Shown: positions 1 to 64,000 of the stretch, in pieces
How the letters are laid out: each line of letters opens with the position of its first letter
How positions within the stretch are numbered: the first letter of the stretch is position 1
Source of the DNA: Harriotta raleighana
Lineage: Eukaryota
Direction: 5' to 3'
Length of the DNA: 64,000 nucleotides
NCBI GenBank assembly: GCA_050575255.1
Contig: JBNZDD010013730.1
Coordinates: 9,456,381-9,520,380, forward strand
The notes under the pieces: generated by a model
What the model was told of the DNA's origin: nothing
The model's input: the letters and a program-made list of their open reading frames with translations, nothing else
Databases searched by the model: none
Made by a program: the position numbers and the translations under genes

Positions 1-3000
1 TGTCTACATTGCTTTGACTTGAGGAAGTGTGAAGGTGAAAATAATATGAGAGAAAACCAAACAGAATATGACTTCTCCTTTTATCCCCTCCCCTGCCTCC
101 TCCAGCCATTTACTGCTACAGTGAACAGGACTAATGTCTGTCATAAGAGAGGAAGACAGATGAAGGAAGAACATCACTGTGCTAGACCTGATGTCTGAAA
201 CACGGGCAGCTCAGTCGGCATCACGTAGCAGAAGTCATTAGGAAAATGGAACATTAAGCAAGCGCTCTGTTTAACAGGAAATAAAAATGTTAAAGAGGAA
301 GAAGAGGTCTTCAAACATTTTCTAATGCCTGGTTTTGGTTTGAAAACCATGACATTTTCGAAGCAATATGTTCACTATGAATTTCTTTGTGATCGGCAAA
401 CAGGGAAAAGGTGCAATATAAAGTTCAATGATTATTATTATCTTTATTCCTTTGTTTTTTCCAAGTGAAACTCTGATATACTCTGCAACACAGGCTTCCA
501 GTAAACGGCACCAGCCGACTGGATCAGTTAGATTTCCACATACAAATTGCAACTGAGTACACAAAATATCTACCAAAAAGATGGATTCAATCCTTCTCCA
601 AGATCCATCCCATTTAGACTCAACTTCTTGTGTACACTTTCATATACTCTTTCAAGGCAGTATGCCTTCACCCAGGAGTTGACTGTCATTGTCTTTGCTA
701 GTAAAGATACAAATGATTACTCGTGGTTAACCACCGCCCTAAAATGTAAAAACAAAGTCATTGTTTCCACAATGATTAGTGTTTTGCAACACAGCTTAAC
801 CTGTCTTGTATATAAATGGAAGATTCATACGATAAAACATTTTCTTTGCTCCCTGCAATTGCTTTGTGCCTGAACATCTTGCAAACCCACAATGTACACA
901 TCATTGGCTCTTCATGCATTGATACTCAGCAAGTATAAAATACTGATATTAAATTTTCTTTTTCCTTCCCCATTTATTCTCCCACCATGGCTATACATTG
1001 CCACCCTTCCCCTTCCAATCAAGAGAGCAGCACAGTTTGGGTCACAAGCATCTCTGGAGTCTAACTCAATGGAGCTCTGTGATAAATCGTTGACAGAGCA
1101 CGTCGAAAGAGATTTGCTTTCCAATCTCTTTCCTTCCACCCTAGAATATTCCACCATGGCACTTTGCACTGCGCAATTTTGGTTCAACCACAACATTAAA
1201 ATACTTCCTAAAGGTGGAAAGCGATAGGCAGCAGCAAAAAGATGTCGAAAAGCAAAGGTATTCTAAAATCAACTCTGACTATATTTTTAAATTAAATTTC
1301 TGGGCCGTCTCGATGGGAGTAGTAGATAAGGATGCAATTTTTAGTTTGGGAGCTGGCTGATTCTAATCTGTGTTCTTCATTACTGTTGTTCAAATCTGGG
1401 CTGTATTGGGTTTGCTGTGCTGCCAGAGCTAAGATGGTAGGGGAAAGTGGCCCCAGTCTTCCCAATGGGAACCCATCTAGGGCTCCTGGTCTAGTCTATC
1501 TTCAGTACCCTCTACTGGTAAGTAGGATGCAAGGAGAGCTAATACCTTTTGCATGTCTTGCTGACATTCACTCCCAGTGACAAACGAACAATAATCCATC
1601 GGCTGGGATCCTGGAGGGCAACTGGTGTCCACAGACCCAAACCCTAGCATGAGAAAGCAGGGGACCAGCTGCAGAAACATGAGCCAATGGGGCGAACAAT
1701 AGAAAAGAACTAAGAACACATTAATACATTTGAAGGGAAAAATCAACTTCTGCACTTATCTTCTGATGTAGTGAATGGTATTTAAAGATACAGGTGAAAA
1801 TAATTGCCATCAGTTTTGACAGTGTCATCATAGAATACACATAACAAAATAATGCCCAACATCCTTATATGGAAGAGACACAAGTTAATGCAAAAAATAA
1901 TGAATACTAAAGGAACTGCTTCTTACAACACAAGGATGAGGTGGTTTCAGGCAAATTAGATTTGTTTCAGAGACAACAGGACTCTATCTGTTTCTAGACC
2001 AGGTTTGAGCCCATTGAGCCTATTCCACCATTTTATATCATGGTAGGTATTTTAATCCTAATGACCTCTCGTTCGCTAAATGCCTTTATACCTCCAACAT
2101 CTAAGTACTGTACTATATTTACCTTTCTTTTAGAATCCCTATTGATTCCACTTCTTCAGCTTTCTGAGGCAGAGCATTTCATTTCACCTTCTCTGTTTGG
2201 ATATGCTTCCTGACATTGGTTATTATTGTCTTTGCTCTGATTTTAAGGGAATGTCCCCTTGTAATGGGGCACAATCTAACAGGATGTAAACATGTTTAAA
2301 GATGCAACACATAGAGATTCTGTGAATGCAAGTAATCCACTTGAACCAGTTAATTCACTTTATACCAAATGAACCAGGTTGATATCCATTGCCAGGCTGA
2401 TACCCATTGCCAATGCGTTCAAAAGTACTGCGAGTCAATATCCCGAGAAAATTCAACAAAAACGTATTTTGGTTAATCAAATTCCATAATCTTGTGGGTT
2501 CTGAAGAATCCTGGCTGTTTCTTCAACTGCCTCCAAAACAAACATGTACACAAACCCCAATGGAGGGCTGCTGATGCCCTCAGTGTCATTCTCACACAGC
2601 TCTGAAGCAAATTTTCCAGTCTTTTGGACATTATGACAACATGGTTATAAATACTTAATGTCAAATACCAGATTGAAATACCAACGCTGTCATCAACTGA
2701 CTGAAAGTACAGAACCATCAGGGAATAGGCTGAGCAATGCCCTTTTTACTCCTTAACACCTTGCTTCGCTGAACTAATTATTGAATGCCTCTGTGATTAA
2801 ACAATGGATTAAATGAATCAAGTAAAAAGAATTACAGATACTAGAAATCTGAAAAAGCATAAGAATGCTGGAAAGGTCAATCGGCATTCAAAGAGAAAGC
2901 AACGTGAATCCTCTGAGTAAATGTCCCCGCAGGAATTAACTGAACATTGCAGAGGTGATATTCCATTCTATGATATTTTATTTTGGGGAGGATCCTGTAG

Positions 3001-3335
3001 CACTTCTCTCACATTGCTTGACAGAAATACAATAGAAGGCTGTTTGTACATTCCCTCTCACCTCTTGTTTCCTTTCCTTTCACAACGTTTCCCATCCCTC
3101 TCTTTTATTGATGCTACAAGATGCAGTTACTCCTTTGAATCTTTCCATTTTGTTCCTCCACTGCTACAAATATGCCAGGTCACATGCTCATTCTTTCTCC
3201 ACCCTTCAAACTTCACTGTACTGTACTGTACTGAAATCAAAGATTGTCTCTTAACTCAAGACTTTCAAGCTTTGGGACTTCTTGCCTCCAGTAATTGTCT
3301 ACAACTACAGGCTTTCAAAACCCAAGCTTGGCATT

Positions 3336-3670
3336 ACAACAACAATAACAACAACAACTTTGATTTATATAGCACCCTCCACGCCGGACAGTGTCTCAGA
3401 GCATTAAACAACCATTCCTTCTTGACCCATCTTGTTAACTCAGCAACAACAGCAAAAATACATTTATAGAGCGCCTTTCATGTCGTAAGGTGCTGAATAA
3501 TCAGGGGTCAGGACCCGAGCACAGGAGAGGGGCAAGGTAGGAGGGAGGGGATGAAGAGAGGTGGGAGGGCGGCAGAAGGCATGAGCGAAAAGGACGGTCT
3601 CGAGACTGGCCTTGACGGAGGCAAGGGAGGAAACGAGGTGAAGGGACTATGGGATGGAGTTCCAAAGTGT
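3336..3670 (-). mobile_element. L2 3' fragments (two different tails)
   Basis: (caa)n cttgatttatatagcacc and (caa)n...tacatttatagagcgcctttca; the body gagactggccttgacggaggcaaggg matches the 3' end of the 18.2-21.1 kb element. Confidence 0.8.
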
Positions 3671-4886
3671 ACCCCCAGCACTGTGGCCTGGGATTCTTCC
3701 TATTCCTTTCTTGTTAATCATATAAGCCAGGTAAGGATGGTCTCAGATAAGCCTGCCAGTGTTCATAATGGTAGGTTGCATGGTTTACACTAGCACTACA
3801 GCAGTCGCCAGGGCCCAGTAATCTTGACTCTTGGCTAAACTCTGACATTAGGTAAAAAGGAGTGAATCCCTCCTGGAGAGAATGCACACTGCATATCATA
3901 CATACTGGACAAGGAACTCTCAGTTGTTTGGTTTGTACATTCTTAATAAAAAAATTATAATAATCATTTGTGTATTTGATATAAGGCCTTATTATGTCAT
4001 TGAGACAACTCAAAGCACTTCAGGGGATATATTGTGAACTGGTGACTGTACTTAAACATGGGGAAGAATTTCCCAATGGGTTTTTTTTTAAAAACTACTG
4101 GGGAGCAAAGGATCCCAGATAGTTTTTGGTCAGATACCTGGCTGACCAAAAGAAAATTTGAGGATAATGTACATTAAATGGAAACTGTAAAACTACTAAC
4201 AATAATGGTTTGTGTTCCAGAATGCGGGTGCAGACTCCACTGCTTTCTACAGAAGGTGTTGGTGACTTGTACTAATGACTGTGCAAACAAAGCAAGTGGC
4301 TGCACAGCCCCAGATAAAATGGCTGTTGAAAATATGTGGGCGTCTTATTGTGTTGAATGTATTACAATAGTACACTCGACAGGTTTCACACCACTTGCAA
4401 ACTGCAATAGATGGGACCCAAAGTAGCATCAACCAACATATCGGGGAGGTCTGCATATGCTGTATTAATATCACCACTATGCTGTACCAGAATCCGTTGA
4501 TGTTTGACATGTCTGGTGGTGGGAGTGGGAGAGAAGGGTGTGTGGAGACATGGAGGACCAAAATATGAAAACAACTCCCATTTATGCATTTACCTTCTTA
4601 AGGATAAATCTGTTACATCTGACGAGTCAATAGTGTTCAGTATTTATTCTTAGTGGTAGAATAGCAAGTACAGTTAGTTGTAGCTTGTTATGCAGCTATT
4701 CCATCAAAACAGTTTAGAACTCCAATGGGTAGTAATTCCTCTTAAATAAATAAAAAGAATTTGTCCACTCAGTCCTGATTCCGACCACCAGCTTGGATCT
4801 GAAACACTGATTGTCCAGTCCATTGGGTTCACCTTCCGACATGAAAGACTCTAAACAAATGTGGTTTGTTGTTGTTTGTGGGACAA

Positions 4887-5494
4887 TTGCTCTGGAAATC
4901 CAAAGTGACTGCAGAAGGGAAGCTAGTTTTGTGCCTTTTCATCACATAGAACAAATCTATAATTCTCATTCAAGAGAGAACATTAAAATGGTTTAAGGAC
5001 ATGATTTTTTTAACCAACAAGTGTATTTAGTGTATAATCACACATTAAACACGTGATTTGGTGACAAATTATGGAAAAAATTAATCAAGACTGAATGGTT
5101 CACTGGTGCACTTTGTGGTTCAGTACCAGTGAAGCTGGAGGCAGAGAGTGTGATAAATGGGGCTTGGTGTGGCATTGGAAGGTTTATGATTTCAACATGT
5201 AAGAAATTTGATGCAAGGGAGATTCTTGGTAGTTAAGCAAAAGTCATGGGAATTACTGCACTTGGTATTAAAAGGTAAAACACAATCATAATGTTCCACC
5301 AATTACAAAAGATGCAAGAGTATTCTGATTTCAGTGACTGCGCCACACCCTTGTAGGATATTCACACCTAATATCCTCCAACTGTTCCTTGCACAAATTA
5401 TCATTAAAATCACTGAGTTTTGTTAATGGAGAAAAAAAGACCAGATCTCTTGCACTCGCCTCCCTTCTGCAGTCACTTTGGGTTTCCGGAGCAA
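4887..5494. repeat. 37-bp inverted repeat (4887-4923 / 5458-5494), 3 mismatches; MITE candidate
   Basis: ttgctctggaaatccaaagtgactgcagaagggaagc versus the reverse complement of the right arm, ttgctccggaaacccaaagtgactgcagaagggaggc. Confidence 0.85.
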
Positions 5495-8400
5495 AGAGAA
5501 ATGGTAAGTGACACGTGAGTTCCCTGAAATCAATAACCCATCCAAAAATTTACACGGTAAAAATGGATTGTGAACTGCACTTGATTATTTCAGTAATGGT
5601 CCCTTCCAGCAACATGCATAACACAAGATTAGAACATTGATTTGGATAAAGTCAGCCCATTTGATTTCATCATTCCAGAAAACCCACAATACCCTCCTCC
5701 CATTACCGACTGCACCAAGTCAGCTTCTTAAATGAGTCCAGTGACCTTGCCGCAACCATCCTTCCTGGCAATCAACAAGGAAGAGAAAGTCTATTAAGGA
5801 GCAACATTAAAGCAATGTAGCTTCAACACAGCTAAGAACTAAATGTAGACCCTGGTGTGTGTTATTTATTTATACAGTATTACATTTAGAATATTACAAT
5901 TCCTTGGGCTCTACAATACATTATAATGCTTTATTTTCTTACATTCTGCCATCTAAACACACACAGTATTTTTCTATATTTTGCATTTGAGCATGAAAAG
6001 GTATCGCTTGGCATAGTGACCTTGACAATGTGTCTGCAACACTATTTAAATGTGTTGAAGTAGTGTGTATACCTCTCCTGTCATGGAGGATCTCACGAGC
6101 GCTGAACAATGGCATGGTTTGATAACAAGCTGGAGAGAGAAAGGAGGTGACTATCGGGGCTGTCAAAGAGGAAGGTCTTCAGGTGTAATATATAAATGGG
6201 AAAAGATGGGGCCATGCAGAGAGATTGATCCAGGGAGTTCCAGAGATCCAATAGGAGTTTAATGCCATTGGTAGCAAATAATCATCAGAGCGACTGGACA
6301 AAGTGGGTTAAGGGCTTGGTTATCCCATTTCCTGCATCTAGGCACAGTTCCTAGTTATTAAGTTTCTGTTCAGTTAGCTCATTTTCACATTTTGTTTTCA
6401 GCAAACATGTAGAGATATGGGAAGTATAGAAATTCATAGGACCTGATATTTCCAGTAGATCGCAGAACACATGCTTTAAATCACATGGGACTGCTACGAA
6501 CAAGAGGAAGCGTAGTTATTGGTTCTCAGGCAGCCTCTAAATAGCATGCAAGCTGCACTGCACAGAGACTGAAAAACTAACACTGTGTATTCTCGTTACA
6601 AGTGCAGCTCCTATCACCTAATTGTGTGACACACCAAAACCAGTGGTGGAGCGAAGACTTCCTGTGGCCTAAACAGTTGCATCTTGCCAATGTAGCAGGC
6701 TGCATGGTTCTGACTAACATGTCCCTGGCATGCAAACAAGGTGGGCTAGGAACAGAAAATAAATAAAATTGAAGTAAAAGATTGTTACGCACAAAACACA
6801 TGAAGGTGAGGTTTAAAAATAATTAAAGAAAACAAGAACTATTTGAAAGAAGTAGAAAATTCAAGGAATTTAGTTAACTGGTAAAAATGCAACATACTTT
6901 TGTTTACTTATTTTATTCCTATTCAATTTTTTGGGGGAACAAAAACACCAAACAGATAAAATACTTTTACCTTACCAATCCCTCAATAGTTAGCTTGTCA
7001 GTGACATAAGACACATAAGCGGACATATCTTTATCTAAAATTCAAAAATGACAAAATTATTTTTAAAATTAGTTACTTCCCTTTTCTCAATCACAACGGA
7101 ACAGAAGAATTGCGAAAATACAGAAGTGACTCACTTTCTTCTGTGTAGACTTTTTAATCTTTGTGTCTCGCAGCAGAAGACACCGCTACCACACACTCCA
7201 GACAACTTACAAGAAATCATTTAAAAACAAGATTGTTGGTCTACCAAAAAGGCTTTACTCGAACACAGGTATTCTTGGCAGCAAATTTTAACCCCAAAAC
7301 AAAGTTTACATAAACGGCTCACAAAAAAATTCAAAAATGGTAGCTCAGCGTTCAAAAGCAACCTACTACAACAACACATTACATTTGCAAAGTGCTTTTC
7401 ACGTCACTAGGAGCTCAACTGAGTACAGTGTTCGCTGCAATAAACAAATCATTAAATTAAACTAATCCTATGTAAAGCGCATTAGTAAAGCTGAAATAAA
7501 GGCCACATCTTTGCGAAAAAGGCTCTGAACGCAAACTTCCTGGACACAAAATGGAATACAAAAGGAAGTTGCACCTCATCCAGTACAGTACTGCAGTGTG
7601 CTATAGCAGCAAGGCTGTAACAGGTGATATTTGGCCTTACTGAACAATTTTTAATAGCTAAACACATGACGTACTCAATCTGCCTTTCTTGCCTGTGCCC
7701 TTATTTAACCCGTTGCTTTAGAAGAACCTTTCATACTTCATGTTTAGAACTGTGGATTGCCAACAGAGCTTTTAATTTTAGAAACTGTGACTGTGTGAGG
7801 CTCAAAATGTCGTACCACATGCACCATCAGTTGTAGGCCAATTGGTTTTAAAGCATTATTGTGCACTCACAAATGTTGAGAGTGGTGGCAGGTTCCATCA
7901 CTTCTTGACTTCAACCCTGACCCAAACACAGGATATACAAAATTTTACATGAATTTTACCTTCATGTTCACATTGTATGATACCACTTCAGAGCACAGGG
8001 TATAAATATGATTTTTGTGAGCCTGTTCTGAAGAGTTCCTTTAATTAATCATGAAAGTTACAAAGGAATGATTATATTAAACTGTATGGTTGTCTTGCAG
8101 TAATTCAATAGAAAGGATTAGGAGACACCATACACTTGTCAATCTCAAGAGATTGTTTCTTAGTTGAACTCCAGGAGTGGATCAGCATTAGAAATCCTAT
8201 GAAGGGCATCCGATAAATTTGATAGACTTTAAAAAACATTATTTTGAGTGCTCCCTTCGATATAAGTTAATGATAGAGTAACGTAAGGCCTCAGAGCACA
8301 GTGTGGGTAATCTAAGGCACCATAATTTATATAATAACTAGTGATCCACAAGCAATATTAGCAGATTATGCAGTGATTCACAGCAGTCCATCCCATGGGT

Positions 8401-8540
8401 GAACTAAGTATTCTTAATGCACTAAGAGTATTCTCACTGTGTATTCTGCAACATAAATGTTAAGAATTAGTACATTACATACAGTAACTGTACAATGCTT
8501 GCGTTTGGAAACTGGAATTTCTGAATCAAGATAGACAAAG

Positions 8541-8824
8541 ACAGCAACAATAACAAAAACAACTTGGATTTACATAGTGCCCTTCAGGTGGGGCAGCAGG
8601 GAAGTGGGAGGGAGGGAAGGGGCAATGTGAATGGATTGAGGGAGAGAGTTCCAGAGTTTCTGAGGCATAGTGGCTGAAGGCATGGCCACTGTTGGTGATG
8701 TAGAGGGGACGAAGGATAAACAGGAGGCCAGAGCAAGCCAAGCAGAGGCAACAGGCAGCAGGTGGTGGAGTGTGGGGTGGATAGGTAGGGAGGTGCGAGG
8801 GCATGAAGGGATTTGAAGACAAGT
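8541..8824 (-). mobile_element. L2 3' fragment
   Basis: caacaataac...cttggatttacatagtgccc; gggagagagttccagagtttctgaggcatagtggctgaagg. Confidence 0.72.
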
Positions 8825-9157
8825 GGAGTCCTGTAGCTCAGTGGTTAGAGCACTCGCCTTACAAGGGTAAGACCTGTGTTCGAATCCAGGTAGGTCAGGG
8901 CGAAACCTTGGGCAAGTTTCCTTAATCCACACGCCTAATAATAATTCCTCCAAATAAAAAGCACAATAATAAAATTGGTCATTTCAATCCACAATTGTTT
9001 GGGACACTGCTGTGTGCAATTGGCTGCCATGATTTTGCCCACATATATACAATCAATTCATTTTACAGGTATATTCTGTGAAGCGCTTTGAGACGTCTAG
9101 AAGACATGAAAAGTGCTATATCAAATGCAAGGATTATTCTTCTTCTTATTATTATTA
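8825..9157 (+). mobile_element. Full-length tRNA-headed SINE (~320 bp family, L2-type tail)
   Basis: GGAGTCCTGTAGCTCAGTGGTTAGAGC (A box), GTTCGAATCC (B box), CCTTGGGCAAGTTTCC, GGGACACTGCTGTGTGCAATTGGCTG, tail GTGAAGCGCTTTGAG...AAATGCAAGG(ATT)n. More than 15 related copies or fragments occur in the window. Confidence 0.92.
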
Positions 9158-9289
9158 ATGAAAGACGAGTGAACACATAGATGTCATGAGCGACACCTTT
9201 TAAATTCAAACAGGATTCCTGAATTAAGGAATCTTTATGATGATTCCTTCAAGAACAGACATACGTTACTCCATCTGTGGAACTCTTCT

Positions 9290-9710
9290 TTCAATTTGTT
9301 CCACTATATTGCTTGCTTTCGCTACTGCCCGTCCGCCTGAGACCCTCTTACTGACTTTCATCAGATCCAGGCTTGATTGCGCTATTGCTCTGCTTGCCAG
9401 ACTCTCAAGCTGCCGAAAATCCAGGACTCTGCAGTCTGTATCCTCTCCCACAGCAGGTTCTGAGAGCCTATCACCCTGGAGATTTAACTTTACCCAACTC
9501 AACTACTCCCTCGCTCAGTGAACACTGGTCCACTGGCCCACTTCATGGCCCTGCCCTATCTGCCCCACCATAATAGGTGGGCTTTCAGCCATTCTGCATT
9601 GCTCTCTGGGATTCCAACTTTGACCCTCTCCCTCCCTCCCTTTATTCAAGGCCAGTCTCAGGACTTACTTCTTTGACCACGTTTTATCTCCACACCCAGC
9701 TCAGGTGCCC
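9290..9710 (+). mobile_element. L2 3' fragment
   Basis: ETLLLTFIRSRLDCAIALLARL is the L2 C-terminal SRLDY motif; tgccccaccataataggtgggctttcagcc. Confidence 0.75.
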
Positions 9711-12154
9711 AGCCCACAGTATCAAGCATCAGAAATTAGAGCCCAAGCTAAATTTATGACAAAATACTGAAGAGAGATAGCAAAAGAAAGCTGCCAACAT
9801 TGGTGTGCAGCTGATATTAAATAATACGTGGAGATAAATTTCACTTGGCATTCTTTGAACAGATACTGTAACATCTACTTTGTTATTACCCTGTATTCAC
9901 ATGCATAGACACGTGGGAATTAAAAAGTCAGAAGGCCATGGCCTTCGTTTACACCAATTTAGCCGTTTCTCCCTTAATTTCTTAACTTATGTTCGCGCAT
10001 CTTTCTGGAGTAAGGTTATTCAACTGTGGGGGAAGAAGACTGAGTAATCTGTTATTGAGCCTAAACGATTCCTGAGGGAGATCCATAATATTTTCAGCTT
10101 ATTTGGGTATGTGTCTAAAATATTAATATTCGCACAGTTCACTGGATTATCAATATCATTGATTTGATATTCAATGGTGCATTCTTATTAATTCCTGACA
10201 CCAGCAGCAAAACACAAACACTTTCGGGATTACGAACATGAATATGTTGTATGAACTAAAAGTATTCAGTGATATCTGATATCATATTGCACAGAGCTCA
10301 AATACGAACAAGAATAGTTTAGTAAAATACAACCCACATTATGTGTAATGAACAACAGGAATTCATATGTATGGTACCCTCTGCTATATGGCAACCAGGC
10401 AGCATAGCGCTTACCCAACACAAACGGTAAATCTTTGTTTTGGAGGACTAAAGATAAGGTCTACAATTCCAAGGCTCATTGAAAAAGTATAGAGGTTAGC
10501 CTTCATCAGAACTTTGGATTCCTTGGTGTTATCTGATTTCTCAAACATATCTCCCGGACCTAGTTCAGCTCCAGTGAGATCTTAATTGCTTCTATTGTTT
10601 CCTTTTTGAAGATATCGTGACCAAGTTTAAGTTTAATGACCTCAAAGAGAACAAAGGGTTTAGTGAATTTATTAGTTTACAGATGCAGAATCTCTGGTCA
10701 CACATTTGGTGCTCAACCAACTCAGCTACCTGCAACATGTTACATTAGAATGAAACTTAATAATTTAAATCACCTGCATCAATGAGCTGCTCATCCTATT
10801 TAACTTAATCTCTTGCTAATGGATATGTGTATATTAGTGTAGTAGAACTCTTGTAATAGAACAGTCGGGTTTTAGGGTGTGCCAAGGACTTCTTCCGTTT
10901 CTTAAGATCAGAAATGTATACATTTCAAATGCTCTTCTTCCTCTCATAAGAAGCCAGTGAAATGTGTTAGAGATTGTGAGAGTGCACCCTAAAGTACAAT
11001 TCAACCAAAAAGAACAAACAGCCTTACCTGGAATAATCTTTTTTTTACAAATAAAATCATCAATATCGCAAATTCAAAGAAGTTAGCTGGCTGTTTACCA
11101 GAATAATCAAACCAAGACAAAAGAGAGTTTCAGATAACATCAGAAAAAAAATGGCAGGTACAAAAGAATCAAACAATAACTGGGATTTTCCATTTGCTGC
11201 ATCTGTTCAGAATACCTATCATTTAATCCTTGGTGGCGTATCCCCAAAATAAGAGATGAGCAGTTATGGAAACTTGTGTGGAGGATAAAATACCAGCACA
11301 GTTGCAATTCCTAGTTGCTGGTCCTATGCAATTCTATTTAACAAATTTATGAAACAGTTTGTTTCCAATAATCAATATTTCTGATTGCAGCCCAACATTT
11401 TGACAACTTTAGATGTCAAAAGAAAACATAACTTGCTAAGAGTGGAAATAAAAATATTCACTGAAAAATAAACACGTAAAGATTTAACACCATCAAAAAT
11501 CATGTATTCCAAAATTCCAACATGAAACATTATGCTTTTGGGAACGAGGATAACTTAAAGGTCATAGTAAATTAATTCAACCTTCCGTGAAATCAAGACT
11601 TTGGCTTAGGTTTTGCACTAAGAAGCTTCAAACATTCTATATTTCATAAATAAAAACAATTATAAGTAAAAATATCAAACATTCAATAAATATTTAAACT
11701 TCCATGTTAGTTGGAAAATATAGAAAAGCCAATAAATCCACAGAACATTATGATTCATGATTCGAATTTTGTTTAAAAACTCCAAAAAGTTATTGAACTT
11801 AAAAGTCTAAATTCATGTCACGGTTGCATCTATACTGTACATCTAAACTAAACACACCAAGAGTTACTAAGATAACATTTCCTATAGCAAAGTATTTTTT
11901 TCATATCAGATGGAGCACTGTGAGAAAACACAGTGTATCAAGGAAGCTATCTCACAGATAGATGCACAGATAAGCTTTTCCTATCTATTTTCTAAAAAAA
12001 AGTTAAAAAACGATTTTGCTACCAAGTACAGTACCAAATAAAAATTGTCCTATGGCAGAATTCCGTTTCAGCCGTTTAGGATAATTTGTTTCAGGATTAA
12101 CAGAATTCTGCCTAGGACAAATTTGATGAAATGATTGAAAACACAATTGAGCTT

Positions 12155-12222
12155 TTATATATTATAAATATATATATATATAAATACACACACATATATA
12201 CATATATATATATATATAGATA
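12155..12222. repeat. (TA)n/(CA)n microsatellite (others at ~24021-24049, 32951-32972, 36900-36917, 38183-38215)
   Basis: Read directly from the sequence. Confidence 0.9.
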
Positions 12223-12354
12223 TAATCAATCCCCCCTCCCAAAAAAATGATGAACCATTTATTCTGACATTACATTACAAAACATGACCAATAATCGTTA
12301 GCCATCTGTTGAAAGGTAACTTTAAGAAAAGTGAAGGGACATGAATTTCTTTAC

Positions 12355-12418
12355 CTGTATTTGCACCCAATAGCACAGTGGCAAGAGCCAAGTATTTCAG
12401 GCAGAAAAACTTGCCCAT
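12355..12418 (-). CDS. PTPRC: PTPRC/CD45 first coding exon (signal peptide), MGKFFCLKYLALATVLLGANT + phase-1 intron
   Basis: Minus strand reads aaagaATGGGCAAG...GCAAATACAG|GTAAAG: strong Kozak context, 21 codons + 1 nt, GT donor at 12354. The hydrophobic peptide resembles the CD45 leader (human MYLWLKLLAFGFAFLDT), which is also followed by a phase-1 long intron. It lies divergent from ATP6V1G3, as in mammals. No further coding exons were identified in the window. Confidence 0.88.
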
Positions 12419-12470
12419 TCTTTCTAACTCTGGCGATGATCGGGAGTGGTTGGATGAAACACCATGCGTC
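12419..12470 (-). other. PTPRC: 5'UTR part of PTPRC exon 2, with splice acceptor
   Basis: Minus strand: T-rich tract (tatttttttttgacag) then GACGCATGGTGTTTC...; the acceptor CAG is at 12471-12473. Confidence 0.8.
12424..12465 (-). CDS. Upstream ORF in PTPRC 5'UTR, MVFHPTTPDHRQS*
   Basis: ATG GTG TTT CAT CCA ACC ACT CCC GAT CAT CGC CAG AGT TAG, then AAAGA, then the main ATG. Out of frame with the CDS. Translation is not shown. Confidence 0.55.
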   Translation of the reverse strand: MVFHPTTPDHRQS

Positions 12471-12674
12471 CTGTCAAAAAAAAATACAACTATTATTTTT
12501 TTGTGTGTGTGGAGGGGGGGGGTGGGGGTGGTTGGGTTGGGTGATGGGGAGGGAGGGAGGGAGGGGGGAATGAAAGGAAATAAATAAGTGTTTTTTTTCT
12601 CTCTCTCTTTCTTTTCCCCTCCCTCTCTCTATCTCTGAACCCCAAGAAAAGTTTGTGATAAAAATGGACCGTAC

Positions 12675-12860
12675 TTTGTTTGTGTGCAGCTTGCTGTTCG
12701 GTTGGGCGTGCAATCTCCTGTGTTAAGAGTTTACTCCAATTTTAACCACTCAGCTATGGTCATGCTCCAAACTGAGTGATGCAAGTTGAAAACTTGTCTC
12801 CTTCTCGTCTCTCTCTCTCTCTATAGGTTGCCTTCTCTGTCTCCAGGAAGTTACTAGCCT
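12675..12860 (-). other. PTPRC: Probable non-coding exon 1 of PTPRC (5' boundary unknown)
   Basis: Candidate donor CAAA|GTACGG at 12675/12674, about 200 nt upstream of the exon-2 acceptor. Mammalian PTPRC has short non-coding first exons close to exon 2. Confidence 0.5.
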
Positions 12861-13210
12861 GCAGCATTGCGTAAAAATAAAAGCTCTCTTTTTTTTACTT
12901 CCCCAAATGAAACTCTTGTGTGATGCAAGTCAGATATCAACAGCTACTTCCCTCTGACTGAAATCAAACACGCCACTGGTTTTTCTCCAGCTAGTTTAGG
13001 TTTCCCAAGAATTTGAAACTGTTCGGATTTGTGAAAACATAACAAGCAAGTGTCCTTTTTCACTGGATTTAGATCTTCACTTGCAAACTGTTGTTTTAAA
13101 CCTTTTCTTTATATTTAAAAAATGATAATAAATTTAGTCCATCGGAAGTAAGTTTGGCTACGGTATTTGACTTTGGGGCGTGCTCAGGTGCTGTCAAACC
13201 ACAGTGTTTT
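12740..13210 (-). promoter_or_regulatory. Putative PTPRC promoter (ETS/PU.1, RUNX, GC-box motifs)
   Basis: CCAGGAAGTT 12843-12852, ACTTCCCTCT ~12946, CGGAAGT 13143-13149, GGGGCGTG 13175-13182, AACCACA 13197-13203, AACCACT 12745-12751. These are motif matches only. Confidence 0.5.
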
Positions 13211-13299
13211 AAGTGAATGGTGTCAATTCCTGTCAAAAACTGGACATATTTTTACTCTACTTTGTCGTGCAGTCCCAAATGTGATAGGTTTTTAGTGTG

Positions 13300-14190
13300 G
13301 GACAGGACAGGACACAAGCTGCAGAATTCCGGATGATCTTGTGGCGGGATGGATTGGGATGGCCGACAAGCAGGGAGTTGGCGCAGTGGACCCTACATCC
13401 ATGGATGAAGGTTTCAGTGGCTTGAGGGAAGAGACTTGGATGATGGGTTCGTAGAGGGAGTAGCAGGAGAGGGGGGAACGAAATTGGGAAACAATCGCTT
13501 ATTCCAGGACCTTGTAAAAGAAAAGAAGGTTGGAGATGGGGCGGTAATTGGAGACCAGGGATGAGTCAAGGGAAGAATTTTGTAGAACGGGGGTGATGAT
13601 GGCTGTTTTTCTTTCCCTGCCTTGGCACGTCGAGAAAGTGCGCCAAGAGGGTTCGGATCAGGAGTCGTGGAGGGAAAGGTTGGGGGAAGTAGGTGTAGTT
13701 TCATACATGTACGCCATTTAAACATGGTAATGTTACTGTGTCTGGAATGTGCACTCTGTCCCTGGAGAGATGCATCCATCCTGCTAATTCCGGAGAATAC
13801 TGAGGGCAAGTTGGCAAGAGCCATGGGGAAAAAGTGTCTATTGGGGAGTGGCTGAAATTTAACCAGCTGAAACCACACAGCTTGCCATTCATAGCACTGT
13901 GTGTCAAGCTTCCCAAAGCTTGTTTGGCAAGGTCCCTTATCCTAAATCTCCATGGACCTCCCTTGCCTGGTTCGACTCCTACCTTTCTCACCATCTCCCT
14001 TTTTTGTCGCCACCAGTGGCTACTCTTCCAGCCCCCACACTGTCACCTGTGGCATTCCTCAGGGATCTGCCCTTGGGCCCCTATCCATGGGCATGGGGTC
14101 AACTTTCACATGTATGCGGATGACACCCACTCTTGACTTTCTGCCTTCCCCCTCGATTCCAGGACCAAGTTTCCTTACTCCGCATGCCTC
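13300..14190. mobile_element. Two L2 ORF2 fragments in opposite orientation (minus ~13300-13690, plus ~13880-14190)
   Basis: The minus piece encodes SNYRPISNL...KVLE; the plus piece encodes LAWFDSYLS, VTCGIPQGSALGP and HGVNFHMYADDT. Confidence 0.8.
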
Positions 14191-14472
14191 ATAATAATCC
14201 CTCAAGTGTTAAAAACAATATAAATTGGTCATTTCAATCCATGACTGTTTGTGGGACACTGCTGTGCGCAATTGGCTGCTGCAGATCGCTTTTCCGGGGG
14301 ATAATAATCCCTTAAAAACAATTATGTCACTCAATGAACATCTGTTTGTGGACATTGCTGTGTATAATTGGCTGCTGCATTTCACCCGCAAAATATTCAG
14401 TCATTTCACTTTAAGGTATATTCTGTGAATCGCTTGAAGACATCTTGAAGTCGTGATAAGGTGCTGTATCAA
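14190..14472 (+). mobile_element. Headless fragments of the same SINE family
   Basis: Two consecutive ataataatccc...gtttgtgg(g)aca(c/t)tgctgtg...aattggctgctgca segments followed by one tail. Confidence 0.8.
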
Positions 14473-14744
14473 GCTGTCCAATTTCTGGATCACCATTTTC
14501 TGTTTGTACATTCATCATCATCCGTATAACTCATTGTGGATTGAATTAAACTCTAGAATTGAAATGGCTCTCTCAATTTAATGATAAATCTCATCCCATT
14601 TAAGCAATTTCAAAGATGATGAGCAGACAACGTTTTATATATGCATAAACAACATCCAGAATACATTGCTACATGTATTGCATTAAGAATTCAAACACTG
14701 ATATGGAATCAGCTGTTCATTTTATTTTATATCCAGAAGATAAG

Positions 14745-15010
14745 AGTTCAAAATCCTTGTGTTCACTTTCAAAGCCCTCCACAGCCTCTCTCTTTCTTAG
14801 CTCTGTGACCTGCTAACCCCACATCGACCCATCTGCTCCCTCTGGTTGGTGTGCTCCGCCCAGCCTGCCCCACCATCAGTGGTCGAGCCTTCAGCTTGAT
14901 GGGATGAATTAAAACTCCATTGCACATTCCCTTCACCTGATTCCCTCCGTTGACTCCTTCAAGGCATGTCTCAGGACCTTTCACTTTGACCGCTCCTTCA
15001 GGCACCACCC
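14745..15010 (+). mobile_element. L2 3' fragment (followed by a CR1-like relic at ~15040-15300)
   Basis: ttcaaaatccttgtgttcactttcaaagccctccacagcct (FKILVFTFKALHSL); cccaccatcagtggtcgagccttcagc. Confidence 0.78.
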
Positions 15011-15469
15011 CTCCGAATCCCCTATCCTATGTCCCTAACTCTCCTCTTCTGCTTCACATATGCATCAAATTTCCCTTTAAATACATTGAAACTTTTTTGC
15101 TTCGAACCACAGCGTCTGGCAATAGGTTCCACAATCTCAACACTTCTGCATAAAGAAGTCCCTCCAAAATTCCCTTTTACATCTGCCCTGGCTATTTTGC
15201 ACTTGCCTCCCCTCATTTGGTATTCAATTTTATTCGCAGCTGTGAACATTAGCAACACATTGCAACGTGTGCTGTCATTTCCTCTTACCGCAACTAGTTG
15301 AGCATCCGGTGAGGAACTGTGAGACTCAACAGGCGTGTCCTTCATTTCATTCAATTCAATTTTAAGGACTTCTTTAATCTTTAAAGACCCTCACAATTGA
15401 TACATTCCAAAACAATTTACAAATTGTTTCACTGTAAAGCGTAGTGACTGTGTATTTGAAGGTACGCAG

Positions 15470-15783
15470 CTCCAGGCGGGGTGAAATCTTGGGCAAGTTT
15501 CCTTATTCCACACGCCTAATAATAATGCTTAAAAAAAAATTGGCTATTTCAATCCATGACTGTTTGTGGGACACCTNTCTGTACTCTGTACTCAATCTGC
15601 TGCCGCATTTTCCCACAAATATATAGTCAATTCNACCTCTGTACTCAATCTGCTGCCGCATTTTCCCACAAATATATAGTCAATTCACTTTACAATATAT
15701 TCTGTGAAGCACTTTGAGACATGTAGAAGTTGTGAAACGTTGTAGTGTACATCAAATGCAAGGGTTATTATTATTATTATTAT
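15470..15783 (+). mobile_element. SINE copy, 5'-truncated, containing an N-bounded duplication
   Basis: ccaggcggggtgaaatcttgggcaagtttcc ... aaatgcaagggtt(att)n. Confidence 0.85.
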
Positions 15784-15999
15784 CCCACAAGCTGCACAAA
15801 GTAAATGACCAATTTTTGGTCAGCCAGATGTCTGACACATGCAGAAACCCCAAATCATGCTGAAAAGTATCCAAACCAAGCTGTGAATTCCATTCCAAGC
15901 TCGTCGCATAGTTTGCCATGTGAATGACCAAATAATAAGAAAATTGTGATCAAGCAATTGTGCAACAGAAGTCAGAGCTCTCGGTAAGAAAAACCACAG

Positions 16000-16245
16000 G
16001 AACAACAAGATTACTTTTGTGGAGCATCTTTCACGTTGGGAGGACGTTCCTAGGTGCTGAACAATCAGGGGTCAGTGGGAGATGGTGGTCAGGGTTGAAT
16101 TGAAAGGAGTGGGGAGCAGAGAGGTAGCATGGCAACTGAAGGCACAGTCAAAAAGACCGGCCTTGAAGGAGGTCAGGGAGGGAGCGAGGAGAAGGGTTTA
16201 TGGAATGGAACTCTAAAGCATGGGGGCAGAGAGGGTAAAAGACTG
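16000..16245 (-). mobile_element. L2 3' fragment
   Basis: Similar to 3444-3670 (ggtgctgaacaatcaggggtcag; ggccttgaagga; ggtttatggaatggaactc). Confidence 0.75.
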
Positions 16246-17844
16246 TCCTGAACACCTATCCACATGTGACTGTAAAAGGTAAACATGTCTGCCATTTTGA
16301 ACAGCAAGGTTCTATGAACAGCCATAACAACAACAAAATTACATTTGTATTTCACGTCATGTAGGGAAGGACGTCACAAGATGAATGACCAAATAATTAG
16401 GGTAATTACTGGACAGGATGGACTCCCTTTTCCTTTCTCTTGGAACAACATCAGTAAATTCAGTAAAAATAAAATACAGTACACAGATTTATCAAAGAGT
16501 GTCAGGAAAATGAAAATCAACCACAAACACTATAAATTTGAAGTAACAATGACAGGCTTGCTAGAAATCCACAGCATCTGAAAGAAAAAAAATAAGCTAA
16601 TATTTTTGACATGTTAACTGTTTTTATTCCTTCAAACAAAACAATACTTATTTGAACTTTTGTGTTATTCGGTGTGAGTGCCAGTAAATTATGAACATAA
16701 TGTAGATATACAGTATTTTTACATATATACAGTAATATCTTTGAGCTGTGGGCCCTCAAATAGTTTATGATTTGATTGTGTGATTGTGTGTCAGAGGCAA
16801 TGTTATAATTAATGCTCTTTATTGATCTGTGTTAAAAGCTACGTTTCAAACAACAATCTTTTCAATATTCACACAGGATATTGAGCTGGGTTTGAGACTT
16901 CCTCCTGATATGAAAGGTCCCATATAAATAGAAATGGTATCCATATACATGTTCTGAACAAAATGAAAAATAGTGTACCTTTTTGAAGTGTAAGAAAATC
17001 GAGCACAGGCAGGACGCAGCTTTAGGGTGGTCTCTCTGTACTCAAACAGTGGTAAAGTGGTCAACGCATATCTAGCGTCTAGCCTAAGACCAAACAGGGC
17101 ACTTCGAGTTTTGAAAAGTTATTTTCAATCACGCAAGTTGTAAGGAGGCTTGTACTTTTGTCAGTTCTACTTCCTGCCAAGTCAACAGTTTCCACGAAAA
17201 GCAAGCGTGCATTTTGAACTCTGCAGCCTGACCTTACATTGTCTCAATAATTACTCCTTTTAATCGAGCAATCTGCAGCGGTTTGAAACCATGAACAATG
17301 CAGTTTTCTTTTGAAGTCTGACATTATTAATATTGAAAATCGCAGAAACCTGCCAAGGAAGCCCAACAGCACTTTGTTACACAAAAGCAGAATATGCTGC
17401 CAATGCACATCAGGTTAATTGGTATTTGAAACAAAGATGTGGGTTACTGATGAAGGATAACACCTGAAATGTTAAAGACGCAGTAGGAGGCCACGGCCCT
17501 GAGCAGTCAGCTCAAGAGTATAGAAGTCTTTAGGTCAACGCTTTTCTGGAAACAAATTGCAATTAAATATTTGAACATCCCGGTGGAATCCATAGTGTTC
17601 TCGTGCTGAGCTCTGTACCAGAAAATAATTCAGGAAAGTTCAGTACAATTCAGAATCACATACCTAAGAGGCCTGTTTACAGCGATAAATTGAAGGTACT
17701 AGATTAGAGCCCACTGTTTAAAACAGCTACAGGACAAGAAAGAAGAAAAATTCCACTAGGTCTAGATTCATTCTTTTTATGAATTATTTTAAAAATCATT
17801 TAGTTTAAAGCAGGTTTTCTGTAGTCGCATTCCGTGTAATATTG

Positions 17845-18200
17845 GGGTCAGCCTGGCTCAATTTGTTTGTATTCTAACCTCTGAGTAAGAAGGTTGTGGC
17901 TTCCGGGCCCACATCAGAACCCTGAACTCACACAGTCTAGGCTGACACTCGAGTAACAGTGTTGCGGACTACTGCATTGTCGGAGGTACTACAAGAACAA
18001 CAACAACTTGGATTCACCTAACGGCCTCCACGCCAAACGGCCTCTCAGAGCGCTTAAAGACTGTCTATCCTTTGAACAAAACGTCAAACCAAGGTCCCAT
18101 CTGCATTTTCAGGCAGATTTTTAAGATCCCATTGAACTACTGTATCTGAAAAGAGAATGGAGTTTCTCCTGGTGTCCTGGCCAAAGATTCTCTCCCCACC
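17845..18200 (+). mobile_element. Old Deu-domain SINE (SacSINE1/AmnSINE1-like), 5' part; the 3' part resumes at ~21109-21252
   Basis: ctaggctgacact...tgcattgtcggaggt...aaaccaaggtcccatctgc..ttcaggcagat..taagatcccat...gagtttctcctggtgtcctggcca matches my recollection of the Deu domain. Confidence 0.72.
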
Positions 18201-21108
18201 CACCTTCGCTAGAGGTGATAATCCACTTTGTGGCTGTGCCCTCATTGAGGCCATACCACCTGGCTATACCTCCCATCAGTCCCCACGCCCTAACTCCCCT
18301 CTCGAGTCTCTACCCCCTCCTTGCTCCCACCCTTCCCCCCCCTCGCCCTGAACATTTTCCCTTGCTTGGGTCCTGAACCAATCTGTCCAGCGCCTTGGGA
18401 CGTCCTCCTGACGTGAAACGCGCTCTATAAGTGTAATTTTGTTGTTGTTGTTGCCATGGCAGTGGTGTGGCCATCATCTCCAGGACGTCAGTCGCTCTAT
18501 CCCCTTACTCCTCTGGCTCATTCCCCTCATTCGAGCACCTTACCATTTGCCATCATTCCTATCTTTCTTTAAAAATCCTTCCCATCTACCGCCCCCACAA
18601 AAACCTCCCCCCACTTTTCATCTCCTACATCTCCAACCTCCTAGCTTCCCTCTGCCTCTCTTTCGACCACTTCCTCGTACTTGGTGGTTTCAACCTTCAC
18701 TTCATTCCCTTCTGCTCCATCTCGGAGCTCGGACTTCTCTCTCTTCTATCAACCATTCTCTCCAAATCCATTGCACCACCCATATTCATAGTGGCCATCC
18801 ACTCGACCTGGTGATCACCCGGGCCTTCAATGTCTCAGATATCACTGAGGAGCCCATTCCCGACCACCACTTCATACCTTTCAATTCTTTAATTCTTCTC
18901 TCCACTGCCACCAAACCACCCTCCACTGACCATAGAATCTCCCCACAATCCCTCTCCACAGCCCTGAAATCATCTGAAGTCCTCACCCTCTGGACTACCT
19001 CCAGGACTGATCTATCCTCTTACTCATTCTCCTCCATACTACCCTCTCCACTACCCTTGATGCCCTTGCCCCACCTCACCTCCCAAACCATCTCCTATTC
19101 ATGAACCTCACCTTGGTTCACCAGCTACCTCCGCTCCCTCAAGGATCAGGTGTGGGCCATCAAAGGCAACTGGCTCAAATCTGGCCTAATGGTCCACCGG
19201 CATCTCTGGTTGAAACACATCAAAATTTACCACTCCATTCTCACCTTCGGCAAATCGTCCTTCTACTCCAAGATAATCTTGGAGGTGAAGAGCAACTCCA
19301 GGCTCCTATTCTCCACAACCAACCAGCTCCTCCATCCACCCCCCAATACCTCGCCTATTCTTTCCTCTAACTCTCACTACGAGAAGGTGCTGGATTTCCT
19401 TGAGTCCAAAATTAAAGGTATCCATTCACTTGCATCTGCCCTCCGAACTGCTACACCTTCCCCATCTTCTCCTCACACACCAGCCCCTACTCATCCCTCC
19501 TTCCAAACCTGTCTCCCGCTCCTCTGTCAGCACCATCATATCATCTATGAAGTACACCAACTGCTCCTTTTATCCAATACCCACCCCTTTCCTTATCTCC
19601 CAACTCCTCACCCCCAACTCTCCAATATCAATCTCTTCCTATCATCTGGCCCCTTTCTCATCGCCCTCAAAACAGCCACAAAAACCCCGTCCTGAACAAA
19701 GCATCCCTGAACGCATACCTGCTTTCCAGGTACCAGTCCATTTCTAACCTCTCGTTTCTTTACAAAGTCCTCGAAAGAGTCATTGCTTCCCAGATTCGCT
19801 CTTTCCTCTCCTCCCACACTCTTCATGTCCCTCTAATCGGGATTCCATGCTGCTGAGCAAACAAACTATTCTGGTCAAGGTCACAAATGATATCCTATCC
19901 ATCCGTGACCAGGGCTCCCTCTGCCTCCTCATTCTCGTCTGTTGATTTTGACAATGTGGACCACTCAATCCTCTTCCATTAGGTTTCCTCTCACCTTAAG
20001 CTTCAAGGTTCTGTCCTTGACTCGTTCAGGTCCTACCTCTTACACCGTCTCCAATTTGTCTCCACCAATCGTTTCTCTTTCAGCCCCCACACCATCTTGT
20101 GTGATTTTCCTCAGGCATCTGTCAACAGACCCTTCCTCTTCAACCTCTACATGCTCCCCCTTGGTGACATCATTTGCAGACATGGGATAAAATTCCATGG
20201 ATCCAACTCTCTCTACCTCCACCCTCAATTCCAGGACTACTGATTTACTGCCAGACTGCAGTCCTGGATCAAGTCCTGGATGAGAGACAACATTCTACAG
20301 CTGAACGTCAGTAAGACCGAGGCCTTCTTGATTGGCTCACACTAGCACCTCCATACCTCAGGCACTGGCAGCATCATCATCCATGGATGCACACTCCACC
20401 TCAACAAGTCAGTCAGGAACCTGGGTGTCTTGTTTGATCCTCCACCATATCCATGCTTTGACAAGCACTGCCTTCCAACACCTCCACAGCATCACCCATC
20501 TCGGTCACTGCATTAACCTTTAGGCCACTGAAACCCTTACACCATGTATTTCTCACCTAAAGGCTCGATCACATCAACTCCTTCCTTTGCGGCCTCCACA
20601 GATCAACCAAGACCTCTGTAGCTCGTGTCCTCTCTTGCATCAGACTCCATGACTACATCACCCCCGTCTTCACCCGGCTCTACTGGCTCCCTATCTCTCA
20701 CCATCTTAGTCCTCACTTTCAAAGCTCTCCACAGCCTTGCCCCCTCCTACCTCTCTGACTTGCTGATCCCCATTAATCTGTCAACTGACTCCATTCAGCA
20801 GCCTTCTCCATGTCTCCCACACAACCTGCCCTACCATCGGTGGTCGAGCTTTCAGTCTTTCTTGGAACTGCACGCTTGGAACTGTATCCCACAATCCCTC
20901 TGCATGACTCCTTTCCTTGCATCCTTCAAGGTCGGTCTCAAGACCCTCCTTTTCGACCGTGCCTTTGGCCACCGTCCTTCCTCTGTACCTTACCTCATAC
21001 CTGCCCTCCTCCCCTAAACCATGCTCATGTCCAGACCACTGACTGTTAGAATATCCTCCACACTCTACGTGAAAGACGCTCTACAAATGTAATTTGGTTG
21101 TTGTTGTT
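18200..21108 (+). mobile_element. Decayed L2-clade LINE covering most of ORF2 (APE endonuclease + reverse transcriptase), frameshifted
   Basis: Endonuclease motifs EAIPPGYTSHQSPR, GVAII, IYRP, GGFNLH, THIHSGHPLDLVITR, DHHFI; RT-region TILVKVTNDIL, FDNVDH, LFNLYMLPLGDII; C-terminal ILVLTFKALHSLAPSYLSDLL and SFKVGLKTLLF; tail gtgaaagacgctctacaaatgtaatttg(gtt)n. Confidence 0.92.
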
Positions 21109-21416
21109 GCTATTTGTGAATTGCTTTTCATTTAGACTGATTGATTTGTCTACAAAATGCAGTTGGTGCACTTTGGAGTAAATCCTCTGAAGTGCTTTGA
21201 GTCATCCTTCTGACATGAAAGGTGCTCTATATATTTATATGAAATGTAAGGAATTTTTGTTTAAAAAACAAGGATAAACTAATCATTGATACCTCATTCT
21301 CTGATCTCCAATGCTGTTTGTAAGTTTAGTTTTGCTGTATTGTCTTTTTTCAGCTTGTTGCTGCATTTCGGATACACCACTCATGGAATCCCATGTGAAA
21401 GTGGCATGAAGCTAGA

Positions 21417-22452
21417 CTTCAAAACATGGGTGGTAGGGGGGTGAAATCCCAAGCAGTGCTGAAGAGGGAAAGAAACTATATGTAATAGAAGCAAGATGGA
21501 GGAGATTGATGCTTACATCATTACTTTAAGGCTCAGAGGGATCCTGCACAAATTGCGCACAGCAGTGTCCCAACAACAACAAACAAAAAAATTACACTTT
21601 TATAGTGCCTTTCATGTCGGGAGGATGTCACACAAAAGTCGTGGATTTAAATGATCAATTTATTATTGTTTTTTCTTGATGGATAATTATCAGGCGTGTG
21701 GAGTAAGGAAACTTGTCCAAGGTTTCACCCTGCCTGGAATAGGGGTATTATATGGAGTTTTGGAAGGAATACTGTACTATCAGTGGGCAAAATGTCCTTA
21801 GATGTTTCCGGTATTTGCTGCAGTCCTTTTATGTGTGTCAAGAAGTTCAATGGCAGTATCTACTTGGTGTAATTTAGAACTGGATTATCAGGTAAATGGA
21901 GGTTGAATTTCTTACCACCAGTTATGCTTTTAGATATAACTCATGTAGGAAATTCTTTCAAAGTATATCTGTGCCCATCCCTTACATTTGAATTTTTTTT
22001 TATTCAGAAGCATAAAATGTCGTGTTTTATCATCACAAGAATCTCCAGCAGATTCACCTAATAATTTTAAGAAGTAGTACGTGTGTACTAGAAACAACAT
22101 GACAGCACATTGCATTTGCCTTTGCGGGCACAAAAAAGACAAGAAGAATGTAAGAAATGTCATTTTAAACCCTTTTAACCGACTTCCTTGACAATGTTGA
22201 AATCCATTTCCCAAAAAAATTCTACATCAAACAACTACACCACCTAAAATCTAAAGTTCAATATTGCTACCAGCACATGTGTAAACTTTCTTTACAGTTC
22301 TCAGAAATAATATTTTAATAAAGCTCTGCTTCCAAACATCGGGGAGGAAAATCCCATCCAGTACTGAAGAGAAAATAAACCTATACTGTATGCAATAGTT
22401 GGAAGATGCAGCAGATTGATTCTTACACCATTATTTTAGGGGTTAGAGGGAT
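21417..22452. repeat. Diverged ~125-bp direct repeat pair (21417-21542 / 22329-22452)
   Basis: cttc(a/c)aaacat..gg..gaaatccca..cagt(g/a)ctgaagag..ctata..tg(t/c)aatag..aagatg..agattgat(g/t)cttaca(t/c)catta.ttta.gg...agagggat. Confidence 0.8.
21545..21740 (-). mobile_element. SINE middle fragment interrupted by an L2 3' tail
   Basis: aattgcgcacagcagtgtccca [caacaac...tttatagtgcctttcatgtcgggaggatgt] cacaaaagtcgtggatt...ggaaacttgtccaaggtttcaccctgcctgga. Confidence 0.8.
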
Positions 22453-24020
22453 GTTCAGAGAGGTGGGATGGAGAGTTAAGGTGCAGAACAGAACAGAACA
22501 ATTCCAACAGTAACGCATCTTATTACATTTGTGGCAAAGCACAAGTGAGAGACAGTCTCACTGAATCTCCACTCTGTCGTGAGCAATCACAAACTGGAAA
22601 GAGTTTACAGTGATCCACTTTTGTAAGCTCCTCGTAAGTTCAAGTTAGCAGCACAGAGTGTGACACTTGGTTCCCATTTCAGCATGACACCACACAAATG
22701 ACGAAAAGAATGGAGGTAAACAGGGCAAGTTGAAAATGCGGTCAGGAATCAGGACAATGTGGGCAGATCTAAATGTGGGAGTGAGGGAGAGAGAGAGAGA
22801 AATAAAAGAGAGAAAAGCACACAAAAGGAACAATGGCTCATGACCATTACACATTAACCAGTCATTTTAATACTTAATCAACTGCCTAAAGTTATAACAG
22901 GACCAGGAGTGAAGACTCGTGTCTAATCATAAGCAAAGCTATGAATTTAGCCTGGAACCACATCCTTCCATCAAGCTTTCATCATCTACACTTTAACAGG
23001 CAGAAAGGCACCTTCCTAAGGATGGCAATTAGAGAACATTTTCTTGAGTGTACAATGTACCAGGCCAAAAGCTGTTCTTCTCTTAAGAAACAAAATCAGG
23101 CCACGTCAACAAATAGTAAAACAGTCGGTTATTACTGAAAGGGCACATTGTTTGATTTTACAGTAATACATAACAGTTTGCAAAACAAATCCATGCATTT
23201 TTTCCTTATGATGATGCTGCCAGTAAGCGCAGTCTAATAGGATATAAAGAATGTTTTCAGAAGGAGATGAAGAAAGAAATCAAGTATTTACCAGACGGAG
23301 TCTATATAGAAGCACTGGGCAAAGCTTAAGTTATGAGCTCCATTTACACCATTTGCATAAAAGCTCCAGAGAAAATGAAATGTTTGTATTATATTTGTTC
23401 CATCATCTGTTCAAAGAATAAAGTCATTGTTCCACAACAGTTTTACATTTCATTTCTACATTTGTCTGATGCAGTACTTACTTTTGGATTTGTAGGTTCC
23501 TGCGTTATAGTATGAAATGATAAATGGTGCTTTCACACACGTTAAGTAGGTCAAAATGTAATCTTTTCTGCCATCTACAGTATGGCACAAGAACATGCCC
23601 TGGCATTTAACTGCATGCTTCAAATTGCTGTTCATACTGCTATCTGATCTCCTATTGCAGTGGAAATAATCGTACCAGCCACCAATTAAACAAAGCAATC
23701 ATGGACAACAGCTCATTCTTCCACGAGCACAACGGTGGCTGTCCATTAGTGTCAATAAAACCAATATTGTTCACAATTAGTTAGCAATGATTTGACTTCA
23801 GATATTGAAAAACAACAGAATAATTTTACCCAGGTATCTGGGCCACAAGTGCATCACCATAGCATAGGAATCATCTGTTTACCGCTTTCAATTCGGGTTT
23901 TGCATTACGCACCATGAAAACATTTTTCCAAGATTGCTGTATATAACATGTAATGTCAGTCCATTATCAGCCTGGGTGAACTGAGAACTCCTGTAGCCTG
24001 TACAAAGCACATTTTGGAGC

Positions 24021-24051
<31 letters not shown>

Positions 24052-25917
24052 ACGCAAACATTCTATACACTTTATGACAATAAGCACGAACCAGAATCAA
24101 AAACATACAGAAATATAAACACTCCTCAGTTCCAAATTGTGGTATTGATTTAAATCAAGACAGGTTAATGTGGTGCTGAAAGCATTAAATACTGGTTGCA
24201 CAGCATGCTAGTATTGCCAAGTTATATTTATTTAAAGCATATACACACGCACCCACATACAATCACAAAAAATGGATTTTTGCAAGCTAAATATCTTTGG
24301 ACAATAAAAGTAATTTTATCCTAACACACTTACTGCAACTTTTGTCATTGGGCGAGCTCCTGAAATGTTTTTGCCCTCCCCAATACTGCTGAAATGGAAT
24401 GGTGTTTGGTGCGATTCAGAAAGTGAAAGACTAAGAGGCAGTAAATACTTTTCTCAGTTTGCAGTACTCTTTGTATTTGGTTTCTAAATTTAGAAGCCCA
24501 TATTCTTCTTGGAAAAACAGTTTTAACAGAACAGTCAAAACCACACCACAAGTATTTAACACATTCGCAACTATAAATGGGAAGTTAGCATTTTATTCAC
24601 CAAAGCTTAAGCTTATTTTTTTCTTCTTCTAACTTCTGCTTTATTGGTCCACTTCTGCCTCAGCATCCGAATCATGGTTCTCCCAACTTACCTGAATGTC
24701 ACTTCCTTACTGACATGCCAAGTTCACTCGAGATGTAACAGACCTTGCTCATCAACTGACACACCTGATAACTTCAATGTTGCTAATCCGGCCCCTGGCT
24801 CTGCTCCATCCCCAATAACTACAGTACATCCTTTCCACTTCTCCATGTTTCCACATCTATTTGATTGGAGATTCAGCTTTTCCACATGATCAACATGATC
24901 TGTGGTTGACAGGCATTGGAATTTTATTGCATTCAGAGTTTGATGTCTTTAAACTTCACATGTTTAAGGAAGTAAACCTAATTCTGCTTTTCATGAAGTA
25001 GAACTAAATATATGCTTCACGTAAACATCTTTTGAGGAGAAAATTGGCTAATTTATTTTATTTATTTTGCCAAAAATATGAAGCAAAGGCCTTTTTAAAA
25101 AAAAACGATTTAGCTTCAAATGAAGTACACCATATCTGGGGATTTAGTCTTCATTTCCTCCACTCTTGTCAGGAAGTTGAACTTGAATCACCTTCTCACT
25201 GTAAGTAACATGAACGAACTGCTGTTTCATCTTATCTCTGTTCCTGGACCTGCAAAATAAATTGTTTGTATTATTTGACATTATAACAGTAAGATTAACG
25301 ATGGAGATTCAGCAACTCAGAGAAGGGATAGTGGAGTGTGTAACTCAGGTAAACAATAGTTCAATTACAAATATACAATCACCCCACCCAACAATTCTGT
25401 GTAAATGCTGTGCAGGGTTTTGAGATATGTTTATTGCTTGATAAGGTGCTATAATAAATGTAAGTGTTATTAGTAATAGTAGAGAAGCTAAAAGAGCAGT
25501 GAGAGAAATGAGAAGTGGGTCTGTGCGAGGAATAAATCTCCATAGATAGGGGAGGTAATGAAGGCATTTCAGGTTGATGTTATCCATTCTCTATTTAAAC
25601 AGCAGGTAACAAGCTGATAAGGAATTTATATCACCAGAGATCTGAGATTCACAACTCTAAAGCACGAATGTAGGCAGTGCAAATTGATTCATTTTCTGCT
25701 TAAAAACACTCCTGTATAGAGTTGTGGGGAAATCTAAAGGTACATGGAAAAGAATGATCCCTCACTGTGCTCCAGATGGTTCTCATTGTGCTACAAATTA
25801 GTTATAAGGGGTTTCTCTATACAGTAGTCCCTTAAACATTGAGTTGATCGAGAGGCGCATAGAGGCAAGGAGGATCACTACACCACATGTGCTTTGCTGC
25901 TATTTGCCCATGTGGTT

Positions 25918-26235
25918 AACAATAACAATCCTTGCATTTGACATAATGCCTTATCACGTCTTTGAGATGTCACAAAGTGCTTCACAGAATATACTGTAAC
26001 TATACACTAATTGTGTCTCACAGTCATCGATTGAGTGACCCAATTTTCTTTCTAATAATTTTTTTTGGAAGGGATCGTAACCCCATAAAATCGACCTGCC
26101 AATCAACTCACAACCAGGCTCTTACTCCTGCTAGGTAAACTGAAGAGTGTGGAGTAAAAGAAACTTGCCTAACGTTTCACCCTGCCTAGAAATCAAACCC
26201 AGGTCCTTACGCTTGACAGGTGAGTGCTCTAACAA
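25918..26235 (-). mobile_element. SINE copy, long-CORE variant
   Basis: Tail aataacaatccttgcatttg, head remnant, and an extra ~65-bp segment at ~26081-26147. Confidence 0.8.
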
Positions 26236-26454
26236 ACGTTAGTTTATTTCAGAGCCATATTTCAGTCTGTTAATGTTATCGAACTATGCTGCTTTGTATC
26301 ATCAACATCCCATGTTCAATTCCATGTCTGCTGATTTGTGGCCAAGTGGTTTATGATTCATATTGTTTGTTCCTGTGCTACGACTCTGATTTCTGGAATT
26401 CAGTCTCATCTCCAACTGAAAAAGCATTTAATAATGGGATTCCGTGCAAAACCT

Positions 26455-26890
26455 CTGTGATAGCTCAGTGGATAGAACTGTCAAGTCTGGTGAGAAGGTT
26501 GTAGTTTTAAGCCCCACATCATGGGTTGAACTTCTACAGACTGCTGTGATACTCTAACACAGTGTTCAAAGGATGCTGTATTGTGGGACGTGTTGCCATT
26601 TGCGTAAGACATACATTGAACCAAGGTCTCATCTATCTTTTCAGGTGGATCTTAAGGATACCATGTCCCAATTCAAAAAGAGAAGAGAATTTTGCCTGGT
26701 GGCCTGGCCAACAATCCCCCAAATAAAATGGTGATTGACTTCATGTGACACGAAGTGGGACATCGGTGTATTTAAGTTGTCTTCTCTGTTCACCTACAAA
26801 ATACAGTCACTCCATTCCACAGGAAATCCAGTGAACAGCTTGAGATATCTTCAGAACGTGAAAGGTACCATGTCAAGTGCAAGGATTATC
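26455..26890 (+). mobile_element. Old Deu-domain SINE, full length (another relic on the minus strand at ~56130-56480)
   Basis: tagctcagtgg head; tgaaccaaggtctcatctatcttttcaggtggatcttaaggataccatg...cctggtggcctggccaac; L2-type tail gtgaaagg...gtgcaaggattat. Aligns by eye with 17845-18200. Confidence 0.72.
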
Positions 26891-27140
26891 ACAATCCTCT
26901 GATTTCAGATTTCTTAGTAGTGTATCATTGTTAAAAACAGGGGGAATGGAAGTAGGGAAAGGGGGAGAGTTAGGAGGGCAGTAGAAGGCACTGTCGAAAA
27001 GGAAAGGGAGGAAGCGAAGGGATTGAGGGATGGAATTCCAGAGTGTGGGGGCAGAGCGACTGAAGGTTGAACGATGAGTAACTGAGCCCCATCCATGACA
27101 AGATACCTCATAGATCAGAACTTGTTCTCAATAATATACT

Positions 27141-27350
27141 ATAATAATAATAATCCTTGCATTTGATATAGCGCTTTTCACATCTTATCAACGTCTTAAA
27201 ATGCTTCACAGAATATACTGTAAAGTGAATTAACTGTATATTTGTGGGCAAAAGGTGACGGCCAATTGCGCACTGCAGTGTCCCACAAACAATGGTGGAT
27301 TGAAATGACCAATTTTTATTATTGTGTTTTTTTGGGATGGATTATTATTA
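27141..27350 (-). mobile_element. SINE copy, 3' two-thirds
   Basis: (aat)n ccttgcatttgatatagcgcttttcac ... ccaattgcgcactgcagtgtcccacaaac. Confidence 0.88.
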
Positions 27351-29319
27351 ATGATGTTTTAGGATTGATGCAGGTCATTAAAATTATGAAAGGAACAAAT
27401 TAGGTTGATAATAAGTAGAACATTTGAGCCAATTCTGATCTTGCCTGGTGTCAGTGCCAAACAATCAGCAGATATTCCATCAGAATCAGGGTCTTGGTTG
27501 GATGAAGAAGGCCCTTCAACTCACTTGATCACAGTCTTCCAGAATATTCTCCACGAATGACAGCATTCTGCATCCCCCTCTCTCTCTACCTCCACTCCAC
27601 CTTTCCCCACTCCCATAAACAACATCAAGCTACTCCTTGCAAAAGTCCTTTTGATGATAACTTTCTGCATGTGCTGGAGTGTTAATGTACAAGCTGTAAC
27701 TTCAAATCATGAGAGGGGGAGGCTTGAACTCACAACCATGTGATCCAAAGTGAGAACAGTAGCAAGCTGCCACCATGAGGCCAATAAACTGGCAGAGCCA
27801 GGAAGGAAGGAGTCACCATGAATAAATAGTGGAGATAATAATAATCCTTGCAGTTCGTATAGCGTCTTTCACATCGGGAGAATTTCCTGTAAAGTGTAGT
27901 GACTGTATTTGTAAGTGGATTTGAGTATCGTTGGCCCTCAGATTCTGCATGCAAAGCTTGTCGTGGGATATCGAGTCATTGGGAGTAAGAAACGTGGTTT
28001 GGTAGGTTTTACACAGATTTTGCATTTGTAGCATCAATGACTGTTCTCATTCCATGACAAAAACAGCTGTCTGCAATTGGCTGCCACGTTTCATCTGCAA
28101 CATATACAGTTAATTCACTTCACAGTATATTCTGTAAAGCGCTTTGAGACATCTAGAAGTTGTGAAAAGCACAATATCAAATCCAAGGGCTATTATTTTT
28201 ATTGAAAAGCATGTTAAAACTTGAATTTATTCCAGTCCTTTTTCTCCTTCCTCCTCTTACCACAACAATACCATGACAGACAACATCAAATACAGCGTGT
28301 GACAATATTCAAACACTTGGCAGAGTAGGGATTGAATGCAGTTCAAGCCCAGAACATAAAATGCTAACATTCCGATGAATGAGTACAGCTCTTTCTCCAG
28401 CTCCCCTTCAGACATAAAACAATTTAAAAGTACAACTATTTATTCTGTGGTCACCTATTTTTTGTTCTTTTGCCCTTCAAGTGTGTTTGGTACCACATTT
28501 AATGGGATGGGAAGACAGATGTTGCGCAATGCTCTGATGAACACCACATTAAAATGCTGAAGTATTCGAGTTGGGTGGAGGATGTGCAAAAGAGAAAAGA
28601 AATCAACCCAAACTGCAGACACAAGCAAATTTCCAATGAGCTTTCCTCCAATGCCATCCGAGTTCGCGCACAGCTGGAGTTCTGTCCCAACAACCGCAGA
28701 CTGACAGCATTTTTTGGAGGGGAAAAAAAAGCCTCACAAATCTGCCAAGGCATTAATACTGATCCGTGAAAGAGACCGTGTAAGAAACTGATGCTACGAT
28801 TTCAAATGACACATCTTTTGAAACAGCTCAGATCTCAGAAAGGATCTTGTGAATAGCGCTTATATTACTAGGGGCTGAATTGTTTGGGATAGTCTGAAAC
28901 TAATCCAGATTGACTTGCCCCAGGCTCTCTTTAAGTGGCCCCTGTGAAAGATCACAATGTCTGAAAATGAATTGAGATTTCATGTATGGACTTGTTAATT
29001 ACTTTCATATATATATATACATATTAAAAATCCCACAAAAATCCCCTGGCAAAGTAAGCTTACACCCCAGCTATATGCTCTTTAAAACAACAATGCTACA
29101 TGTACCAATAAGCACATTCTGCAGAAAATAGAAACTATAATCACAGGCGTTAAAATATTTTTTTAAAAAGAAGACACGTTAGAGAGAGAGAGAAAAAAAA
29201 TCTGCAAATAGATGCCTTCAGAGAGATGTAGATGTAACAGGAGAATAAGAAAGACTGATAGATAAAGGCAAAAAGCTTGTCTTTAATAAAAAGCAGAGAT
29301 GTTGAAAATGTTTTGGGAT

Positions 29320-29510
29320 TGTGCAGTGCAAACACTGGGTTACACTCTGCGGGTTTGATCCTGTGTACCCAGCACTTTTATGCTGGGAAGCCGCCTCAAG
29401 TGACTCTCGGTGACTGGTATCTGCAGGTTAGAGCTGCACCTGGTGAGGACTGAGTGTTTTGTACAAACAGCAGAGTGACTGAGAGCACTGAGCTGGTTAT
29501 AAACACCCCA
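29320..29510 (+). promoter_or_regulatory. ATP6V1G3 proximal promoter: TATA box and three forkhead motifs
   Basis: TATAAA 29498-29503; RYAAAYA matches GCAAACA 29328-29334, ACAAACA 29463-29469 and ATAAACA 29499-29505. Confidence 0.5.
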
Positions 29511-29576
29511 CACACCACCATACACAGAGAAGGAAGCCAGGCAGAGTCTGAACAGAGAGTCGAGACCTGGGAGGAC

Positions 29577-29658
29577 ATGGCCAGCCAGTCCCTAGGAATC
29601 CATCAGCTTCTCCAAGCAGAGAAACGTGCTAAAGAGAGGTTAGAGGAAGCTAAAAAAA
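29577..29658 (+). CDS. ATP6V1G3: ATP6V1G3 coding exon 1 (MASQSLGIHQLLQAEKRAKERLEEAKK)
   Basis: gacATGG Kozak context; classic V-ATPase G N-terminus with G3-type GIHQLLQAEKRAK; 82 nt; donor A|GTAAGT. Confidence 0.97.
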
Positions 29659-32481
29659 GTAAGTAGCCAGATTCGTGAACCTTACTCTCTCTTCCCCCCT
29701 TCCCACATCCTTATCCCCAGTCAACTCTCAGTCTGACACTGATTTCTGGTTTCGATACAACTGTGTTTTGTGGATGAGTTTATACGATGAGTTAAGAGAG
29801 ACGATTTTATTCCAGTAATGACTATGATGGGGACAAGGTGCAGGAGAAATCCAAATTTAAAAAAAAATTGACGCTTTGGTGGACTTGTTTCATCTCTTTT
29901 ATTGTTGGATGTGGAGTGATCTAGGCTGACCCCAGACTATAGTATTACTGTATTGGGCATAAGGCCAACCCGGGACTTCTTAATGTCGTTCAGTAGAAGT
30001 GCATTCATGGCAAGTGAATGGAAGTCAGTCGTTTGAGAATGGAGTGGGAATGACTGTGTGACAGACACAGCAGATCCAACGACCCTGTAGTTTCCATATC
30101 AAGAAAACGTCCAAACTAGGTATGGTGAATTGTGTGGAGGCTGAGGAGAGATGGGGGGCTGAGGAGAGAAGGGGCGGGGGGGGGCACTTAGGTTGTTTCT
30201 TCCTTGTTCCTGTCTAATTGGCTTAACTGGCTTATTAGATCCAGTTACTCCCCCCCCACCCTCAACCCCTCACATCTGCTTCCACACCACACCACTGGGG
30301 AGAACAGATTAGACTGCAACTGAATGGGAACAAAGGGATGCAGATTCTTTGACAGATGTACTATCGGAATTTATACATTTTGCCTCTGTTAATTCCATGT
30401 TTTGATAGTTTTTTTACACAGCAAGTGATTGTCAACACAGGAGGAACATTCATTCCTTCTGAAGGCAATTTTTTTTTAAAAAATGCCAAGAAATATAACT
30501 TCAAGCGACTTCTGTCGGCTGAAACGCATTATGAGAAAGCCTCGTCAGTAGGGTGCAAAGAGCAAAATGAAGTCTTATCTCCAATACAACTTCCATACAG
30601 CAACATTAGATAGTCAGAACTCAAGTCATGTCACTCTAATCTGAATCACTGCAATAAAACACTTGTTATTGTATTCATGACGAAGCTGCCCCTCACAAGC
30701 AGGACCATCTTGTGGTTGGCAGGTATCTGCACACATCCATCTCATTCACAGCCTCCTGTGATGCCAGGTACAGAGAAGAGCTATCCTTATCCCGAGTCCC
30801 GAATGTAGGCAGATCCGATGGGTGGATTGAAGGGTGGGGGGGCGAAGACTTGCACAGAGTGGAATTTGATCTTGTAATCACCTATGAAATGAATTTCAAT
30901 TAAAACAGTAAATGTTGATGGAAAAGACAATAAGAAAAACTAAGGGAAAAAAATCAAACAAACCTAAAAGTTTGTCCTTAAGTATACAGTATCCCCATTG
31001 GTTTGGTGACAGTGCAGTTAAGATGCATATTGGGGTTGAGAAAGGGATGGGCAGTGGATTCTGAATGTAAATGTGGCTATTTTGAATAGATAATAAATCG
31101 GCGGCCTTGGTTGATCTAGACGATATGTAATCTATATGTAGAATTTTTTTTTACAAAGAAAAATCTTGGGAGGTGGTGTATATTGAAGAGAGCTGTTTCC
31201 CTGTCCTCTGGGGATTGATTCGGGGGCCAAAACAATGAAATTCCAGTTAGGATTCATGGACATCTGAATTCCAATGTGTAAAGCCGAATAATTCTGCCTG
31301 CGAAAGAGAGGAATATTACAAAGCTGTAATAATTCATTGAGAGTGAGATCCAGTGGGTTTGTACATGAAAGAACAAAAAACAAACGGATAGTGTTCAGAT
31401 TTCAAAAGAGTTATCATCAAAAACAAATTAATTGTGTATTGTTTTCTAGGGGAAGAATCCCAAATGCAGAGTTTGATGGTTCCTGAATTGTTACTTGAAA
31501 TAGATTTTCTCCATTAACAACTGTAACTTTGCAAATGTACAGCAAACATTGTTCTCTTATGCCAGAGAGATCATGCTTAAAACAGGATTTCTGCAAAAGT
31601 TGCCCACGAGTCGAGGCTTGCATTTACACCTTAGAAATGCATGGGTTTAAGTTTTGCGATTGCAATATTTGCTGTTAGTCAAATTAAATATTTAGGCAGC
31701 ATAGAATTGATAGCGAGAAGCCAGAGGCGTTGCATTATCTTGTATGCACTTCTGGTCGCTGAGTTCCAGCCTATGAATGATCTGGAGAAGTGAAACTCGT
31801 AACTTGGAATAATTGGTTAACTGCATTGAATGTGGTATCAGAATTGGTAATAATGTAGCTCTCAAAAACCTTCACTAGTTGATGGATTTCAAAACATTTC
31901 AGTTTTGTTCTTTACACCATCTCTCAGTGGTCACCTGAGGAGAGTGTATCATAGGAATCCATTAGTGTTGCTATGGGGTTCCCCCACCCAGCACAGCCCC
32001 AAATTTAATAGCCTACAATTAAACATGTAATGATTGGTTTCAGAAGTGTTTGTGAGTAAGCAGGTACCACTGTTACAACACTGCAGTGATCACATCAGAA
32101 AGAAGACACCAAGTCATATCATCAGAGTTCACACTAGATTACTCCACCTCAGACAAACAGTGAGGACCCTGGAAGCAAGCAACGCCTTTTATAATTAGGT
32201 GTTGCATTTTGAAACCTAGTGGAAATCGTACAGCCAAAAAAAACAGATAGGGTGAAAGCAGAATCTATGAAGGAAATCAATACCATGAAAAAGAAATCAT
32301 TCTAGACATTGGGCGACATAACTCACAGGAGCCTTATTATTCAGTACAGCATCGCTCGATGGTTTAGTTTTTTTTATATATAATCCATTGATCCCCATTG
32401 TGCATCTACTATTCATTAGATTTGTGGCATATTTGGTGTCAAACAGTTACGTGGAATGTGCTTTGTGAATGCTGCTTTTAG

Positions 32482-32582
32482 GGAAAGGAAGACGGCTCAA
32501 ACAAGCAAAGGATGAGGCTCAAGCTGAGATAGATCAATATCGTCTGCAAAGAGAGAGCGAGTTTAGACAGAAGCAAACCTCG
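32482..32582 (+). CDS. ATP6V1G3: ATP6V1G3 coding exon 2 (RKGRRLKQAKDEAQAEIDQYRLQRESEFRQKQTS)
   Basis: Acceptor ttttag|GG, donor TCG|GTGCGT, 101 nt, in frame with exons 1 and 3. Confidence 0.97.
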
Positions 32583-33113
32583 GTGCGTATTAATGCAAAA
32601 AAAAGAACTCCATAGCATGTTTTCAAAATGGATTTTTTAAAGTTTAAAAAGTAATGCTTCCACTCTGCTCCCAATGTCTAACTAAATATTGTATGTTTCT
32701 TGGGGGCACAAAAGGAGTTATTTAATGAGTCACATGTGATATTAAAAAATATTTATATTTTACATTTTGAGATCACAAAGGTAGATGTCTATACAGAAAT
32801 AAGACACACAAAAGGTTTTACGAAGACTATATCACACACACACATGTTGCTCCCCAAATGGGTAAATGCATTATATGGCTATGGTACTCAGCCACAGTGA
32901 CCTGGACAGTTCAAATTTTGATCATTCTACAGTTCTTTGTTATTTTTATGTATATATATATATATATATATATTTGGCAGTCCAATCCTCATCCTAATAG
33001 GTATCGATCACCAGCAAAATACTATACTTCAATTTGGTAATGCAGTGCAAGAGAGCTCAGGTGCAAGAGAGCTCAACTTTAAAGTAGAAAGTTTCATCAC
33101 AAGTGTTCCAAAT

Positions 33114-33433
33114 GGACTCCTGTGGCTCAGTGATTAGAGCAGTCGCTTTACAAGCGAGAGACCTGGGTTCAATTCCAGTCAGGTCAGTTTCCTTGGGCAA
33201 GTTTCCTTACTCCACAAGCCTCATAATAATCCCTTAAGTGTTAAAAACAATAATAAATTGGACATTTCAATCCATGACTCTTTGTGGGACACTGCTGTGT
33301 GCAATTGGCTGCTGCATTTCGCCCACAAATATACAGTCAACTCACTTTACAGTATATTCTGTGAAGCTCTTTGAGACATCTAGAAGATGTGAAAAGTGCT
33401 ATATCAAATGCAAGGAATATCATTATTATTATT
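33114..33433 (+). mobile_element. Full-length SINE in ATP6V1G3 intron 2
   Basis: GGACTCCTGTGGCTCAGTGATTAGAGC head through aaatgcaagg...(att)n tail. Confidence 0.92.
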
Positions 33434-33787
33434 TGTAGGACAATTTGAGCCAAGAGATAGTAGGGTTCCTGTTCATCTCTTGGCTGGGAGAGAGGAAGAA
33501 AAACAAATAGCCTTAGTTCTCTTTCCTAATAACTACCTGTACAATCCATTCACACAAGTTCTGCTGTGTTGGTCCTATTGTTAAAAAGACTACTAACACT
33601 TGGGATCATAGAGGGCTGGTGGCTTTGGAAAGTAATTCTTTCACAAAACATTGATATCCAGCTTGTATTTAGTGTAAACATCATATCACAGTTTCTAATA
33701 TGTTCAAATAAGCACACGGCTTGTTTACATGGTATGTGCTTCCATTTATAGTAAACATGGCTCTTTCTCTCTCTCTCTCCGACCCAG

Positions 33788-33967
33788 ATCATGGGATCTC
33801 AAGGTAACCTTTCAGTCCGAGTGGATGAGCAAACTCAAGCAAAAATCAACGGGCTTGAAAGAGATCATCAGCAGAACAGGGAAAAGGTTTTGTACCAACT
33901 CTTGGGGCTGGTGTGTGAAATCAAGCCAGAGATCCATATCAATTTCAGAATTGGTGGCTCACATTAA
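33788..33967 (+). CDS. ATP6V1G3: ATP6V1G3 coding exon 3 (IMGSQGNLSVRVDEQTQAKINGLERDHQQNREKVLYQLLGLVCEIKPEIHINFRIGGSH*)
   Basis: (CT)n polypyrimidine tract and cccag acceptor; 180 nt ending in TAA; total CDS 363 nt = 120 aa. IMGSQ and VCxxKPEIHxN match G3. Confidence 0.97.
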   Translation: MMGSQGNLSVRVDEQTQAKINGLERDHQQNREKVLYQLLGLVCEIKPEIHINFRIGGSH

Positions 33968-34587
33968 GGTACAGAGCTGAAGTATGATATATCAATGGAA
34001 TATTGCAACTTCAAATTATAAAACCCAGCATTGCTCAAATACAGTTGCCCTGGCAACATCTTCTTATTGGTCTGGATACACTATTAACTGTCTGTAGATT
34101 TTATTTTCAACTTGTTTAGCCTCACTTTTCCACCTTTTAGATAACATTTTTTCCTGAATTCCAGGAAGTAAATCCCAGTGTACATCAACAACTCATCTTT
34201 GATGTGAGCATGGTCCAAACAGCATAGTCACATCACATGATTATGAATTACATATATTTCATCCATTTTATTACAGAAAGAGGTAAGCCTGAATCCACAC
34301 AATATTACAGAAATAGATGCATATGTTCACTCTTTGGTAACAAATACAAAGGGATGCAAACTATATTTGCAAGCAAAACACAAACCATTGAGAAAAGGAC
34401 AATTCTTGCAGTCTTTGGAAGACAATTTGTTTAAGCTGTTGCACATTGTTTCCTTATTTTTTTTGCAAAGTATTAAAATAACAGAATCATTACATGGGTC
34501 TTTATTTCTGGCAAGATTTTCTAATAATTTATGACCTTCCACCAAATATTAATGAAAATGGATGAGTTAACTTATTGGATGCTGAAC

Positions 34588-34593
34588 AATAAA
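34588..34593 (+). terminator. Candidate polyadenylation signal of ATP6V1G3
   Basis: First AATAAA I found after the stop codon (about 620 nt downstream); a variant ATTAAA lies at 34472-34477. Confidence 0.45.
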
Positions 34594-34670
34594 TTACTCT
34601 GAACCACTTTACAAACAACAATCTTTTCTAATAATATTAATAATAATCCTTGTATAGCGTCTCATCATAT

Positions 34671-34988
34671 GGAGTCCTGTGCATCAGTGGTTAGAGCTCT
34701 CGCCTTACAAGCGTGAGACCTGTGTTCGAATCCAGGCAGGGCGAAACCTTGGGCAAGTTTCCTTACTCCACAAGCCCAATAATAATCTGTCATAAAAAAC
34801 CTATAAAGAATTGGTGATTTCAATCCACGACGGTTTGTAGGACACTGCTGTGTGCAATTAGCTGCTGCATTTCACCCACAAATATACTGTCAATTCACTT
34901 CACAGTATATTATGTGAAGTGCTTTGAGACGTCTAGAAGACGTGAAAAGCGCGATATCAAATGCAAGGATTATTTATTTATTATTATC
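34671..34988 (+). mobile_element. Full-length SINE nested in an older antisense SINE tail
   Basis: Complete head to tail; the flanks taataatccttgtatagcgtctcatcat and catgtgtttgagacatctcaaagc join into a minus-strand tail. Confidence 0.92.
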
Positions 34989-37900
34989 ATGTGTTTGAGA
35001 CATCTCAAAGCATGTTGTTAGGCAAAACACAGCAGCCAATGGTACAGTTTCCTGCTTGAAGGAGGCACATTTTGAGGTACCCTTAATACCCTTGTTTCAA
35101 ATAAGGTAATTACTCTTTAGTTCAATATGGAAATCTAAATCTCAGAGGACCGAACTGAAGTTCAAATTCTTTTTTTTTTTTAAATGAGGGTAAGATTTCT
35201 TATAAATCAATTGAACAATGCAAATAATACTCTCTGGTTCTCAATACTATTCTCAAGGAATGATCCAAAAACCAACCTGTCATGTATTTAGGTTGCCAGG
35301 ACTGTGGTTTCTTTTTTACTTTACACACATGGGTTCTTGGGCATTTATGATTTACACTCCTGCTGATAAACTGCTCTGCTTTATAGTGACTCAGTTTCCC
35401 AGCAGGATGGAGAAAGTCGGGGAGCATGATTGCTGCTCTGACCGTCAATAACATGGGTAAATTCCCTCCATAAACATCTTTTCAAAACTTTTGCACTTTT
35501 CTGGAATTTAAGTAGTTCAGGGCACCAGCTTGATAAATGATCTTAAATGCACTTTGTTTTTTAGAATGAAAAGAGCAGGTGGCAGACAAGGCAAAAGTAT
35601 CATTCAAACAATGCTCAGGTCTTTTGGACAATCATAGAATGAAGGTTCCTGCTATCAAAGTTTCCCGGGGTGGGATGAAGCCTCAACTGTTCCCCAAGAT
35701 TTTTCCACACCCACCAAGAAACCACAATTCTAAGCTCATGCCAAATCCCCAGTGGTTTACAGTGCCAACTGGGAACAGTAACATGCATTTATCCCACCCA
35801 CTCCACTTTCAATAAAATGAAACCCTTTATGGTGCCTTTGATGCTGGTATATGCACAAATCTAGCCATGCAAGATCTGAGCTGCAGGATGAAGAAACACT
35901 ACATCACCAGTGGGTTCTGTGTCGGAACAAAATTTGGAATGCCAGAACAGTGCAAATTGGACAGCAATTACCTTCTGTAGTCAGGCGTGCGGTATAGGAA
36001 TGTGCATATGCACAACAACAACAAAAAGGGATGAGCAGCAGTGCTCTGCAGGGAGCAAGAAATGCAAATGGAGTCACAGCTGAATTCCGAGTTTTAAGCA
36101 CAGTTTCAAATTCTGATGTGGATAATTTGGCACTGCACAAATATTGTATAGGGAAGCGTCAATTCTCCCAGCAGTTACAGTACAGATAGCTTAAAGCCAC
36201 CTTTGGAGCTGGGTTCAACTTCAGTGGGCTTGTTTAATTACATACCTACCACAGAAATAATTCATTGGCTCTATATGGCATCTTATCTGATTGCATTTTA
36301 TATCATGTATAGGGTTGAAAATAATGGAGATAATATGATGAGAAGAGAAACGACTTTCAACCCATCTAAATTAATCGAATGATAAATTTGAAATATGCAT
36401 CAGTGTTGTTTGAAAATTATCAGTATTGATCTACTTAAATGATACTCAAATCTTCTGAATGAAGAGTTTTTTTTCAGAGGAGGGGTCGGAATTTATGCTT
36501 ATAATGGTAAAACAGTGCAAGAGACTTTAATTCATTTCTCTCTTTGGAATTAATGTCAGGATCATACACTCGTACAAGGACAAGGTTAGGTACAAGGCGA
36601 CTCTCCCTCTACTATGTCCTAATAATAGGCTGTAATTCAAGGAAAGTACCCTCTACAGCATCAGCAGGACATTCTCTCTCTTCACAATAATCACCCTAAT
36701 GGCTTCTCAGAGTGAGATTGTCCAATTAACTGCAAGTGAACACAGGATGGAAAATTACACTTACGGCATTGATTCTTGTTAACTGAATGTTGTTCTCTGT
36801 GAGTGCTTGTCAAGCGCATGTCACATTTCTCAACATTTGTGGCTCAAATTCGAATTCAGCCACATTCACCATCAAATCCTGAATGGCGTGTCTGCATAAT
36901 ATATATATATATATATATTTTAAACTTCTACCAACCTGCAGCAAATCAAAACTGGTAGGACAGTGGTGTCTCATTATAACCTTCCCTGATATACCACAGC
37001 TCTGCAGCACACATTGTGTAGAAAGGTCTTATTAATAGAGAAATCATACCAAACACAGTAAAACTTCATTCACTGGAAAACATTTTAAGTTTGATTCTCA
37101 GAAACCTTGTAACAAAGGTTCTGCCGCATATGAAGCAATAGACATTTGAAAATTTGATATAATTACCACAGGGCTGACATTTTGTTGCAGGCTATACTGA
37201 ATGTTCACCTAAAAATAGTCACTACATTTCACAGTGAATCCTGTGAAACTCTTTGAGACATTTCCATGTCATGATAAGGTGCGATATCAAATGCCAGAAT
37301 TATCATTATTGCAGTACGAACACACAATAAGTGACTGCTCCTCAAACAGGTTCTTGTGAAAAACAGTTTCTTTGAGAATTGCAATAACCACATCATTGTA
37401 TTATGCAGTCTAACTGACATTTGTCTTCAAAGATAGCTGATGAGATTGCTATTATTCATACCACACACTATTACCTTTCTCTTTCATTGAAAGTTACTAA
37501 ATTTCTACCCCCAGTTTTGTCCACACACAAACGACCTGTTCGTCTTCGCATGATCTCCAAGGTGGGAGCACAAGATAAGTCAGGGCTTCAAACCTTTTCC
37601 TGATCGCTTTCAATTCTACTTCATGGTCGACTGACAGGGGTTCATGGAGAGCAAGGTAGATCAATTGGAGCAGCTCTTTCCTCTCTCCTGCCAAGCTGCA
37701 ACATCACACCACCAAGAGGTGCCCATCGATCAGTTTGAAATAACAAGCCATCAGAGCTCCCTCCCAGCTGTAGCAAGCAGACTTGAGTGATACAGCAGCC
37801 TTAACAATTCAAATTCATGTGTGGGAGGCAGCTACTCTGCTGTTAACTGAGAGACTTCTTCACATTTTAGTATTAAACTGTTTTTTTATTCTTTGCGATT

Positions 37901-40456
37901 AATTTTGGGAATGCCAAATGATTTACCAAGAGTAGGCTATTTAAGCTATTTCAACCTCATTCATATAAAGTGAGGGGAAAATAAAAAACCTCCACAAAGG
38001 TTGAATGCCTTCCATTTTCCCCCACTGCTTCGAAGAGCAACAATGGAAATAATTCTCACGGAGAGCAACATACTGGCACCTTAGATGAAGAGAGTTTCAT
38101 CACACATTTCAGGTAATGAAAAACAAGCTAAAATTAATGGCAGCACAGTGAGGTCCATTGTTAAGTTAATGATGTCATATTTACATATATATGTGTATAT
38201 ATATATATATATATAGCTACAGTTGTTAAACAAACAGAATGGTACCATTCATGAATTATAAATAAATTAAAATGTCTCCCAATTGGAATGATATGCAATT
38301 TAAACTTTTGTTTCCATTTGAATTCCTCTGTTTTCTAAATTTCATCCACATGAGCTTTTGAACCATATGAGCACTGCAGCTTTTATCAGGCTAAATACAC
38401 ACATAGCTACACAGAGGAATCATGGCATTCCTTGCAGACCTCTCTAATTAAAGAGTGTTGGTCACTGCAGGAGCACAGAGCAATGAGGTGAACACAGACT
38501 GCAGGACCACGTTTAAAGAAACCCTGGTTGACGAATTGTTCAATTTAACTAATTGGATTGGCTTTGCTGAGACTAGCTGGCAGCCTTCACTTCATTAATG
38601 AAAGTCTGGAGCCTAAGTCTCTCAACAGTTTAAGTCAGTCCTGCACAAAGGGAAACATATTCTGAAAAAGTAAAGGCGCATATCAATAGCTTACATATTT
38701 TTTAAAATCTACTAAATATTGTCCTCATTAAGTTGAGAAGTAAACACACTAAGGAACAAAGCAGGTTTTCTGCTTCAATTCCTAGTGTTGACATTAACTC
38801 ATGTCACCTAGAAGTCTCAAAAGCAGCCACTTCATCCCATCAGTCCAGCCTTCATTCAAGAGATACTTCAACACATTGTACAGTAGCAACCAATAGCTCA
38901 TATGGATGTCACGTTTGCTCTGAATTTGTTCAGTATTGTTTCTTAAACCTTAACATAAAAATTGTCCATTTATTTTATTTAAACTCCCAATATTGTTGAC
39001 ACATAGATTAGAAAAATGTATTCAGTGGAACAAAAGAGCCCAGATTATGAGTAAAGTCATATAAAACACCATCAATCCCAAAACATCAGCACTTAGTTAT
39101 TCAGACTCCCTCTGTTTTCAGAGGTGTTTACAAATACCAGAACAATTTTTCTACATTTTTAAAAAAGTATCACCTCTGTATCCTTAACCACAACTGTACT
39201 CTATTGGGAACTCACTATCAGAAATCTCACAAGAAATCAGGGGAAAGTTACAATCAACTCAGAGTCTCAGAATTGCATTCTGTGCAGTGGATGGACCAAA
39301 CCATGTATGGATTCCTGATTTGGCTGTGTGAACCCGGCATGGCCGAAGCTTCTTCTGTGACTTCTGATACACTTGATGTGGTTTGGGATTTTTTTTGTTT
39401 TGTACATTGGACGTCCTCCTGACGTGAAAGACGCTATACAAATGTCATTTGTTGTTGTTGGCGGCGATGGCCCACATCAGGAACACATTATGGTGAACTC
39501 AAAACACAGGAGCAGATCACAAGAGGGTGAATTTGGCCCATCAATTTCAAATTCAATCTGATGTTTGGTTTATGGATGAGACGTGGCACTTTGCTTTGAC
39601 TTATTGTGCAGAAAAAGCCATTTCACTTTTGTTAATACGATGACAAAAATAATTATCATCTCTACCGCTCTTTCATCGACAAATCCCTCTGTTCCTAAAA
39701 TGGAATTAAAAATAGTCTTCCTTGTGCTTCTTAATAACATGAATAACAGGGTAGAGCAAAAGTCTTTGTCTTTGTACAAGAATAAGGTGGAATGAGCTCG
39801 TCAACCTTTTATTCCCTTTGAAATAATACAGGAAATCAACAAACAATGTGCTGGACCTTCTAACAAGCAATATTAATAATGAGCTTTGTTATAACCACTG
39901 TTTATTCTTGTGAAGTAAAAGTAATTGGCTTTAGTTCTTGTTTTCTTTCATTATTAATTATTGTGTCTATTGATCTTAGCTTGCATAGTGTACAACGAGG
40001 CTATTCCCAGATTGTAAATTTTGCAAATTTTCAGGGGGGCGGGGGGGGGGGGTGAGAGAAACAACAAAAGGTTTTGAATAACAAAAGATTTCCAATTCAG
40101 TTCAACGCTCATTGCGTGCACTCTTGATTGCTAAATTTAAACTGATTCCTTGTATCACAAAGGGCAGTTCTTTAAGAGATGTCAGGAAGGATTTAACAGA
40201 ATTCAATCTTTGAAAGATGTTGGAGGTTCCACCACCGAAATTCTGTTGTTGAATATTCAGGTGGAGCTTTTTAAATACATTGTTAAAAAAAAATTGGGGG
40301 GGGGAGGGGGAGAGGGGGAAACATATTAAAACCCTGTCATTAAAGCAGCAGAAGCCAGGAAGCGTAACATTAACACGAATACAGATTACTCTCCACCTCG
40401 CTGAGATTTCTGAGCATTTTAAGTCTAAAACTGGCAGCAATGTTTTATTGTGTCCT

Positions 40457-40475
40457 TGGACACTAGATGGCAGAG
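40457..40475 (+). promoter_or_regulatory. CTCF-like motif
   Basis: TGGACACTAGATGGCAGAG fits the CTCF core CCACYAGRKGGCR with one mismatch; it lies in a repeat-free block. Confidence 0.45.
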
Positions 40476-41485
40476 TCTTTCCACCAGCTACTGTAGTCAA
40501 GGTGTTTTTTTCTAACTGCCTGTGCCTAAGATAGATCAAATCTAAGTTACACACTGTGCTACCACCTCCATCCCACTCGTCCACAGCTCTCTATGTGCCA
40601 ATTCCTGTGAAATTGGGGGGTTTAAACCTGCTGTGGAGCTCTTGTCTCTGGGGGGGTTGTGGCAGTGAGCTGCAAAGCTCCTCTGAAAATAAAAACAATT
40701 GACTGAGAATTTCCCTTTCCTCGTCTTGATATGGTAGTCGTTTTGTGTGACTTGAACTCCCTGGGATGGTGTCACTCAACACTAAAGCGACCTACCCACC
40801 CACCCACGTTAATGCATGCAGAGAGCACAGAGATTGAACGAACACCTAGTGCCCACCTACACAAAGCTCCTGTATAAAATCCTTGCCATGAGAGACCTGT
40901 CTAACATCATGGCTTCTCAATTTCCCTTATTGATAAGCTTCTAGGCATCCTCCACTTAATCCTGTGCTTTAAGAGTGTGATTGGCATCAATGTAATTTGA
41001 GTTTGGGGGAACAATTCCCTTTTCTATATTATTATGCATCTACACCTCCCATCCTCCTGATTTCTATTCCCCTCCCACTATCAACTCTTCATGTGTTTTG
41101 ACTTCCTGTCCCTAGTGAGATTTCCACACTCTAGCTTTCCTTCTCCAACTCCCTCCCCCCCCCATCTCTCCATTTCTCTGGTGTTCTTTCTTCCTTTCCC
41201 CAGTGATATAATACTCCTGTAATGAACCCACAAGTTGTAATTTCAAACTGAGTAAAACCGAGAAAGAGATCAAATTGCTGGGACGCCTCTTGTGTTGGTA
41301 AAGTTACTCCCCCAACTTGACTCAAATTCAATTAGAGAAAAGAGTTTCTTTCCAGCAAAGGAAAAAAATCTGGTGTAAATCAAACTTTTATTAAATTAAA
41401 CCCATATTTGTTAACAATTTCCTTTTCCAAATATGATAGTAATAACAATAAAGACTGAGATAATAAAATCACCAGTAAAAAAAAA

Positions 41486-41757
41486 CAGCTCTTCAGGGGA
41501 GTGGAGTAGTGTGGAAATGAACTGGACATGGTGGGATATAANACAGCTCTTCAGGGGAGTGGTGTGGAAATGAACTGGACATGGTGGGATATAATTTACA
41601 AAGGCACAAGAGGGAAACAAAAAAGGCATTCTTTTTGTATGAAAAGANCAGCTCTTCAGGGGAGTGGAGTAGTGTGGAAATGAACTGGACATGGTGGGAT
41701 ATAATTTACAAAGGCACAAGAGGGAAACAAAAAAGGCATTCTTTTTGTATGAAAAGA
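41486..41757. repeat. Three N-separated tandem copies (probable assembly artefact of a heterozygous 5-bp indel)
   Basis: cagctcttcaggggagtgg[agtag]tgtggaaatgaactggacatggtgggatataa occurs three times, separated by single n at 41542 and 41648; copy 2 lacks agtag. Confidence 0.85.
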
Positions 41758-42021
41758 AGAAATCTCCACAATTGTCAAAAGATACACATGATTGGGCGGA
41801 GAATTACTATAGTAGTAAACCATTTTATTCAACATAAGAAGGTTTTGAATAACAACACCTACAAGATTTGCACATTATCTGTGGCAGGGGTATTCTGTGG
41901 TTTTATTCCTGAACACAGGTTTTGTTTTGCATTGAGCAGTCAATCCCGAGTTTACCATCTCAGTGTTCGCATAAAGCCAAGTGGCCTTTCCCCTGCAATC
42001 GCACCACAGTCAGAGGCAACG

Positions 42022-42546
42022 AGGTTGCATTTGACACATCACCTCATCATGTCTTTGAGATGTCTCAAAGCGCTTCACAGAATGTACAGTAAAGTGAATT
42101 GACTGTTTATTTTGTGGGTGATACGTGGCAGCCAATTGCACTCAGCTGTGTCCCACAAATACTGCAGCATAGCTTCACAGGATGTACTGTAAAGTGTGGT
42201 GACTGTATATTTTGCCGGCAAATGCCTGGATGGATGAATGATAAGTGCTCCGAGATGCCATCTTGTGTGAAGAGCACTATATAAATGCAAGTTGTTTTTG
42301 ATCAAAATCATTCTTTCGCACAGTGATGGATTGATTGCCCCAAACTGTTATTATTTTATTTATTTTTAAGGGATTATTACCCCCAGAAAAGCGTTTTTTT
42401 CAATCTTCTAACAACCGGGTGCCTATTAACTGTTAGGTAAACAGAGGGGTGTGGAGTGAGGAAACTTGCCCAACATTTTGCCCTGCCTAGGAATCAAACC
42501 AGGTTTCTCAATTGTGTGGCGAGTGCTCCAACCAATGAGCTACAGA
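42022..42546 (-). mobile_element. SINE copy, long-CORE variant, with an internal insertion (~42160-42320)
   Basis: Tail ttgcatttgacacatc..., head ...gagtgctccaaccaatgagctacag, and an extra segment at ~42380-42448. Confidence 0.82.
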
Positions 42547-44569
42547 GATAAGAAAATAACATCACTATAGTTCAGAAAAATATGTAGTTATAACCGTACA
42601 CATTTTATAAATGTATTGATAATTTTTACCCCTTTTCCATTTTCGAAGTTGCCAAAACCTACACTTTCTATTTCTCCAAAAGCAGCTATCTTTCTTACAC
42701 TACTTTTTGCAGAAAAATCGCAAGATTTTTACCTTTCATTATATTCACCTTCTGCATTGGCTGTATTATTTATCACAGTTATTCTGTGTTTGATTGTTAT
42801 TGATCAATATCTGATAGATTATAGACTTTTCAATTAAGTGTGTTCGGTTTATGATCAAATGTTTTGATGTAGCTAACTGTATAAAATAATATACAGGTAC
42901 AATATTTTGGTGTTGGTATGTATGCTTAAAAAAATCTATAAACATTAAAACGCATAAAAGTTAAGGAATACCCAAATGGAATACCCCAAATCTCACCAGT
43001 GCTGCTGAATTGTTAGTCTCATGGGTTACATGTGAGGAAGGATTAAGTAACTTCCATTTCAATGACCCACAAAGTTAGATATTTGGGGCAACACACTTTT
43101 TAAATGATCAGACTTCCATCGCGAGGAAAGATTCTACAATATTTTAGCTACTTGAAAGCACCAGGGTGCAATGTTTTAAGACTCAAGACAAGGATTATTC
43201 CTCTTCTGGGACAGAATTTCTGTCTCACATCAACTCAGTCAGCGTGATAGGCTTTAAATTTATACAAACAACCTTTGGGAATCAGAAATGTAACAAAGTA
43301 GGATTTTGGAAGAACACATATGCTTGGTGAGTTCATTCAAATCGCAATTTAAAAACTGCAGAACATTTTGGCTTAAGAAAAGACAATTTATTTTAGATTT
43401 AAAAAATTGAAATAATTCCACTGCAAATCCCTTCATTTAAAGCGGATGCTGGTATCAAGCAGAGAGCAGAACTTTCCAGATTGATGCGTGGCTGCTTCCA
43501 CATTAATAAGCGCAGACTTTTCCCTGAAACAAGTTGACATCAAACACCGTGAGATATAAAAGGAGACGAGTTACTGAATCGCATTTCATTAAAATGACAC
43601 TCGTCAAATGCCAGAAATTACTCACAATTAGCACATGTCCATAATTCAGTGTATGCCTAAAGCATCAAATGCTCCTTTGCAGTGCTGCACTTAGTGAGGA
43701 AGGAACTCGTGCAAGGCATTCTAAGCAGCAGAATATCTTTATAATTTTGGTCTCTTTAGAAAGACTGTTGTCACCTCATTAGAGCCACAAATTAACATTC
43801 CTTCCACCTGGATCTCTGTGAGAGACACTTGTAGCCACAGAAAAGCCTTGGCTCTGGAATGTAACACCACCGAAAGCCTCCTATTTAAAACCGGGAGAAA
43901 GCACGGAATATGAAGCCTTTTATAAAAACCTGACATGTTCTGTCTATAAAATTATACGGTGAAGCAGAGACAGAAAGGCTAAAAATGAGCATTTTGTAAG
44001 GAAGTCATTATATTTTTCTGCTCCTACCATATTTTTTTCAATAAACATTTAAGTTAAGGTTATTATTCCGGTATAATCCAGTCACTGGGTAACATGATAA
44101 GAATTGAACAAAGCAGCTGGTAGTAGTCACAAATGAATGCTAAACGTCCAAAACAGGTATTATGACCAATCACTTTACTGCTTAACCTTAAAAAATTCTG
44201 CTCTTTGAGAACCACCTGCAATGTCCCACAGTTCAACCTGAATTGAATGTTTGAAATAATTATAATCCTTGCATTTGATATAGTTCTTCATCATGCCGTC
44301 GAAACATCTCAAAGCGCTTCGTAGAATTTTGTTGTAAAATATGCTCCTTATGTATTTGTAGATGGACACAGCTGTATCATAGCACTCTGCAATGTCCCAC
44401 AAACAGGCATGAAGTGAATGACATCAGGGTTTTTTAAGCATAATTACCAACTAAGTTTAATATTTCATACGATTTTGAATAAAACAGAATAATGGATTAG
44501 AACATGATTAACTAACCAATTAATGATAAGATAAAACTAAAGGAAGCCAAGTTTCTGCTTTATTTTGAA

Positions 44570-44965
44570 GTCACGATTGAAAAGGTGGGTCTTGAGACTG
44601 ACCTTGAAGGAGGCAAGGGAAGAAACGAGGCGAAGGGACTGTGGGATGGATTTCCATCGTGTGGAGGTAGAGAGGCTGAAAGCCCGGCCACCGATGGTAG
44701 GCCGGGTCGGGCAGGAGACTTGGAGCGGACTGGAACCCACAGAATGGAGGGGGCGGACAGGTTGATAGGGAGTCAGCAAGTTGAAGAGATACAACAACAT
44801 ACCACAAAATTACATTTATAGAGCACCTTTCACATCGGGAGGATGTGAGATAGGAAGGGAAAGGCCGTGAACGACCTTGAAAGTGGGGACAAGGAGCTTG
44901 AATTCGATTCTTTGGGGGATGGGGAGCCAGGTGAGGATGAGAGTGATGCAGTCGTGGAGCTTAGT
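44570..44965 (-). mobile_element. L2 3' fragment with a nested L2 tail (~44795-44848)
   Basis: LTWLPIPQRIEFKLLVPTFKVVHGL; PTIGGRAFSL; LASFKVSLKTHLF. Confidence 0.85.
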
Positions 44966-47369
44966 GCGAGAGAGGGATATATGGTCAAGGGGAGGATTAT
45001 TGAGTAGGAGGACAGGCGTCCTCCAATTCATTGAAATAATACTCTGGGACCTTGAACATCCACCCACTGGGCAGATGGGACTTTGGTTTAACATATCATC
45101 TCAAGGATGATACTGTATAGTACAACGGATTTTCACCTAATGCATCAAAGCATGAACACAGATTTTGAGATAAAATCCTGGGGCAATTTTACTGCTAGTT
45201 TTGACTAAAGGACAGCACAGCATGATCCTTCTCCCAATGAACTGAGGGTGAATCTACAGTATAACATCTGTGACCTGCCATGTTGAGTGCATGTGAATAT
45301 AAAGACATGGACAGAATTGGGTAAAATACCTGTGGTGTCACCTGATTATCACTTATGACCAGGCAACATGAAAACAACATTAATATATCCACAGTAAGAA
45401 CAATGTGTGCATTTCCACATCTGTACAGAAACAGCATTTCTCTACATGTGTGGCCAAGGAACCAGGGAAATATTTTTCACATTTTCACACTTCTGAGGAC
45501 ATAATTTTCAGCTGTAGGGTTGAGGCCACCTTCCCAGGTGTCCTACAATTACTATGACTAATGTAATATCACCCGTCAGCCTTCACCCCAACTGGCCAAG
45601 ACCTACAATAGATGGTGATGGAACTGCGGATGGGCTTCCTCCATTCAAAATACCACTTTACTGGATCAGGAAGCTCAAAACTGGTACAGTTATTTTATTT
45701 TGCAATTCACAGTAAATACATATGAATTTTCTATCAGTACAATAAATAAACAAACCTTTGGTTGATCATTTCTTATTTTGTTTTACATTGAGCCATAAAA
45801 CAAATACTATGACTGTGAAATATCAGAGGACATGAGGTGCTGGGGATTGAAAGGTCAGCCCCCCATATCCAGTCACTGGAATGACTGTCTTTTGGGATAA
45901 CACTGCCCATGTGTTGGCTAAAGAAATGGAAACCATACAATGTTTTAGTTCAATAATTGCAAGAATATTGCTCAAAAGGTATCTCACACAGATTTGCAGA
46001 ACATTTCATTTCAATGCAGAATTCAAATTTATATTTTTTAGGTCCGAAAGTATTTACGCAGAAACTTTCTTCTGAAGATTCAACAAATTGGTTGGAGGTC
46101 ATGAGTCTGTGGGTGGTCCATGGAGAAAGTGTGGGTTTTGCATTTGATATATGACTTGTCTTATGATTTGTCTTAAAACGCTTCACTGAATTTACTGTAA
46201 AGTGGATTGACTGTATATCTGGTGGGCGAAACGCAGGAGCCAATTTCTTTCAGTAGTGTCCCGCAAACAGTCATATAAATATAAATCTCACTTGTTAAAC
46301 TGACATCTTGCAGCATGATTTTTGTAACAAATCCCCCACAAGTGTTGCTTCAACCCATCGGGGCTGGTGAGGTGGTGGTAGAAGTTTAACTCAATTTGAA
46401 AGCCAAGCTGTGGTGTACCTCTCATGGTGTTTGAGCAAAAATCGCATTTTGTGTGCCTTGTCAGTTTGAGTCAGACACTCTCATTCAATACATCTAATTT
46501 CTGACCACCAAATAAGTATAACTAACATTCATCCACTATGGATCAATATGTTTCATACAGACATTTAAAAGAGGGAGAAAACAGACTAAGATATTCTATT
46601 AGCCAAAGTAACTTACATAAATCTTTATATTTAAGATATTTTACCCACACATATATATACTGTACCAGTAGTCAATTTACTTTACAGTACATTCTGTAGA
46701 GCGCATTGAGGCGTCTAGAAGATGTGAAAAGTGCTATATCAAATTCAAGGATTATTCTTATTATTATAAATTGCTCCGAAGAAAATCTAAAGAAAGGTGG
46801 CCGACATGATCCAACCTTACAACATAATCCACATAATATAAACGATATAAACTCGGGTTGCCAAAAATGCGACAAATGACAAATGGATTCAATCTTACTA
46901 CGAAGGCAAAGAACATCAACGGGCTGTTCAGATTAATCACAGTCTAACACAAACGTGATTAACACTAGCATTCCTCAAGGCAATATGTTGGGTTGTTTGC
47001 TATTCATCTGCTACCCAGCAAAACTCTGCATTGACAAATCTGCAATGCCCACGAGCAACGGTTTATGTGAGATCATGGCTGAAGTCTCTCAGTGATTAGA
47101 AGTGTGAACCGCCTGATACCAATGTACACATAAAACCAAAGCATTGCTAAATCCCATCAAACCACAACGAGGCCACAAGTGAATCAAAGTAACTGATGAA
47201 TTTGAACAAAGTTAGATTAGTTTGAATATACATTTTCTTTTAATAGTACATTTATATTGGTACACAGCTATCCTTAAGCGCTCTGAGATGCTAAGCTGCA
47301 TGATGGGCTCTGTCTAAATGCAGGCTATTGTTGTTAAGTCACTGGAGACACTGACACTATTTTCCCAAA

Positions 47370-48697
47370 GAAGCCATCCATCATCTCCTCTGTGCTCTCC
47401 CTCTTGCGCCCTCTATCTCCACATCAAACGCCACGTGTGAAGAGGTCCTAGACTTCTTTGCCTCAAAGATTGAAAATATTTGCTTGGCTACATCCCCTAC
47501 GTCCCCATCTACCCCCACCCTGACCCCCCACACTGCCTTCGCCCTCCCTCACTGCTCCTTCCTGATGTGAAAGGTGTTACACAAATGTAATTTGGTTGTT
47601 GTTTTGTTGCTGTTGCCACTCACCCATCTTTACACTCCTTTGCCCCCATTTCTCCCTCCTCCCTCTCAAGCATAATCACCTACATGAAGTTCACCACCTG
47701 CTGCCCCGACCCCCTGACCCACACATTTGCTGGTCACTCACTTCCCCCTCCTCTCCCCTCTGCTGGCTGACATGGTCTGTCTCCCCAGGTTTTGTCACAT
47801 CCGCACTGAAACCGCTGTTATCATACTCTCTTCAAAAAACCCACCCTCAATCTCTCTAATCTCTCATTCAATGGTTCCATTTCCAACCTACCATTGCTTG
47901 CAAAACACATTGTTGCAGCTCAATTTCAATTTCAGTGACACCTTTCTCTCCACTCCCTCCTCAAGCCCCTGCATCCTGATTTTCACTCTGGGCAATGTCA
48001 ACTGTAGACATGGGGTAAACGTCCACACAATTTTACTTTGACTCCTCTAGCATCTACTCCAGATTCTCCAATGTTCTGACAGCTTGTCTGGCATACATCA
48101 GGGCTTGGATGTGTGTACATTTCCTGCCCACATCAGGTCCCTAACTAGCACCGTCGTCCTCATTCTCTGCAACATTTCTCGCTTCTGACTGTACTTTTCC
48201 CCAAATACAGCCCAAACCCTCGTGCACGCATTTGTCATCTACCTCCTGGATTACGCAAAACAGACTCCTCGCTGTTCTCCCCATCTCCGGTATTCAAAAA
48301 TTCCAGCTCATCAGAACTCTGCCACTTGCACTCTTACCTGCACCGAACTCCGTACCCCGATCTCACCAGTTCTGGCCAAGCTCCAATGGCTATCCGTCAC
48401 TGAACTAATCAACTTCAATATCCTGACATTTCAAATTCCTTCACTCCCTGGCACCTCCCTACCTGTCCATGATCTCCTCACTCCACAATCCACAACTCGG
48501 TGCCATATTCAACTGGTACCGGGTTGCCCTTTCAACCACTACGCCACAAAACTGTGGACCACTCTCCCTCAAATTCTACGTCTTGCCCCCTCTCTCCCCA
48601 TTTTCAAGTCCCGGCTGAAAACCTCACCCATCTCCGGCTCAGAGTCAGGCTCCGCCACTGCGTGGAGGGCGCTCTATAAGTGCAAGTTGTTGTTGTA
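47370..48697 (+). mobile_element. Decayed, internally deleted L2 LINE
   Basis: CEEVLDFFASKIENI, HGVNVH, LVHAFVIYLLDY, PISPVLAKLQWLSV, FKSRLKT; tail gggcgctctataagtgcaa(gtt)n. Confidence 0.85.
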
Positions 48698-49679
48698 GAG
48701 ACTTACAATTAAGCCATTTTTATTCAAATGAAAGGGGGGCAGTCCTATCTTGGCATCTTAAACCTACCATAATAATTTGAATTATAGTAGTAACAATCCC
48801 TGCCTTTGATGCAGCACTGTTCATGTCATGAAGATGTCTCAAAGCACTTTACAAGGTTAACTGTGAAGTCTACGTCTGTGTGTTGCAGGAGATTTACCAC
48901 AAACTACCAAAACAATCAAACAAGTTCCCAGGTAGTTTATTTCACTTCCAGGCTTATAAACCATTAATAATAACAATAAAAATAATCGTTGCATTTGACA
49001 TCGCGCCTTATCACATCGTTGAGACATCTGAAAGCGCTTCACAGAGTTTACTGTAAAGTGAATCGACTGTTATAGTTTGTGGGTAAAATGTGATAGGAAT
49101 CAATATGAAAGCTATAATTTTATGCAAAAAAAATTGTGCTCTGTTTTGGAGGATTACCATTACATGCCGATCAAAGGCTCTGTAACTCAATCACCCGCAG
49201 CACAATGCATGAGCCTGGGAGCAATGTCTACTTGATAATTAAAAGGCATTTTAACAGGATGAGCCTTTAAGGCTGAAAGCTGGATTTCAAGTTGTAATTT
49301 CAAAATATTTGGATCTTCCATTTAAAATGTTAATAAAGTACAGCTACTTAGATATTATTGTTTGAGCTTATAAAATTATATTCATTTGAATAAATATATA
49401 TTTTCATTAAAAATGGAGAACAATTGGGGCTCCTCTCTCTTATGCAAACAAGTGAGTCAGACATCTGAGCATTGTATATTTAAGTGGGTGGAATAATACT
49501 TGAGCAATTACCAGAGGCTCAGTTTGGGTGCAATGTGTTAGGGACTATGATTTGGAGTTGTGATTCTGAGACCTTGGGCTATTCTTAATCTGCAATTTTG
49601 GTTGTACCAGTCAGCTCATGCTGGTGTGATGGGAGTGAAAAGGGCTGAAAAGGAAGGTAAAATGAGTAGCTTCAATCAG

Positions 49680-49862
49680 TTTTTTAAAACAAATTAACTC
49701 AACCTACAACTCTTTGTGGGACTGTGTTGTGCGCAATTGGGTGCTGCGTTTCACCCGCAAAATATACAGTCAATTCACTTTACAGTAAATTCTGTGAAAC
49801 TCTTTGAGATGTCTCAAAGATGTGATAAGACGATATATCAAATACAAGGATTATTATCATAA
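49680..49862 (+). mobile_element. SINE 3' half (similar tail fragments at ~28060-28200, 37205-37290, 44255-44430, 46135-46275, 46640-46770, 48965-49090, 59838-59915)
   Basis: tttgtgggactgtgttgtgcgcaattgg ... caattcactttacagt ... aaatacaaggattatt. Confidence 0.85.
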
Positions 49863-63131: not shown

Positions 63132-63464
63132 TTCTGCCAGTTCCTGAGATCTTCAAGATACTGTATTTAGTAGTTGCTCTGCTGATTTACTGTTAAGCCA
63201 CAAGCTGAGCTATTCAAGCAAGCCAAGAGACTAAAAGGAGCCACATCATTTAGAGTGACTGCACAGAAACAGCATCCCCATTTACGTTGAAATTGTCATT
63301 CCAATAATACGAATGCAAAGCAGTTAGACACCACAATTGCCAGTGTGAATCAATAAATAAATTAGTCACATGATCTCCAATCTTGAGTTACAATTTGCCT
63401 GGGAAAATAGAGAAGAAAGAAGCAGAGGTACAGTATTTCTTGTAAAAAAAAACATACTGGTATT

Positions 63465-63778
63465 TATAATAATCCTAATAAAAATCCTTACATTTTATTT
63501 TGGGCTTTTCACATTTTCGAGACATCTCAAAGCGCTTCACAGAATTTACTGTAAAGTAAATTGACTCTATATTTGTGGGAAAAATGCAGCAGCCAATTGT
63601 GCACAGCAGTGTCCCACAAGCAATCATGCATTGAGTGACCAAATTATTATTGGCTTTTTTCTTGAGGGATTATTAGCAGATATGTGGAGTAAAGAAACTT
63701 ATCCAAGGTTTCTCCCTGCTGGATATTGAAACCAGATCTCTTCATCTCTTGCTTGCAAGGCAACTACTGAGCTTCATG
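63465..63778 (-). mobile_element. Diverged full-length SINE
   Basis: tcaaagcgcttcacagaat...ccaattgtgcacagcagtgtcccac...gtggagtaaagaaacttatccaagg. Confidence 0.85.
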
Positions 63779-64000
63779 ATTTAATGTAAAATTGTTATCT
63801 TTTGTGATATTTTAACATCAGATTTGTTCCAAGAACCATTTATTATATATTCTGACTGCTCTGTGTTTCAATTCCAGTGGTAAGGCCTATTTAAGAGGTT
63901 CGACCACGTTTGCATCCAGCCCCAACCCCACCCTGGCCTCTTGGTCTGTTGTGTAAAAGTGCTTTGAGACATCATCCCAATGTAGAAACCACTATATAAG

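What the first reader, a model, noticed from the sequence alone, without database searches (positions are those of the whole stretch)
12419..12470. Upstream ORF ending 5 nt before the CD45 start codon, apparently conserved to human
Seen: exon 2 opens GACGCATGGTGTTTC, and this ATG starts a 13-codon ORF (MVFHPTTPDHRQS*) whose TAG lies 5 nt before the signal-peptide ATG. Recalled, not verified: the human PTPRC 5'UTR reads GACGCATGCTGTTTC...CAGATATGACCATGTAT, giving a 12-codon uORF (MLFLRDTADFQI*) that also stops at the main start, with M-[LV]-F, T7 and D9 shared. Inference: a uORF with the same start context, similar length and same stop position across jawed vertebrates would point to an old translational control of CD45 dosage (leaky scanning or reinitiation). 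I do not know it as a characterised element.
Basis: partly seen in the sequence, partly recalled or inferred. Interest (0 to 1): 0.7.

Follow-up and report, generated by a model that had tools for sequence, protein, structure and literature searches.

The report
Ancient two-uORF leader of CD45
The CD45 immune-receptor gene of a chimaera-like fish has a short upstream reading frame just before its start codon and a second one in the predicted first exon, laid out much as in human CD45, so the pair is likely an old, mild brake on how much CD45 protein is made, untested in any species.

Summary
Confirmed, on the minus strand: ATG 12465 opens 13 codons whose TAG ends 5 nt before the CD45 start (12418). 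The gene is PTPRC of a holocephalan-like fish. A published table lists a human 12-codon uORF in the same frame, its stop overlapping the first in-frame AUG; such a layout arises in 0.7-1.4% of controls. But the stops are not the same codon, spacing is 47 versus 35 nt, the recalled human letters could not be checked, and a manual Ribo-seq annotation does not list this uORF. It lists the human 10-codon uORF upstream. The window has an unreported counterpart: a 10-codon ATG frame at 12763-12731 in the predicted exon 1, with all three frame relations matching human if the donor is 12675. Best reading: a two-uORF leader kept since early jawed vertebrates that mildly damps CD45 translation by leaky scanning and poor reinitiation. 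Only two species were compared, the splice is predicted, and promoter or splicing constraint remains a live rival.

The parts
12424..12465 (-). uORF2 (the finding): 13 codons + TAG, out of frame with the CDS, weak-to-moderate start context (C at -3, G at +4), ends 5 nt before the main ATG
   Evidence: sequence
12355..12470 (-). predicted PTPRC exon 2: 116 nt, 52 nt leader + 64 nt coding, donor CAG|GTAAAG
   Evidence: predicted, no RNA
12355..12418 (-). CD45 start codon (A at -3, G at +4) and signal peptide
   Evidence: aligns from residue 1 with C. milii and catshark PTPRC; 52-71% identity to three chondrichthyan N-termini
12731..12763 (-). uORF1 (found here): 10 codons MTIAEWLKLE + TAA, 33 nt, A at -3 and A at +4; same length as the human uORF with Ribo-seq initiation evidence
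   Evidence: human. Homology inferred from length, spacing and frame only
12471..12674 (-). predicted intron 1, 204 nt, donor AAA|GTACGG at 12675/12674; purine-rich then pyrimidine-rich low-complexity tracts
   Evidence: only 1 of 34 GT sites in 13300-12475 that passes a rule drawn from this gene's own donors, but weak by a small weight matrix (75th percentile)
12675..12860 (-). predicted untranslated exon 1 / promoter-proximal region (5' end not determined); single copy; ATG-poor
   Evidence: 2 ATGs in the 530 nt before exon 2, matched by 1 of 635 stretches of the minus strand (low complexity contributes)
12844..12851 (-). ETS-type motif ACTTCCTG, 88 nt upstream of uATG1 (label recalled, not tested)
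   Evidence: sequence

Best explanation
The 13-codon frame is the second of two short upstream reading frames in the CD45 leader, a layout likely inherited from the ancestor of jawed vertebrates and predicted to damp CD45 translation mildly. Shown: both ATG frames, their contexts, the gene's identity, and human uORFs of 10 and 12 codons with the same frame relations. Inferred from the scanning model: uORF1 (A at -3) takes a share of scanning ribosomes and, being short, lets many resume scanning (61 nt to uATG2, 108 nt to the main ATG; human 52 nt to uAUG2). uORF2 (C at -3) catches a smaller share, and these terminate too close to the CD45 start (5 nt here, overlapping it in human) to reinitiate well. 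Most ribosomes leak through to the strong main ATG. The peptides are probably irrelevant; what would be selected is the start codons and frames.
For: Gene identity: two downstream exons have human CD45 (PDB 1YGR) as sole significant hit; best homologue C. milii PTPRC, 95%; C. milii CD45 maps exon by exon from 12418 over about 73 kb. Human leader: uAUGs at nt 55 (10 codons), 140 (12 codons), 175 (in frame), start 181 (PMC2490741 suppl. table 1). Spacings fish/human 94/85, 141/120, 47/35 nt; all three agree modulo 3 (only two are independent). Controls: uORF2 layout 0.7-1.4%; uORF1 match 0.66% (exactly 10 codons) to 2.1% (9-11 codons) of 20,000 shuffles with donor 12675; without any donor assumption, about 7% (2 ATGs, 3.8% of ATG frames are 10 codons). 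Human 33-nt ATG uORF annotated from initiating-ribosome peaks (PMC9943669 suppl. S1); equating it with the nt-55 uORF rests on equal length and accession. uAUGs in general are more conserved than other 5'UTR triplets (PMC7889888 section 11).
Against: The human 12-codon uORF is absent from that annotation: 1 of 1 PTPRC rows in the 775,130 characters held is the 10-codon one; their criteria need a distinct peak and a Kozak match, so a weak start could be missed. PTPRC is among the 12 most translated genes in human T cells at 30 and 240 min, so any brake is mild. The stops of uORF2 are not the same codon. Exon 1 and its donor are predicted; the donor rule was drawn after the fact, passes 18 of 22 training donors and 19% of all GTs, and three other GTs (12948, 12855, 12488) plus two further upstream scored higher in the weight matrix. 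With donor 12735 the same ATG would give an N-terminal extension instead. No human or third-species nucleotide sequence was obtained, so homology rests on lengths and spacings. Tolerances in the controls were my choice after seeing the data.
Confidence: 0.5

Rival explanations
1. The ATGs are passengers in DNA or RNA motifs kept for transcription or splicing. uATG2 lies 5 nt from the acceptor, both uATGs sit in a GCATG pentamer (RBFOX core, recalled), and uORF1 lies in promoter-proximal sequence with ETS- and RUNX-like motifs. Translation of the frames would be incidental.
For: Position beside the acceptor; both contexts read GCATG; the uORF2 stop is not conserved in place; no initiation call for uORF2 in human. 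Several CD45 promoters around exon 1, intron 1 and exon 2 are recalled from older papers that were not held.
Against: Does not explain the equal 10-codon length and kept frames, nor the human initiation peak at uORF1. The RUNX-like motif is no more frequent than chance (13 vs 12.5 expected).
Confidence: 0.25
2. Chance resemblance: uORFs are common and turn over, and the two species arrived at similar layouts independently.
For: ATG in 61-67% of control 52-mers; most human receptor PTP leaders in the same table carry uORFs; spacings differ by 9 and 12 nt; the finding was picked from a scan of many genes.
Against: Two separate matches at about 1% and 1-7%; the second was tested only after the first was flagged.
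Confidence: 0.15
3. An ATF4-like delayed-reinitiation switch: when ternary complex is scarce, ribosomes leaving uORF1 bypass uATG2 and start at CD45, keeping CD45 synthesis up in resting or stressed lymphocytes.
For: Order short uORF, spacer, out-of-frame uORF abutting the start; PTPRC is among the top translated mRNAs at 30 min, before the shift of ribosome density from leaders to CDSs that the preprint describes between 30 and 60 min (passages).
Against: uATG2 context is weak and it has no initiation call; only 47 nt (35 in human) separate uATG2 from the start, a narrow window; PTPRC stays in the top 12 after activation too.
Confidence: 0.1

Closest known systems
Human PTPRC 5' leader uORFs as catalogued (PMC2490741 suppl. 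table 1; PMC9943669 suppl. S1)
   Same: Two uORFs, 10 and 12-13 codons; first in the CDS frame, second in the same shifted frame; second ends at the start codon.
   Different: Spacings 94/47 nt vs 85/35 nt; stop 5 nt upstream vs overlapping the first AUG; the fish has one Met where mammals and caecilians have MTM. Both sources only list the human frames; I saw no functional test or cross-species comparison.
C/EBP-alpha and C/EBP-beta uORF (recalled; the paper was not held)
   Same: Short, out-of-frame, vertebrate-conserved uORF ending a few nt before the main AUG, hindering reinitiation there.
   Different: In C/EBP, reinitiation further downstream makes truncated isoforms; for CD45 it would lose the signal peptide and no such isoform was looked for or is known to me.
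ATF4 multi-uORF delayed reinitiation (passage in bioRxiv 2025.07.31.667903; details recalled)
   Same: A short 5' uORF followed by an out-of-frame uORF at the CDS start.
   Different: ATF4's last uORF overlaps the CDS extensively and ATF4 is poorly translated at rest; CD45 is highly translated and uORF2 is weak and barely overlapping or non-overlapping.

Membership tests
PTPRC/CD45 gene | Membrane-proximal wedge and D2 acidic insert match CD45 | tested here: met
   1YGR sole significant hit, E 5e-6 and 2e-7
PTPRC/CD45 gene | ATG 12418 is the orthologous signal-peptide start | tested here: met
   aligned from residue 1 (E 0.013-0.26 for this short exon), collinear with the rest of the gene
Position-conserved regulatory uORF | uATG in the mature mRNA leader | tested here: inconclusive
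   splice sites predicted only
Position-conserved regulatory uORF | Same frame and similar position in a distant species | tested here: met
   human table; two species only; uORF1 part depends on donor 12675
Position-conserved regulatory uORF | uATG kept across lineages above neighbouring triplets | not testable with these tools
   no vertebrate genome besides the own one is held; 0 of 119 metagenome pattern hits were PTPRC
Position-conserved regulatory uORF | Ribosome initiation at the uATG | tested here: inconclusive
   human uORF1 listed, uORF2 not; no fish data
Position-conserved regulatory uORF | Mutation of the uATG changes CDS output | not testable with these tools
   needs reporter or editing
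Conserved-peptide uORF (CPuORF) | Peptide under purifying selection | not testable with these tools
   no orthologous letters obtained; ESUCA supplement unreadable; prior is low, under 1% of uORFs (PMC7889888 passage)
ATF4-type delayed reinitiation | Inhibitory downstream uORF overlapping the CDS out of frame | tested here: not met
   ends 5 nt before the ATG here; in human only its stop overlaps the AUG
ATF4-type delayed reinitiation | Translation induced or spared under eIF2-alpha phosphorylation | not testable with these tools
   needs experiment

The most novel reading that the evidence does not exclude
CD45 carries a two-uORF translational rheostat as old as jawed-vertebrate adaptive immunity: uORF1 feeds reinitiating ribosomes past or into uORF2, so that CD45 dose per mRNA is set by first-exon choice and by ternary-complex levels, and human variants in either uATG shift T- and B-cell receptor thresholds.
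Probability: 0.15. Interest if true: 0.75.

Novelty: new member of a known kind. Interest (0 to 1): 0.45.

Why it matters
CD45 dose sets antigen-receptor signalling thresholds (established knowledge), and its control is usually discussed as transcription and exon A/B/C splicing. A leader layout shared by a chimaera-like fish and human would add a translational layer that can be tested by editing two codons in a T-cell line. The kind of element is well known, so the gain is gene-specific.

Tried and rejected
No RNA holder listed for the region, so splicing and expression could not be read. Pattern scan of metagenome contigs for host-derived orthologues: 0 of 119 loci had a CD45-like context. 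Protein search with the open CDS frame plus leader: 0 of 7 candidates. Gene models that read through the leader: of 209 proteins held, 137 showed the signal-peptide motif and none had more than 5 residues before it. Pfam CD45 family PF12567: no match in the genome, controls silent. RNA structure of exon 2: not above shuffles, z -0.54. Rfam: 34 matches at E<=1, all under gathering score and all in low-complexity tracts, none on the uORFs. An alternative acceptor that would skip uATG2 (12429) scores poorly (74th percentile). Supplements unreadable: PMC3483550, PMC7530721, PMC13010147; no PTPRC row in PMC4890304 (39, only 4,330 characters held) or PMC4770386; PMC10908861 showed 2 canonical PTPRC rows only, in a file cut when stored, so it says nothing on uORFs; PMC4940163 has no per-gene uORF list. 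Papers not held. PMC2189669, PMC2289952 and PMC2275838 gave abstracts or references only. Earlier scan notes: nothing on this element.

Full report
OBSERVATION. The feature is on the minus strand. After a T-rich tract and AG (12472-12471), the exon opens at 12470; ATG 12465 starts 13 codons (MVFHPTTPDHRQS), TAG ends at 12424, and 5 nt later ATG 12418 starts MGKFFCLKYLALATVLLGANT. That acceptor is the best of 23 AGs between 12700 and 12360. One public DNA contig matches 12340-12475 without differences, though it may be the assembly's source; contigs of two other runs cover the upstream region, including 12639-12794 with 0 differences. The stretch is single copy. No RNA holder was listed, so exon boundaries are predictions.

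GENE IDENTITY. PTP-domain exons lie on the same strand about 62-72 kb downstream. Two of them have human CD45 (1YGR) as sole significant PDB hit. The best homologue is Callorhinchus milii PTPRC at 95% over the wedge exon, sharks 81-86%, so the genome is probably holocephalan. C. milii and catshark CD45 map exon by exon, starting at 12418. V-ATPase G exons lie head to head on the plus strand; that ATP6V1G3 neighbours human PTPRC is recalled.

HUMAN COMPARISON. A published table (PMC2490741, passages and part 2 of the supplement seen) lists for NM_002838 uAUGs at nt 55 (10 codons), 140 (12 codons) and 175 (in frame), with the annotated start at 181. The 12-codon uORF therefore stops at 176-178, overlapping AUG175. 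Its frame relative to the CDS equals the fish's (35 and 47 nt, both 2 modulo 3). A uORF in that frame, 10-14 codons long and stopping within -4..+6 nt of the start, appears in 0.69% of shuffles and 1.37% of random 52-mers; any ATG appears in 61-67%. These tolerances were set after seeing the data.

WHAT DOES NOT MATCH. Among 209 CD45 proteins held, 137 show the signal-peptide motif; chondrichthyan starts (MSKFS, MAKLS, MGKFA and similar) have five residues before it, like mammalian MTMYL and caecilian MTMSF/MTMDF, while 67 models, mostly birds and crocodilians, have three. The fish ATG thus aligns with the first Met of MTM. The human stop sits inside that AUG; the equivalent fish triplet is TGG and the fish TAG is three codons earlier. 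'Same stop position' holds for the layout, not for the codon. And the manual Ribo-seq annotation of OMIM genes (PMC9943669; passages, part 3 of section 3 and a supplement search seen) has one PTPRC row, a 33-nt ATG uORF at chr1:198639061-198639093. That is 10 codons plus stop, which I equate with the nt-55 uORF; the 12-codon uORF is not listed. Its criteria require a distinct initiation peak and a Kozak match, and the passages do not name the cell types, so absence is moderate evidence.

A SECOND uORF. The 530 nt before exon 2 hold only 2 ATGs, a depletion matched by 1 of 635 stretches. One, at 12763, opens exactly 10 codons plus TAA. Of 34 GT sites in 13300-12475, only 12675 passes the rule seen in this gene's donors (purine at +3, and G at -1 or +5; 18 of 22 training donors, 19% of all GTs), although a small weight matrix ranks it at the 75th percentile, below 12948, 12855 and 12488 among others. 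With that donor, uATG1 lies 94 nt before uATG2 and 141 nt before the start, against 85 and 120 in human; all frames agree. Such a match occurs in 0.66-2.1% of shuffles, or about 7% without assuming a donor (2 ATGs at 3.8% each). With donor 12735 the same ATG would run in frame into CD45 instead.

MECHANISM. Contexts: uATG1 A at -3 and A at +4; uATG2 C and G; main A and G. By the scanning model (established knowledge; applied here by inference) uORF1 takes a share of ribosomes and allows reinitiation; uORF2 takes fewer, and these end too near the start to reinitiate; most reach the strong main ATG. The effect must be mild, since PTPRC is among the 12 most translated genes of human T cells at two time points (bioRxiv 2025.07.31.667903, passages). 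No RNA structure stands out in exon 2. A peptide role is unlikely a priori (under 1% of uORFs; PMC7889888 passages and section 11). I give this reading 0.5, promoter or splicing constraint 0.25, chance 0.15, and an ATF4-like stress switch 0.1.

NOVELTY. Full-text searches for PTPRC with uORF (10 papers), CD45 with upstream open reading frame (2 papers), CD45 first exons and promoter, shark CD45 leader (0 papers) and CD45 with upstream AUG or leaky scanning (30 of 132 listed) showed, at the level of listings and the passages read, no study of these uORFs beyond the two catalogues. Older CD45 promoter papers were not held and may mention upstream AUGs; Kozak's 1991 review cites the mouse gene paper, but only its reference list was readable. 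Unreadable supplements may hold translation or conservation calls. Earlier scan notes have nothing on this element; one unchecked note describes a similar old uORF pair in shark SLC20A1, which suggests the pattern is not rare.

VERDICT. New member of a known kind; interest 0.45.

Noticed in passing
window 12535-12645 (predicted intron 1, minus strand): A purine-rich tract followed by a pyrimidine-rich tract can fold back (z -2.7 for the 204-nt intron); the plus strand has G-runs that could form a G-quadruplex. Low complexity may explain both; it also causes the sub-threshold Rfam miRNA matches.
   Followed up: partly
window 12763-12418 (minus), spliced at 12675/12470: After the uORF1 stop the CDS frame stays open for 36 codons up to the main ATG, so near-cognate starts could give N-terminal extensions; no homologue model shows one.
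   Followed up: partly
proteins P0008, P0009, P0014, P0021 and others: The MTM start of mammals and caecilians forces a TGA across Met1-Thr2 in the uORF2 frame; birds, crocodilians and a mole model start at the second Met. The extra Met-Thr may be tied to the uORF2 stop.
   Followed up: no
window 29583-33964 (+): V-ATPase G subunit exons (Pfam PF03179), head to head with PTPRC.
   Followed up: partly
L006:9622-9551 and L006:5850-5779 (minus): The same mucin-type CD45 exon match appears twice about 3.8 kb apart with equal scores: a recent exon duplication or an assembly duplicate.
   Followed up: no
window 41414-42099: Short repeated units with the window's N bases, probably an assembly join or tandem repeat.
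   Followed up: no
window 13269-13400: High-copy repeat (contig depth in the thousands) bounding the promoter region upstream.
   Followed up: no
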